Below are positions 1 through 64,000 of a DNA stretch of 64,000 nucleotides, piece after piece (position 1 is the first letter of the stretch; the number at the start of each line of letters is the position of its first letter). This DNA is from Promethearchaeota archaeon. GTDB lineage: Archaea > Asgardarchaeota > Lokiarchaeia > Sigyniarchaeales > SOKP01. Position numbers and translations under genes: made by a program. The notes below the pieces were generated by a model. That model was not told where the DNA came from. It ran no database searches and saw nothing but the letters and a program-made list of their open reading frames with translations. The stretch spans positions 1 through 64,000 of the forward strand of contig SHMW01000006.1 of NCBI GenBank assembly GCA_008080735.1, read 5' to 3'.

Positions 1-99
1 TTTATTCTATTAAACAAATAATTATATATTTATATAAAAATAACTAAATCTAAATAATAGAAAATGAGTAGTTTTATTCGAATTAGAGGGATTTAAGAG

Positions 100-1188
100 A
101 TGACTACTGGAATCGTTTATGACGACATATATCTCCAGCACCGTATTGGGACCCATGTCGAGTCCCATACCAGATTGATCGCGATTATGGATTTCCTCAA
201 AGATCAAGGAATTTTAGAGAATGACGACTTCTTGCAAATGAAGCCTCGAAAAGCGACATTAGATCAGATTAAGTATGTGCATACTGAGAATTTAATAAAT
301 GAAGTCAAGCGAATGAGTGAACGGGCAGAATCTACCGGCAATGTGCAAAGCTTAGATATGGATACATTAGTTTCACCGAAAACATACGAGGCGGCGCTAT
401 ATTCCGTTGGCGGGAATTTAGATGCGGTAGATAAAATACTCTCAGGGGAAATAAGAAATTGTTTTGCTGCCATCAGACCTCCTGGACACCATTCGAACTC
501 CTATAAATGCGCTGGATTCTGTATCTTCAACAATGTTGCCATTGCGACTGAATATCTCTTTAGGGAAAAGGATTTTGAAAGGGTGGCGATAATTGACTGG
601 GATTGTCATCACGGAAATGGTACACAAGACATCTTCTATAATGGATCTGAAAACGGAGATGTGGTCTTTTTCAGTTCACACCAAGATGGAAGGACTCTTT
701 ATCCTGGAAGCGGTTTTTCTGGAGAAATAGGTTCTGATAAGGGTAAAGGGAACATTATAAATTACCCTATGCCCCCTCGAGCTGCTGAGGATGTAATTAT
801 GACATTTTTTGATGAGATCATCGAGCCAATCCTAATTGAATTTAAGCCCGAGTTTATTCTGATCTCCGCAGGGTTTGATACGCATTATACGGATAGACTA
901 ACTAATATGGGCTGGACAATTCAAGGACCGGCTAATTATTTGAAAAAAATAAAGAATTTAGCGGAAAATGTAGCTAATGGACGGATATCAATAACATTAG
1001 AAGGAGGATATGAGGTTAATAAACAAGCTAAAGCTGTCCATAACTGTTTAAGAGTGCTTAATAATGAATATGATAAAATAATAGAGGAAAAACCGAGAAA
1101 ATCGGACAAGGAGCTATTGAATTACATTAACGAGAAACTGATTCCTAACATCAAGGATAATCTATCAACCACATGGCACTGCTTTTAA
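100..1188 (+). CDS. Histone deacetylase (Zn-dependent HDAC/AcuC) family protein
   Basis: Motifs RPPGHH, GFCIFNN, DWDCHHGNGTQ, SAGFD, LEGGY. Confidence 0.95.
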   Translation: MTTGIVYDDIYLQHRIGTHVESHTRLIAIMDFLKDQGILENDDFLQMKPRKATLDQIKYVHTENLINEVKRMSERAESTGNVQSLDMDTLVSPKTYEAALYSVGGNLDAVDKILSGEIRNCFAAIRPPGHHSNSYKCAGFCIFNNVAIATEYLFREKDFERVAIIDWDCHHGNGTQDIFYNGSENGDVVFFSSHQDGRTLYPGSGFSGEIGSDKGKGNIINYPMPPRAAEDVIMTFFDEIIEPILIEFKPEFILISAGFDTHYTDRLTNMGWTIQGPANYLKKIKNLAENVANGRISITLEGGYEVNKQAKAVHNCLRVLNNEYDKIIEEKPRKSDKELLNYINEKLIPNIKDNLSTTWHCF

Positions 1189-1320
1189 TTTCATCCTATT
1201 TTTTTATCTTCCCCATCTTTTTGTCCACTTTTAAATTAATTTTATAAATGTGTTTGAGTATATTAATAATATTATAAATCTAAAAGAGTGATTTTTTAAT
1301 TATCATAAAGAGGATATCTC

Positions 1321-2262
1321 ATGTCATACGAAAATGAAGGAAATAATGAAGAGGAAGAGGAAGAGATACAACGACCTTCTATTCCCCCTCCAAAGATCGA
1401 ACCACCTAAGATAAAGCCTCCTCCAAGTCCGCCACCTCGTAGAGAACCCGAGGCAAGCACACCCCCGACTCAAACACCATCGCCTACACCTCCAAAACCT
1501 CCATCCTCTATGTCGACTCCCTCGGCGCCTAAAGCTGAAGAAATATCGGCCCCGCCACGTATGGAATCACCTCCAAGCCAATCTCAATCCGCACCATCCC
1601 AACCTACTCAAACCTCCCAGCCCTCTCAACCAACGGGCCCTTCTCAATCTGAATTTGACAATCTAAAATCCCAATTAAAACAAAAAGAAACTACCCTACA
1701 AGAATTACAAGAACAAAATAATAATCTAAATAATTTACTTATTGAGAGAGATAGTCAAATAGAACAGCTTAAAAATAAAGTAAATCAACTTCAGTCGCAA
1801 ACGCAAGATTCTGAGAATCGGATAAATCAACTTAAGGAGAAAAATACTTCATTAGAATCCAAAATTCCCCAACTTGAAGGTAGAATCCAACAATTGGAAC
1901 AAGAAAATGCGTCTCTAACGCAACAAATCTCACCTTTACAGTCCAAAATTGAAGAATTAACCCAAGAAATTAACTATAAAAATAAACGGATTGAGGAATT
2001 AAAGGAACCAAAAGCCGTGATGCCATCAAGCTTAGCACAAGGACAAACATCCCAAACTTCCACAAGTTCTGGAACATCTTCCTCGGGTGCTGGTTTATCG
2101 GGAACATCCTTTACGGACACCAAACGAAAAATTTGCCCGAATTGCGGGGCTACTGGTGCCGCAATCAAGGAGGAAGAGGATAAAACCAAGATCATAAGTT
2201 ACATTCCAAAACCCACCTATGCGAAGAAAAATGTATGTACGAAATGCGGTTTTGAATTCTAG
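1321..2262 (+). CDS. Hypothetical protein: acidic/Pro-rich N-terminus, long coiled coil, C-terminal Zn-ribbon
   Basis: PPPKIEPPKIKPPPSPPP; Q/E/L heptads over about aa 110-228; CPNCG...CTKCGFEF. Confidence 0.75.
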   Translation: MSYENEGNNEEEEEEIQRPSIPPPKIEPPKIKPPPSPPPRREPEASTPPTQTPSPTPPKPPSSMSTPSAPKAEEISAPPRMESPPSQSQSAPSQPTQTSQPSQPTGPSQSEFDNLKSQLKQKETTLQELQEQNNNLNNLLIERDSQIEQLKNKVNQLQSQTQDSENRINQLKEKNTSLESKIPQLEGRIQQLEQENASLTQQISPLQSKIEELTQEINYKNKRIEELKEPKAVMPSSLAQGQTSQTSTSSGTSSSGAGLSGTSFTDTKRKICPNCGATGAAIKEEEDKTKIISYIPKPTYAKKNVCTKCGFEF

Positions 2263-2621
2263 CTTTTCCTATTTATTTTAATTTTTTATCTAAGACATTT
2301 AAATGCCCCAATACGCTTTAATTCATTTATATAATAAAAAAACTTTAAGTATTAAGAATTGGCGGAAATCGGATCTCATTTTTCCTCAATACAACCCTAC
2401 GACAAATATCTTTCATAAGAAAGGTAAAAAGGTGGTCTCTCCCTATTATTTCTAACTTTGAATGATATAATATCGATTTCAGAAGGGTTCGAACCTTTTC
2501 TCATCTCTTTTTTAAAAGTTCTAGTGTGGTAGAAATTAACAGAAACACTAATAAGGTAGAAACTTTTTTATAGGTTGATTTTTATTTTAATTCTAAATTA
2601 TTAAGCTTAATATTTTTATTT

Positions 2622-5600
2622 TTGCTCATGTCTGCTATCCAAGAAGACCTCTTAGGCCCAACCATCACAAAAAAGCGAGCAATTGCCGTTATTCTCGTGG
2701 CAGTTTTATTAGTCGCTCTGTTTGCATATTCTGTAATGATTTATGGGTATTTTTTTGGGGCTCCGCGAATACCTCCAAATGAACGATTGGAAGGTGCTCC
2801 AGAAGAAGATGCACTGTTAACCTTGCCTCAATCAGGCTATAATTGGAGTGATCTTGCGGAAGATTTGGACTTAGACGATCCTGATCTTCTCGATCAACTC
2901 AGAGATTTACATGATGGCAATATAGATTCAATGGACTTATTGGAATATGCGGCTTTAGCAGCAGCATTAGCAGGTTCAGATATCGAGGTCTTTAGAGTAT
3001 ATAATATCGAATCCTATGAAAGTGTGAGCGAAAATTTATGGAAATTTGAATGTTTTGATGAGTTTTTGGGTGATACGTGGGAATGTAATGTTCCTTTACA
3101 GAATTATAATTTTTACCCTTATAGTGATTATTATTCATTGTATTCAGGACTGAATTTATATAATATTTCAATGCCCTTAACTCCAGACGTGGGCGTTAAC
3201 TCATTTATGATTCCGAACTTATTTCCAAATCCCTATATAATGGAAAACAGTCTTAATGTTGATAATATAAATCCGGGTTCTGAAGTGTTGAAGAAAAATG
3301 CTTTTAATTCTACAACTTTAGCATTAGACTTTACTTCTGAAGATCCGGTAAATATGACGTATGAATTATTTGGATTAGATTTACCATCAGCCACCGAGAT
3401 AAACAACTCTGCGGTCGACGAGGATTACACTCCAAGCCTCATTAGTAATAGGTATCTTCAATTGCCACCCGACATCCCTACCTATTTGGATGAAAATACT
3501 AACCCTAACGTAAATAGACATTATAATAATCTTAGAGGTATTATTAATGATGAAGATACAGCTTTTGTCGTGGCAAATAAAATTCGAAATTATCTTCAAG
3601 CTAATTTCAGTTTCGGTTATCAAGCAATGCAGAATACTCCTCCCGCCGATGGTGAGGATATTGTAGAGTGGTTCTGCTATCATGAAGAGGGAATCTGGAC
3701 CCATTTTGCCGCTGCGTTTTGCGTGTTTAGTCGGGCTTTTGGGGTCTCTTGTCGGTATGTGAATGGTTATAACTCTCGATTTGCGGATCAAGTCAATGAT
3801 CCTCAATTTGGTGGAGATGGTATTGCGATTAAATATAAGAATATATATAATTGGGCAGAAATCTATGTCCCGACTGATGTGTCGGGAGATGGAAGATGGG
3901 TCCAAATGGATATAATGTACGAGTCGTTTGGAGGCGGCGGTGTTGGTCCCATATTAAGTGATTATAATATATCAGTTTCTTCGAATGCGAATAATTTTAT
4001 CGAGGGAAATACTGCTCAAATAAACGCTACATTGACGACTAATCAAAATATTTCTGTAGCGAATAGGAATGTACAATTCTATGATTACACCATGGACCAA
4101 TCAATTGGAAGTAATTATACCAATGAGAATGGTACCGCCACATATACATTTTCAATAGATGAAAATCAAACGGTAGGACCCCATTTAATATATGCCACTT
4201 ACGCCGGGGCACTCAATTTTACATATTATATCGTTAATGGAGAAATACAAGTTAACATAAACTCTGTAAATCCCCCTCAAGTCAATATAAGTCAAGATCC
4301 GTTTACAACAATTTCGGGTAGTGTCACAGATCCGAAAAATGGAAAACCTGTAAAAAATGCCAATGTGAACTTGTTATTATTTCACAAAGGCACCAGTAAT
4401 GTAGTATTTCCATCGTTCTCTCCTCAAATCATCACTACTAATGATAATGGGGCATTTAGTGAGATAGTTAACCTTGATTCTTCAATTCCTTACGGTGAAT
4501 ATGAAGTAAGAGCAGATTTTAACGGCAGTTGGGAAAACCCAGTATATCCTTCATTTCCTTTTACATATCCTTTTATTAATGATTCAAGTAATAGAGAAGA
4601 CTTAAATATCACCAAAGAGCTTACATATTCATTACATTTCTATATAGATAATGTACCTGCTCAAGATAATTCCAATCCCATAATCTCCCGCTTTTCTACA
4701 ATCGAGTTGAAAGCAATTGTTTATAATGGAACTGGTGGTTTAGCGGAAAATGAAATTGTTGGATTTTATGACGGTTTTGGAACATTGATTGGACAAAATT
4801 CGAGTGATGAAAATGGAGTTGCAATTTATAATTATAATGTAGATGATAATGCTCCAGCGGGTCCAAACCAGATTGAGTCTCGAATTGGAAGCATCTCTAA
4901 TAGTTCATATTATATTCTTAACGATACGATAAATGTGAATCCAGTTAATTGTCCTTTTCCTAAAAGCGTCAGTAGAAGTTCACTAGATAATGAAGATTTT
5001 ATTATTCAAGGTTATTTAATGGATGATTATTCTAACCCCATACGAAACGCGATAATATATGTTAATTTATACGACCAAGGTGGCTATGATGTCACATCCC
5101 AATATCTTGAATATATTAGTGGTTCTTTTTTCACTAATAATAATGGAAACTTTTCTCTGCAGTTTGGAGTTGATAACATCACCCCACTGAATAATTATAC
5201 TCTTAACGTAAGCTTTTATGGTGAATTTAGTAATCCATCTGTCAGTTATAGTTCTTTTCAAACCCAAGAATGTCCTTATGAATTAGAAGTCACTGATCCC
5301 TATCAAATTGAAATCTATTTCGAAATTGACGGTATACCAACACAATCCTTTTATGACGATGAAAATCCCCCTATGAGATATAATCCCGGTGAAAGTATAA
5401 CTTTTGGAGTTGAAATATACCAAAGTGGCAGTTTAGTTGATAATGACACGGTATATTTCTATGATTATGATGAAAACACTTTAAATCCATTCCATACATA
5501 TGAATTTAATGGTTCAGAGACGCCATTGGGGTATTATAATTTTTCGGTAAATACAGGTGACTGGAACGCGGGATTACACGAAATTAGAGTAACCTATGGT

Positions 5601-6383
5601 AATTTCGGTGTATACAATTTCACGTATGTGCTTATTAATAAATCTGTCTCAATTAACGCAAATTTAGACTCTCCGAATGATTACACTATTCAGAGACAAT
5701 CAGAAGGCTTTACCATTTCTGGTTATGTCTCCGATGGAGATTACCTTGATCGTTTGAGAGGCTTACAAGTGGGATTATATCTATTTGATGCAAACAACCA
5801 AGATTATAGTGCTGATATGAATTTTGCGTCTGGATATTCTCAAAATGTGAGTGTAGACCAAAATGGGGTATTTCAATTTATAATTGATACTGTGAATGAA
5901 ATTCCGAACGGCGAGTATTATTTAAGAGTCGATTTCAATGGAACGATAACAGAATCTGCGATCTTTTTATCTGATTATCTTATTCATTCTACGTGTTCTC
6001 CAATAAATATAAATATTACAGCTGGAACGTCTATCATCCAACAAGATTATTATACCCTTACCGAGGATACTTATCCAAACTATTCAAACTATTGGGTCAG
6101 TAAAGATACACTTTTCGTAATTGGGGATTTAACATGGGATAATGGATCTGCTATTTCTGGAATGACTGTGAATGTAACTGTGAAATTAATCGATGGAACG
6201 GTTATAGATTTCAATGATACAGTTACAACGAATGAATTTGGAGCGTTTAATGCTTCTATTTACATAGATCCTAATAATGATAAATGGCCTTTATTGAGAA
6301 GTGATTCGGAAATATGGGTTTATTTTAATCCCGTTCAAAATGGATTAAATTATGCAGAATCAAGTACTAAATTATTTATATAA
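2622..6383 (+). CDS. Membrane-anchored transglutaminase-like (probably inactive) surface protein with multiple Ig-like domains; ATG at 2628 is an alternative start
   Basis: N-terminal TM helix; TGase-core pattern EGIWTHFAAAF..SRAFGVSCRYVNGY..YNWAEIY..GRWVQMD; repeated T(N/D)xNGxF/A beta-rich units; many N-x-S/T sequons. Confidence 0.8.
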   Translation: MLMSAIQEDLLGPTITKKRAIAVILVAVLLVALFAYSVMIYGYFFGAPRIPPNERLEGAPEEDALLTLPQSGYNWSDLAEDLDLDDPDLLDQLRDLHDGNIDSMDLLEYAALAAALAGSDIEVFRVYNIESYESVSENLWKFECFDEFLGDTWECNVPLQNYNFYPYSDYYSLYSGLNLYNISMPLTPDVGVNSFMIPNLFPNPYIMENSLNVDNINPGSEVLKKNAFNSTTLALDFTSEDPVNMTYELFGLDLPSATEINNSAVDEDYTPSLISNRYLQLPPDIPTYLDENTNPNVNRHYNNLRGIINDEDTAFVVANKIRNYLQANFSFGYQAMQNTPPADGEDIVEWFCYHEEGIWTHFAAAFCVFSRAFGVSCRYVNGYNSRFADQVNDPQFGGDGIAIKYKNIYNWAEIYVPTDVSGDGRWVQMDIMYESFGGGGVGPILSDYNISVSSNANNFIEGNTAQINATLTTNQNISVANRNVQFYDYTMDQSIGSNYTNENGTATYTFSIDENQTVGPHLIYATYAGALNFTYYIVNGEIQVNINSVNPPQVNISQDPFTTISGSVTDPKNGKPVKNANVNLLLFHKGTSNVVFPSFSPQIITTNDNGAFSEIVNLDSSIPYGEYEVRADFNGSWENPVYPSFPFTYPFINDSSNREDLNITKELTYSLHFYIDNVPAQDNSNPIISRFSTIELKAIVYNGTGGLAENEIVGFYDGFGTLIGQNSSDENGVAIYNYNVDDNAPAGPNQIESRIGSISNSSYYILNDTINVNPVNCPFPKSVSRSSLDNEDFIIQGYLMDDYSNPIRNAIIYVNLYDQGGYDVTSQYLEYISGSFFTNNNGNFSLQFGVDNITPLNNYTLNVSFYGEFSNPSVSYSSFQTQECPYELEVTDPYQIEIYFEIDGIPTQSFYDDENPPMRYNPGESITFGVEIYQSGSLVDNDTVYFYDYDENTLNPFHTYEFNGSETPLGYYNFSVNTGDWNAGLHEIRVTYGNFGVYNFTYVLINKSVSINANLDSPNDYTIQRQSEGFTISGYVSDGDYLDRLRGLQVGLYLFDANNQDYSADMNFASGYSQNVSVDQNGVFQFIIDTVNEIPNGEYYLRVDFNGTITESAIFLSDYLIHSTCSPININITAGTSIIQQDYYTLTEDTYPNYSNYWVSKDTLFVIGDLTWDNGSAISGMTVNVTVKLIDGTVIDFNDTVTTNEFGAFNASIYIDPNNDKWPLLRSDSEIWVYFNPVQNGLNYAESSTKLFI

Positions 6384-6438
6384 GGAACAAAATATAGCAA
6401 ACATAGCTATAATCGAACTAAAATATATTCAACTATAA

Positions 6439-8031
6439 ATGATGTCTGAACGAGAAAATGTGGAAAAAAATGATTGGGGAATAATATTAATCATATTTCT
6501 TTTAGTTCTTTCTAGCTTCTTTTTATTTTTTGGAAATGTGATTTCTACTTATAAAATAAATAAAAATAATCCTTCATATGAAGATAATGTTAATTTATCT
6601 GGATCATTGGATTTTGTTGTTAATTTAACTAATTTTCAATTAAATAATACTAGACATTATCATAATTCAATACTAAAAATAGAAGGAAGAGTATATGAGC
6701 CCACCTCACCCAATAACCCTGGATCTGGTGTAAATATAGCTATAGTTATCAATAGCATTATGGATGAGACCTATAGTAATATAACAGATACTAATGGAGA
6801 ATTTGAGATATATTATCAAATTCCAGAATTATTGAATGTTTATAGCGAACATAAAATTGAAGCCGATAGCATTGACAATCCAGATATTGAACCAAATAAT
6901 TATTTTATGATAAATGTTAGTGCAAATTCACATATTGATGTTTCATATATAGATTCTCCATACTTACCTGGAGAAGAATTTGATTTAACGGGATATTTAA
7001 AATATAATGATCAAAATGGAAATGGAATCTCAAATGCACCAATTACTTATTACTGGACTAATGGAACTTTTGATTGGTCATCTGATAGTTTTTCAACTGC
7101 TTCGACTGATGGTTCAATTTCGGAAAGTTTATTTTTACCTAGTAATCCACATTCAGCACAACTATTTTTAAATCTTAGCTATATGGGTGATTTCCCGAAT
7201 ATAAATTCCACAAATATACTTATTGGTCCGTTTGATATATTTCATAATATATCTTGTACATGGAATATTATTAACGAAACTTCTGAAGGCCAAGATTATA
7301 CTATACGAGGGCAAATTTGGGCTAAGAATAATCCGAGTTTGAAAATCTATAATCGTCGTGCGAATTTCTATTATGAAGGGGAGGGATTAATTGGCGGAAC
7401 AACCACAGATTCAAATGGTAATTTTACCTTTTCCTATTCCATTCCTTCTGGCACGGGAAATAGAACCATATCAGTCCAATTAGTAAATACCGCAGGAGTT
7501 TTTTTATCCAATCAGACCCTCATATTCATTACTGTTAGCAACCCCGTGCTACCCAATCCTTTAATCATAACCCCTTTTCAATGGTTTTTCATTATTGGTA
7601 TACCTATCATAATTGGGGTTATCGCCGCGTTGGGTATCTATGGATATTTATATTATAAAAAAGAAATTTCTGCATCCCGATTAGTGAACATCCCCCTCGA
7701 AGGGAAAATAAGGAATCTTAAAATTCTGAAAGATTCTGGAAGAATTGAGGAGGCCCTATCGTATTTATTCAATGCGATTTATGTGGAGCTGGTGGCTGCG
7801 AAATTCGGGCGGAAAAGAAACGCAAATGAAACCATCCGGGATTTTGCCATTATTTCGGTTCAGGATTTTCGATTAGATCCAGCAAAAATTTATCCATTTA
7901 TTCAAAAAATTGAACAGATCATATATGCCCAACCATTTAAGATAACAGAAGAGGAATTTTATAAAACTATTGAATTGTTTTCTCCCGTATATTATCAATT
8001 GACGGGATATAATTTTGTATTAAATTTTTAA
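6439..8031 (+). CDS. Ig-like ectodomain protein with C-terminal TM helix and cytoplasmic DUF4129-like domain
   Basis: N-terminal hydrophobic segment; TDTNGEF and TTDSNGNF units; TM WFFIIGIPIIIGVIAALGIYGYLYY; tail GRIEEALSYLF..ETIRDFA..IYPFIQKIEQIIYA. Confidence 0.7.
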   Translation: MMSERENVEKNDWGIILIIFLLVLSSFFLFFGNVISTYKINKNNPSYEDNVNLSGSLDFVVNLTNFQLNNTRHYHNSILKIEGRVYEPTSPNNPGSGVNIAIVINSIMDETYSNITDTNGEFEIYYQIPELLNVYSEHKIEADSIDNPDIEPNNYFMINVSANSHIDVSYIDSPYLPGEEFDLTGYLKYNDQNGNGISNAPITYYWTNGTFDWSSDSFSTASTDGSISESLFLPSNPHSAQLFLNLSYMGDFPNINSTNILIGPFDIFHNISCTWNIINETSEGQDYTIRGQIWAKNNPSLKIYNRRANFYYEGEGLIGGTTTDSNGNFTFSYSIPSGTGNRTISVQLVNTAGVFLSNQTLIFITVSNPVLPNPLIITPFQWFFIIGIPIIIGVIAALGIYGYLYYKKEISASRLVNIPLEGKIRNLKILKDSGRIEEALSYLFNAIYVELVAAKFGRKRNANETIRDFAIISVQDFRLDPAKIYPFIQKIEQIIYAQPFKITEEEFYKTIELFSPVYYQLTGYNFVLNF

Positions 8032-8077
8032 AATAACATTATTATTATCATCAAAGAAATAAATCAAATATACTAAG

Positions 8078-8105
8078 CAAGAAAGAATATATCAAGAAAG
8101 AATAT
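8078..8105 (+). repeat. Short intergenic direct repeat CAAGAAAGAATAT x2 with a 2-nt spacer
   Basis: Copies at 8078-8090 and 8093-8105. Confidence 0.6.
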
Positions 8106-8174
8106 CATACAAAGAAATTTAAATCTAAAACAAATTATTAAATAAAAAAATTAAAAAAACTGTGAGATATAAAA

Positions 8175-8546
8175 ATGGGTCTTTTCAGTAAAGATAAGAA
8201 ACCGCAATTTATTGATGTCGAGCGTAAGAAAGAAAATCTCAAAATTTTGATGAAAACAGGTAGATCCAAGGAAGCAATTGCCTATATATATCTAATTTAT
8301 AACGATCTTATCAAAAATAAATACGATAAACCCCGATTAGCCTATCAAACCATTCGGGAATATGCGATTACTTGTGTCAATGAGTTAGACCAGAAACCAG
8401 AAACTATTTATCCTTTCATTAAGAAGATCGAGGATATTATCTACGGAGGACTGGAGCCAACTAAGAAAGAATTTGAATTTACTATGAATATGTTTTCAAA
8501 TCTATATAATGAAATTACGGGAAAGAACTTCAATTTTTCGACATAA
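8175..8546 (+). CDS. Stand-alone DUF4129-like protein, paralog of the preceding gene's cytoplasmic tail
   Basis: NLKILMKTGRSKEAIAYIY..QTIREYAI..IYPFIKKIEDIIYG aligns with NLKILKDSGRIEEALSYLF..ETIRDFAI..IYPFIQKIEQIIYA. Confidence 0.75.
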   Translation: MGLFSKDKKPQFIDVERKKENLKILMKTGRSKEAIAYIYLIYNDLIKNKYDKPRLAYQTIREYAITCVNELDQKPETIYPFIKKIEDIIYGGLEPTKKEFEFTMNMFSNLYNEITGKNFNFST

Positions 8547-8591
8547 ATACACTTTAAAAGATTAACCAACTAATTAGAAATTATAAATATA

Positions 8592-10337
8592 ATGGCAGGT
8601 ATCGAGAGTTCTCAAAAAAAGAGCGTTAAGATTTCCAAAGGAATCTTATATGTATTCTTTACAGTGTATCTAATTATTATTGGAGTCTATTTATCTGGAT
8701 TTATTGAGAATTATCAAAACGAATATCCAGGAAATCTGCCAGTTTTTGCTAATTATATCCCTTTAGCTTGTTATTTGGGCTCGATAGTAATTGGAATAAG
8801 TTTTATTGTCTTTCTTCGAAATACTACGGCTCAAAAAACTCGTGAATTAAAATCAAAGGGCAAGTCTAAAGTATCTATTTATAAACAAGCTCTATTTGCC
8901 ATAATCTTTATCTTCGCATTTATTCCTTTATTCTCCCCAATAATTGATCAAGGGGTAAATAATCATAATTTTTCGGTATATAATTCTGATTGGAACGGAT
9001 GTTCTGATTTTAGACAAACGATGATTGATGAAGGGTATGATGTGATGTCTATTCAATCCAGTCTAAGTGCCACGGATCGACTTGATAAGTCAATATGCCT
9101 TGTATTATTAGGACCAAATCAATTCTACAATCCTATGTTTGAAATTCCCTTCTTTGTTGATTTTTTTAATGGTGAAAATGCACTTCTAATTTGCCACGAT
9201 CACGGATCTACTAAGGAGTTATTATGGGAGATATTGATATCCAGTCTCTTTAGTCAAAATGCTACTGAAATGGTGCCCGTTACATTATTTGCTAATGGGA
9301 TTTTAAGAGATAATGCGTCTTATGTAACGAATCCCACCTTTCCAGTTATTACTCAATTTGAACCTCATCCAACTACTAATGGAATAAATGATGTTATTTT
9401 ATCTAGCGCGACGAGTGCCGCGGGCGGTCCTCTTGTCGATTTATTTGGATGGAATGTGCTAGCTCGCGGATCTCCGTACAGTTTTGTAGACAAAGATGGG
9501 AGTGGAGACTTTAATGCTACATTTGATTATTTAGATCTCTCCTTTATGGCAGGAGTGTTGCCTATATCCGAAGATAATTTAAAATTGCCTCTTGGAGGAG
9601 ACGAATTTACCCCCATTACTTTTATGACTAAGGATACGGGAAACGTCCGTGTGTTTGTATCATCCGATGCGAGTATGTGGAATAATGAATTAATCGATCT
9701 TCCCGGATATGATAATGAGCAATTTGCGAAAAACGTAATAAGTTGGTTGACTCACCAAGATGAGGGAGACCCCAAAGAAGATTGGGTAATCGCCTTTGAT
9801 GAAGCTCATATCCGTCCTGAATATTCAAGAGACTTGAGCTCGGCAGGGATTTATGGATTTATTATGCAATATATAATCCATCTAAGTACTAATCCCATCA
9901 CTGCTTGGATATATCCTTTATTAGCCATTTATACTCTCAGTAGATATTTACCCGGTCGAAGTGAGAAAAAACAAAAGAAAAAAATTGAAGAACAAGAAAA
10001 AAAGGAAGAAAAAATACGTTTTAGAACATCATCATTTTTCGCAAAAAAAATCGATTGGTATCACCAAAAAAATCAATATAGGAAAGCATTGTTATTATTG
10101 AATCGGCGTTTAGAACGTAAGTTACATGCTCAATTGGGAGACCAAAATATCACCACCAGAAATGTAGTGGATCTCGTACAGTCTAAAGATCCGAATATAA
10201 ACAAAAGCAAATTAAAAAGAATTGCCCGATTCATCGATATAATTACAGATTTGAAAGCGGGCAAAGAAAAAATCAAAGAGGAATCTGAATTTGAACGATT
10301 ATTCTTTGAAATGGAGTGGGTGGTCTCTAACCTGTAA
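8592..10337 (+). CDS. DUF4350/GldG-like membrane protein
   Basis: 3 N-terminal TM helices; FSVYNSDWNGCSDF; VFVSSDASMWNNELI; FDEAH; TM helix then a helical cytoplasmic tail; directly upstream of MoxR. Confidence 0.7.
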   Translation: MAGIESSQKKSVKISKGILYVFFTVYLIIIGVYLSGFIENYQNEYPGNLPVFANYIPLACYLGSIVIGISFIVFLRNTTAQKTRELKSKGKSKVSIYKQALFAIIFIFAFIPLFSPIIDQGVNNHNFSVYNSDWNGCSDFRQTMIDEGYDVMSIQSSLSATDRLDKSICLVLLGPNQFYNPMFEIPFFVDFFNGENALLICHDHGSTKELLWEILISSLFSQNATEMVPVTLFANGILRDNASYVTNPTFPVITQFEPHPTTNGINDVILSSATSAAGGPLVDLFGWNVLARGSPYSFVDKDGSGDFNATFDYLDLSFMAGVLPISEDNLKLPLGGDEFTPITFMTKDTGNVRVFVSSDASMWNNELIDLPGYDNEQFAKNVISWLTHQDEGDPKEDWVIAFDEAHIRPEYSRDLSSAGIYGFIMQYIIHLSTNPITAWIYPLLAIYTLSRYLPGRSEKKQKKKIEEQEKKEEKIRFRTSSFFAKKIDWYHQKNQYRKALLLLNRRLERKLHAQLGDQNITTRNVVDLVQSKDPNINKSKLKRIARFIDIITDLKAGKEKIKEESEFERLFFEMEWVVSNL

Positions 10338-10435
10338 TTTTTTATATTTACAATTAATTTTTTAGAAAAATTTATAACAATAAACTATTATAATAAAAAA
10401 GAAAAAACAAAATATTAGAAAATGGGTAGAAAATT

Positions 10436-11416
10436 ATGACTGTACCAAGTAAAGCCGAAAAATATGAACATGAAGAGCTGGACGTAACCCCTATTCGAGA
10501 AATTGCGCAAGAAGTCCTCAGTGAAGTTTCTCGCGTCATCGTTGGATATGGAGAAATTTTACAGCAATTATTTATTTCTCTATTAGTAAACGGACATGTG
10601 CTACTAGAAGGTGTGCCTGGCTTAGGTAAAACAGTTATGGCAAAAACTTTCGCAGAAACACTTGGAATTTCCTTTCGAAGAGTCCAATTTACCCCTGATC
10701 TCTTACCCGCAGATATTACGGGCACAAAAATCTTCTCTCAAGAAAAGGGGGAATTTGTCCTCCAAAGAGGACCGTTATTTGCAAATATAGTGCTTGCTGA
10801 TGAAATAAATAGGAGTGCTCCAAAAACACAAGCCGCTCTTCTAGAAGCAATGGCTGAACGGCAAATAACTATTGAAGGCCAAACTCTGGCGCTTGAGAAA
10901 CCTTTTATGGTTATCGCTACAGAGAATCCAGTTGAAATGGAGGGTACGTATCCACTACCAGAGGCACAAGTTGATAGATTCCTCTTTAAGTTATGGCTTG
11001 ATTATCCCGAACAAGATGAGGAAGTAGAGATTATGAGACGACAGCTATCAGGTGATCTTCCTTCAGTACAACAGATTACTAGCGGCCCAGAAATATTGGC
11101 TGCTCAAAATCTTGTAAATCAAGTATATATCGATGAGCGTATTCTTAAATACATTAGAGACTTGATTTTGAAAACGAGAAGTCATCCACAGGTACAAATG
11201 GGATGCGGACCAAGAGCTTCGTTGGTATTGATGAAATGCTCAAAAGCGCGTGCTGCAATTCTCGGAAGATCTTATGTGACTCCTGATGATGTGCGAGCAT
11301 TAACAGTTCCCGCTCTGAATCACAGAATTTTGCTCAAGCCAGAAGCGGAATTAGAGGGATTGGATGTGAAAGCAGTAGTAAAAAATATCCTTGAAGAAAT
11401 CCCGATTCCGATATAA
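10436..11416 (+). CDS. moxR: MoxR-family AAA+ ATPase
   Basis: GHVLLEGVPGLGKT, RVQFTPDLLPADITG, LADEINR, ENPVEMEGTYPLPEAQVDRF. Confidence 0.95.
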   Translation: MTVPSKAEKYEHEELDVTPIREIAQEVLSEVSRVIVGYGEILQQLFISLLVNGHVLLEGVPGLGKTVMAKTFAETLGISFRRVQFTPDLLPADITGTKIFSQEKGEFVLQRGPLFANIVLADEINRSAPKTQAALLEAMAERQITIEGQTLALEKPFMVIATENPVEMEGTYPLPEAQVDRFLFKLWLDYPEQDEEVEIMRRQLSGDLPSVQQITSGPEILAAQNLVNQVYIDERILKYIRDLILKTRSHPQVQMGCGPRASLVLMKCSKARAAILGRSYVTPDDVRALTVPALNHRILLKPEAELEGLDVKAVVKNILEEIPIPI

Positions 11417-11485
11417 TAAGAGTATTTTTCGTCTAAAATAATATAATAAGAGAAAAATAGGAAAGATGGAGGTAATGATTAAACA

Positions 11486-12814
11486 TTGCTAGGTGGAAAA
11501 GGAAGAAGCTTAGTCATTTTCAGCGTGTTCTTTTTAACTGCTGGTTTTGCATTTGTTAATTATTTCCTTGTATTTTTTGGGATAATTTTATTATTTAGTA
11601 CGGTTGTCAGCCTTCCACTTTTCTATTATCAGATGAATATTGAGGAATTGAAGGTTTATCGGGAATTAGAAAAAGAAAAGGTGTTCAAGGATGATTTCGT
11701 GCATATTAAAGTGGTAGTAGAAAATCGCGGTAAAAATAGTTTCGACTTTCTTGAAATTCGTGATAGCTATAATCCGGAATTATTTCGGTTAATACTAGGT
11801 GAAAATTTCATTAGTACTCGGATTGGTCCTAAAGAAACAATAAAATTCTCATATATCTTAGAACCGAAAGTCAGGGGGACCTATCCTTTAGGACCATTGA
11901 CAGTTACCGTTAAGGACAGACTAGGGTTCAATTCTGAAGAGCGGATTGTTCCCAATAGCGTCACCGAAATTTTAATATATCCGCCCTATGAAGATATCAA
12001 ACGAATTGAAATTCTCGGGTCAAAACGCTCCCTTCAATTAAATTATGGAGTTCAACGCTCGAAACAAAAAGGATTAGGTTCAGAATTTTATGGTATGAGG
12101 AAATATGTATTCGGGGACCAATTTCGATTAATAGATTGGAAAGCCAGTGTCAGGACACAAAAACTTATTGTGAGAGAATTTGAATCAGAACGAGATATTA
12201 CTGTGATGATTTTAGTCGATTCATCCAATTCTATGGCTGGTGGTGCGATAGATAATACCAAATTCGAATATGCAATACGTGCCTGTATGTTATTAACAAA
12301 AATTGCACTTACTCGTCGAGATAATGTGGGTGTATACACCTTCTCAGATAAGAAGAATCTTCGATTTTTAAAAGCTGGAAGTGGAGACGATTTTTTTTAT
12401 CGTGTCTTGGATTTTGTTGCCCGGGTAAAACCTGAAGGAAAATGCCGGATTGTTGAAGCATTTGATTATTTCGTGCGTAGGTTCCAAAAAAGAAGCTTAG
12501 TGTTTGTAATTTCTGATTTAGAGTCTAACGTAAAAGAGATTCGAGAAGCATTGAAAAAATTAGTTCCTTTTGATCATACTGTAATTATAATCAATCCATT
12601 TTCTCCTTGGTTTGAAATTCATGAGGTGGATTTATCCAGTACGGATAAAGCGCTAGCTGAAGCGATAGCTGAGGAGATGATGGAACACATTTTAAAGATT
12701 AGGCAGCAAGCGAGAAATATGGGAATGAACGTAATAACGGTGGGTCCAGATGATATGATGAACCAAGTTATCGCAAATTATCTCGAAGCTAAGAAGAAGG
12801 GTAAAGCATACTAA
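11486..12814 (+). CDS. DUF58 / vWA-domain protein (MoxR partner)
   Basis: N-terminal TM hairpin; GSEFYGMRKYVFGDQFRLIDWKAS; MIDAS-type DSSNS; VISD. Confidence 0.9.
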   Translation: MLGGKGRSLVIFSVFFLTAGFAFVNYFLVFFGIILLFSTVVSLPLFYYQMNIEELKVYRELEKEKVFKDDFVHIKVVVENRGKNSFDFLEIRDSYNPELFRLILGENFISTRIGPKETIKFSYILEPKVRGTYPLGPLTVTVKDRLGFNSEERIVPNSVTEILIYPPYEDIKRIEILGSKRSLQLNYGVQRSKQKGLGSEFYGMRKYVFGDQFRLIDWKASVRTQKLIVREFESERDITVMILVDSSNSMAGGAIDNTKFEYAIRACMLLTKIALTRRDNVGVYTFSDKKNLRFLKAGSGDDFFYRVLDFVARVKPEGKCRIVEAFDYFVRRFQKRSLVFVISDLESNVKEIREALKKLVPFDHTVIIINPFSPWFEIHEVDLSSTDKALAEAIAEEMMEHILKIRQQARNMGMNVITVGPDDMMNQVIANYLEAKKKGKAY

Positions 12815-12852
12815 AAAGAAAAAATTAATGAAAAAATAATTCAAATAAAAAG

Positions 12853-14346
12853 GTGAATATTATAGCTCGATATTATCTGATAGGTTTAAGGATACTGAAT
12901 GCGTTACTTTTTATTTGGATAATCACCCTTTTCTTATCTTTATTTGATTTTAGTGCGGTTTTAACCACGGCAGATAACGAGTTAGTGATAGTCGATGTGA
13001 TCCTTTCGATAAAAAATGTCGTGAGCTACGCGTTGTTTTTCCTTCTTTATCTAATTGCCTATGGCATTGCGTTTATAATAGCGGGTCTATTTGCACCTTT
13101 ACCGTTCTTTGATATGAATTTTATGTTTAGTTTTATTCAACTCTTCTTTAAAAACTTTTTAAGTTTATGGTTTTCTTTCCCTGGAGGTACGACTCCAGAA
13201 CTATTTGACATACCCCTTTTAATTCTGGAAGAATTTCTATTATTTACAGAGGATTTTTATCTGCTTATTTTTCAAATTTTATTCATTATCGCAATAATTT
13301 ATTTAGTTAGAGGGATCCTCTCAAGTGATCCAAAAAATAATATGAGGGCGATTGGATGCTTGGTGTTAATGATCGTAATCCCACTCATTATTTTTGGATT
13401 TAGGGATATGTTAGCATTGTTTGGATTGGTAGAACCTTTCAATTCCTTGGGTATAATAAATCTTAGTGAATTAACAAATCCTCTAAGCCCTTTGTTTGAT
13501 GATATTCCCATCGATAATTTCTTTGCCTTCCTTATAAGTCCTGTTGCGCTTTTTGCAATAACGAGTTATTTATACCTAGAATTTGCGTTCCAAATTAATT
13601 ACATTGATACCGTAACACGACCATCTCTGGAGAGAAGCGACCGTTTGGAAGCCCAATTGAACTTATTACGAAAAGAAGCTGTCCATATTACCGCAAATAT
13701 AGACAAAATTAAAGAAGAAGCAAAAAAGAAAAAAGAAGAATTAGGCCTTCAAAAAGAGTCAGTGGGCAAATTTTTATCTCAAAAGGATAAGAAGTTTTCA
13801 TATGTAAAAGAAATGATTGAAAGAAAAAAACTGGAATCAGAAGAGAAAAAACTGGTTCAAGCAGCATCCAAAACGCGAAGGTTGGGAAGATATATTGATA
13901 GATTATTTAGAGAAGATATTGAAGCAGAAGATACTTTAACGGCCCGATCATCTACCCCCCGGACAAGAAACTTAGCAGTCTCGACAATAACAAATTCTGC
14001 ATTTAGATTAGTTATTCTCATTCTTATAAGTTTTGTAATTATTCATCCTGAATGGTTTTTTGTGAACGTTTTTCAATTACCTCCAGCAATCACAGAGTCT
14101 GTTGCGACAATGAGTCCCGAGATTATCATCATTCTTTTATTACCAATAATTCTGCTATTTCCCGTAATCGGAAAACTAATCTCTTATATCAAACATCGGT
14201 CACTCGTATTAAGATTGAAACAAGAAGGTAAAATAAAAGAAATAATGGCATCGGTGGGGGACTATGTCAAAAAGGAACAAGAACCCCCAGCTGAAGAAAT
14301 AGAAGAAGAAATTTCAATTGGAGAAGTTACCACAGAAGCAACATAA
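12853..14346 (+). CDS. Polytopic membrane protein with a large charged coiled-coil loop
   Basis: Multiple hydrophobic helices flanking a K/E/R-rich segment (about aa 250-380); last gene of the MoxR cluster. Confidence 0.7.
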   Translation: MNIIARYYLIGLRILNALLFIWIITLFLSLFDFSAVLTTADNELVIVDVILSIKNVVSYALFFLLYLIAYGIAFIIAGLFAPLPFFDMNFMFSFIQLFFKNFLSLWFSFPGGTTPELFDIPLLILEEFLLFTEDFYLLIFQILFIIAIIYLVRGILSSDPKNNMRAIGCLVLMIVIPLIIFGFRDMLALFGLVEPFNSLGIINLSELTNPLSPLFDDIPIDNFFAFLISPVALFAITSYLYLEFAFQINYIDTVTRPSLERSDRLEAQLNLLRKEAVHITANIDKIKEEAKKKKEELGLQKESVGKFLSQKDKKFSYVKEMIERKKLESEEKKLVQAASKTRRLGRYIDRLFREDIEAEDTLTARSSTPRTRNLAVSTITNSAFRLVILILISFVIIHPEWFFVNVFQLPPAITESVATMSPEIIIILLLPIILLFPVIGKLISYIKHRSLVLRLKQEGKIKEIMASVGDYVKKEQEPPAEEIEEEISIGEVTTEAT

Positions 14347-14368
14347 ATCCTTTTTCCCATATAATATT

Positions 14369-15298
14369 TCACAAATCTATAACATATTTTGCTAAAGCTT
14401 TTTTTTTATCAAGATCACTCATTATTGTATTGTAAGTATATACATTTATTCCCAACTCTTCGATCTTAGTTTGCAATTGCTTATCTTGTTCATCGATCAC
14501 AAAATGACCTAAGAACTCTTGATAATATTTGGCAACACCGTAACTAGACACTTCTAGTCCTTTCCATTTTAATAGTTTATCTGCTGGTCCTTTCACGGTT
14601 TTACCCGCGATAATTGGACTGATAGCATATACTTTTTCCTTAACTTCGGTTAGTGCTTTTTTGATCCTCTCAACACCGAGTATTGTTCCAATGGAGACGA
14701 TTGGATTAGAGGGGCAGATAATAATTTTATCAGCGTTTTTGATATATTGTAATACATTTTTAGCGGGTTTCGCTTTCTCAATATCCCTAAATTCCACATT
14801 CACTATCTCGGGTTCACATCTGTATTTGATATAATATTCTTCAAAATGAAGTTCACCAATTGGTGTTTCAATATAAGTCTGCACAGGCTCATTACACATA
14901 GGCATCACACTCGCTTCTACACCTAATTTGCTACATATTATATTTGTGATTTGTTCTTTAGTAAAACCTCGAGTTATTAAATCGCTTCTATAGATATGAG
15001 TTGCAAGGTCTTTATCTCCCGCATTAAACCAATTTACATCGTAAAAATGAGTTAATCTGCTGAGACAATTGAAAGATTCATTTCTAAATCCCCATCCCTT
15101 TTTTCTATCAATAAGGTCTGCTAAAGTGTATGTAATAATATCCAGATCCGGGCAGATATGAAGTCCAAATAGGATTATATCATCTGCAGTATTCACAATT
15201 ATTTTGAGGTTCTTTTGGTCGATGATATTTGCAAGACCGTCAATGAATTTAGCTGCCCCCACCCCTCCAGCTAATAATAAATATAAATTTTCAGTCAT
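14369..15298 (-). CDS. cofD: 2-phospho-L-lactate/PEP transferase (F420 biosynthesis)
   Basis: LAGGVGAAKF, NTADD, ICPDLD, GDKDLATH, PSNPIVSIG, SPII..KGPADKL. Confidence 0.93.
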   Translation of the reverse strand: MTENLYLLLAGGVGAAKFIDGLANIIDQKNLKIIVNTADDIILFGLHICPDLDIITYTLADLIDRKKGWGFRNESFNCLSRLTHFYDVNWFNAGDKDLATHIYRSDLITRGFTKEQITNIICSKLGVEASVMPMCNEPVQTYIETPIGELHFEEYYIKYRCEPEIVNVEFRDIEKAKPAKNVLQYIKNADKIIICPSNPIVSIGTILGVERIKKALTEVKEKVYAISPIIAGKTVKGPADKLLKWKGLEVSSYGVAKYYQEFLGHFVIDEQDKQLQTKIEELGINVYTYNTIMSDLDKKKALAKYVIDL

Positions 15299-15304
15299 AA
15301 ATAT

Positions 15305-16732
15305 TCACTCAATTTTGAAAATAATATCATCTAATTTTTTACGTTTGGGCGTTTTTGGCTCCTTCTTGGGATATCCAACTGTAATAAACGCTATAGGATC
15401 AAAATCTCTGGGAAGATTCAGTACCTCTCTCACTTCTTTTCTTGCGAATAGTGGGGCACAATACCAAGAACCCGCTAATCCTTTTGACTCTAAGGATAAA
15501 AGGAAATAGGTTGCGCAGGTACTTATGCTCTGTATTCCGAGTAGATACTCATTCCGAGATCTTTCCGCGTCAGAATATTCTTGAAGATCAGATTTATCTA
15601 AACATAACAATACCAATAAGGGCGCCTTTAAAAAACTTTCTCGTGTTTTATTAATATTCTTTTCTATGAATTGTTGTGATCTGTTGTCCCTTTGGAGATC
15701 TTCACGCATTTTATCATTCATTTTATCAATCAGATTTTTTCTCACTTCTCCTCTTTTTAAAATAATATATCTCCAAAACTGACCATTGTGTGCACTTGGC
15801 GCCCATCTTGATATTTTAATACACTTTTTTATAGTCTCGATATTAACTATTCTTTCTTGGAAAGGTAATTTATAGCTCCTTCTATTTTTTAATACTTCTT
15901 TAATTAAATCTTCTTTATTGGACCTAAACAAATCTTTTATAGGCTCTCGCAAAATAGAATTAATTGATACATTTTCCACAGTATTATAACTATAACCTTT
16001 AATTAACACTGCTGGAATACCTTCATCAGATTCCCCCATCAAAAGTTGCGCTGCTGATGCTAGATTGTCTATCTGACCTATGATAGTTGTTTTTAATTCT
16101 TTTTTAAATAAATCTGTGGCACCTCGTTTATCTAATAAGGGCGCGATTCCTGAAACACCAATCGCAACCCCTACTGACCCCACTCTAAAGGGTCGTCCAA
16201 ATGAGTCTGATATAATTACCGTTATATCTTTATTAGTCTTTTGTTTTATTGCTTTTCTGATTTTATCCGCCTCTTTATCGGGATCAGCGGGTAAAAGTGA
16301 TATTACATTCCCCTCCCCCACATTTGATTTATCAATGCCCGCATTAGCACAAATAAATCCATGTTTGGTTTCTGTAATTAGTATATGTGAGGATTTGATT
16401 AATTTTTTAGATTCATCTAAAATCGCTTGGATCAGTTCTGGTTCTTTGATGGGTAAATCTTCGCCTTCAGTTTTTTCTTTAATTTTTTGGTAAATTCGCA
16501 ACGCGTCCTTACTTGGGTTTATCAAGTTTAAATCTCTTATATCTCCGAGACTTTTAGATATTATTATTTGTGCAATTACAATGATATCGCCATTATCCAA
16601 CCTTAGTTCATTTCTCTCAATATTATCTAAAATTATGTTAGAGATGTCATCCCCCTCCTTTATTAAGGGGATATTCTCAATTCCTATAATCTCAATTTTC
16701 TTTGAATTATGCATCTTGTTATTGAGTTTCAA
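15305..16732 (-). CDS. fbiB: F420-0:gamma-glutamyl ligase (CofE) fused to a C-terminal nitroreductase domain (FbiB architecture); likely start ATG 16714
   Basis: CANAGIDKSN, SDSFGRPFR, GESDEGIP; then RRSY..WAPSAHNGQFWRY..GLAGSWYCAPLF..VGYP. Confidence 0.88.
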   Translation of the reverse strand: MKLNNKMHNSKKIEIIGIENIPLIKEGDDISNIILDNIERNELRLDNGDIIVIAQIIISKSLGDIRDLNLINPSKDALRIYQKIKEKTEGEDLPIKEPELIQAILDESKKLIKSSHILITETKHGFICANAGIDKSNVGEGNVISLLPADPDKEADKIRKAIKQKTNKDITVIISDSFGRPFRVGSVGVAIGVSGIAPLLDKRGATDLFKKELKTTIIGQIDNLASAAQLLMGESDEGIPAVLIKGYSYNTVENVSINSILREPIKDLFRSNKEDLIKEVLKNRRSYKLPFQERIVNIETIKKCIKISRWAPSAHNGQFWRYIILKRGEVRKNLIDKMNDKMREDLQRDNRSQQFIEKNINKTRESFLKAPLLVLLCLDKSDLQEYSDAERSRNEYLLGIQSISTCATYFLLSLESKGLAGSWYCAPLFARKEVREVLNLPRDFDPIAFITVGYPKKEPKTPKRKKLDDIIFKIE

Positions 16733-17153
16733 AATTAGAATTAATTGGTTTACCTGTTCTATATAGTGTACTCATCATAGTTGCAACTTTTTTTTTTTTA
16801 TCCTTTTTTTTAGTGTAAAGTGTAAAAAGATAGGTTCCAATTTTTCTGGTTTGATTGATTATTTCCCCATCCACATATAATATTTGCTCGGGATCGGGTG
16901 ATGAATGATAGGTGATATGACAATCTAATGCTACAGAAACATTATTTTTATTATTGCCTAAAACAGAGAATGCGGCATCAGCTAATCCATAGATTGCCCC
17001 TCCATGAGGTCGCCCGTAAAAATTGTTCAAATCCGATTTGAGTTTCATGTGCATTTTTACGGTATTTTCATTTAGCTCATCTAAGATTACACCTAGCTTT
17101 TGAGCGAAAAGGTCTTCTCTAAATTTTTCCTTTATAATCTCAATCTTTTTCAT
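16719..17153 (-). CDS. PaaI-family hotdog-fold acyl-CoA thioesterase
   Basis: DLFAQKLG, NFYGRPHGGAIYGLADAAF. Confidence 0.88.
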   Translation of the reverse strand: MKKIEIIKEKFREDLFAQKLGVILDELNENTVKMHMKLKSDLNNFYGRPHGGAIYGLADAAFSVLGNNKNNVSVALDCHITYHSSPDPEQILYVDGEIINQTRKIGTYLFTLYTKKKDKKKKVATMMSTLYRTGKPINSNFETQ

Positions 17154-17175
17154 TTTTTTCTTTATTAGGTAATTA

Positions 17176-18231
17176 TCACATTCTTAGATATTTTTTTATT
17201 TTGGCATCTTTCATAATTGTCTTTATTTCATCTTTCTTTTCAACTGCGCAACAAGATGAAAAAAATTTTAGCTTAATTTGGGGGTAATTTTTATTTACCC
17301 ATTGTAAAGTATGCCTTGAAGGCATTTCCAGCCTATTAATTCCCGCTTTGATAGCCATTTTTTCTAACGATTGACGTATTTTGCCCCTTGGTCGCATGCA
17401 TCCTAACGATATTTCCTTATTAGGAAAAATAAATCGAGCCAGAGCGATAATTTTTGATATATCTATTATAGATGGTGTTTTAAATTCCATCTGTGAACTT
17501 TTGGGGGGAATAAGTGCTATGAAAACGATTAATGCGGGATCCAGACCACTTTCCTTAATTAATTTGATGCATTCTAACTCTTTCGATAATTCCCCATAAT
17601 GTAATCCTATACAGATATGAGGAACAATGTTCAAATTATATTTTTGGAGTAATCTAATTGATTTTTGATAATCATTTATGCTTTTATCTAAGTGATAAAT
17701 ATTTTGTATGATCTCTTGATCCACATTTATATCAAAAGAGACGATATCCACATTAGCAGCTGATAATTTTTTAGCTGTTACCTCATTTAACAATCCCGTG
17801 TGAGTGTTAATTATCAGATTTGTTTCTTTTTTAATTTTTTTAATGGTATCCAGATATTTATATAGAGGGACTGATCCATCCGATAAACACCCTCCCGAAA
17901 TTAACGCACCCACCCCTCCATTTTTAGCATGTGTGATTAAATAATGATAAAGATCACTGTTAGTCGTAAGAGGTTTCATACCCTTCAAATATTTCTCGTT
18001 ACAGTGTTCACAACTCAACTCACATCGATCTCCTGTAATACTTATGGCAGGAAAACGATCGTCAGGAACATATATTTTTAAAACCTCTCCCCGATTGTTC
18101 AATTTAATTTTATAAGATAATTCAAAAAACCGTTCTAATTTCTCGTCTGGTAATTTTATGAATTCAAAATAATCATCCCAAGTTGCTTGATTGTTTTCAA
18201 ACCTTCTGAATAGACTTTCTGTTTTATTCAT
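17176..18231 (-). CDS. lipS1: Radical SAM lipoyl synthase subunit, archaeal LipS1 type
   Basis: CELSCEHC (CX3CX2C), LGCMRP and C-terminal CC motif; adjacent to lipoate ligase. Confidence 0.8.
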   Translation of the reverse strand: MNKTESLFRRFENNQATWDDYFEFIKLPDEKLERFFELSYKIKLNNRGEVLKIYVPDDRFPAISITGDRCELSCEHCNEKYLKGMKPLTTNSDLYHYLITHAKNGGVGALISGGCLSDGSVPLYKYLDTIKKIKKETNLIINTHTGLLNEVTAKKLSAANVDIVSFDINVDQEIIQNIYHLDKSINDYQKSIRLLQKYNLNIVPHICIGLHYGELSKELECIKLIKESGLDPALIVFIALIPPKSSQMEFKTPSIIDISKIIALARFIFPNKEISLGCMRPRGKIRQSLEKMAIKAGINRLEMPSRHTLQWVNKNYPQIKLKFFSSCCAVEKKDEIKTIMKDAKIKKYLRM

Positions 18232-19003
18232 ATTTACATAACCAACTCTCTTGAGAATATTTCTCTTTCATTAGTTTATGCGCCAATTTTAGTTCGAAGG
18301 CAGAATAGTCTCCTATCTCCAACTTTATATTTAAAATTCTTTCGAAACCTCGTTGGATTGATTCAAGAAACTTATCTTCATCATAATTTTCAAGTTTTTC
18401 CCGGATTCCAATACATTTAGATTTTACAGATCGGACCATTCTACTCTTAGATACATTAGGGGGCGTTTTTAATACCGTATACATCAGATCGGGATCGATT
18501 GTAAGCAGAATTGTGCCATGTTGTAGTAAGTAGCCCTTTCTTCTAACTTGAGCATTTCCAGAAAACTTCTTCCCATCCATAAAAAGAGCTGGGCAATGAA
18601 TTATACCTTTTTCTGACTCTAACCCGAAAATATTTAATCCTTCTACAATTCCTTGGGTAATGAGTTCAAACTGTTCCAAAACTTTACGCGCATCATGCTT
18701 TTCTAAAAATTTTAAGGAACATACAATTGAATAAGTAATTTCTCCTTTATTATCATGGAACACGGCACCCCCACCCGTAATTCGCCGCACATAATCAAAA
18801 CCCCTTTTCTTACAAAATTCCACATTAATTTCATCAGCTAAACTTTGATTTCTCCCTATTGTTGCGGTTGAAGGCTCCCATTTATAAAATCGGAAGGTAA
18901 ATGGTGATTTTTTTAGTATCACCGCTCTTAAAATAGCCTCATCGAGAGCCATATTCCGATAGCCATTATTTGTTTCTAACGGTACATATCTCCATATTTT
19001 CAT
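18224..19003 (-). CDS. Lipoate/octanoate-protein ligase catalytic domain (LplA-N/LipM family)
   Basis: NMALDEAIL, VRRITGGGAVFHD, GKKFSGNAQ, LQHGTIL. Confidence 0.92.
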   Translation of the reverse strand: MKIWRYVPLETNNGYRNMALDEAILRAVILKKSPFTFRFYKWEPSTATIGRNQSLADEINVEFCKKRGFDYVRRITGGGAVFHDNKGEITYSIVCSLKFLEKHDARKVLEQFELITQGIVEGLNIFGLESEKGIIHCPALFMDGKKFSGNAQVRRKGYLLQHGTILLTIDPDLMYTVLKTPPNVSKSRMVRSVKSKCIGIREKLENYDEDKFLESIQRGFERILNIKLEIGDYSAFELKLAHKLMKEKYSQESWLCKYE

Positions 19004-19011
19004 GTTTTCAA

Positions 19012-20019
19012 TTAAATTTTTGTAAAAGATTTGAGTTGATCATAGATTTGGTCTTTTTCTGATTTGGTGAGCTTGCGGGGATAATTATAGATTGGTCCCG
19101 AGGGCTTTGACGTATAATAAGGACGATTACAATTAGGACAACCCGTAGTCATAAATGCTATGCTATCATCTACAATATTTAGCAAATCTGCTTTACTAAT
19201 ATTAAAACCAATAATAGCTTCTTTATTATTGAAAGTTATATCTTTAAGTGATTTATTCTCGTTCACTAATAAATACCTTCCTAATTGAACTTTTCTGAAA
19301 TTTAACAAATCTGGTGAGTTTAGATCTTCCAGATTAGTACCTTTAATTGGAGTAAATGCAAATAGGGCTGGTGTAATATGATGCTCCTTTAATTTAAAAA
19401 TTAATTCCATTATTTCCTTCTGGGAATTCCCTAAACCTACAATGATGTGAGTAGAAACCGCTCCATCTCTAAATATTTTTGTTGCCTTTAATAATGCTTC
19501 ATAATGAGTTTTCCAGCTATAAGGGCCATTCACCAGTTCTCCTTTAATCTTTTCAAACACCTGTTTACTGGCAGCATCTAAAGCAATTCCCACTCGTTCA
19601 ACACCCAATAATCGTAATTCTCTAATGCGATCTGTGTTCATTGGAGGAATAGCGATCGAAATGGGTATGGAGGTTTCTTTTTTTAATTCGGAAATAATTT
19701 CACATAGATCTTTGAAATTTTCTGGATAATTTAGTGTCTGGATACAGATCCTTTTGAATCTTTTTGAGGGCATCATATATTTTATTTTTGTTAAAAATTT
19801 CGAAAAAGAATATACTGGCCATGTAACACGCGATAAACGATCTATTGAAGACTCAGATTCACGCGCTTGTGGACAAAATCCACAATTCGCAGCACACTTC
19901 CCCTCCACATATGTCATTAAATAACATGTTGTTGGAGAATCTGCTATTTTGATATTTGATGTTAATCCGAGTTTGGCCGCGCTCCCTATTGAGACTCTGA
20001 TCTTGTTAACATCCATCAA
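19012..20019 (-). CDS. lipS2: Radical SAM lipoyl synthase subunit, archaeal LipS2 type
   Basis: CAANCGFC and TTGCPNCNRP motif; LSRVTWP. Confidence 0.8.
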   Translation of the reverse strand: MMDVNKIRVSIGSAAKLGLTSNIKIADSPTTCYLMTYVEGKCAANCGFCPQARESESSIDRLSRVTWPVYSFSKFLTKIKYMMPSKRFKRICIQTLNYPENFKDLCEIISELKKETSIPISIAIPPMNTDRIRELRLLGVERVGIALDAASKQVFEKIKGELVNGPYSWKTHYEALLKATKIFRDGAVSTHIIVGLGNSQKEIMELIFKLKEHHITPALFAFTPIKGTNLEDLNSPDLLNFRKVQLGRYLLVNENKSLKDITFNNKEAIIGFNISKADLLNIVDDSIAFMTTGCPNCNRPYYTSKPSGPIYNYPRKLTKSEKDQIYDQLKSFTKI

Positions 20020-20077
20020 AATAGTATAATTTCTCCATAAAGTTAAGTTTTTTTCATAAATTTCATAAGACTATTTA

Positions 20078-21163
20078 ATGAACATTATTTACCTCGTAAA
20101 TTTTCACATATACAAAAATTTCGCCAACATCGAGAGTGTTGGAGGAATAGAGGTGGTTACTGAAAATGTTATTAATGGTCTAAAAGAAAATGGTCATAAG
20201 GTATGGGTTCCTCAAAGGGAAATAAAACCTAAATGGGCTAAAGATGGACAAGTAGATATTGTATGCGCCTCTAGTTTTGATCCTTTAACTTTTCTACAGC
20301 TTTTGAAATATAAAAAAAAATATATTAAAACTGCAGCTATTGTACAACATGCCCATACGACATATGAGGATCTAAAAGGGAATATCTTGCCAGATCGTTC
20401 TATCTTCAATCATCTCTCAAGAATTTGGATACGTATATTATATAGTCAGGCTCATCTTCTAATAACACCAACAGAATATTCTAAAAAACTTCTTGAAAAT
20501 ATTCAGAGTTCAAAAACTTATCCAATCTATGCTGTAACCAATGGTGTTAATGTTGAAAAATTTAAAAAATTAGAAAAATATCGAAAAAATTTTAGAAATT
20601 ATCTAACTAAACACTATCATATTCCATCCGATTCTAAAATTATCCTAAATGTTGGCTTACCGTGGAAAAGAAAAAGGGTTGACTTATTTGGAGATGTAGC
20701 AAAAAATCTCCCGGAATATTATTTTGTGTGGGTTGGACCTATAAATGATAATGCAGATATTACTAAAACTTCAGAGTTGGACAATGTAATATTTACAGGA
20801 TTTTATGATGATATCAGGGAACCTTATTATGGTTCAGATGTACTACTTATTACATCTGATGAAGAAAATCAAGGTATTCCGATTTTGGAATCAGCTATAT
20901 GCGAATTACCATTAGTTATTAGAGATATTAAGGTTTTTGATTGGTTAGAACATAATAAAAGTGCATATAAAGCAAATAGCTCGAAAAAACTCGCCCAAGG
21001 AATCCAGAAAGTTTTATCAAATAAAGAATATAGGGAAAAAATCATAAAGAATGCCAAAAAAAAGGTTACAAAATATCATAGCTTTGAAAAGACGCTTCAA
21101 AAAATCATTGGTTTGTTTAAAATGGCTTTAAAAATTAAAGAAGTATGGGAAAGGAAAAGGTAA
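20078..21163 (+). CDS. GT4-family glycosyltransferase
   Basis: HAHTT, TNGVN, KRKRVD, EENQGIPILES. Confidence 0.85.
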   Translation: MNIIYLVNFHIYKNFANIESVGGIEVVTENVINGLKENGHKVWVPQREIKPKWAKDGQVDIVCASSFDPLTFLQLLKYKKKYIKTAAIVQHAHTTYEDLKGNILPDRSIFNHLSRIWIRILYSQAHLLITPTEYSKKLLENIQSSKTYPIYAVTNGVNVEKFKKLEKYRKNFRNYLTKHYHIPSDSKIILNVGLPWKRKRVDLFGDVAKNLPEYYFVWVGPINDNADITKTSELDNVIFTGFYDDIREPYYGSDVLLITSDEENQGIPILESAICELPLVIRDIKVFDWLEHNKSAYKANSSKKLAQGIQKVLSNKEYREKIIKNAKKKVTKYHSFEKTLQKIIGLFKMALKIKEVWERKR

Positions 21164-21194
21164 TATTGCTTAAATCTCTCCAAATATTTTATTA

Positions 21195-21680
21195 CTATAA
21201 GTTTGTTTTCAATTGAGCTAAAGTTCTTTCTAAAACTTCGATAACTTTTTGTTTATAGGATTGTTGTTCTGGATAATCATAACTAAAATTCCTCCAATAT
21301 GATCTTTGATGACCAATTTTATATTTCACCCCTTTCATTGTGGTCAAATAAGAATTTGCATCCAGCTTCTCTGCGATTTGATCTGCGATTATATACCAAT
21401 GATATTTTGTCCCCCTCTCCGCTCCACTATTATTGGGGGCTTCATTATATCTTTTTTTTATACAATTAAAAATGATTTTCCACTCATCGGGGGCCTTCTT
21501 AACTTCGTACCATCTTCCTTGGTCATATTTCCAGTAATGCTTCCCTCCCACTCGCATCCCTGTATATACTTTATTTCCATGGGTTTTTAGACTATTAAAG
21601 TCTTTTGATTTTATTTTATTGTTATTTTTTATTTCATTCGCTGTTAAAAAATCTGCGATATCGTATTTCTCTGACGACAT
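21195..21680 (-). CDS. Conserved hypothetical aromatic/basic protein
   Basis: Clean 161-aa ORF with YTGMRVGGKHYWKYDQGRW and GTKYHWYIIADQ blocks. Confidence 0.65.
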   Translation of the reverse strand: MSSEKYDIADFLTANEIKNNNKIKSKDFNSLKTHGNKVYTGMRVGGKHYWKYDQGRWYEVKKAPDEWKIIFNCIKKRYNEAPNNSGAERGTKYHWYIIADQIAEKLDANSYLTTMKGVKYKIGHQRSYWRNFSYDYPEQQSYKQKVIEVLERTLAQLKTNL

Positions 21681-22003
21681 AATGAAGAATTATCAATTAT
21701 TTATTAAAAAACCTAAGAGAGCACAAGTTTTTCAAAAAGTCATTTAGTAGAGAAATCTAATATATTTTTATGACATTCATAAAATGTTATATAGTAAAAA
21801 ATTGATTAGAATCTTCAATAGATTCAATAGAAAGCAAAGATAATGAATATCCAACTATTCTTTGGTCTAAAATGATAAATAAAGATTAAAACCACATTCT
21901 TTTCGATTATACTTATCAATTTTCGAAAAAAATTTATTCCATTTCGCATTTATACACTAAATATTTGTACATTGGCAAATCTACGATAATATTATTGAAC
22001 TAG

Positions 22004-24790
22004 ATGAGAAACATGAAATATGAACCTCAGAAAATAGAAGAGAAATGGCAGGAGCGATGGGAAAAAGAAAAAATTTTTGAAGTCGATATGGATCCAAAAA
22101 AAGATAAATATTACGTCTTGGAAATGTATCCATATCCCTCATCAAAATTACATATGGGCCATTTAAGGAATTATTCTATTGGTGATTCATTTGCTCGGTT
22201 TAAGCGTATGCAAGGGCTTAATGTTCTCTATCCGATGGGATATGATTCATTTGGCCTTCCAGCCGAAAATGCGGCGATTGATCACGGGATTGATCCAAAA
22301 AAGTGGACGAATGAAAATATCAACGCAATTAAGAACCAACAGAATCGAATAGGTCTTTCTTACGATTGGAATAGAATGATATATAGCCATGACCCCGATT
22401 ATTATAAGTGGGATCAATGGTTCTTTTTGAAAATGTTAGAAAAAGATTTAGCTTATCGCCAAGATTCATATGTTAATTGGTGTGAAAAATGTGTGACCGT
22501 ATTAGCAAATGAGCAAGTTCAAGGGGGAAAATGCTGGCGTTGTGGCTCCGAAGTGGAACAAAAGTTCTTGACTCAATGGTTTCTAAAAATAAGGGCATAT
22601 GCTGAAGAATTGTTGGAGGGGCTGGAGGAAGTTGATTGGCCAGAAAAAGTTAAAGTGATGCAGAGAAACTGGATAGGGCGATCCGAAGGGACTATCATCA
22701 AATTCCCTATTATGGAGGAAAAACGTACAATTGACATATTCACGACAAGACCAGATACTTTATATGGAGTCACATTTATGGTATTCGCACCAGAACATCC
22801 TTGGGTTAGAAAATGGGTCGAAGATACTCAATATGAAGATGAATTTGAAAATCTTTATCGAGAAACCATGAAACAAAATCAGTTCGAAAGAACCGATATT
22901 GATGTGGAAAAAAAGGGGATGTTTATTGGAAAATATGCGGTGAATCCTCTAACCGAAGAGCAAATACCTATTTATGTTGGTAATTTCGTAATATATGAAT
23001 ACGGCGCCGGAGCAGTTATGGCGGTTCCCGCGCATGATCAGAGAGATTTTGAATTTGCTAAAGAATATGGAATCCCCATTAAGGTGGTAATCCAACCTTT
23101 TGATTATGAATTGAACGCTGAAAAAATGACGCGTGCGTATGAGAGTGATGGTGTATTAATAAATTCTGAAGAGTTTAACGGAATGGAAAATCGTACTGCC
23201 ATTGGCGCAATCACCGAAAAGTTAGACGAGATTAACATGGGATCCGCAACAATAAATTATAAATTAAGAGATTGGTTAATTTCCAGACAAAGATATTGGG
23301 GTTGCCCCATTCCAATTGTATATTGTGAGAAATGTGGCACGGTTCCCGTCCCTATTGAAGATTTGCCAGTTAAATTGCCTGAGGATGTAAAATTCACGGG
23401 GAAAGGAAATCCACTTAAAACAAGCGAAAGTTTTATCAATACCAAATGTCCCGAATGTGGGGGAAAAGCGACACGGGAAACAGATACGATGGATACGTTT
23501 GTTGACAGCTCGTGGTATTTTTTTAGATATTGCGACCCACATAATAAAAAGGAACCTTATGGTAAGAAGAGAGTAAATTATTGGGGAAATGTTGATCAAT
23601 ATATCGGAGGGATTGAACATGCGGTAATGCATTTACTATATGCTCGTTTTTGGACGAAAGTGGGAAGAGATTTACAACTCCATTCCCATAATGAGCCCTT
23701 TCAAGCTCTCCTAACGCAGGGAATGATTAATAAGATTCATCCCTATTGTCCTGAATGTGATACCTTCGCGACTAAAGTTGAGAAAGATTCGACCAAATGT
23801 CCAAGATGCGAAACCAAATGGATTCAAAAGAGTGTCAAAATGAGTAAAAGCCTCGGAAATACAGTAGATCCAAATAATATCATGGAAGAATATGGGGCAG
23901 ATTCTGCTCGGTTTTTTATCTTATTTGGAGCAAGTCCGGAATCAAGTTTGGAATGGTCTGAAGAGGGTGTTGGCTTTGCTGCTCGATTTATGAACAATAC
24001 CTTTAAACTCTTATCTGAAGAACCAACGGACATAAGAAAAACTGAAAATATTAGGGACACACTTATCAATTATTATATGCATCATAGCATCAAAGATATC
24101 ACTGAAAGTATGAAAAAGATTAATATTCGAGATGCTGTCAACAAAATCGTTCAATTTAGCTCAGAACTTACTGATTATAAAAAGGAAGGCGTCAATAAGG
24201 ATATTTTTAATAATTGTAGAAAAAACCTAGCATTAATTTTGCATCCTATTGCACCTCATATGACCGAAGAAGTCTGGGAACTACTTGGAGAGGATGGATA
24301 TATTAGTTTAGCTCCATGGCCGAACTATGACGAAGATATTCTCACCGATGAAAACGATTTTAAATGGAATCTAATCAACAATACCATCGATGATATAAAA
24401 AATATTAAACAAGTACTAAAGAAAGATTCAATTGAACAGATAGACATCATTATCGCAGAGCAATGGAAATTTGATTTCTATTCCGATCTAATGCAATTAA
24501 TTGAGGACACCATAAATCAGGGAGAGATTATGAAGAAGCTCATGCTAAAATCCAAATTTAAACCACATGGCAAATTTGTTAGTGAAACCGTTAGTAAAGT
24601 GCTAAAGAATATTGGAAAATATGCTAATTTTATTCTTTCACCCTCAGATGAATTGAAATTTTTTAAAGATATAATCCCACTCATTGAAAAACAATTTAAT
24701 GCCACTGTAAATGTTTTAACCGAAGATGAAACAAATCAAAAAAAGGCAGATCAAGCCCTTCCTGGAAGACCATCCATAATTATCAATTAA
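22004..24790 (+). CDS. leuS: Leucine--tRNA ligase
   Basis: YPYPSSKLHMGH (HIGH), TTRPDT editing motif, GAGAVMAVPAHDQRD, WLISRQRYWG, KMSKS. Confidence 0.96.
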   Translation: MRNMKYEPQKIEEKWQERWEKEKIFEVDMDPKKDKYYVLEMYPYPSSKLHMGHLRNYSIGDSFARFKRMQGLNVLYPMGYDSFGLPAENAAIDHGIDPKKWTNENINAIKNQQNRIGLSYDWNRMIYSHDPDYYKWDQWFFLKMLEKDLAYRQDSYVNWCEKCVTVLANEQVQGGKCWRCGSEVEQKFLTQWFLKIRAYAEELLEGLEEVDWPEKVKVMQRNWIGRSEGTIIKFPIMEEKRTIDIFTTRPDTLYGVTFMVFAPEHPWVRKWVEDTQYEDEFENLYRETMKQNQFERTDIDVEKKGMFIGKYAVNPLTEEQIPIYVGNFVIYEYGAGAVMAVPAHDQRDFEFAKEYGIPIKVVIQPFDYELNAEKMTRAYESDGVLINSEEFNGMENRTAIGAITEKLDEINMGSATINYKLRDWLISRQRYWGCPIPIVYCEKCGTVPVPIEDLPVKLPEDVKFTGKGNPLKTSESFINTKCPECGGKATRETDTMDTFVDSSWYFFRYCDPHNKKEPYGKKRVNYWGNVDQYIGGIEHAVMHLLYARFWTKVGRDLQLHSHNEPFQALLTQGMINKIHPYCPECDTFATKVEKDSTKCPRCETKWIQKSVKMSKSLGNTVDPNNIMEEYGADSARFFILFGASPESSLEWSEEGVGFAARFMNNTFKLLSEEPTDIRKTENIRDTLINYYMHHSIKDITESMKKINIRDAVNKIVQFSSELTDYKKEGVNKDIFNNCRKNLALILHPIAPHMTEEVWELLGEDGYISLAPWPNYDEDILTDENDFKWNLINNTIDDIKNIKQVLKKDSIEQIDIIIAEQWKFDFYSDLMQLIEDTINQGEIMKKLMLKSKFKPHGKFVSETVSKVLKNIGKYANFILSPSDELKFFKDIIPLIEKQFNATVNVLTEDETNQKKADQALPGRPSIIIN

Positions 24791-24844
24791 ACCCCAAAAA
24801 CAAACAATTATTAATATATTTCAGACAAAATTTTCAGAATTAAA

Positions 24845-25444
24845 ATGCTTAGTATTAATCTAGTCAAAAACATTTATTTTTTTAATATAGGGGGCTATGG
24901 AAATGATGATAATTATTTTCAATGGACCTCAAAATTCTACAATAAAAATCCTCATTTCCAGATAAAAATCACCCGTAATCCTCCCCATAAAAATATCTTT
25001 TATACTATTAATAATCCCGATATCACCATCGTCTATTATGCTAAAGATGATACCGTTTTTACGATAGCTGGTCATCCTAATCTCCAGTCACAATTATTAG
25101 AGGCGATGCTCGAATTTTTAGTGGACGAATTCTATGAGATGTATGATTCCTCCTTACTTACAACTTGTTATGGAGATACTTGCGATGTGTTTGATGGATT
25201 TTCAATGGTGGTTTTAGATTTACTCAATAATTTTGATGAAAAAAACCTCATTAAAATCACAAGGGTAAACTGTAAAGGTTGTGATAAAAAAACTCAAGAA
25301 GTCATTATAAAAAAATCTCTCATCTCTAATTCAAATAGTTCCACTACTCCTTTAGTATTTATTCATTCGGGTCACGCTCTGTTGATTTATATTGACAAAG
25401 AATTTAAGGTCAGGGGAAGCCAACTGGTCGATGTCTCTTATTAA
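24845..25444 (+). CDS. Hypothetical protein: longin-like N-terminal part plus C-terminal CxxC/His domain
   Basis: KNIYFFNIGG..ITIVYYAKDDTVFTIAG..LLEAMLEFLVDEFYEMY; CKGC..HSGHALLIYIDKEFKVRG. Confidence 0.5.
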   Translation: MLSINLVKNIYFFNIGGYGNDDNYFQWTSKFYNKNPHFQIKITRNPPHKNIFYTINNPDITIVYYAKDDTVFTIAGHPNLQSQLLEAMLEFLVDEFYEMYDSSLLTTCYGDTCDVFDGFSMVVLDLLNNFDEKNLIKITRVNCKGCDKKTQEVIIKKSLISNSNSSTTPLVFIHSGHALLIYIDKEFKVRGSQLVDVSY

Positions 25445-25573
25445 ACAAAGATATTACAAGGGTATTAATTTTTGAAGTTAATTTAAAATATCTGGATTTT
25501 CTTAAAGGATTTAAACTGAAAAAAATTAGTCTTATTAAATCTACATTTTAAGTATCCTTTATACATAAAAGCT

Positions 25574-26455
25574 ATGACCATCTATGAACTTAGTATTATT
25601 TCCAGCACTGGATTTCCGTATTATAACAAAAAAATCAAGCCAGTACCGAAAGGGGTACAAGTTCATCTGCGCTTTTTTGATTTCTCGGAACAAGTCAAAA
25701 AAGATTTTGAAGATGAGAGCTATTTAGAATTTGATCTCAAAGCTGGCCTGATATCTGCATTATTTGAATTCGCTCGTAATATTGACAAGAAAATCGAGGT
25801 GCTGGAATTCCGACCAAAAGCTGAAGAGGAAATAAATCAGAGACCAGTACGGGAGCGTATCAAGTATAAAGGTGATGTGCTAATGACAGTCACGACTGAA
25901 AAATATTTACTTCACGATCAGATCCGCAGAAAAATTGAACTTATTTACGAAAATTTTATAAGTCCAAAAATTCCTTTAGATTCCGCCTATGAGGTTCTAC
26001 ACAATGAGGAAAACTCTCTTTTAGATATCCTTACAGATAAGAAAGCCAAAAACCATCTCTCTAGATGTGAAAAGACACTTAAAAAAATAGCAAAAAAATA
26101 TATTGATGAGATGAACAGATACGGTCTGAAAGGAATTGTATGTTGTGGTTTTGATTTGAGTCCCATTATTTGCTTTTCAGAGCATAATCAATATCATTTA
26201 GAGGATATAGACGAAATTCTTCGGGGTGTAGGCAATATTCCAGAAATTGAGGCATTAAATTGGAAATATCGACAATCGACTTATAATAACAAGCCGCTCT
26301 GGGTTTTTATCATTAATAGCGGTATCGGAGTAAGTGTTGAGGGCTTATATGAAAATTATTATTATCTGCTGTTAACTGAACCTGACGCGTATATGGGAGA
26401 GTTTCCTCGAAAATTAGCAAATGAATTTAATAATATCTTAACTGAAGATATATAA
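25574..26455 (+). CDS. Longin-like domain protein with a probable second roadblock/profilin-like domain
   Basis: IYELSIISSTGFPYYNK..LKAGLISALFEFA..IRRKIELIYENF is the longin beta-beta-alpha..alpha pattern. Confidence 0.55.
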   Translation: MTIYELSIISSTGFPYYNKKIKPVPKGVQVHLRFFDFSEQVKKDFEDESYLEFDLKAGLISALFEFARNIDKKIEVLEFRPKAEEEINQRPVRERIKYKGDVLMTVTTEKYLLHDQIRRKIELIYENFISPKIPLDSAYEVLHNEENSLLDILTDKKAKNHLSRCEKTLKKIAKKYIDEMNRYGLKGIVCCGFDLSPIICFSEHNQYHLEDIDEILRGVGNIPEIEALNWKYRQSTYNNKPLWVFIINSGIGVSVEGLYENYYYLLLTEPDAYMGEFPRKLANEFNNILTEDI

Positions 26456-26504
26456 AATGCGTTCTGAGACTTCATAAAAATGAAATAGAAAGAATTTAAA
26501 GAAT

Positions 26505-27269
26505 TTAGATTGTTTTTTCTACTGCTTTAATGATCTCGGCAAATGATTCTGCTTCAAGCGAGGCACCACCTACTAATCCTCCGTCGATGTCTGCTTTTTG
26601 AAACAATTCTAATGCATTATGCGGTTTCACCGACCCGCCATATTGGATTCTGACCGATTGTGCCACCTTCTCATCATATTTATCATTTAGCAGACTACGA
26701 ATGAATTGGTGGACTTCCGCCGCCTGTTCAGGGGTCGCAGTCTCTCCCGTACCGATTGCCCAAATTGGTTCATATGCTATTACTATTTTCATTATCTCTT
26801 TTTTATTCAAATCAGCGAATGTTCCATTAATCTGCTTCTCAATAATTATCTCGGTCTTGCCTGCTTTTCGTTCCTCCAGATGCTCTCCAATACAGACAAT
26901 TGGTATTAATCCCATCTCCAATGCCTTTTTTATTTTCTTGTTAATAAGCTCATCAGATTCTCCAAAAATGTTTCTGCGCTCACTATGGCCCAAAATAACA
27001 TAATCTATTCCTAACGCCTTTAAAAAGATCGGCGAAATTTCCCCTGTATATGCCCCTTTCTCTTCAAAATACATATTTTGGGCCCCTAGCTTAATGTTTG
27101 TCACCTTCACGACACTCGCCTCTTGAAGGGCTGTAAATGGAGGAGCGATTACGATATCAACTTTCTTTACTTTTTTTACCAACGGAATTAATTCTTGGAG
27201 CATCTCCCTGGCGCTTTCAGGTGAACCGCGATTCATTTTCCAATTTCCGCCTATTATTGGTCTTCTCAT
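26505..27269 (-). CDS. tpiA: Triosephosphate isomerase, bacterial/eukaryal type
   Basis: GGNWKMN, GHSERR, AYEPIWAIGTG, YGGSVK, GGLVGGASL. Confidence 0.97.
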   Translation of the reverse strand: MRRPIIGGNWKMNRGSPESAREMLQELIPLVKKVKKVDIVIAPPFTALQEASVVKVTNIKLGAQNMYFEEKGAYTGEISPIFLKALGIDYVILGHSERRNIFGESDELINKKIKKALEMGLIPIVCIGEHLEERKAGKTEIIIEKQINGTFADLNKKEIMKIVIAYEPIWAIGTGETATPEQAAEVHQFIRSLLNDKYDEKVAQSVRIQYGGSVKPHNALELFQKADIDGGLVGGASLEAESFAEIIKAVEKTI

Positions 27270-27398
27270 AATTTTTCAACACCTTATATTTCTTCTTATT
27301 TGTATAGAATATATCGCCTTATTTCAAACTTTCATAAATAAATTTTCAAGTGCCAAAATCAATAGTCCTGTGGCATTCATTTCCAGAGATTTGACTTT

Positions 27399-28244
27399 TT
27401 AGAATTTTACCCCCGTTTTTTTCATATCTGATATGAGTTCTTGGGTTTTTTTATCTGCTAAATCTTCCAGAGGGTTTTCTTTGATGCGTAAAATCTGGAG
27501 ATGTGGCAAGTTTTTTAATTTCGGTGGAAGCGTGACGAGCTTGTTATGGGTTAGGTTTAGAAAGGAAAGTGAAGGAAGCTTGCATAAAGAATCGGGTAAT
27601 TCTTTAAGAATGTTATGTGTGGCTGATAATTCTTCAAGGTTGGATAATTCTCCAATGCTTTCTGGTAAGCTTTCTAACATATTATCATTGAGATATAATT
27701 CCTTCAACCGTTTGAGCTTGCCAATAGAATCGGGAATATTTGCCAGCTTATTATGATTTACGCGCAGAACTTCCAATGATGTTAAATTTCCGACTGTTTC
27801 CGGCAACTTTTCTAATTTATTATTATCCAAATTTAGGTATAGTAATTCTCGAATGCCACCGATACTTTTAGGTAGCGATAGGAGCATGTTATTTTCTAAA
27901 TATACTTCCGTCAAATAGGGAAGATCCCCAATTGCTTCGGGTAATTTGGTAAGCGAGTTTTTACTTAAAACCAGAATCTGTAAGGCTCTGAGTTTTGAAA
28001 TTGAAGGATTCAGAACTTCCAGGCTACAATTGTTCAATCCGAGTACAATAACCCGATTTTGAGAAATTCTAAAGGTCATATTGGGGTTATATTGCTTCCC
28101 TTTCTGAAATTGGAAGGTTTGGTTTGTGATTCGTTCCAAATCTCTTAAGATATCTACCTCTTCCTTATAGACTTCTGCTCCTCGGAAATTATCTATTGTT
28201 GAATCTTGTGAAGCTGGAATCTTAGGAAAACCTTTTTTTTCCAA
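27399..28244 (-). CDS. Leucine-rich repeat protein (23-aa LRRs); the true N-terminus probably lies in a frameshifted upstream ORF
   Basis: About 9 LxxLxLxxNxLxxLPxxIG repeats; the frame stays open upstream of the TTG. Confidence 0.85.
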   Translation of the reverse strand: MEKKGFPKIPASQDSTIDNFRGAEVYKEEVDILRDLERITNQTFQFQKGKQYNPNMTFRISQNRVIVLGLNNCSLEVLNPSISKLRALQILVLSKNSLTKLPEAIGDLPYLTEVYLENNMLLSLPKSIGGIRELLYLNLDNNKLEKLPETVGNLTSLEVLRVNHNKLANIPDSIGKLKRLKELYLNDNMLESLPESIGELSNLEELSATHNILKELPDSLCKLPSLSFLNLTHNKLVTLPPKLKNLPHLQILRIKENPLEDLADKKTQELISDMKKTGVKF

Positions 28245-28299
28245 AATATGTTCCTTTTCCCACCGCTTATCCCTCTGTCGCGTTTCATATGCCGTAGTT

Positions 28300-28443
28300 T
28301 TAGTAGATTGAGTCTTTTTTTTTGGTCTGGGAGGAAGAGAGGATAATATAAGATTCCAACCTCTCGAGAATTTCGAGGATTTTATCCGTTTTCTTTTCGA
28401 GACTCTTTACTCTCATTTCTAATTCTGAATTATTCGCATCCAT
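28300..28443 (-). pseudogene. 47-aa ORF (MDANNSELEMRVKSLEKKTDKILEILERLES...), probable N-terminal coiled coil of the LRR gene, out of frame by one base
   Basis: ATG 28443, TAA 28302-28300; overlaps the open LRR frame; A9 run on the coding strand (T9 at 28315-28323). Confidence 0.6.
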
Positions 28444-28548
28444 CCTAATATCTCTCAAGAAAGAATTGTAATTTACTTATAATACACGAGAGACGCTTAA
28501 AAACTTTCTATCGATAGCTTATAAAAAGGGAAAAAAGAATGGGTAGGA

Positions 28549-29055
28549 TTACTCTTCTTTTTCTGGTAATTTTTCGTCCAATTTCGCGGCCTTTAATATT
28601 GTTTGGACCTCCTCCACATTGGGAGGCATAATCTCGGGTAAGCCAAATTGTTCTCTTCTGCGTTCGATCGCAGATTGCATAGGGATTGCTTTACCTGTCT
28701 CAAAAATCGTTGAGGCTTGTGAGTAAAAATATTCTGGGCCTTCTCCTCTTGCGATGCTCTCGTTCTTCAAAAGAGTAAATATCTCCGTTAGCTCTACTTT
28801 CTGTGGACATATCTCATCGCACGTATCGCAGATCGTACATCCCCAAATATTAAAGGAATTTTCCTTACCAAAAATCTTTTCTTTTAGTCCTAATAATGAA
28901 TCTAAAATGAGTCGTCTTGGATTATATCGTCCATTGGTAACTTGGGCGACTGGGCACGCGCCCGAACATGTAGCGCATTGATAACAATACGCCAAGGTGC
29001 TCCCAATATCTTCACCCATCAGTTTATTTCTAAATTCAAAATCTATTGTAGCCAT
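28549..29055 (-). CDS. hdrC: Heterodisulfide reductase subunit C-like 2x[4Fe-4S] protein
   Basis: CYQCATCSGACP, YNPRRLI, WGCTICDTCDEICP. Confidence 0.85.
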   Translation of the reverse strand: MATIDFEFRNKLMGEDIGSTLAYCYQCATCSGACPVAQVTNGRYNPRRLILDSLLGLKEKIFGKENSFNIWGCTICDTCDEICPQKVELTEIFTLLKNESIARGEGPEYFYSQASTIFETGKAIPMQSAIERRREQFGLPEIMPPNVEEVQTILKAAKLDEKLPEKEE

Positions 29056-29424
29056 TTTTAATAAATTCTCGGGATGTAATTGTACTATGCAATATAAAAT
29101 TCTTTTATTAATTAAATTATTTCTTTTCCAAATTAAGTCTAAGATACATTAAGAATCACGTTTGTAAATCTAATTCTTTCAATTTGTATCTTTTGGACCA
29201 CTTATGAAAACGTAGTAATGAATTAAAACACACGACTTCTGGGGGATGAGCGTAAAATAATATCTTAATACAGAGAAATTTTCGGTTTTTTGCGATAAGA
29301 AAAGCCATCTCTATTTTATAATTTGAAAATATAAAAATTAAATAAGACTAACGATTTGTAATAAATAATAATTTCACCACATAAATTCTATTTGAGAAAA
29401 AAACATGAGAAGTGACTGAATAAA

Positions 29425-29778
29425 ATGAATATTGAGCAACTTAAAGAAGTAAATATTGATGTGACTGATGAGATGAAACAGGGGAAGGTAATCATTGACG
29501 TCTATACGGAATGGTGTGGCCCGTGTAAATTTATTGCGCCCGTTCTGCATAAACTACGTGATGAGGGATTAATTTCTCTTAAACAAGTAGATTTAGACCA
29601 GAATCGACCTTTAGGACAAATGTTTAATATCCACGCAATTCCCACGCTGTTATTTTTCAAAGATGGGAAGCTTTTAGACCACCAGATCAATATCAATGGT
29701 CAAACATTAGTATCTGAAGGGAAGATGGTAGGTGCAGCGGGGGAAGATATCCTGCGCCAGATTATTGACCAAATGTGA
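29425..29778 (+). CDS. trxA: Thioredoxin
   Basis: WCGPC, AIPTLLFFKDG. Confidence 0.93.
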   Translation: MNIEQLKEVNIDVTDEMKQGKVIIDVYTEWCGPCKFIAPVLHKLRDEGLISLKQVDLDQNRPLGQMFNIHAIPTLLFFKDGKLLDHQININGQTLVSEGKMVGAAGEDILRQIIDQM

Positions 29779-29959
29779 ATTTTTTTCCTCTTATTTTTCT
29801 TTTACTTATTTATGTTTTCTGAGCTCTCCGATAGGACAGCTGTACTTTTTTATACTCCATAAAGATATCAATAATACTTGTAATTTGATTAAAAATTTTA
29901 AATATAGTAGATTTTTGCACTTATTATTATCATAATTTTCAAATCGGTAATAAATAATC

Positions 29960-30472
29960 ATGAATTACACTCGAAACGACTTATTACTCGCAGATGCAAC
30001 AATGAATCAGTTGCGTAATGCAATTTATCATCTGGCCCGATTTATGAACAAAAACGGCGTTGATAATTTGAAGGAACGATTGCGTGAGATGGGGAAGAAT
30101 ATTTCCAAAACATATTTGAAATACTGGAGCCCCACCGAAACCGTAAATTTAGACAACGTTCGGGAAGTAATCGCAACCATTTATAATAAAATATTGCAGA
30201 GCTCGGTTTCTGTTGAATTAAACGAAGCAGAGAACTTAGTTGTTGTCCATGATTCCAGTTGCCCGTTATGTAAATACCAATACGATGATATTCATATCGC
30301 GGGATGCGAGATCATCTTAGGAATGATTTCAGAATATATCAATCTGATCAATGGAAATTCCCGGGACAAAACAATCCTTATTACGGAACCAGTCAGAGTT
30401 CAAGAATCAAGGGCGCTGGGAAATAATTCATGCGTCCAGATTTTTAAATATAGAGTAGGAGGAGATCTATAG
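29960..30472 (+). CDS. V4R / TRAPP Bet3-like domain protein
   Basis: ERLREMGKNI..IYNKIL..HDSSCPLC..GCEIILGMI..ESRALGNNSC. Confidence 0.65.
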   Translation: MNYTRNDLLLADATMNQLRNAIYHLARFMNKNGVDNLKERLREMGKNISKTYLKYWSPTETVNLDNVREVIATIYNKILQSSVSVELNEAENLVVVHDSSCPLCKYQYDDIHIAGCEIILGMISEYINLINGNSRDKTILITEPVRVQESRALGNNSCVQIFKYRVGGDL

Positions 30473-31935
30473 TGGGAGCAGTTAAATGGTTGATGAAGAG
30501 AATCACAAAAGCGTTCGGGACCAACACAAGTTCCTTATTTTATTCTCTGCTCTACAGAGAAATGTTGAAAGAAGTGAATAATATTACAGATGACGAGGAA
30601 TTATCTATTTTAGTTATGCGAGAAATCGGAAAAAAAGCCGCTACCGAATCTTGCGAACGTCACTCCACTATATTTAAATTTATGCCCGGAACACCCGAGA
30701 AAGTATTAAATTATTTTGAGATTTTATGGGTGGTGGTATTTGGAAAGGAATTGGAAGATCTGGAATATGAAGAAATCCCCAAGGAAGGCTCAAATTACAA
30801 CGATTATATCCTCAAGATCCAGAATTGTCCCATCTGCGCGAGTTATGGGACAGATTCCGAAGACTCGTTTGATGTCTCGAAACTTTCTCCAGAAAGCGAA
30901 GGTATGGCATGCGGACTCTGCGGCATGTTGCAGAGTGTTGCAAACTTCATCTTACGTGTCAAACAAAACGATTATCGCATACAGATGATCGAACAAAAAT
31001 GCATGGCGAAAGGTGATGAGTGCCTTCAATTGCTCTGTAAAGTCCATGATTATACGGAATGGCAAGAATATAAAGCGGATCAGAAAAAGGAGGAACTACT
31101 CTCAAAAGTCTTTATGGAAGAGGATAAGGAAGAATTTATGCCGAAGGCCAAATTAGATATGGTTGATAAACTCCAAGATGCCCTTTCTTTGGATAAATTA
31201 GAAGAGATTCTTGACGAGCCCTTAGAAGTCATCAAGCAACGGGTCTCCGATATCATTCGGGATAAGTTGGGGATGGAGCCTGAGCATTTTTTTGATTACT
31301 TCCGCAATTATGAGGATGATATGATCCGCATTATCGGATACTTATTTATTCATCTGCTCAATGAATTCGGCAACCTCATTGAAAAAATATTAGAAAATGA
31401 TACCATGGCACGCGCGATCGGATATTTATTCAAACAATTGAAAGAGATGGTGTTATTATTCATCCCATTAGATGTGGTCAATGATTATCATAACCTCTTG
31501 ATAAACTTTTTAGAAGGATTAGCCCCCGAAGAGATGGTCGAGAATGTAAAGCAATATTCAGGAAAGGATGATATCAACTTTCTTTTTGATGGGGCACGGA
31601 TGGCTTTGGAAGATCTTGGGATTGAATTTGCTGAATTGAAGGAAAATGTATGGGAAGAACTTAAAAAGGAACGGGAGGATGGGTTAATCTCTGCCGACCC
31701 TTCGATGATGGATAAAACCCAAGAAAAAGCACCGAAAATAATTCAGATCCTCCAAGAGTTGGTAATGCTCATTACTGAGATTCTTACATTACCAATACGT
31801 GTAAGTGTTTCTGAGGCTCATTATGGTGTAAAAACTGCGGTGAATTCTGTGGTTTCGGAGGAAGAAGGATTAGCTGGCTCCATTAGAAATAGGTTTGATA
31901 GGATCTTTGACGAAATCCAAGCATTACGACAATAA
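30472..31935 (+). CDS. V4R / TRAPP Bet3-like domain fused to a large acidic helical domain
   Basis: MREIGKKAA..ILWVVVFGKELEDL..NCPIC..CGLCGMLQ..EQKCMAKGDEC; stop/start overlap (TAGTG) with the upstream gene. Confidence 0.65.
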   Translation: MGAVKWLMKRITKAFGTNTSSLFYSLLYREMLKEVNNITDDEELSILVMREIGKKAATESCERHSTIFKFMPGTPEKVLNYFEILWVVVFGKELEDLEYEEIPKEGSNYNDYILKIQNCPICASYGTDSEDSFDVSKLSPESEGMACGLCGMLQSVANFILRVKQNDYRIQMIEQKCMAKGDECLQLLCKVHDYTEWQEYKADQKKEELLSKVFMEEDKEEFMPKAKLDMVDKLQDALSLDKLEEILDEPLEVIKQRVSDIIRDKLGMEPEHFFDYFRNYEDDMIRIIGYLFIHLLNEFGNLIEKILENDTMARAIGYLFKQLKEMVLLFIPLDVVNDYHNLLINFLEGLAPEEMVENVKQYSGKDDINFLFDGARMALEDLGIEFAELKENVWEELKKEREDGLISADPSMMDKTQEKAPKIIQILQELVMLITEILTLPIRVSVSEAHYGVKTAVNSVVSEEEGLAGSIRNRFDRIFDEIQALRQ

Positions 31936-32054
31936 ATTTATCATCTAAAGTTATTTCTTATATTGTTTTTTCAATTCAATTTTTCAACAAAATTTCGAAA
32001 ATTAAAAAAAAGGATAAAAAATTTTGTATTTTACTTTATCTGCTTAATTTTTGC

Positions 32055-32762
32055 CTATGTCTTCAAACCCAAATACATCCATACCGCAAATGTACTCATT
32101 ATAATCCTGACAAACCCAATCGCAAGTGGGATTGTTAATATTGAATCTAATGCGCCGCATACTACGAATACTGTAAAACCTATAGAAAGATAAACAAATT
32201 TTTTCCGTAATTCTCCAGTTGCTTGTCTTGCTTTAAGGGCGAATCCGATACTCTCAAAAATTAGAACAGAAATCAAGAATATTGCGACGAACCAGAATGT
32301 CGGGAACGTGCGTATAAATTCACCATTGATTAAATCTTCACCTGGTACACCATCTCCACCAAGAGGATAATTGAAAGATTGAGTGTTAAAGAAGATTATT
32401 AGAATATCAAATATCACACCTAAAACGGCATAAATCCCAACAATTATTGCTTTTTTATCCGGAACAAGGAGTTCAGCCCCAAGATACATAGCCACGATCA
32501 CCGCAGGCGCAACCCATATATAGCTAAGAATTCCATATAATATATCTGGGCTTAAATTTGTCTGAAAGAGCAATACCAAAAAAAATTCTGTGAAAGGCCC
32601 CAGCCAGAACAAACCAATGAAAATCATCATTGCTCCCGCATAATATAACAATTTTGCGCCCATTTTTCTTGCGTTATAGAATGATAATCCACCGAAAATA
32701 ACTGATGACAAAATAATAATAGATGCGGTTATTCCGTCTAAAATTCCTATTTCACTTACCAT
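32055..32762 (-). CDS. Hypothetical multi-pass (about 7 TM) membrane protein
   Basis: About seven hydrophobic segments and no soluble domain. Confidence 0.7.
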   Translation of the reverse strand: MVSEIGILDGITASIIILSSVIFGGLSFYNARKMGAKLLYYAGAMMIFIGLFWLGPFTEFFLVLLFQTNLSPDILYGILSYIWVAPAVIVAMYLGAELLVPDKKAIIVGIYAVLGVIFDILIIFFNTQSFNYPLGGDGVPGEDLINGEFIRTFPTFWFVAIFLISVLIFESIGFALKARQATGELRKKFVYLSIGFTVFVVCGALDSILTIPLAIGFVRIIMSTFAVWMYLGLKT

Positions 32763-33026
32763 TTTAATCTACTCTTTTATAATTTTTTTCTATTCCTAAT
32801 TAAATAAATCAATATTGCTAGTATTGTTTTACAAGATATTTAAATATATAATAGTTTGTATTTTGCTCATATATATATAACTTAGGGATCTAGCTTTTTA
32901 ATTCCATTTTCTACCGATATATCGATATTCCATTTTCATGTCAAGGCTTCATATATAAATACTTAATTAACATAACTAATGATCAAGTCGATGTATTTAA
33001 TATTATTTAAATAGAAAATTATTATC

Positions 33027-35603
33027 ATGAATCGTACATCTCAAAGTGTTAAAAAAAATGTTGTTGAATTTTCTGCTGCACTCATTGCGACTATCGTACT
33101 AATTCTTCTTTTTAGCTTACCGCTGGTGTTATTTCCCTTAGGAGATCTTCTATTTCCCGGAAATGGATTATGGACGATGCCCGGAGAACCAAATAGCGAA
33201 ATTCTTTATATTAATGGAATGGATGAGGAGGTCACGGTTATTCGAGACGAATGGGGGATCCCTCATATCTATGCTAAAACAGACAATGATTTATTTTTTG
33301 CTCAAGGCTATCTCCATGCCCAAGATAGATTTTTCCAAATGGATTTGATTCGCAGACAAGTACGGGGACAATTATCAGAAGTACTTGGCGAAAGTGCTTT
33401 GGAGCAAGATAAATTAAGTCTTGCGATGGGAATGGAATATTGGGCAAAAAAGACTGACAATGAACTCAGAACAAACTATACTGAATTTCTGGCTCCCTTT
33501 GAACGATATGTGGATGGTATAAATTATTATTTGCAGACCAACCAAGATAAACTGCCCTTGGAATATCAATTACTAGGATTTGAACCAAAACCTTGGAGCA
33601 GCGTGGATACGTTATGTCTTGTCCAAGAGATGGCTCGTCAATTGTCTTGGAATTACAATGACTTGTATCGTTCCTCTAATTATGAGGGATTAGGAAAAGA
33701 AAAATACCTTGAACTGTTTAATCCATTCCTGCCATATCAAATCCCTATCTGTCCAAATTATTCCAGCTATGAAACCACTCCCAAGTATTCAGCAAGTAGT
33801 ACTTCATCCATGCCATCGATCAAATCATCCGTTGACGGATTTTTAAGAGAGATTGAAAACATAGCTTCAGAAAAAAAGTTAATTGAGGCGATTGAATTAC
33901 AAGGCTCGAATAATTGGGTTGTGAATGGTTCCAAAACGGCTACTGGGAGCCCTATCCTCTGTAATGATATGCATCTCGCATGGATATTACCGGGGGTATG
34001 GTACGAGCAACACCTTATTTCAGAGGAGACCGATCTCAATTCGTACGGATTTTCAATTCCGGGGATGCCACTCATTGCCGTAGGTCATAATCAATATCTC
34101 GCGTGGGGCTTCACAAATACGGGTTATGATGTTATGGATTGGTATTACTACCATGAAGAGAATGATACACATTATGTGTACAAAGAAACCTTTAAACCCT
34201 TTACTACCAGAGACTATACAATCAAAGTTAGCGGGGGAGATGATGTATCTTTCACCGTAAGAGAGACTGATAATGGTCCAGTATTAACTGACTTCATAAG
34301 TGGTGCAATCCCTAACGATCTGAAAACATCAGACATCATTTTTTCTGCTAAATGGATGGGTAATGATATCTTCTTGAACCTTTTAGCCGGAGAAGGTTTT
34401 AATCGCGCTAAAAATCGGGAAGAATTTAATGAGGCCTCAAAATACTGGGATACTTTAGCACAAAATATCGTCTATGCGGATATTGATGGAAATATTGCTA
34501 TTCGACCTACGGGAAGAGTTCCAATCCGAAACGATACAAATATTCCGGTGGATCATTTAGGAAATGGAACGCTCCCATACAATGGATCAAATGGGGAAGG
34601 AAAGTGGGTTGGTGAAGTTCCCTTCGATCAATTACCTAATTCTCTTAATCCAGCTCAAGGGTATTTAGTATCAGCAAACCAAATCGTAGTTGGACCTGAT
34701 TATAATTTTAGTAAATATTTCCTACAAAACGAATATGCGAATGGATACAGAGCTCGTAGAATAAACGAGCTTCTCAATACCACAGATAATATAACTGTTG
34801 ATAAAATGAAGGAATTTCAATTAGATGTGAACTCTTCCGCTGCCAGAGCATTTATTCCCACATTATTAGATGTGATAGATTATAACTATAGCGGAAATAT
34901 TCCCTCAGAACTTACGGGCGCATATGATCTACTTGAATCTTGGGGGTATATAATGGATAAAGATGAGGCCGCACCAACGATATATCGTAAATGGCGTGAT
35001 TTCTTTTATGATCTAACGTTTAACGATGATATCGATTTTTATAATTTAAGTCGTGGACCTCAGCTTGTCATGCTGGAGTATTTAATGAATAATGAGACTT
35101 CTCATTGGTTTAATAATATCTCGAGTGGAACACCAGTACCAATGACACGAAATCATACGATGCTTCTTGCATTTAATCAAACGATTGATTGGTTAGAAAC
35201 CATCTTCGGAACAGATGATCCTAATCAATGGATTTGGGGGGCACTCCATCAATTACAATTTACCCATTTATCGGGATTAGATGCTTTTAATGTTGGACCG
35301 CTCCCAGGAGATGGAGAGGGATATACTGTTAATCCATCTGGAGCCAATATTGATGAGGATGGGGGTATAGCTCAAGGAGGCGCATCGGAACGCTTAATTG
35401 TCGACCTTAGCGATTTAGGAAACTCGATCAGCGTTATTCCATCGGGGCAGTCGGGACATCCCTATCAAAAACATTATTCAGATCAACTCACCGAGCTTTT
35501 TCTCCAAGGAAAATATCATTCTCAATATTATGATTATACCATATCAGATTTTGAAATGATAGAATCTACATTGATATTTAGACCAGTAGGAGGTCGTTTT
35601 TAA
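33027..35603 (+). CDS. Penicillin acylase family (Ntn hydrolase, peptidase S45), N-terminally anchored
   Basis: IRDEWGIPHIYA, AQGYLHAQDRFFQMD, GSNNWVV nucleophile Ser, NDMHL, SGQSGHP. Confidence 0.93.
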   Translation: MNRTSQSVKKNVVEFSAALIATIVLILLFSLPLVLFPLGDLLFPGNGLWTMPGEPNSEILYINGMDEEVTVIRDEWGIPHIYAKTDNDLFFAQGYLHAQDRFFQMDLIRRQVRGQLSEVLGESALEQDKLSLAMGMEYWAKKTDNELRTNYTEFLAPFERYVDGINYYLQTNQDKLPLEYQLLGFEPKPWSSVDTLCLVQEMARQLSWNYNDLYRSSNYEGLGKEKYLELFNPFLPYQIPICPNYSSYETTPKYSASSTSSMPSIKSSVDGFLREIENIASEKKLIEAIELQGSNNWVVNGSKTATGSPILCNDMHLAWILPGVWYEQHLISEETDLNSYGFSIPGMPLIAVGHNQYLAWGFTNTGYDVMDWYYYHEENDTHYVYKETFKPFTTRDYTIKVSGGDDVSFTVRETDNGPVLTDFISGAIPNDLKTSDIIFSAKWMGNDIFLNLLAGEGFNRAKNREEFNEASKYWDTLAQNIVYADIDGNIAIRPTGRVPIRNDTNIPVDHLGNGTLPYNGSNGEGKWVGEVPFDQLPNSLNPAQGYLVSANQIVVGPDYNFSKYFLQNEYANGYRARRINELLNTTDNITVDKMKEFQLDVNSSAARAFIPTLLDVIDYNYSGNIPSELTGAYDLLESWGYIMDKDEAAPTIYRKWRDFFYDLTFNDDIDFYNLSRGPQLVMLEYLMNNETSHWFNNISSGTPVPMTRNHTMLLAFNQTIDWLETIFGTDDPNQWIWGALHQLQFTHLSGLDAFNVGPLPGDGEGYTVNPSGANIDEDGGIAQGGASERLIVDLSDLGNSISVIPSGQSGHPYQKHYSDQLTELFLQGKYHSQYYDYTISDFEMIESTLIFRPVGGRF

Positions 35604-35604
35604 A

Positions 35605-36036
35605 ATGGAAAATGAAAAATTTACTCTGCTTATTGGAACTATGATAAGTCTCTGCCTTGCTTCTATTTTATCACTAATTCCCGTGTGGCAACTGATTTTC
35701 ATAGCAGGAATTGCGGGAGGGATTATCAATAAAAAACCCAAATTTGGTGCGCTTAGCGGAGCATTAGGGGTCGGATTATTTTGGATACTCTATATGATTG
35801 ATGGAGTTTTCATTAAAGAATTATATGGCCTTTTTGATCTTATCGGAGAACTCATAATAGGCTCTTCGGGAATTGGATGGCTTCTCTTGCTAATCATCAT
35901 CATAATGGGATTTTTATTTGGGTTGCTGGGAGGTGTGCTTGGAAGTAGCGGTACGAATTTAGTTCTCTATTTCTATACAACTCACAAAAGTTCTGGAAGA
36001 AAAGTAGAAAATTCAATAAAATCATCCAAATCTTAA
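35605..36036 (+). CDS. Small Gly-rich membrane protein
   Basis: Hydrophobic GxxxG-rich helices; 1-nt gap from the acylase gene. Confidence 0.7.
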   Translation: MENEKFTLLIGTMISLCLASILSLIPVWQLIFIAGIAGGIINKKPKFGALSGALGVGLFWILYMIDGVFIKELYGLFDLIGELIIGSSGIGWLLLLIIIIMGFLFGLLGGVLGSSGTNLVLYFYTTHKSSGRKVENSIKSSKS

Positions 36037-36184
36037 CCCTTTTTTCTTTTTTTACTAAATACTTATAAATTCTAACTGTTTTAGCCCATCTTTTTAATTT
36101 TAATAAAAATCAACCTTATCTTCATATAGAATTTATCTTATCTAAATTGAGCAAAACATTCTTTTTCTTCTGATTCACAATAAA

Positions 36185-38284
36185 ATGCATATTTCTCCCG
36201 AGATTATTACCAAAAAATATGAAGACGGTGAACTAAATCGAAAATCTACCGTAAATGCGCTAATCTCATTGATAGAACATAATCCAGATAATGAAACGAG
36301 AAAAGAATGCATAAAAACAATCAGGACGCGAAAGTTTTGTGATAAAAATATCTTCATTCTATTGGAAAACTTGTTAGTTTCCGATTCTAATCTTGAAATT
36401 CGCCAAGAAGCGGCTAAAGCGATTTCTACATGCTTTAATAATATCTCTACAGAACCTATGAAATGGATTATTGAAAATGAAACCTCCTATGAAATTTTAC
36501 TCACCGCACTCAAGCTTTTAAAAGAAGTCGAACAAACCAACATAAAATCCTTTTTAATTGAAAAAATAAATGATTTTGATAAATCCTATTTTCAATCTGG
36601 AGAATTACAATCAGATTTTAACCATTACAGAGTAAATGTTCTAATTGATATTTATCTAAATTATATTACCATCCATCATCTCAAAAGGAAATTCAAAAAA
36701 CTAGAATATTCCACTAAGAATGGATATATTATTAAATTAGATTTTTCAAAGATCGATAATCGGATTGTAGGATGGAGATACAAGAATATATTGCGAAATC
36801 CATCTGAATTAAAGGGAATTCAATTACTTAAGAAATTGGAAAAATTAAAACCATTTTCTATTCAATGGACTATCCAAAATACCGTTACTTTCGATTGTCA
36901 AATAAATCTTTTAAACACCATCACAAAGTTAGACAATTCTTTTGCAAGAGAGTTTTTCCTACAAGAAATCAAATCGATTAAGAAAAAGAAATTTCAACAA
37001 TCATTTAAACAAATGAAGGAAAAGAGGATACCACTCTCAGAGCAGTCCCTACAATTCTTATCAAATATCCTCATAGCTTATATTTCTCTACAATTTTTAG
37101 AGCAAAAAACCTCCAATCTTCATTATACACTTGAAAAGGGACAAATAATCGAAATGGATTTATCGGGTAATACACTAATTAAAATTCCCGATTTAATTGG
37201 GAATTTTTTAACTCTTAAAGTATTAGACCTAAGCTCTTGTAAAATTTATTCGCTTCCCGAAACCATATTCAATCTCAAAAATCTGGAAGTATTGAATCTA
37301 GAAAAGAACCGATTACAAATACTTGCTGCAGATATTAATAAATTGACCGCATTAAGATATTTAAATGTATCACGAAATTGTTTAGAAATGGTCCCGAAAT
37401 CTCTCTCTCATTTGAAATTCTTACGGGAGCTTGATCTACAGCGAAATGATCTTACACGGCTCCCCGATGAAATTGGTTATCTGAAAAATCTAGAATCTCT
37501 CGACCTTAGTGGCAATCATCTAAATGAGATCCCCACAACAATTACAAAATTGAGTTCTTTGAAAGTATTAAATCTATATTTAAACAATCTCACGAAATTG
37601 CCTGAAAGCTGGGACGTATTAACTTCTTTAAATTATTTAAACTTAGATAATAATCAATTAACTCATATCCCAAACTCTATCTGTCTCTTAAAAAACTTAA
37701 AAAAACTTAAAGTGGCAGATAATAAACTGGCCTCTTTACCTGAAGAAATAGGATGTCTTAAGCATTTATGCGAGCTTGATTTGCGATGGAATAGATTGGA
37801 AGAAATACCTGAGTCAATAGGAACACTTTCTTCACTTCAAAAACTTTATTTAACACATAACCGATTAAAAAATTTACCATACTCAATTTCAAATCTTCTC
37901 TCTTTACGTTATTTAGACCTCACCTGGAATAATTTAAAATATATTCCCAAAAATATAGGAAAGCTTAATAATCTAGAAATTTTCATTTTGTCTCATAATA
38001 ATCTTTTAAACCTTCCCGAGTCGATTGGTAAGTTACAATCATTGAAATATCTGAATTTATGGGGGAATAAATTACAAAAGCTCCCCTTCTCAATAGGTGG
38101 ACTGAAAAATTTAGAAGATCTAAAGTTAAACGGAAATAATTTAGATTCTTTACCTGACTCATTTAAGAACTTAAATTCTCTTAAGAACTTGGCTCTTAAT
38201 AATAATCGATTAAGAAAACTTCCTGAAGTTGTTAATGAACTAAATGCTTTAAAAGACCTATCCTATAGATGGAATGAGATCTGA
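36185..38284 (+). CDS. HEAT-like N-terminus plus about 17 leucine-rich repeats
   Basis: LLENLLVSDSNLEIRQEAAKAI; 23-aa LRRs from about aa 320 to the end. Confidence 0.88.
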   Translation: MHISPEIITKKYEDGELNRKSTVNALISLIEHNPDNETRKECIKTIRTRKFCDKNIFILLENLLVSDSNLEIRQEAAKAISTCFNNISTEPMKWIIENETSYEILLTALKLLKEVEQTNIKSFLIEKINDFDKSYFQSGELQSDFNHYRVNVLIDIYLNYITIHHLKRKFKKLEYSTKNGYIIKLDFSKIDNRIVGWRYKNILRNPSELKGIQLLKKLEKLKPFSIQWTIQNTVTFDCQINLLNTITKLDNSFAREFFLQEIKSIKKKKFQQSFKQMKEKRIPLSEQSLQFLSNILIAYISLQFLEQKTSNLHYTLEKGQIIEMDLSGNTLIKIPDLIGNFLTLKVLDLSSCKIYSLPETIFNLKNLEVLNLEKNRLQILAADINKLTALRYLNVSRNCLEMVPKSLSHLKFLRELDLQRNDLTRLPDEIGYLKNLESLDLSGNHLNEIPTTITKLSSLKVLNLYLNNLTKLPESWDVLTSLNYLNLDNNQLTHIPNSICLLKNLKKLKVADNKLASLPEEIGCLKHLCELDLRWNRLEEIPESIGTLSSLQKLYLTHNRLKNLPYSISNLLSLRYLDLTWNNLKYIPKNIGKLNNLEIFILSHNNLLNLPESIGKLQSLKYLNLWGNKLQKLPFSIGGLKNLEDLKLNGNNLDSLPDSFKNLNSLKNLALNNNRLRKLPEVVNELNALKDLSYRWNEI

Positions 38285-38332
38285 GCTGAATTAAATATAG
38301 CTATAATACTATGTACTCAGAAGGGATTGAAA

Positions 38333-40504
38333 TTATTTTAATTTATTCTTCTTATATATTTCATAAAACCAGTCTACAATATGTTGAAAGAAGAAACGCT
38401 CCCTTAATACATCATAATGCGATTTTTCCCTGAGACTAGTGAGCTTGGCAATATCTTCTGAATTAATTTTGCCTTCCTTAATCAAATTCATTCTCGCTTT
38501 AAATTGGTCGACCATATTTATTGGTCTCAGAATCACAGAAATCGCCTCTGAGATAGAATCCATTATTGTTTCAAAATTTTTATTTTTCATATAATTTTGA
38601 TGGTGTGTTCTCAGCAAGAATGATTTAATTTGATTAATGAGGATATCTTTCTTATCAAAATTGATAAATTCCTTCTTTTTAATCAATTTATCCAGGTATT
38701 CGACTACTTCATTGATAACCGCTCTTTCGAGGTTTAGATTTCTCATTTGTCTGCGCAACTTATTCAAAAACTGCCGTTTAAGAAACTGTTTATATTTTAT
38801 GATGATTGCTTCATTTTCCCGAATATCAGAACATATTTCCACTACTTCCCCTTTTGGTGTGGCATAAGTGAATCCATGGCCTTGAGGCCCCAAACCTCCA
38901 AGCAAAACCATTGAAAGGCTATGAAATCCATAGGTGTCTGTTGAGATTATTTCTTTTCTGTTATTTACAATATTTTTTGGAGATACTAAATGTTTTTTGA
39001 TTTCTCTCTCTTCTCGTTCTTGTAGTGTACCATAATAATTAATTTTATATCGATAGACCATATTAAATTCTAAGAATCCATCTTCGGTGAGTCCTCCTCT
39101 TTCGGGGTTATAGTAATGTTTTTTGAATTCCTTAATGAAATGGAGGCTTGAACCCAAATTTTTAACACTCAATCCATATATAGAGTATGTGTTGAAGAAA
39201 GAATTCTTAATATAATAAATCAACTGATCAATATCACTATAGAATGAATAGGCATTAGGATAATTTACAAAATACTCATATAGTTCCCGTGGAAGTTCTC
39301 TTGATACGAAATAGATTAAATAATTATTCACATTTCCAAAAAGATCCTCTAAATTCGCGATAAAAAGTTTATCCTTTTTGATTCGATTAATCTTGACCAT
39401 ATCATATTCGTTTAATTCCCTAATTAGTAAGCCAAATGTGTTGCAAAATCGTACTATGTCAATAATTTTTCCCAAACTCGAAGTTTGGTATCCCACGCTC
39501 ACATCTTGAATACAATCAATAATAAGTTTTGAAATAATCTCAAAACGATCTGGAATTTTTCTGGCGTCTATAAATATATCGAGTTTATCGGAATTTTTTA
39601 CAAGTTGAGCGAATTTTTCAAAATGACTTGCCTCCAAATCTAATGCTAATCCCTTGTAAAAACTCTCTTCAATTTTTTCTTTATTTTCCACTTTTGAGAG
39701 TAATTTAGAGAATTTTAGATTTCCTCCTTCATTAGATATAAGATGGTCAATTGCATATTTAATTTTTTTATATTCTCCCGATTGAAGAGAATCATTAATC
39801 GCATTAATTACTATCTCTTGGATGTTATTCCGCTTAAGTTGATCATGTTGAATATCATTTTTTTCCAGAAAATTATAGAAATATATAAGATATTGTAAGT
39901 TCCCACTTTTTAGAAAATAGTCAAAAGAGTCTCGAAGCAATTGAACGATGAAACTAAATATTTTTTGATTTTCATCTTTTTTGTTAAATAATTCTCTTTG
40001 TGTTTTTGTATTTTTTTGGATCCAATCTCGTACATACATAAGAAAAATGGGAAGATTTTCGGTGTTATGATATATCTGTACATTTCTTTGGCATTGGCGA
40101 CAAAAATAAATCATTCTATTTTCATTAAATGCATAAGAACTCTGGGATATAGAAGAGCTGTTGCATTCCGAGCACCTCTTCTCAAAAAGAAGTCTTATAA
40201 TTACATTTTGTAAAAATCTCTCCATTATTATTGAATTAAGAAAATCATATTCCAATAATCCATTTTCTTTCAGAGATATTAGATGGGTTCCATATTCCTT
40301 GAAAATCTTTTTATAATAGAGGTTTTTTTTATGTTTTCCGTCGCTTTTAAATTGCTGCTTAATATTATAGATTTTCTCTGATAGTTCTATCTCTTTCGAA
40401 GCGATTTGTTTTCTTATTTTCTTTAAATCTATCTCGCCTTCTTTAATTACGTCAATGATAGTGATTTTTAGCTTATCAAAAAACTGCTCTGAGAAGATAT
40501 GCAT
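38333..40504 (-). CDS. Large hypothetical protein with a CxxC..CxxC Zn-binding motif
   Basis: 723-aa ORF; CSEC..CRQC; block LGGLGPQGHGFTYATPKGEVVEICSD. Confidence 0.7.
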   Translation of the reverse strand: MHIFSEQFFDKLKITIIDVIKEGEIDLKKIRKQIASKEIELSEKIYNIKQQFKSDGKHKKNLYYKKIFKEYGTHLISLKENGLLEYDFLNSIIMERFLQNVIIRLLFEKRCSECNSSSISQSSYAFNENRMIYFCRQCQRNVQIYHNTENLPIFLMYVRDWIQKNTKTQRELFNKKDENQKIFSFIVQLLRDSFDYFLKSGNLQYLIYFYNFLEKNDIQHDQLKRNNIQEIVINAINDSLQSGEYKKIKYAIDHLISNEGGNLKFSKLLSKVENKEKIEESFYKGLALDLEASHFEKFAQLVKNSDKLDIFIDARKIPDRFEIISKLIIDCIQDVSVGYQTSSLGKIIDIVRFCNTFGLLIRELNEYDMVKINRIKKDKLFIANLEDLFGNVNNYLIYFVSRELPRELYEYFVNYPNAYSFYSDIDQLIYYIKNSFFNTYSIYGLSVKNLGSSLHFIKEFKKHYYNPERGGLTEDGFLEFNMVYRYKINYYGTLQEREEREIKKHLVSPKNIVNNRKEIISTDTYGFHSLSMVLLGGLGPQGHGFTYATPKGEVVEICSDIRENEAIIIKYKQFLKRQFLNKLRRQMRNLNLERAVINEVVEYLDKLIKKKEFINFDKKDILINQIKSFLLRTHHQNYMKNKNFETIMDSISEAISVILRPINMVDQFKARMNLIKEGKINSEDIAKLTSLREKSHYDVLRERFFFQHIVDWFYEIYKKNKLK

Positions 40505-40576
40505 AGATCCAATTAATTTAAAACAAAATAAGGTAATAAAATTATGGTTGAGATATTATAAGTTGTGATCTAATTT

Positions 40577-40948
40577 TTAATCTAATAATCCGGCTATTTT
40601 CTGACTGACACTTTGAATGTTTAGAAAAACCATACCTAAACTCGCATCATTCGACGCCAGGACACAGAGTATTGCGTTTTCACCTGCGCGAGACAATATG
40701 ATTAATCCATCAAGACCTTCGATGAGAATTCTCTTCAAATCACCGCGCGCAAGCTCCTGAACTGCCCTTTCAGATACGCTAAGAATTGCAGCTGACATCG
40801 CGCTCACGATTCCATCATTAACCTCACCCGACAGAGCAGAACAAATTGGTAAACCTTGAACAGACACGATAGCACTTCCTTGGATATCGGAATTAACTGC
40901 TTCTAGGTTGCGTAGTATGTCAGTTAGCTCAGCTATATTCTCGCTCAT
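40577..40948 (-). CDS. Roadblock/LC7 (MglB/LAMTOR-like) protein
   Basis: IQGSAIVSVQGLPICSAL..VSAMSAAILSVSERAVQEL..G.LKRILIEG..LGMVFL. Confidence 0.93.
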   Translation of the reverse strand: MSENIAELTDILRNLEAVNSDIQGSAIVSVQGLPICSALSGEVNDGIVSAMSAAILSVSERAVQELARGDLKRILIEGLDGLIILSRAGENAILCVLASNDASLGMVFLNIQSVSQKIAGLLD

Positions 40949-41164
40949 TCTCTTTCTTCTTTTTTATTGTTAGAAGGTATAGATGAATAATAAAAATAAA
41001 TTATATCAATATGGTATATTAATATTGATTTTATTATTTAATTTTTTCAAGCTTATACGTTATTATTAAAAATAAATGTATATTAATTTTTTGATCTCTA
41101 TTATTCTTTTTGATGAGAAAGAGATTTAAAAAATATTATTATCCATTCTTCATTATTTTTAGAC

Positions 41165-42118
41165 ATGTCTGCTAAGAAAAATGAATCAGAGAAATCAGAA
41201 AAGGATGAAGAAGATGAGCAGTTGAAATTGGATTCACTCAAAAAAGCTGGCAAAATTGCACAAGAAGTAAAAGAGTTTATAAAACCACAAATCAAAGTGG
41301 GTACGAAAGGATTAGAGATCGTAACTTCAGCAGAAAAAAAAATATCCGAATTGGGAGGTGCGTGTGCATTTCCCGTTAACTTATCCATAAATAATATCGC
41401 AGCTCATTATACCTCGCCACTTCGAGATGATGGTTTGACTATAGAAGAAAATGATCTCGTAAAAATAGATCTGGGTGTTCATATTGAAGGATATATTGTT
41501 GACACAGCATTTTCCGTAAATTTTAATCAGGAGAAGTTTTTACAAAATATTATTACCGCGACAGACACAGCAGTAGAAGCAGCAAAAATGATGGCAAAAC
41601 CAGGTGTAAATACAAAAGATATTGGGAAGAAAATTGAAGATATCGTAAAAGGATTTAACTATAATCCAATCAAAGAACTCGGTGGGCATCAAATAGAGCG
41701 GTGGAGAGTCCATGGTACCAAGGCCCTTCCAGAATTAGGAACCCAAGGTGGAGACGAAATGGAAATAGGAGATGTATTCGCTGTTGAAATATTCGCTTCG
41801 ACGGGGAGTGGGTCAGTCCATAGTACCAATAATTGTCATATTTATGCACTCAACCCATATACTGGGCGGGTTCCCTTGAGAAGAAAGAGTTCGAAGCAAA
41901 TATTAGGTTTTGTAAATAGGAATTATAAAACATTGCCTTTTGCAGAAAGATGGTTAGGGGAGGAATTTCAAATAGGTGTCGCCTTTGGACTCCAAGAGCT
42001 TATACAGCAAGGAAAATTAAGAGAACACAATGTACTCTCAGAAGAAAAAGATGCCTATGTTGCTCAATCAGAGGAAACAATTTTGATCACAGAGGATGGC
42101 TATCAACAATTAACATAA
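41165..42118 (+). CDS. map: Methionine aminopeptidase type II
   Basis: AFPVNLSINNIAAHYT, KIDLGVHIEGYIVDTAF, LGGHQI, AVEIFAS, AQSEET. Confidence 0.95.
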   Translation: MSAKKNESEKSEKDEEDEQLKLDSLKKAGKIAQEVKEFIKPQIKVGTKGLEIVTSAEKKISELGGACAFPVNLSINNIAAHYTSPLRDDGLTIEENDLVKIDLGVHIEGYIVDTAFSVNFNQEKFLQNIITATDTAVEAAKMMAKPGVNTKDIGKKIEDIVKGFNYNPIKELGGHQIERWRVHGTKALPELGTQGGDEMEIGDVFAVEIFASTGSGSVHSTNNCHIYALNPYTGRVPLRRKSSKQILGFVNRNYKTLPFAERWLGEEFQIGVAFGLQELIQQGKLREHNVLSEEKDAYVAQSEETILITEDGYQQLT

Positions 42119-42169
42119 ATACTCAACTTTATTCTAAAAAATATATCAAAACTTAATTCGCCAATAAAG

Positions 42170-43279
42170 ATGCGAAAATTAAATATCTGCCTTATCTCCT
42201 TTAAAATACCACCTGATTCTATGGATGGAACTGCTAAATTTTTTAGAGGTATTTATGAGTATTTGAAAAAACAAGGACATAATATTACCTTACTCACTGG
42301 AAAATGGAATTATAAATTACAAGATCCAGATATAAAACAAATCGATATTATACCAAGACGATTTTTTTGGATCTTTCCATTCTATATTGGTGTGATAAAA
42401 TATCTAAGATCTCACAAATTCGATATTATTCATGGAAATAATCCAAAAGGGGCACTTCCTATCATACTAGCAAATAAAAAACAATTTGGATCCACAATCC
42501 ATGATCTAGGATTTTTTACTCGAATCCCATTTGAGAAGATTTTAATTAGATTTATTGCAAAAACATCAAGATTTATAACTACATGTTCAACTCAAATTAA
42601 GAAAGATTTGGTGAAAGAATTCCCAGATCTAAGCCCAAATAAGATCTTTAATCTTTATTCAGCAATAGAAGAGAAATTTATGCCCTTTCCCAAAAAAGCG
42701 AGAAAACTTAAAGAAAAGATGGGACTGGAAGGTCCTACCATATTATATATTGGTCGTGTTTCCTATTACAAAGGCGTAGATGATATTATTAGAGCTTACT
42801 ATCTCGCCAAGAAAAAGATTCCGGAATTGAATCTGATTATCGGAGGTCTTCCAGATTTCAGGACTCAAAATCAATATGAATCATGGAAACAAAAATATAA
42901 GGATATATCATTCGTAGGTTATATCCCAGATGATCAAATTCCAATCTACTATAGTTTAGGAGAAATCTTCATAACATATTCATATGCATTTGAAGGATTT
43001 GGATTAACCCCGATAGAAGCAATCGCATGCGGAACTCCCGTGATATGTTCATCGATTCCTGTATTCAAGGAAGTACTGCAAGATAATGCTATTTTTGTGA
43101 AACCCAGAAGCCCCAAATCACTTGCAGACGCCATAGTAGATTTAATAACCAATGATAAGAAAAGAGAAAACTTAATTGAAAAAGCTCGGCGCTTCATCCA
43201 ACGCTATACTTGGCAAGAAGTTGGAGAAAAATTAGAAAAAGTCTATCAATTATTTCTAAAAATGAAAGAATCGGATTAA
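42170..43279 (+). CDS. GT4-family glycosyltransferase
   Basis: TIHD, GRVSYYKG, EGFGLTPIEAIACGTPVI. Confidence 0.92.
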   Translation: MRKLNICLISFKIPPDSMDGTAKFFRGIYEYLKKQGHNITLLTGKWNYKLQDPDIKQIDIIPRRFFWIFPFYIGVIKYLRSHKFDIIHGNNPKGALPIILANKKQFGSTIHDLGFFTRIPFEKILIRFIAKTSRFITTCSTQIKKDLVKEFPDLSPNKIFNLYSAIEEKFMPFPKKARKLKEKMGLEGPTILYIGRVSYYKGVDDIIRAYYLAKKKIPELNLIIGGLPDFRTQNQYESWKQKYKDISFVGYIPDDQIPIYYSLGEIFITYSYAFEGFGLTPIEAIACGTPVICSSIPVFKEVLQDNAIFVKPRSPKSLADAIVDLITNDKKRENLIEKARRFIQRYTWQEVGEKLEKVYQLFLKMKESD

Positions 43280-43311
43280 AGTGAGTTTCTACTTTAAAAA
43301 AGCGATTTTTT

Positions 43312-44442
43312 TTAATGCAACCATCTTGTTTGCCCGAGAGTGATTAACCGATATCTCAATACTCTGTCATAATCATTCCAAAAACAGCTATAACATTCTG
43401 GGATATTTTCGCGTGAATCGATGAGCAACGATCTAAATTCTCTGTATTTTTTTCCGTTCCAGATTTCATGAAATGAATTTTTATAAATGTTTCCCATAAC
43501 ATATTTTTCGCTAGTCAGATAACAGCATGGTAAAACCTTTCCAGTTGCGGTGATATATGTGGAGATCCATGGAGTGAGACATGGGGTTTCGTTTTTTAAA
43601 GTTTTCCTATTTAATAACTCTATTAATTTTTCACGCCAATTGATAAAAAATACTTCTTTCTGTGTTTCCCTTATAGAATCAATATCTTTACTTATTTTAG
43701 CGATTGCTTTTTTTAGTTTTTTATCTGTTGGAACAATTCCTGAATCCACTCCAAAATCAAAGACGGGCTCTAACCTAAATGAATCAAGTAATTTCCATTT
43801 TTTAAGATAATTAAACATTGGTTCATATTCTTCGAGATTTTTAGATTGAAGACAGCAAAGAATTCGAATAATCGTCTTTTTTCTGTTAATTTTTGCAAGT
43901 AACTTCTCAAAATTTTCAAGGCAACGATGAAATGTTGAACTCATGGTTATTTCTTCAAACGACAGGGGATTTGTGCCGTGTAAAGAAAAAGTTAATATAG
44001 TAGGGGGACTTTCGACCAATTTTTTGATATTAATATCATTCATTAACGACATGTTGGTCGGCATGGAGGTAGTTATTTTCTTGCGATTACATAATTCCAA
44101 GAATTTATAGATTTCCGTGTTCAATAATGGCTCTCCCAGTCCATTTAAAGTAAGATATAAAGGGTTTATATTCTCTACCAACCTTTTAAATGTTTTGTAG
44201 GAAATTATATTATTTAAAGTCCTAATCTTTTGGAGATTATGTCTGTCACACATAATACAATCGAAATTGCATCTGTCTGTAATTTCAATTTGAAGCCTGA
44301 TGGGCCCGTCTTTTGAAGCGAGAGGCGCTCCTAATATTGAATAAAATAGAGCACTGAATGCTTTTTTAATTTTAAATAAGGAGGTGAACTGGTTATTTCC
44401 AAAAATTAGCAATAAATCCTGAAGCCGTCGTTTTAGTTCCAT
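43312..44442 (-). CDS. Radical SAM protein with a SPASM/twitch domain
   Basis: CNFDCIMC; GEPLL; CLTPW..GKVLPCC..GNI..CYSC. Confidence 0.88.
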   Translation of the reverse strand: MELKRRLQDLLLIFGNNQFTSLFKIKKAFSALFYSILGAPLASKDGPIRLQIEITDRCNFDCIMCDRHNLQKIRTLNNIISYKTFKRLVENINPLYLTLNGLGEPLLNTEIYKFLELCNRKKITTSMPTNMSLMNDINIKKLVESPPTILTFSLHGTNPLSFEEITMSSTFHRCLENFEKLLAKINRKKTIIRILCCLQSKNLEEYEPMFNYLKKWKLLDSFRLEPVFDFGVDSGIVPTDKKLKKAIAKISKDIDSIRETQKEVFFINWREKLIELLNRKTLKNETPCLTPWISTYITATGKVLPCCYLTSEKYVMGNIYKNSFHEIWNGKKYREFRSLLIDSRENIPECYSCFWNDYDRVLRYRLITLGQTRWLH

Positions 44443-44542
44443 ATGTCTTTTCTTCCTTATTAAACCGTGGTCTTATAAATATTAAGTCTTAATCTTCTCA
44501 GAAGCGTAATAAAAATATAAAGATTAAGTTTTAAAATCTTCT

Positions 44543-44752
44543 TTAAGCAGGAGAGAATAGCCAAGTAAAAACACCGAGATGGGCTAATATAACCACTGCT
44601 ATAAGGGCTACGGCAGAGATCGCAGTTGCTATAGGACTAATTTTAATACCTATAGAAGAGTCTTCAAAAAATCTCATTAACCCCGCTCCACCCATAGGCA
44701 TAGGTGCTGATCCCGATCTTCTTTTCTTTCTCCTTGATTGGCGTTTTGACAT
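44543..44752 (-). CDS. sec61b: Preprotein translocase subunit Sec61beta
   Basis: GAGLMRFFED..IKISP followed by a single C-terminal TM helix. Confidence 0.9.
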   Translation of the reverse strand: MSKRQSRRKKRRSGSAPMPMGGAGLMRFFEDSSIGIKISPIATAISAVALIAVVILAHLGVFTWLFSPA

Positions 44753-44906
44753 CGATTATTTAAAGGTTTTTAATTGTATAAAAAATATAATCATCTAAAA
44801 CTAAAAAACTATTTCTCTCCAATAAAGATGATTCACTTTACCTTAAAAAAGATATTTTAGGCAAAATGTCTTTTATTTTACTAAAACAAAGCTTCTTTAT
44901 ACTTCA

Positions 44907-45203
44907 ATGAAAATTAAAGAATTCCAAGATCTCATGCGGGAGCTATATTATCACCAAGATTCTAAGAGAGGTCTTAATAAAACTTTTTATTGGCTAATAG
45001 AAGAAGTAGGGGAACTTTCCAGCGCTCTGAAAGCGAAAGATTTAGATAAGAAGAATATTGGAGAAGAAATAGCAGATATTGTAGCATGGATATGTTCACT
45101 AGCAAATTTATTGGATGTAGATATTCAATCCGCTATACTTCAGAAGTATCCAAAAAAATGCCCTAAATGTATGAAAAATCCTTGCGAATGTGGAACAGAG
45201 TAA
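44907..45203 (+). CDS. MazG-like NTP pyrophosphohydrolase
   Basis: WLIEEVGEL..EEIADIVAW..LANL; KYP..CPKC..PCEC. Confidence 0.9.
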   Translation: MKIKEFQDLMRELYYHQDSKRGLNKTFYWLIEEVGELSSALKAKDLDKKNIGEEIADIVAWICSLANLLDVDIQSAILQKYPKKCPKCMKNPCECGTE

Positions 45204-45308
45204 TAAAAAATCGACTGATTATATCAGATTTTTAAAGAAAATAAACCTTAATAAATTTCTAAAATTGATAATATTAATTTAAGTAGTTAATGAAGAAAGG
45301 AAAAATTA

Positions 45309-47153
45309 GTGCCAATGCCGAATAAAAAGAAGTTCTATGTGCTACTATCCATTTTTATCACAACTTTTATTCTAAGCTCTGTGATTCCAAGATTTTTGAA
45401 TAAATCTTCTCCATTTTCCGTTTATAATGAACCACTACACTTATCTGGCAATTTAGAGGGGGCATCAGATATTACTATCGCCAATATCAATCGAACGATT
45501 AGTATAAACGGATATGGTTTAGTCAATATTGAGGATAATCTTACAATTAGAAATGATTTTGAAAACCCCGTATCATCGATTTTTATGGGGATTCCTACAA
45601 ATATCTTAGAAGATTTAATATACTATAAAGCAAAGGGAAGTGGGGGTAATACATTGTTAGCTGAGGATACTGGGTTATTAATGGACACAGATAAAAATAT
45701 GATAGAGATCTATTTCGATTCTCCTCTACTGCCCGGACAGAGAAAAACGATAATTTTTTCACAATCCTATAAGGATTTACTTAAATATGAACCATCGGGG
45801 TCTCAACAGAAAATCTCTTATAGTGGACTTATTTATCCTTCTATACCGTATAAGGGACAAGGAAGCATAATTGCTGTTATAGAATTACCTATTGGTGCTG
45901 GGAGTATTGAAGATGATTGGGGAACTACACAAGCTAATCATATCACTTTTTCCATAGAAGATTTGCCACAAACATATATAGAACCCTTTTTAGAAAATTT
46001 GGGTGATAATAGAACCATAGATGTTTCAATGGCACATTCTTCAATCACAAACTTAGAAATTCAAGAATCCACAAGACAAATAACAATTTCGCCGTGGGGA
46101 ACCATAAGAGTGGAGGAAGATATACGTATTAAAAATCTTGGTTCTATCTCGGTTCAGAGATTTAATCTTAGGATTCCTGATCCAGCAATTAATGTAGAAA
46201 CAAAAGATAATTTAGGAAATATTGAAGGAACCACGGTAACTGAGTTACCAAACAACCCAAAATCGAAACAGGTTAATTTAGATCTCTCAAATAATCGAGT
46301 AACAATGCAACCAAATTCAAGTTTCCAATTCACATTACGTTACCAGTTAAATTTAGGAATTTATCTAAATTTTGACTGGTTTAGACAATCTGTCCAATTA
46401 GATGTGATAATGACGAATTTTGATTATTTAGTAAAAAATCAGCTAACCCAGATAAGAATTGAAGGCTCTCTAAATATAGATCAAATCTCTGATCTTCCAG
46501 ATATATACGATGAGACTATTAATTCGCAAATTCTCATCTTTGAGTCAGATTATGTGAGTAATCTCGAAGAACGAGAAATTCTGCTCACCTATACAATTGA
46601 TATCTTTGAAATGTTGATGCGACCGATAATTCTTCTTTTAGTAATTGCAGGTGTTTGCTCAGCTCTTATTGTCATAATTAAGAAGAGAAAGGAATTAGGG
46701 ATATTACCTAAGATAGAGAAAGAACAACTACCATTAAGGGAAATTAGAGAATTCTGTTCTCTTTATGAGCAGAAGAACGCACTAACATTAGAAATTCGGC
46801 AAGCAGAAGAAGAATTAAAAAGACGTAAACTTACAAAGAAACAATATCGTAATCTTGTTGATAAAAATGAATCACGAATAAAACAGATTGACGAGGAGAT
46901 CAAGCCATTTAAGAAGGAATTAATGGAAGCAAGTCAAACTTTTGAAAATATCGTACAAAAGCTTGATGTCTTAGAAGCTGAACGTCAAACTGTTGAAGAT
47001 GGGTTGAAATTACTTGATTCGAGATATCGTAAAGGTAAATTGCCTTCTCGATCTGCTTATGTAAAACTAACAAATGATTTTCTCAAAAGGAGAAAAAAGA
47101 TCGATAGAACGATAAGTCGCTTCATTCAGCAATTACGTTCATATTTACTTTAA
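45309..47153 (+). CDS. Ribophorin I (OST1/RPN1)-like protein
   Basis: Signal/TM; two homologous lumenal domains (RTISINGYGLVNIEDNLTIRN and RQITISPWGTIRVEEDIRIKN..KDNLGNI); TM helix; helical cytoplasmic tail. Confidence 0.75.
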   Translation: MPMPNKKKFYVLLSIFITTFILSSVIPRFLNKSSPFSVYNEPLHLSGNLEGASDITIANINRTISINGYGLVNIEDNLTIRNDFENPVSSIFMGIPTNILEDLIYYKAKGSGGNTLLAEDTGLLMDTDKNMIEIYFDSPLLPGQRKTIIFSQSYKDLLKYEPSGSQQKISYSGLIYPSIPYKGQGSIIAVIELPIGAGSIEDDWGTTQANHITFSIEDLPQTYIEPFLENLGDNRTIDVSMAHSSITNLEIQESTRQITISPWGTIRVEEDIRIKNLGSISVQRFNLRIPDPAINVETKDNLGNIEGTTVTELPNNPKSKQVNLDLSNNRVTMQPNSSFQFTLRYQLNLGIYLNFDWFRQSVQLDVIMTNFDYLVKNQLTQIRIEGSLNIDQISDLPDIYDETINSQILIFESDYVSNLEEREILLTYTIDIFEMLMRPIILLLVIAGVCSALIVIIKKRKELGILPKIEKEQLPLREIREFCSLYEQKNALTLEIRQAEEELKRRKLTKKQYRNLVDKNESRIKQIDEEIKPFKKELMEASQTFENIVQKLDVLEAERQTVEDGLKLLDSRYRKGKLPSRSAYVKLTNDFLKRRKKIDRTISRFIQQLRSYLL

Positions 47154-47159
47154 TACTAA

Positions 47160-47804
47160 TTGGTGGTTTTGATAATGAAATTGTGGTTATTTGATATCTT
47201 GGCTTGTCCGATATGTAAGCATTTTCCACTAAAACTTTTTATCTTTTCCTATCAAACAGAAGAAGAGATATTTAGGTCTTATCTTAGTAATTATCAAAAA
47301 AGTGATAGTGTGAGTTTAAAGTCACAAGACACAATACAGATCGACTATGATAATGAACATCAAATTCTCATAAAAGATAATATCGTGATTGAGCCAAAAC
47401 CACTTGTAGACTATATGGATGCTCTACTCTCTAGTATTAAAGAATTAAATCATATTGAAGATCGCAGCCCTTATGAGACAAGTAAAAAATGCTTAAATCT
47501 TGCAAAAGAATCCATATATAATGATTTGAAGAACCTTTCGCAAAATCTTAATCTGGACGGGTTTCAGGAGCGATTGGCTGAGCTTGAATTTCTAAATAAA
47601 TTGAAAGTTGATGCGGAAATCGATTCTGGACTTCTTTTATGTGAATCGTGTAAACGGTGGTATCCAATTATTGAAACAATTCCTCGCATGCTTCCCGATG
47701 AATATCGAGATAAAGAATCCGAGCTCCAATTCTTAGAAAGCAAAAAAAATTTATTAGATGAAAAATTTTTCACATTAGATTTAAAACCATTTGCTCTCAA
47801 ATGA
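47160..47804 (+). CDS. trm112: Trm112-family methyltransferase activator with a long central insert; likely start ATG 47175
   Basis: MKLWLFDILACPICKHFPLKL ... EIDSGLLLCESCKRWYPIIETIPRMLPDE. Confidence 0.85.
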   Translation: MVVLIMKLWLFDILACPICKHFPLKLFIFSYQTEEEIFRSYLSNYQKSDSVSLKSQDTIQIDYDNEHQILIKDNIVIEPKPLVDYMDALLSSIKELNHIEDRSPYETSKKCLNLAKESIYNDLKNLSQNLNLDGFQERLAELEFLNKLKVDAEIDSGLLLCESCKRWYPIIETIPRMLPDEYRDKESELQFLESKKNLLDEKFFTLDLKPFALK

Positions 47805-47857
47805 TTTTTTAAATTGTATTGAATTATAATATCATACAACAGCGTCTATAAAACCAT

Positions 47858-47959
47858 AGCCCGGTGGTGTAGAACGATATATGAAATTATATCGTGCACA
47901 ACGGCCAAGCATCCGGGGCTTTGAACCCTGTGACCACAGTTCGAATCTGTGCCGGGCTA
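47858..47959 (+). tRNA. tRNA-Gln(UUG) with a 29-nt intron in the D-loop (47873-47901)
   Basis: Acceptor AGCCCGG/CCGGGCT (A1-U72); D-stem GTGT/GCAT; anticodon arm CGGGG-CT TTG AA-CCCTG; T-arm CACAG-TTCGAAT-CTGTG; 73 nt after intron removal; CCA not encoded. Confidence 0.93.
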
Positions 47960-48203
47960 TAATTTCATTTTAAAAAGCTTACTAATTATCTTTAGATTAA
48001 ACAGTGATTTTAGCAATTTTAAAGGAAAAAGTTGCAATATGATCGGATTATCTTTTTTTGAAGAAATATACAATCTTTTCCAAATTTTAATTTTTTGAAA
48101 ATATCTTCAACAACTCGCTTAATATAGTTCCCCTACGTACTATTCATGCTAAATTTTAATATGAGAAATAACTATTAAACTCAAAAGCACATATTATTAT
48201 AAA

Positions 48204-49298
48204 ATGAGTCTTTCGGGAAGGAATATCTGGATTGATATTGAGCAACCAAAAGCAGCAATCATGTTTAATTCTCTTATAGAACAATTCCAAGAAGATGGTG
48301 TTAATTTACTAATTACTGCAAGAGATTACGATTCTACTTTTCAAATATTAGACGATCATGATGTTGACTATATCAAGGTGGGGAAACATGGTGGAGCGAG
48401 CTTAGAAGAGAAATTAAAGACTCATATAAAAAGATTAGAAGAGCTTTTTACTTATGTTGCTGAGTTTAATCCAGACTATCTAGTCAACTTTATTTCTGTG
48501 GAAGCTATTAGAATTGCTTATGGACTTCAAATTCCTTCAATCGGGTTTAATGATGAGCCGAGAAATGAGCCCGTGTGTAAATTGATTTTTCCGTTTATAG
48601 ACAAACTAATTACCCCCAAATGTATTCCCAAGGAATCCTATATAGAATTATATGCGGATCCTAAGAAAATTATTCGATACAATGGAATCGATGAAATTGG
48701 ATGGTTATCAAATTTCAAACCTGATCCATCAGTTTTAGAACACTATGATTTACAAATGGGAAACTACGTGATTATGCGAAGTGAACCCTCTGCGGCATGC
48801 TATTTTATAAACAAATTAAAGCCCGATGAGACGATGCTTAGTGAAATCTTTCCCCAAATATATAAAGAATTTCCCAACCATAAATATTTTCTACTGGCAC
48901 GAAACCGAAATCAAGAAGAATTTTTACGGAAAACTCTAAAGAAATATGAAGATAATCCCAATTTAATAATCACTCGTTATTTACCCAATCTAGATGATTA
49001 TTGTTTTTATAGTGGATTGGTTATTAGCGGGGGTGGAACTATTGTAAGGGAATCGAGTCTCTTGAGCGTGCCGAGTATAGAATTTTTCCCCGGTCCAACG
49101 GCACCGCAAGAAATGTTTTTAAAGAACAATGGATTTCCCTTGGAACATATAGAAGAATTAAATAGAATCATAGACAGATCAATCCATGTACTTAATCAAG
49201 GATTCGATAATGACAGAATTAAGCATTTTAAAAAAAAAATTCAACAATTTGAAAATCCCGTGAAGATTTGCTATAATTATGTGCGGATTCATATATAG
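48204..49298 (+). CDS. DUF354 family GT-B-fold protein
   Basis: IWIDIEQPK, ITARDY, VGKHGG, YNGIDE, GGGTIVRESSLL. Confidence 0.85.
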   Translation: MSLSGRNIWIDIEQPKAAIMFNSLIEQFQEDGVNLLITARDYDSTFQILDDHDVDYIKVGKHGGASLEEKLKTHIKRLEELFTYVAEFNPDYLVNFISVEAIRIAYGLQIPSIGFNDEPRNEPVCKLIFPFIDKLITPKCIPKESYIELYADPKKIIRYNGIDEIGWLSNFKPDPSVLEHYDLQMGNYVIMRSEPSAACYFINKLKPDETMLSEIFPQIYKEFPNHKYFLLARNRNQEEFLRKTLKKYEDNPNLIITRYLPNLDDYCFYSGLVISGGGTIVRESSLLSVPSIEFFPGPTAPQEMFLKNNGFPLEHIEELNRIIDRSIHVLNQGFDNDRIKHFKKKIQQFENPVKICYNYVRIHI

Positions 49299-49342
49299 AA
49301 ACTATACAAAAATTAAATAAAAATTACTTAATACTCTTATAA

Positions 49343-50689
49343 ATGATATATCCAACTAATATACGATGGGATTTTTATAGCATCTTGTATCTAAGTATCG
49401 CAGGGATTATCGGCTTTGTTATAACATATTTGATTATGCCCTACATTATCAAATATATGAAGAAAAAAGGTTATGTTGGAACAGATATCCACAAAAATAC
49501 CCGTCCAGAAGTTGCCGAATCTGGTGGATTAGGAATGATGATCGGATTTATCTTCCCCTCCATTTTTCTGGCAATCATTTTTACCGATTATAGAAATATC
49601 ATCTTAATTGTGTTATTTACTGTCATTATTGCAGGGATTATTGGTTTTATTGATGATAGAGTCAGATTGAGGACCCGCTATAAATTACTTTTAACCTTAA
49701 CGATTGGATCTGCCGTGTTTTTGGCTAATTATCTTGGGCTCATCGCTATTCAGAATCCTGTACTGCCGATTCTGAGTCGTTTACGGCTTAATATGATTTA
49801 TCCTATCTTGATCCCTTTGGTAGTAATTGTGTTTGCGAATACCGTAAATATGTTAGAGGGATACAACGGAGAGGGTTCTGGAACGTGTATTATTGCCATT
49901 GGATTTTTATTAGTATGCAGTTTTATCTGGAATACTATGGAAGGATTAATGTTCTCTATAATTTCTCTTTCCGTAATTATCCCTTTTTATCTCTTTAATA
50001 GATATCCTGCTAAAGTATTTCCCGGAGATGTTGGTACCTTATCGATGGGTGTTATGATAGCAAGCATCGCCCTCTTTGGTGGGCTACTCGCTGCAGCTTT
50101 CTGTACGCTATTAACGCATATATTTAATAGCTTTTACTATATCTCCTCTGTGAGAGGGTTTTTTGAGAGTAAAGAAATTCATGAATTAAGAGATGATATT
50201 GTTTTACTTAAAGATGATAGGATTAAAGCATCTGAACAAAAAAGTGCTTTAATAACAGTGCCTCGGATGATATTAGCAAAAGGGCCCTTGTCAGAATCAC
50301 AATTAGTGAAAAAAATTTACTTGATTTCCATTATTAGCGGATTTTTAGGTATATTGACCACACTATTAATGTGTTTGACTTTGGAGAAAATTAACATTTT
50401 TTGGGTTTTTATTTTTTCGCTGCCAAGTCTGGTGATTATTATATTGCTGATGTACTTTTTTCCGAGAATTAGAGATATTGCTATTCAAATGCTTATCCTA
50501 TATTTTATTGGAATTATTATATTGTATTTAATTGATATTATAATTATCCCAATTCAAATTACTATTGATCTGTATTTTATTAAAATACCTCTCAATATTG
50601 TAGTATCTCTTATTGCGGTCTTACCTGGACTTGGTGTGTGGTATATTTTAACAATAATTTATTTAAATAATCAACTAGAGTTAGAATAA
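49343..50689 (+). CDS. aglH: UDP-GlcNAc:dolichyl-phosphate GlcNAc-1-P transferase (AglH/GPT, MraY superfamily)
   Basis: GTDIHK..VAESGG, GFIDD, NMLEGYNG, FPGDVG; polytopic. Confidence 0.8.
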   Translation: MIYPTNIRWDFYSILYLSIAGIIGFVITYLIMPYIIKYMKKKGYVGTDIHKNTRPEVAESGGLGMMIGFIFPSIFLAIIFTDYRNIILIVLFTVIIAGIIGFIDDRVRLRTRYKLLLTLTIGSAVFLANYLGLIAIQNPVLPILSRLRLNMIYPILIPLVVIVFANTVNMLEGYNGEGSGTCIIAIGFLLVCSFIWNTMEGLMFSIISLSVIIPFYLFNRYPAKVFPGDVGTLSMGVMIASIALFGGLLAAAFCTLLTHIFNSFYYISSVRGFFESKEIHELRDDIVLLKDDRIKASEQKSALITVPRMILAKGPLSESQLVKKIYLISIISGFLGILTTLLMCLTLEKINIFWVFIFSLPSLVIIILLMYFFPRIRDIAIQMLILYFIGIIILYLIDIIIIPIQITIDLYFIKIPLNIVVSLIAVLPGLGVWYILTIIYLNNQLELE

Positions 50690-50753
50690 TCAATAATTCA
50701 AGAATAGAGGATTTTATATTCAAATATATAGAAATCTATTAATTAGAAATCAT

Positions 50754-50758
50754 AGGAG
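50754..50758 (+). promoter_or_regulatory. Shine-Dalgarno-like AGGAG upstream of the CTG at 50765
   Basis: cat-AGGAG-atttaa-CTG. Confidence 0.5.
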
Positions 50759-50764
50759 ATTTAA

Positions 50765-53248
50765 CTGAACAAAAATTATCGACTGGTTCTCTCTATTATA
50801 GTATTATTTAGCTCCATAACAGCCTTTTTCTTAATTAATTGGCTTTTTTCAATTGATATATTTGGTCTTTTTACAAATTGGAGATTCATTATCACATTAA
50901 TTCTATATTTAGTTTGTTTAGAGGAGATTTATATTTGGGTAAAAAATGGTAAACGAAGCGAAATGTCTGATATCATCGCACTTTTGTTTTTTTTCTTCTT
51001 TATCTATTTTATCACTGAAGACTTTCTCACATCTCTTATGGGATCGTTTAGTATTTATCTTTGGATAGGAGTGGCAGAATTAAAAGACTATCCCGTGATA
51101 AATAAGATTTTGGTAATTTCTTTAGTCACATATAACGTTATTTTTATCTCTGGATTAATTTCAGCATATCTCAACGATCCTTTCCTATTGAATACTTCGT
51201 TTGCATTTTCATTTTGGATTATTCTAATATTGGGATTCATTCTTTTTGGCAGAAAGTATATCGTAGTCTGGAGATTTATGAGCCCTCAATATTTAACTCT
51301 TTTTCTCTATCTTCTAGGGTGGATTGGAGTTGTTTTTATAAATCAATATACTCCGATCGATTTTTACAGATACATTTATCTAGTGCTAATTATTGTAAAC
51401 ATTATAATCTATTTCTCTTCTGGATTTTTATTGGATAAACTCCTTGGAATTAAGAGAATTAGAGACGTGACAGTTGAAAAACTTGTGGAAGAAGTCAAAA
51501 GCGATTTAAATATTAAAGGTAGAGTAAAAGTTGGATTTGGACAATATCCAATATTAAACGCTATGGCATATGGTTCCTTTTTCGATAAGAGAATAGCAAT
51601 TATAGCAGAAGGCCTTGATAATCTCCCAGAGGATGAAATTAGGGGAATTGTCGCGCATGAATTAGCCCATACTAAGGGAAACCATACCTTTATCTTAGCT
51701 TTAATCACAATTATGGATCTCATTATTCGATGGATTTTTGGATTTCCCGCCACCTATTATGATTATACTTTTGGATCTCCTCAAATACCCTTTATCCTTT
51801 TCTTGGTAATCAATTTTGGTATTTATATAATACTATATTTTTTCGTGAGGATTTTGGAAGGATATGCAGATAAGAGGGCTAAAACAGGAGGCTATGGACA
51901 AGAACTTGTGAAAGCATTATATAATCTAGAAAGTTTTTATGCATCTGGAAGAGAAATTGGATTAAATACCATGCTATTATGCGATGAAAAGATCTCAAGA
52001 GAAAACAAAATGCTGGATTATGTTAGTACGGCACAATATATTAATCAATCAATGATTAAACCGTCAAAAATTTCCCTTTTAGGAAATTTTCTGAACTCTC
52101 ATCCACCAACCTACCATAGAATATTGGCGATTTTAAGCGAAGATATTAATCCCTACAAAGAAACATTATTACCTTTATTGTATCTAAGAAAAAAAAATCA
52201 GAAAAAATTTGCTCAAAAATATTATCAAGCAAGAATAAATTTTCAGACTATTGCAAATCAAAAGTTTAAAGAGTTCTTCCGTATTGAAGATATCTCAAAA
52301 TTCTTACACGATTTAGAACTCGATGAAAAATATAAATATGACTTTCAAAAGAGCTTCTTATTTAAAAACATAATTAATGGTGATTATAAATATGGAAATT
52401 TGATATCCTTAAAGATTAAAGATGATATTTCTGATAATTTCTGTTTTAAGATTTTTAATTACAAATCTAAAAAGATTGAGTTTTTACCACCTTCCCATTT
52501 TACAAAAACGCAAGTAAATATAGGTGAACATTATATTTTCTCAAAAAAAAACGTGCTGAAACTTGAAAATATTCAATTTGATAAGGACTCTAAAAGTGGA
52601 TTTTATATTTTTACCGATAAGAACAATAATCTTATCAAAAAACCCATTAAAAAAACTAAAATTCCTTTTTCCATCGAAAAGATTCAAAATTTTCTTAATA
52701 AAGATGTATTTCTCAAGAGAAAAGGTTTATTAGGATTAGCTGAATGCACGGCTCTTCATAAAAAAGAAAATTTAAAGGAATCGAAAATAGAATTAAAAAA
52801 TTCAATGGGTGAAAATGGTGAAAATGGTGAAGCCATGGTTTTAACCCGTAAATTAAAAGATTTGATAATTAAACCGAAAAATATTCAATTTGAAATTATA
52901 AAAAATGAGAGCAATTTAGAAAACTCAAAAAAACTTTTAGAATGGATGAGAAACAAACAGATACGAGCATATTTTTATTTGAAAAAACCAGTAAATAATA
53001 TAGAAATAGGGTATGTCGAAAAAGTTAATTATAATCAGACTTCAGAAGAGGACCTTAGAAACAAGCATTTATCAATAGAAATTAGTACAATTTTCAATGA
53101 ATTAAAAATATTACAACAAGATAAAATTGAATTTGTAAGCTTTAGCTACAAAACGGGGATTATCCAATTAAAATCTGAAACAAGTTTCTTTTCCAAAATT
53201 GGGTATTATCTTTTTAAAAAGATAAAGCCTCAAGAGATTTTGATTTAG
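50765..53248 (+). CDS. M48 (HtpX/Ste24-like) membrane Zn-metalloprotease with a long soluble C-terminal extension; probable CTG start 66 codons upstream of the ATG at 50963
   Basis: NAMAYG, GIVAHELAH (HExxH), EGYAD, SHPPTYHRI; in-frame open hydrophobic extension 50765-50962. Confidence 0.8.
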   Translation: MNKNYRLVLSIIVLFSSITAFFLINWLFSIDIFGLFTNWRFIITLILYLVCLEEIYIWVKNGKRSEMSDIIALLFFFFFIYFITEDFLTSLMGSFSIYLWIGVAELKDYPVINKILVISLVTYNVIFISGLISAYLNDPFLLNTSFAFSFWIILILGFILFGRKYIVVWRFMSPQYLTLFLYLLGWIGVVFINQYTPIDFYRYIYLVLIIVNIIIYFSSGFLLDKLLGIKRIRDVTVEKLVEEVKSDLNIKGRVKVGFGQYPILNAMAYGSFFDKRIAIIAEGLDNLPEDEIRGIVAHELAHTKGNHTFILALITIMDLIIRWIFGFPATYYDYTFGSPQIPFILFLVINFGIYIILYFFVRILEGYADKRAKTGGYGQELVKALYNLESFYASGREIGLNTMLLCDEKISRENKMLDYVSTAQYINQSMIKPSKISLLGNFLNSHPPTYHRILAILSEDINPYKETLLPLLYLRKKNQKKFAQKYYQARINFQTIANQKFKEFFRIEDISKFLHDLELDEKYKYDFQKSFLFKNIINGDYKYGNLISLKIKDDISDNFCFKIFNYKSKKIEFLPPSHFTKTQVNIGEHYIFSKKNVLKLENIQFDKDSKSGFYIFTDKNNNLIKKPIKKTKIPFSIEKIQNFLNKDVFLKRKGLLGLAECTALHKKENLKESKIELKNSMGENGENGEAMVLTRKLKDLIIKPKNIQFEIIKNESNLENSKKLLEWMRNKQIRAYFYLKKPVNNIEIGYVEKVNYNQTSEEDLRNKHLSIEISTIFNELKILQQDKIEFVSFSYKTGIIQLKSETSFFSKIGYYLFKKIKPQEILI

Positions 53249-53287
53249 CAATAAAGTTTAATTTTAATAATTTTTTTTAAAATCTAT

Positions 53288-54241
53288 ATGTTTAATCAGA
53301 TACGAAATATTATACATTTAATCAGAGTAAGGCAATATTATAAAAACGTTTTAATTTTCGTTGGGTTGTTTTTTAGTGTAAATCTATTTACGTTTAGCTA
53401 TTGGTATTTATTAATTATTGGATTTATTTTACTATGTCTTACATCTTCCATCAATTATATTGTAAATGATATATTGGATATTGAAAGTGATAAAAAACAT
53501 CCAGAAAAGCTAAAAAAAAAACCTCTTGCTTCAGGTGAGTTATCTATTTCTTTTGCAATTGGTTTATTAGTTTTAATAATTCTCACAATTGTAATTTGCT
53601 TAATCTTTATCGTTCCAAATATTACTTTTGCTATTTTGCTATTATTAATTATTATCACGGGGCAACTCTATAACCACGTGTTCAAGAATTTTGCATTTAT
53701 CGATATTTTAACCTTATCAACGGGATATTTATGGAGAGCATTAGCGGGATGCGTTTTAATAAATCAATATATTTCCGCGTGGTTATTTCTTTCTATATTT
53801 GAAGTTGCATTATTTTTGGTGATTGCTAAAAGGAAAGGAGATTTAATGATCTTAGGTAATAAGGAAGATGCAATTAAACATAAGAAAGTGTATAATCAAT
53901 ATTCAATAAAACTGCTCGATCAATTTCATGTTATCACGGCTGGCTCTATTTTTATGACCTATAGTCTGTATTTAATCTTCAAATTTGACTTATTCTCCCC
54001 TGACCAATTCAATCCCAATGAATACCTTACCATCCTCACAATACCCATTTTATTATTTGTATTAATGCGATATATGTATTTAACATCAGCAGAGCCAGAG
54101 ATCGCCAGAAATACAGAAAAGGCGATCACAGATACACAAATATTAATCGCGGGACTCATTTTAGGTGCCGTATTATTTTATTCGTTTTACTTCAGTCAAA
54201 TTATTGACATTATTAACCTTATCTTAAATTTTAATCTATAA
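53288..54241 (+). CDS. UbiA-superfamily transferase, decaprenyl-phosphate phosphoribosyltransferase-like
   Basis: RVRQYYKN, NYIVNDILDIESDKKHPEK..PLASG, KRKGDL, RYMYL. Confidence 0.8.
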   Translation: MFNQIRNIIHLIRVRQYYKNVLIFVGLFFSVNLFTFSYWYLLIIGFILLCLTSSINYIVNDILDIESDKKHPEKLKKKPLASGELSISFAIGLLVLIILTIVICLIFIVPNITFAILLLLIIITGQLYNHVFKNFAFIDILTLSTGYLWRALAGCVLINQYISAWLFLSIFEVALFLVIAKRKGDLMILGNKEDAIKHKKVYNQYSIKLLDQFHVITAGSIFMTYSLYLIFKFDLFSPDQFNPNEYLTILTIPILLFVLMRYMYLTSAEPEIARNTEKAITDTQILIAGLILGAVLFYSFYFSQIIDIINLILNFNL

Positions 54242-54275
54242 AAAAATAAACCCATTTATAAAAGAGCCGAATATC

Positions 54276-54962
54276 GTGAACAACCTTCGATTAGATCTCC
54301 ATGTTCACACCGTTTATTCTGGAGATTCTCTAATTAAACTCCCAGATCTAATAAAGTATGTAAAAAAGAAACAATTAGATGGTATAGCGATTTGTGACCA
54401 TAATACAATTAAAGCTTACAAGAAGCTAAAAGATAAGGCTAAGAAGCATGAATTCATTTTAATACCCGGAATGGAGATTGAAACTCACATTGGTGAGGTG
54501 ATCGGACTTTTCCTCGAAGATGAAGTCAGCTGTGAAAATAACAATTTCTTCCACATTGTAAATCAAATAAGAGATTATGGGGGTTTAGTAATTATTCCCC
54601 ACCCGTTTGATTTTATAAGACGGAATCATCTTAAAACAGACCTAATTAATGATAAAATTATCAAAAAATATATTGATGGAGTAGAGATTATGAATTCAAG
54701 GATCATGTTTCATAAATGCATCAAAAAGGCAATAGAGTTTAAAACTAAATATAATCTGTTCGAAACCGCGGGATCCGACGCACATCATTATAAGGAAATT
54801 GGCAATGGATACACTCTTATCCAAACTCCTCAAGGTAATTCTCTTGAAGAGATTAAACAAGCTCTTCTTTCCAAACTATCAATAAGCATGGGTTCCAGAT
54901 CCTCACCGTTTTATCATTTAATCACGATAATCAATAAAATAAAAATGCGAGAATACCTTTAA
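54276..54962 (+). CDS. PHP-domain metal-dependent phosphoesterase
   Basis: DLHVHTVYSGD, ICDHN, GMEI, PHPF, GSDAH. Confidence 0.92.
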   Translation: MNNLRLDLHVHTVYSGDSLIKLPDLIKYVKKKQLDGIAICDHNTIKAYKKLKDKAKKHEFILIPGMEIETHIGEVIGLFLEDEVSCENNNFFHIVNQIRDYGGLVIIPHPFDFIRRNHLKTDLINDKIIKKYIDGVEIMNSRIMFHKCIKKAIEFKTKYNLFETAGSDAHHYKEIGNGYTLIQTPQGNSLEEIKQALLSKLSISMGSRSSPFYHLITIINKIKMREYL

Positions 54963-54968
54963 CCAAAT

Positions 54969-56153
54969 ATGAGCTCGTCTAAAAATCCTAAAGTTTATGC
55001 CATAAAAACAACTCCGGAAACGGTGCTAGAAGATTATGCATGTCTCATGGATATGACAAATTATCAACAGAATTACCCACTAGATCAGAAAACAATCATT
55101 AAATTGAATTTAAGTTGGTCCAAATTTTTTCCTGCGTGCAGTAGCCCACCATGGCAAGTCGAGGGGGTAATAAAAAAGATGATAGAAGATGGCTATCACC
55201 CAGAAAAGATATTCACAGCAGAGAATAGAACGGTGGTCACAAACATAGCAAAAGGCCTCAAGGGAAATAAATGGGGTCCAATAATTGATAAATACGGCGT
55301 CTGGTTTGTTCCATTAACTCGAGTACCTTTTGTTCCCTATGAATCGCTTCGATCAAAATTTCTCAAATTTAAGGATAAAGAATTACATGTGCTCGATTCA
55401 GAAATATTTCCTGAAGGCTTTAAAATCCCTGAATTCTATGTGGGAAAACCAATCATTCATTTACCCACCATGAAAACACACGGTCACACAGGAGCAAAGG
55501 GCGGATCGTTAAAACACACAGAAGAGGAAGAATTAAAGAATGGAGGAATCACATGCTGTATGAAGAATGCCTTTGGAGGCCTTTTAACTAAGAGAAGACA
55601 TTTTAGCCATCAATTTATGTCCGAAGTCCTTGTAGATTTATTAATTATCCAAAAACAGATCCATCCCGAAATGATGGGTATTGTAGATGGGACAGTATGC
55701 GGAGATGGTGCGGGGCCACGTACCATGATTCCCCGAATTAAAAATTATCTTATTGCGGGTTACGATCAAGTCGCTGTAGACACGGTTGTGGCTAAAATGC
55801 TCGGCTTTGAACCTATGAAATTACCCGCCATTAAATTAGCGCATGATGAGGGGCTTGGGTGCGGTGATCTTGATCAGATAGAGATAATTGGTGAAGATGT
55901 TTCAGATGTAAATTGGAATTTTACAGTAAAACGTAGTATGGTTATTTGGGGAGATCAAATGGTTCGCAAGGGATCTCTAAGGTTCTTAGAGCCGCTGCTA
56001 CACAATAAGTTGTTTATGACATTACCCATTCTCGGAAGTCTGATATACCATGATCTGCTTTGGTATCCAACTATTGGAAAGAAACGAATCAAACAATTTA
56101 AGCAAAAAAAATGGGGGAAACTCTTCCAGGATTATCCCGTTGATTCTAAATAA
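54969..56153 (+). CDS. DUF362 family protein
   Basis: IKLNLSW..FPAC, LPTMKTH, MKNAFGG, DGTVCGDGAGP, DQVAVD. Confidence 0.82.
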   Translation: MSSSKNPKVYAIKTTPETVLEDYACLMDMTNYQQNYPLDQKTIIKLNLSWSKFFPACSSPPWQVEGVIKKMIEDGYHPEKIFTAENRTVVTNIAKGLKGNKWGPIIDKYGVWFVPLTRVPFVPYESLRSKFLKFKDKELHVLDSEIFPEGFKIPEFYVGKPIIHLPTMKTHGHTGAKGGSLKHTEEEELKNGGITCCMKNAFGGLLTKRRHFSHQFMSEVLVDLLIIQKQIHPEMMGIVDGTVCGDGAGPRTMIPRIKNYLIAGYDQVAVDTVVAKMLGFEPMKLPAIKLAHDEGLGCGDLDQIEIIGEDVSDVNWNFTVKRSMVIWGDQMVRKGSLRFLEPLLHNKLFMTLPILGSLIYHDLLWYPTIGKKRIKQFKQKKWGKLFQDYPVDSK

Positions 56154-56173
56154 AAAAAAAGAAATGGTAATAT

Positions 56174-57574
56174 TTAGATAACTTCTAAGGTTTCTTCGGG
56201 TATTTTTTTGCATTTTTCTTCCAAATCGATGCCCTTTTTAGCTAACCAATTTTTCCTTACGAAATAATAGATTATAGCAACTAGGTATAAAATGGCCACA
56301 ATTACGACTATATACCATTTAACTCCGATAATCGCTAAAATTGATAGCGAACTATAAGCAACGTTAAAAATCACCAATATCACGAGATAAGGTCTCTTGA
56401 TTTTGAATTTTGACTTTTCTAATAATTCCGGATACTTTTTTCCGAGAAGATATGGAATAAAGGCTAGAATTAGGGATGGGACAGAAATAGTGAGAGCATT
56501 TAAATATTGAAGATCCTCATAACCAGGTTGAAATACCAGCAAGATAAGGGCGCTCAAACAGAAAAATGAAACAGACCAATGTGGCGTTCCAAACTTTTTA
56601 TTCACATCCGAAAGAACGGAAGGAAGCATCCTATCTCTCGCTGCAGAAAAAAGATCTCGTGAATAAGCTAGAATAACCGCGTGGATTGTTGATGCGATGG
56701 CTATTAAAATTAGGATGTTTAGAAAGATTAAAAAGCCCCCCTGTATCCCTATTTGGGTAAAGACATTAATAATTGTTTTATTATCACCGGTACTCAATTC
56801 TGTATAATTAAAAACGCCTGTAAAGACGAGGGATACCAAGATATAAAGAATTAACACCATTATAAGACTAATGAATATACCCAAAGGGATATTCCGTTTC
56901 GGATTTTTTACTTCTCCTCCTATTTCAATAATCGCTGTAAAACCCGCATAACTAAAACTCAATATGACCGCACCAAGAAAAATACCAACAAAACCCGTCG
57001 GAAAAAGACCTTGATCACCAATCCCTGCAAGATTCTCAAATGAAACGTTAGGTAATCCGAATATTATAAACAACACCAATATAAGAAAATCTCCAAAAAT
57101 GGCCAGAACTATTTGTACCCATCCTGCAATTTTAACTCCGAGTATATTTATCGCATAGAATATTAGAAGGATGATAATTGCCGCGATATATGTGATCCCG
57201 GGAAAAAAATCTTCCAAATAGATTCCAAATCCCATGGATATAAACGCTAATGATCCGATGATATGAATCATTAAGGAGGTCAGAACCAGAAATCCGATGA
57301 ATGGACTTAATAGACGGGAGGTATATACCCATGCTCCTCCGCTTACGGGAAAGGCAGAAACAATGTAATAAATGATTATTGCGCTCACCACGTTTGGAAT
57401 CCCAGCTATTATAAAAGCTAACCACAATGCGGGTCCCGTTTCTGCGGCAGCTGTTCCCGTCTGTAGCAAAATACCCGCCCCAACAATATATCCGAATAGA
57501 AAAAAGACTACTGAACTTAATCCTAGTTCTCTCCGTAATTTTCCTTGTTCTTTTTCTTCGCGTTTTTCTACCAT
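56174..57574 (-). CDS. APC-family amino acid permease
   Basis: IVGAGI, FPVSGGAWVY, SYAGF..GEVKNPKRNIP, about 12 TM helices. Confidence 0.92.
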   Translation of the reverse strand: MVEKREEKEQGKLRRELGLSSVVFFLFGYIVGAGILLQTGTAAAETGPALWLAFIIAGIPNVVSAIIIYYIVSAFPVSGGAWVYTSRLLSPFIGFLVLTSLMIHIIGSLAFISMGFGIYLEDFFPGITYIAAIIILLIFYAINILGVKIAGWVQIVLAIFGDFLILVLFIIFGLPNVSFENLAGIGDQGLFPTGFVGIFLGAVILSFSYAGFTAIIEIGGEVKNPKRNIPLGIFISLIMVLILYILVSLVFTGVFNYTELSTGDNKTIINVFTQIGIQGGFLIFLNILILIAIASTIHAVILAYSRDLFSAARDRMLPSVLSDVNKKFGTPHWSVSFFCLSALILLVFQPGYEDLQYLNALTISVPSLILAFIPYLLGKKYPELLEKSKFKIKRPYLVILVIFNVAYSSLSILAIIGVKWYIVVIVAILYLVAIIYYFVRKNWLAKKGIDLEEKCKKIPEETLEVI

Positions 57575-57762
57575 AATACTTCAGTTATTAAGAAATTGTA
57601 TTATTTCATCTTTCTTTTTATGGTATAAAACCTTTTCTAATTATCCTTTATTATTCTATAAATTCATCTCCCACTTTGAAAAAGGTTTCTTTCAACAGTT
57701 GAGAAGAAATCTTTATAGCAATTTTAAAAAAAGCTATAGGTTAAATAGCCAATAACTCTTTT

Positions 57763-58632
57763 TCATTCGGGATATTGTTTAAGTACTATCTCTTGGTTGA
57801 TTATATCAAATGCTTTATCAATAGTGATTTTACAATCTAATAAGTCGATAATTAATTTTTTTAAGAGATCTATGTTCCGATTTAGAAAAGAAATTTCATT
57901 CAATTCTTGTACCAATTGTTTTTTAAGTGTTTTATCTGACTTTTTCAATTCAAAGAATTTTTGATAGGTGTCTTTATCAACTTTTACTCCCTTCCTAAGG
58001 GCTAATATTAATGCTGATGCCTCGTGTTTAGACAAACTCTTAAAATTTTTATGCAATTTAAATTTTGAAGATTTTATTTCATTAATCAAATAGATTCTAA
58101 TATTTTCTTTTTTGTGAAATATTTGATAAATATTTGTGATGAATTCAAGGATAAAGGGATATGAAACACCTCTACCGATTTTAAATATTAATTTAATTTC
58201 ATTCATGCTCTCTTCTTCAATATTAGTAATACATTTTCTAATATCTATGAGCATATCTTGTTTAGTAAAGAATGTTTTGGAATAAAAATACATCCCATCT
58301 AAGAAGACAATCATTCCAATTGTTTCACCAGGGTCTATTGAAAAAAGAAGTTTTGAGTATTCTTTAAATCCACATTGATAAATTTTAAGAAAATCAAAAA
58401 GATATTTTTCAAAATTTTCTCCCTCTTTATAGGGAACGAAATTGACCTTTTTTTCGTTGTAATTATTAATATTAAAAACTTCCTTTAAGGTTGTAAGAAC
58501 AACAGAATTAATATTGGGAATTCTCTGTCCTATGTTTAAAACTGTGAAAGGAATTCTCAATCTTTTCAATTCCTTATTTAATTTAAAGAAAAATTTCGAG
58601 TTATTTGTTAATATAAATACCTTTTTTCTCAA
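57763..58632 (-). CDS. Hypothetical protein with an RNase H-like (YqgF/RuvC-type) motif
   Basis: FSIDPGETIGM, FKIGRG, LINE, HEASALILA. Confidence 0.55.
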   Translation of the reverse strand: MRKKVFILTNNSKFFFKLNKELKRLRIPFTVLNIGQRIPNINSVVLTTLKEVFNINNYNEKKVNFVPYKEGENFEKYLFDFLKIYQCGFKEYSKLLFSIDPGETIGMIVFLDGMYFYSKTFFTKQDMLIDIRKCITNIEEESMNEIKLIFKIGRGVSYPFILEFITNIYQIFHKKENIRIYLINEIKSSKFKLHKNFKSLSKHEASALILALRKGVKVDKDTYQKFFELKKSDKTLKKQLVQELNEISFLNRNIDLLKKLIIDLLDCKITIDKAFDIINQEIVLKQYPE

Positions 58633-58798
58633 ATTATGTAAAGGAATGTAATAAAAATTAAAAATTTTTGAGAAAAAATGTTAATCTCTGAATAAGGTTT
58701 CCAAAAATCAATAAAACATGAAATCTGAAATATACTAAAGATTTTTAATTTTTAAAAATAAGTTTTTTATCATAATCTTAAAATTAAATTTAATAATC

Positions 58799-59527
58799 TT
58801 GATAAAGATGGTTTTTTCCTCACATAATAGACTTTACGAGATATTTCGGAAATATCAACCGAAAAACGGGTTATATTCAATATATGGTAATTTCGGTGTA
58901 GGAAAAACAACTCTTGCTTTACAACTTTCTCTTTTTTCTGTTTTAAAAGAAAATGACGTAATTTATTTTTATACAAAACCAAATTTTCCCTATAACAAAC
59001 TATTTAAGACCACTCAAACACATGAGATTCTAGATATAAACTTTCTGACTTCCCATCTTAACCTACTGCTTATAAATACCTTTTCTCAACTTTATACATC
59101 GATATTAAATTTAGAATTCATATTTCTAAATAAAAATGAGGGGGATATAATTCCGAAGATGTTAGTTATTGATTCTTTAACGGATTTGTATCGCTTAGAA
59201 CTTAACAGTAAAGATGTGGAAAGAAATGTGCGTCTTAATTACCAATTAAATCAAATCTTAGCTACATTAGTTTATCTAAAGCAGAATTATACTCTCGATA
59301 TATTAATTATTAATGAATCCAGCAAAAAAACAGCAATAGGAGAAATTAAGGAAGTTCAAGCAGGTGGAAGTGTAATGGAATACTGGGTCACAAGGTCTAT
59401 GAAAATCGAACGGACTAACGTGATAAATAAAAGAAAATTAATAATTAAAAAAATTAATGATAAGACACCGATAGAAATCTTTTCAACTTTAACTAATAAT
59501 GGATTTCAATTAGAACCACACACTTGA
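58799..59527 (+). CDS. RadB-like RecA-superfamily ATPase
   Basis: IYGNFGVGKTT (Walker A), LVIDSLTDLYR (Walker B), AGGSVMEYW. Confidence 0.8.
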   Translation: MIKMVFSSHNRLYEIFRKYQPKNGLYSIYGNFGVGKTTLALQLSLFSVLKENDVIYFYTKPNFPYNKLFKTTQTHEILDINFLTSHLNLLLINTFSQLYTSILNLEFIFLNKNEGDIIPKMLVIDSLTDLYRLELNSKDVERNVRLNYQLNQILATLVYLKQNYTLDILIINESSKKTAIGEIKEVQAGGSVMEYWVTRSMKIERTNVINKRKLIIKKINDKTPIEIFSTLTNNGFQLEPHT

Positions 59528-59870
59528 TAATCTCTCTCTTCATTATCTCTAATTTTAATTTAGAAGAGTTAATCATTCTTGTATTAAATGGTTTATTCAT
59601 TAAAACATCAGCAACTTCATCAAGAAACATTCTCGTTATGATTTTGCAGTCCTTATTCAAATCTAGAATCGGTTTTGTAATGAGAATAGACTGTGTGGTG
59701 TCATTTAAGGTATTAATAACCAAATCAACTTTTTCAATTGGTATCTTTCTTAAATTGATGAATTCTTTAGGATCTCTGATATTAACTTGATGATCCTCTT
59801 CAATCATCAAATCTTCAACCAATTCCTCATTTTTCTCAATTAAAAAATATTTCGTATCTAAAATTTTTGA
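59493..59870 (-). pseudogene. Probable degenerate TrkA-N/RCK domain fragment
   Basis: Frame reads *SKILDTKYFLIEKNEELVEDL..RDP..IEKVDLVI..ND..LNKDCKIITRMF; upstream in-frame stop; no GxGxxG; 3' end overlaps the convergent gene. Confidence 0.45.
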
Positions 59871-59971
59871 TTAGAAAATCCGTAATTTTGTAGGCCTTAT
59901 TTTTTTCCTTACTAAAATATTTTGAGTTAAGATGAATTAATACTATTATATCACGGAGAGATGTATGATTT

Positions 59972-60985
59972 ATGAAAAAGTCAGTTGTAAACAAGAAAAA
60001 TCAAGAGGGTCTCAAATTATCAAAATATTTACAAAAAAACGTCCCAAAATATTTTCCCCGAAGGGGGGAATTGGTGGAATTAATCGAAACCATCGCAGAA
60101 GCCACCATCCCTATACGTGGTTTATTAGAACGCGGAATTACTTCACGAGAAATAAATTACAGGATGCATATAACTGAGAGTCAAGAAATCGCAGAAAATA
60201 TATATGAAGAGGAACAAATTCATGAGGATGTTTTAACACATTCTATTATTATGAAAGCAATTCAGGAGGCAGATGTTGAATATGCATACATCGCAAGTGA
60301 AGAGGCTGAACCAGTATTAGGCAATGGAAAATTCGGTATAACAATTGATCCTGTTGACGGATCATCTAATGTCGCTGTTAATAGAACCGTTGGAACTATT
60401 GTTGGGATTTATGATGAGCAAGAAGGAATAATTTGTGCGTTTTATGTATTATATGGGATATTTACTAACTTAATATTATCAATTAATGGAAAAGTCGCTG
60501 AATTTATCTTAGATACAACTCCTTATTCAATGACATTTTATCATTTTATATTTTTGGAAGAAATTGAAATGCCTAACCCAAAGGAGGGAGGTATCCGCTG
60601 TTTAGGAGGCGACCCGAAAGATTGGCCGGAAAAATGTCAAAAATACAAACAGAACTTAATTCGAAAGAATTTTAAAGATAGATATTCTGGGTCTTTTGTT
60701 GGAGACTTCCACGCCGTGATTAAATACGGTGGGATTTATGCTTATTTTCCCTCCCCCAAACCAAAACTGCGTCTTTATTATGAATGGCTTCCTCTAGCAT
60801 TTATTTGTAAATCTCTTGGAGGAGAATTTTTGATTATTGGGGTTGAACAAGATCTTGACAAAGTCGAAAAAATTGAAAATGTCTCAACTTTAACTAAAGA
60901 AAATGTTGAAAAGATCCACTCAAGTATATGTGGTGGACTTATTGGAAGCAAATATGCTGTATTGCTTTACAATCAAATAGAATAG
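59972..60985 (+). CDS. fbp: Fructose-1,6-bisphosphatase class I
   Basis: IASEE, DPVDGSSN, VGTI, RYSGSFVGDFH, GGIYAY, KLRLYYE. Confidence 0.88.
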   Translation: MKKSVVNKKNQEGLKLSKYLQKNVPKYFPRRGELVELIETIAEATIPIRGLLERGITSREINYRMHITESQEIAENIYEEEQIHEDVLTHSIIMKAIQEADVEYAYIASEEAEPVLGNGKFGITIDPVDGSSNVAVNRTVGTIVGIYDEQEGIICAFYVLYGIFTNLILSINGKVAEFILDTTPYSMTFYHFIFLEEIEMPNPKEGGIRCLGGDPKDWPEKCQKYKQNLIRKNFKDRYSGSFVGDFHAVIKYGGIYAYFPSPKPKLRLYYEWLPLAFICKSLGGEFLIIGVEQDLDKVEKIENVSTLTKENVEKIHSSICGGLIGSKYAVLLYNQIE

Positions 60986-61001
60986 ATATGGTTTTTTAGA
61001 G

Positions 61002-62258
61002 ATGAACTCAGAAAATTCCATCCTTGATACCGATAAACTTAGCATTTTAGAAGAAGGTCAAGCTAAATTCTATCTCTTTAATAAGGATTTGAGTTCTATT
61101 CCCACAAAATCTATGGAAGTGTTTTATAATAAGGGGATGGAAATAAATCGAGATATAACATGTTTAGCGGTTGAGACCTACAGTGATTATTATAATAAAA
61201 AAAAATTAATTGTTATTGATTCCATGGCGGGCTCTGGAATTGGATCGATTAGAATACTGAAAGAATGCAAAAATATTGAGAAAATATATATAAACGATAT
61301 TAATCCCACGGCAAAGCAATTGATTATTAAAAATCTCAGATTAAATGGTATGGAAAATAATCGTATCAAAATAAAAGTATCACGAAAAGATGCAAATTAC
61401 CTTTTAAGTGAAATAACCAATAAATATTTAACAAACAACCTTACCGTAGCAAAAAAACCAAATATTATTTCTATTGATCCATTTGGAACCCCAAATCTCT
61501 ATATTGATACCGCATTTAAGGCTATTCAAAAAAAAGGAGGGTTTTTATGCATAACTGCGACCGATACAGCAGTTCTATTTGGGGTCAAACCAAAAGCATG
61601 TCTTAGAAAATATATGGCAAAACCACTTCATAATGAATTTTGTAAGGAAATAGGTGCTCGAATTTTACTGTATTTTCTCTCACGAATAGCAAATATAAAT
61701 GGATTAGGAATTACTCCGTTGTTGACATTTTATCATCGTCACTTTATCAGGATATTCTTAATAACATTCCCAGAAAAAAAGAAAGTGGCAAATCAAATAG
61801 CTTTTTATAAATTTCTTATTTATTGTAAAAAATGTGGACATAGATTTATCGTACAGAACTCTCCCCTGCAGGATAAATTGAAGTGTAGTCTCTGTGGAGA
61901 AAAAACTCATTTGGATTATGCTGGCCCTTTATGGACGGGAAAGATTCATGATGAGAATTTTATTAACAAACTAAAAGAATACAATGCAATGAGTGCTCTG
62001 AATAATAGAAAGAAATTAGCACGCATATTAGAATATTGCGCCCAAGAATTGACCACGCCCATCTCATATTATAATATTCATGAAATCTGTAAAGTGATTA
62101 ATTCTAATACTATACCAAAAATGGAAACCATCATAGAAACGATAAGGAAAGAAGGATACAGGGCTTCTCGAACACATTTTGATTTCACATCAATTAAAAC
62201 AGACATGGATATTGATTCTTTAAAAATTATACTTTTACGACTTGAAAAGGAGGTGTAG
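61002..62258 (+). CDS. trm1: tRNA (guanine26-N2)-dimethyltransferase
   Basis: VFYN..NRD, DSMAGSGIGSIR, IDPFGTP, TATDTAVL, GPLWTG, SRTHF. Confidence 0.94.
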   Translation: MNSENSILDTDKLSILEEGQAKFYLFNKDLSSIPTKSMEVFYNKGMEINRDITCLAVETYSDYYNKKKLIVIDSMAGSGIGSIRILKECKNIEKIYINDINPTAKQLIIKNLRLNGMENNRIKIKVSRKDANYLLSEITNKYLTNNLTVAKKPNIISIDPFGTPNLYIDTAFKAIQKKGGFLCITATDTAVLFGVKPKACLRKYMAKPLHNEFCKEIGARILLYFLSRIANINGLGITPLLTFYHRHFIRIFLITFPEKKKVANQIAFYKFLIYCKKCGHRFIVQNSPLQDKLKCSLCGEKTHLDYAGPLWTGKIHDENFINKLKEYNAMSALNNRKKLARILEYCAQELTTPISYYNIHEICKVINSNTIPKMETIIETIRKEGYRASRTHFDFTSIKTDMDIDSLKIILLRLEKEV

Positions 62259-62261
62259 GTT

Positions 62262-62900
62262 ATGACTTCTGATGAGTCCCATCGACATAAGCGTGATGAA
62301 CACTATAAAAAAGCTAAAAAAGAAGGTTATAGAGCTCGTTCGGCATACAAACTCATAGATATTCAGAATAAATTTAATATTTTTAAGCGCGCATTCTATA
62401 TCTTAGACATCGGATCTGCTCCTGGCTCATGGATTCAAGTTGCAAAAAAATATGCTGAAGAAAATACCGAAAAGTATAATGACAGATATTATCATCGAGA
62501 TGAATTTAAGATCCTTGGTGTGGATATTAATAGAGTGTCGCCGATTGAGAATGTGGAAACAGTCAAAATGGATGCGACCAAGCCCGAGTTTAAGAAAAAA
62601 ATTGCATCATATTTTGACGATAAATTAGACCTTATATTATCAGATGCGTCAATTAATAAATCGGGCAATAAATTCAGTGACCATATCAAACAAATACGCT
62701 TATGCTATGATATTCTTACTCTGGCAAAAGATTTCTTAAAAAATAAAGGAAATTTAGTGATAAAATGCTTCCAAGGGACCGATTTTAAAGAATTATATGA
62801 TCATTTCAAAAAAGAGTTTCGGGTTGGAAAAGCCTATAAACCGCAAGCATCTAAAAAGAAAAGTAATGAGATTTATCTTATTGGATTGAATAAGAATTAG
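62262..62900 (+). CDS. rlmE: 23S rRNA Um2552 methyltransferase (RlmE/FtsJ)
   Basis: GYRARSAYKL, LDIGSAPGSW, LSDAS, KCFQG, KPQAS..SNEIY. Confidence 0.94.
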   Translation: MTSDESHRHKRDEHYKKAKKEGYRARSAYKLIDIQNKFNIFKRAFYILDIGSAPGSWIQVAKKYAEENTEKYNDRYYHRDEFKILGVDINRVSPIENVETVKMDATKPEFKKKIASYFDDKLDLILSDASINKSGNKFSDHIKQIRLCYDILTLAKDFLKNKGNLVIKCFQGTDFKELYDHFKKEFRVGKAYKPQASKKKSNEIYLIGLNKN

Positions 62901-62902
62901 AT

Positions 62903-63529
62903 TTATTGTTCTTCATATAATTCTTCTTGATATTCTTCAAAATCGACCGTATATTCTTCTCCTTCTAAAGAAATCTTAATCCAATCACTTAGCCAAGGAC
63001 AATAATGAGGATTATAAACATCTGGATTATCATCTGCGCATTGCTCGGTAAACGGACAAATAAAGCAAGGTTGTCTGTTAAATATATCCCATATCCAATC
63101 GGGTCTACTTTTATCAACTTTTTTTTCTTGTACTTTAATACCTTCTCTCTCTTCATCTATTTCTTTTATTGCGAAGATATGTTTACTCCAGCTTGCATCC
63201 ACTAACTCTCTTCTCACCTTAATCCTCGATTGTAATGCTAAAATATCTACAATCTCATCGAGCTTGTTTCGTTCTATATCAAATCTGCTCACTAAGTCAT
63301 TAAAAAAAATCTCCTCTTCCTTATCTATCACATCCAGGACTTGTTTTTCTTGTTTTGTTAAGTTGCGAGTGAGCTCTTTTCTCCGTTCTTCAATCCTTTC
63401 CATCCGCCTTTCCGACGTACTTTTTTCCTCTTCTTGACTCTCCATCCGCTCCTTAACTTTACATTTATGTCTACTTAGATATACAAACCACTTACCACAA
63501 TATGGACATTGTTCCTTCTTTTTACCCAT
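62903..63529 (-). CDS. TFEbeta / RNA polymerase III C34-like protein (winged helix plus Fe-S Cys motif) with an extra N-terminal Zn finger
   Basis: CPYC..HKC; LTKQEKQVLDVI..wHTH-like segment; PCFICPFTEQC..NPHYCPWLSDWI. Confidence 0.7.
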   Translation of the reverse strand: MGKKKEQCPYCGKWFVYLSRHKCKVKERMESQEEEKSTSERRMERIEERRKELTRNLTKQEKQVLDVIDKEEEIFFNDLVSRFDIERNKLDEIVDILALQSRIKVRRELVDASWSKHIFAIKEIDEEREGIKVQEKKVDKSRPDWIWDIFNRQPCFICPFTEQCADDNPDVYNPHYCPWLSDWIKISLEGEEYTVDFEEYQEELYEEQ

Positions 63530-63784
63530 CTGAGAATCTCCTTGATATACTTCTTTCAGCTATCATTTTGAAAGGGATATAAATAGAAGATCATTTCCAT
63601 CTTATCTTTCGGACGGTATATTGTTGTTTTCAAAATGATATCTCAAATTTTAATAATAGAACATCTTATTATATATAATTTTAACTTAACGATCGATCAA
63701 AAATTAATTTTGTGTTTTAAAATCTGAGTTGATAATTTAATACAATTTTAAATAATATAGTGAAACTAGTATATTGAGAAAAGG

Positions 63785-64000
63785 ATGGATCTACCAAGAG
63801 TATTAGGTATCGATAGAAAGCAGATCATAGACCTTAAGAAAAAAAAAGAGAAATATCATAACCGGCAAACTGAAACCAGGATTTCAATTGGTGCAAATAA
63901 TTTTGATCTCATCTTAGGAGGGGGTTTGTGTTCTGGGAATGTTTATCTCGTATTTGGTGATCCACGGACAGGAAAAACTCAACTTTGCCACCAAATCTGC
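63785..64000 (+). CDS. RadA/Rad51-family paralog, 5' part only (runs off the window)
   Basis: Translated by hand: MDLPRVLGID..RISIGANNFDLILGGGLCSGNVYLVFGDPRTGKTQLCHQIC. Confidence 0.85.
   Translation, partial: MDLPRVLGIDRKQIIDLKKKKEKYHNRQTETRISIGANNFDLILGGGLCSGNVYLVFGDPRTGKTQLCHQIC

Follow-up and report, generated by a model that had tools for sequence, protein, structure and literature searches.

The window analyzed here, a stretch of DNA of 64,000 nucleotides, contains at positions 47858-47959 (+) a tRNA-Gln(UUG) gene of a Loki-type Asgard archaeon, which is interrupted by a 29-nt insert. The gene is very probably a vertically inherited cellular tRNA-Gln(UUG), transcribed with an intron between G15 and C16 and spliced as a substrate of the relaxed HBh′ type.

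The interrupted gene and its splice junction

The sequence was read again, and the coordinates and strings given in the initial annotation proved exact for both the gene and its insert. The 5′ exon (47858..47872, +; tRNA positions 1-15) comprises the acceptor strand, U8 and G9, the D-stem strand G10-U13, A14, and G15, and it is identical to the matching part of the intron-free orthologs. The intron (47873..47901, +) occupies 29 nt at position 15/16 and the intron-free orthologs lack exactly this segment. The 3′ exon (47902..47959, +; tRNA positions 16-73) consists of the rest of the D-arm, the anticodon arm with UUG, the T-arm, the acceptor strand, and A73, with a variable region of 4 nt; position 17 is absent and CCA is not encoded. 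This exon is 89-95% identical to the 3′ exons of the relatives. The stretch 47824..47831 (+), which precedes the start of the mature tRNA by about 30 nt, is possibly a TATA-like box, a reading from the sequence alone that counts for little in DNA of 34% G+C. As for the anticodon loop, the window gene has U33; many tRNA-Gln genes of Promethearchaeia, both UUG and CUG (e.g., L004, L011, and L038), have C33 at the place of the near-universal U33, within the loop CCUUGAA.

Standard tools remain silent on the unspliced gene, as the initial annotation had expected of an intron at this site. ARAGORN found no tRNA in the whole unspliced window and Rfam gave no match there at its gathering threshold. 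At the E-value level, Rfam returned for the unspliced sequence nothing more than a truncated match of 23.7 bits to the tRNA model, covering its positions 10-63, the cut-off being 29. Once exactly 47873-47901 is excised, a canonical cloverleaf is restored and ARAGORN calls tRNA-Gln(ttg) of 73 nt, that is, the standard tRNA which had been proposed to result from the excision. The Gln identity, the UUG anticodon, and the 15/16 site are likewise those proposed at the outset, and ARAGORN on the sequence with the 29 nt deleted and the intron-free orthologs agree on them. For the annotation of the genome, the consequence is that its tRNA-Gln(UUG) is overlooked and the genome seems to be without a copy of its own.

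The position of the junction was determined from 60 relatives that were searched and whose loci were inspected. In more than 15 of them, an intron-free tRNA-Gln reads ...GGUGUAG|YGGCCAAGCAU straight across G15|Y16, and since these genes are continuous over that point, the junction is unambiguous at 15/16. The inserted block cannot slide, because the bases flanking each boundary differ. In many relatives, the BLAST matches begin at query base 45 or 46, which corresponds to C16. Three intron-free orthologs that were scanned scored 52-55 bits on the Rfam tRNA model (RF00005).

Fold of the precursor and conservation of the intron

The minimum-energy fold of the 102-nt precursor (−37.3 kcal/mol) contains the acceptor, anticodon, and T arms together with a central helix (H), a bulge, an intron hairpin (h′), and an open AACG. 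In minimum-energy folds, H is formed by the D-stem strand GUGU (positions 10-13; 47867..47870, +) and the intron GCAC (47896..47899, +), which mimics the 3′ strand of the D-stem (GCAU); its 4 bp are G10-C, U11-A, G12-C, and U13.G. The 5′ bulge A14 G15 ^ A (47871..47873, +) is left as three unpaired nucleotides and is cut after its second base, a placement set by the intron-free orthologs. The hairpin h′ (47874..47895, +) has a perfect stem of 8 bp, with arms at 47874-47881 and 47888-47895, and a loop of 6 nt (47882-47887); its pair probabilities range from 0.86 to 1.0. The 3′ cut site A A ^ C16 (47900..47902, +) has no exon-side helix behind it. The 8-bp hairpin, the pairing of GCAC with the exon, and the AG^A and AA^C flanks, which had all been proposed from the sequence, are thus present both in the sequence and in the minimum-energy fold.

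The 41-nt core folds to the same structure, with a z of −3.6, and none of 200 shuffles folds as well. When the native D-stem is forced across the intron, the energy rises to −35.0 kcal/mol, a cost of 2.3 kcal/mol relative to the conformer with H. On this folding model, the intron would substitute for the 3′ strand of the D-stem in the precursor, as had been suggested. In the thermodynamic ensemble, the probability of the hairpin is near 1.0 and that of the H helix only ~0.34.

The two junction regions, GUGUAGAACG and GUGCACAACG, resemble each other. A target-site duplication at the intron ends was considered and rejected, as these regions are offset by 27 nt and not by 29. In the intron-free relatives, there is no AA preceding C16. 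The likeness of the two regions is explained by the near-palindromic H strand and is not an insertion footprint.

Regarding the class of the motif, an exon-side helix h closing a second 3-nt bulge was looked for, and G9/U8 cannot pair with G18 G19 C. For this reason the intron was classified as relaxed HBh′ (BHL-like) and not as strict hBHBh′, which is the substrate of alpha4 and alpha′2 enzymes. The features of HBh′, that is, an H of 4 bp, a 5′ bulge of 3 nt cut after the second base, and an h′ of at least 2 bp stacked on H, are all found here. The relaxed motif of the initial annotation therefore stands, with a full central helix, one true 3-nt bulge, a strong intron helix, and the exon-side helix absent.

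A pattern for the split D-arm was searched in 161 genomes of the class, with the reversed pattern as control. The pattern matched 52 places in 48 of the 161 genomes and the reversed control none. Forty-nine of the matches, in 47/161 genomes, are tRNA-Gln genes (38 UUG and 11 CUG); two matches are tRNA-Glu genes with a different arrangement and were left out. In the 49 genes, the introns are 29-33 nt long, mostly 30, and AA^Y is the commonest form of the 3′ cut site. When the 49 were aligned, 90.6% of the cells were paired, against 24-61% with the partners slid. All 8 pairs of h′ show compensatory changes (73 cells) and 95% of its cells are paired among 46 distinct sequences; in the covariation control, no shuffle reaches the observed level.

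In H, the inner three pairs are conserved in 93-100% of the relatives and the outer G10 pair in only 15/46 (33%); the window copy, with G-C, is among the best formed. Since the G10 pair is mismatched in most relatives, the substrate is at the relaxed end of the range tested in vitro. The initial annotation considered 15/16 a rare intron position; this does not hold for the lineage, in which 49 tRNA-Gln genes (47/161 genomes) and also tRNA-Phe(GAA) genes use it.

The positions of introns in tRNA-Gln vary even within one genus, where 15/16, about 20/21, 37/38, about 45/46, and the T-loop are encountered. The tRNA-Gln(UUG) genes of genus g11 (e.g., L037, L041, and L045) contain two or three introns apiece, located at 15/16 and in the variable region (about 45/46) or the T-loop.

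Other tRNA genes, splicing enzymes, and the proposed route

The assembly (4.1 Mb, 140 contigs, 34% G+C) is 93% complete with 7% contamination, so an intron-free copy of the gene possibly lies outside of it. The only other standard Gln gene that it contains is tRNA-Gln(CUG) at C2:49175-49276, which carries an intron of the same kind, 29 nt long and at 15/16, with a G-G mismatch as the fourth pair of H. ARAGORN mis-calls this gene as tRNA-His(atg) with a 13-nt intron. In tRNA-Phe(GAA) (C77:3995-4097, −; L084:201-303), an unrelated 29-nt intron of the same architecture is also located at 15/16; the gene was missed by ARAGORN and only its 3′ part was given by Rfam. An intron at 15/16 also occurs in the Phe genes of no fewer than eight related genomes, and where the Phe gene lacks an intron its sequence is GGCGUAG|CCCGGGAACGC.

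Of the credible tRNA matches that Rfam gave for the genome, about two thirds are over-long or truncated, that is, interrupted. A genome-wide census of introns, in which BHB-like candidates in 48 tRNA-like regions were each tested by ARAGORN, yielded too much noise for positions to be assigned reliably, since many false deletions pass ARAGORN. The introns reported here are therefore only those checked by eye and against orthologs.

A third tRNA-Gln(UUG), at C5:32264-32338 (L083:1501-1575), is intron-free and low in G+C, has G73, and scores 72.6 bits on Rfam. It adjoins genes for ribonucleotide reductase and an isochorismatase-like protein. As the true cellular tRNA-Gln(UUG) it was rejected, since no full-length homolog was found in 60 relatives; it looks like an accessory gene, perhaps derived from a mobile element or a virus.

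The subunit type of the splicing endonuclease had been named as a check at the outset and, judging from the protein sequences, the enzyme is of the two-subunit, broad-specificity (alpha-beta)2 type. Two EndA paralogs are present in the genome. The alpha protein (200 aa, contig C72) has both Pfam EndA domains, retains the Tyr/His/Lys triad of the active site, and aligns end to end with the catalytic subunit of Aeropyrum pernix (PDB 3P1Z_B, E = 1.8e-37). It reads SKPR at the place of K44-P45-R46 of A. pernix, which form the Crenarchaea-specific loop. In the second paralog (205 aa, contig C37), the same domains are found, with Phe replacing Tyr and with His lost, and this protein is the structural beta subunit. 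K44 of the specificity loop is required to cut D-loop and relaxed (BHL) introns (PMC3241643), and (alpha-beta)2 EndA with this loop has been reported in Asgard archaea (PMC5829648). The relatives of EndA alpha are titled Promethearchaeota or Promethearchaeia MAGs, which indicates that the host is a Loki-type Asgard archaeon. The RtcB ligase has two full-length paralogs (C10:27830-29137 and C1:51843-53150; 570 and 556 bits), and the genome consequently encodes both a broad-specificity EndA and an RNA ligase.

The proposed route is as follows. Before splicing, the transcript would form its acceptor, anticodon, and T arms as usual, and the 5′ strand of the D-stem (10-13) would pair with the GCAC at the 3′ end of the intron instead of with 22-25. 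H would stack on the 8-bp h′, so that A14-G15-A bulges out as three unpaired nucleotides and AA-C16 lies where H opens. The (alpha-beta)2 endonuclease would then cut each site after the second base and RtcB would ligate G15 to C16. Finally, the D-stem would refold with 22-25 into the standard 73-nt tRNA, to which CCA would be added later. The mechanism is well supported, and we infer that cleavage and ligation take place in vivo.

Three other readings of the insert were weighed against splicing at 15/16. The gene might be a pseudogene, that is, a tRNA-Gln inactivated by a small hairpin element, with the Gln codons read by other tRNAs. The lack of any call by the standard finders and the presence of the third tRNA-Gln(UUG) on contig C5 would agree with such a loss of function. 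It is nevertheless improbable, given that the geometry of the insert is conserved with covariation in 49 genes and that Gln(CUG), the only other standard Gln gene, has an intron of the same kind. The tRNA on C5 has G73, is low in G+C, and lacks a full-length homolog among 60 relatives, which makes it a doubtful replacement. Furthermore, the T-stem pair 52:62 is A-U in the window gene and G-C in the relatives, a double compensatory change which argues against a pseudogene and for a gene under selection.

The insert could also persist in the mature tRNA, which would then have a giant D-loop bearing an additional hairpin, and some insertions in the D-arm of Asgard tRNAs are indeed without a recognizable motif (bioRxiv 10.64898/2026.10.13.758758). 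On the contrary, the motif is present in the window gene, with a full H, a 3-nt bulge, and h′, and the ends of the insert match the intron-free ortholog sequence to the base. Retention would also move G18 G19 out of the elbow, and the splicing enzymes are encoded in the genome, so that this reading is hardly credible. An equally slight chance is given to a real intron with another junction, for instance 5 nt upstream, with an intronic GUGC serving as the D-stem strand. The partial Rfam alignment does place this GUGC as the D-stem strand, and ARAGORN also accepts the 29-nt deletion when it is moved by 5 nt. However, no relative has the mature sequence that such a cut would produce, all intron-free orthologs being G15|Y16, and the cut would also cost the tRNA its G15 and the G15:C48 pair. 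The conformer in which GUGC pairs with 22-25 reaches −32.4 kcal/mol compared with −37.3, with a probability of ≤0.001. The 5-nt-shifted junction was thus rejected on the basis of the intron-free orthologs and the folding energy.

History of the intron and its place among known systems

A Trm112-like gene (47160..47804, +; Pfam PF03966) was used as the synteny anchor of the locus. The homologous ORF immediately precedes tRNA-Gln(UUG) in at least 20 relatives of the family, from ten genera, and this constant position shows that the tRNA-Gln(UUG) locus is orthologous among them. The genes flanking the tRNA within 45309-49298 of the window are ribophorin I-like (PF04597), Trm112-like (PF03966), and DUF354, and the region is a neighborhood of Asgard eukaryote-signature genes. 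The Trm112-like protein has 214 aa, with a long insert between the halves of its zinc ribbon.

The genus tree was built from this flanking gene, a single protein of 210 aa, and is resolved only near the tips. In this tree, the genome of the window (G000) and G006 are sisters (100/97 support). The syntenic UUG gene of G006 is without the 15/16 intron and has an intron at 37/38, whose sequence is partially similar, as judged by eye, to that of G003; this 37/38 intron is apparently common to both. The UUG gene of G002 and the CUG genes of G001 and G003 are also without the 15/16 intron, and the tRNA-Gln of G004 has a D-loop intron at another site. The same intron type is found in tRNA-Gln(CUG) of both G000 and G006. 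The window UUG intron is identical in 24/29 and 23/29 positions to the CUG introns of G000 and G006, respectively, and in at most 21/29 to the others of the 49. The UUG introns of genus g11 are dissimilar from its CUG introns. The exons around the intron are identical in the UUG and CUG paralogs of G000, and no conversion tract is traceable.

Because the sister UUG gene is without the intron and the nearest intron is that of the CUG paralog, a copying from CUG to UUG is slightly favored, as a recent event of gene conversion or intron transposition, with the older 37/38 intron lost in the same lineage. The most economical order would be the entry of the intron into CUG before the split of G000 and G006, followed by its transfer to UUG in the line of G000 and the loss of the 37/38 intron.

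Alternatively, the 15/16 intron of UUG may be ancestral to the family, lost many times, and not recently copied from CUG, a possibility that falls somewhat short of an even chance. UUG genes of four genera in two families have the 15/16 intron at the syntenic locus, a CGAUAU-type stem is common to some of these introns, and in the tree, whose deep part is unresolved, the starred branches force only two changes. On the other hand, an ancestral intron requires precise losses in G006, G003, G004, and G002 and a homogenization with the CUG intron in G000, and the UUG and CUG introns of g11 are unlike each other.

As a broader reading, the window intron would be a fresh isoacceptor copy that postdates the split from the sister genome, with the older 37/38 intron lost meanwhile, and 15/16 would be, in general, a self-made landing site in this family; the chances for and against this combined proposal seem evenly balanced. 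Every tRNA would already provide half of H and the bulge with the 5′ strand of its D-stem and A14 R15, and a hairpin of ~30 nt ending in a copy of the D-stem 3′ strand would be spliceable at 15/16.

The kind of intron described here is already known, since D-arm introns are common in Asgard archaea, and the window gene is a further example. Asgard tRNA genes are heavily interrupted (PMC11291895), and D-arm introns missed by annotators are typical of them (bioRxiv 10.64898/2026.10.13.758758). The window intron resembles the known D-loop introns at 20/21 and 20b/21 in being of the endonuclease type, with a 4-bp central helix, one 3-nt bulge, and an intron helix, and in being cut after the second base of the bulge. 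Another common feature is an (alpha-beta)2 EndA with a Lys-bearing specificity loop, which in the present case is predicted from the genes. Unlike those introns, it is positioned at 15/16, directly after the conserved G15, its H is built from the 5′ strand of the D-stem, its host is a mesophile-like, AT-rich Asgard archaeon, and it belongs to a narrow size class of ~30 nt. Position 15/16 is not named among the non-canonical intron positions in the reviews that were compared, where the list of Yoshihisa 2014 ends in "etc."

With the published Asgard tRNA introns, the window intron has in common the D-arm site, the failure of standard finders, the (alpha-beta)2 EndA background, and the character of recent, often terminal-branch gains. 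The published studies focus on Atabeyarchaeia and Freyarchaeia/Jordiarchaeia, whereas the genome of the window is a Promethearchaeia (Loki-type) MAG, and the intron is distinguished from those published by a full HBh′ motif and an exact junction. Copying between tRNA genes is rare in Asgard archaea (1.5%; bioRxiv 10.64898/2026.10.13.758758); in contrast, the nearest relative of the window intron is the intron of an isoacceptor gene. In Thermoproteales, a transposition of introns between tRNA genes was described by Fujishima 2010 (as cited in PMC4090602). The two cases are alike in that different tRNA genes of a single genome share near-identical introns at one position, and differ in that here the genes are two isoacceptors for the same amino acid whose flanking exons are identical. 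This identity of the exons makes plain gene conversion enough to explain the copying.

The window gene provides a clean example, supported by covariation, of a D-loop intron in Promethearchaeia, where Gln and Phe genes repeatedly use the site immediately following G15 and intron positions turn over between sister genomes. G15 is the site of archaeosine in archaeal tRNAs, which raises, for the tRNAs described here, the experimental question of whether G15 is modified before or after splicing. Copying between isoacceptors is also suggested as a concrete way in which introns spread and, if true, would offer a dated case on which the arrival of Asgard tRNA introns can be tested.
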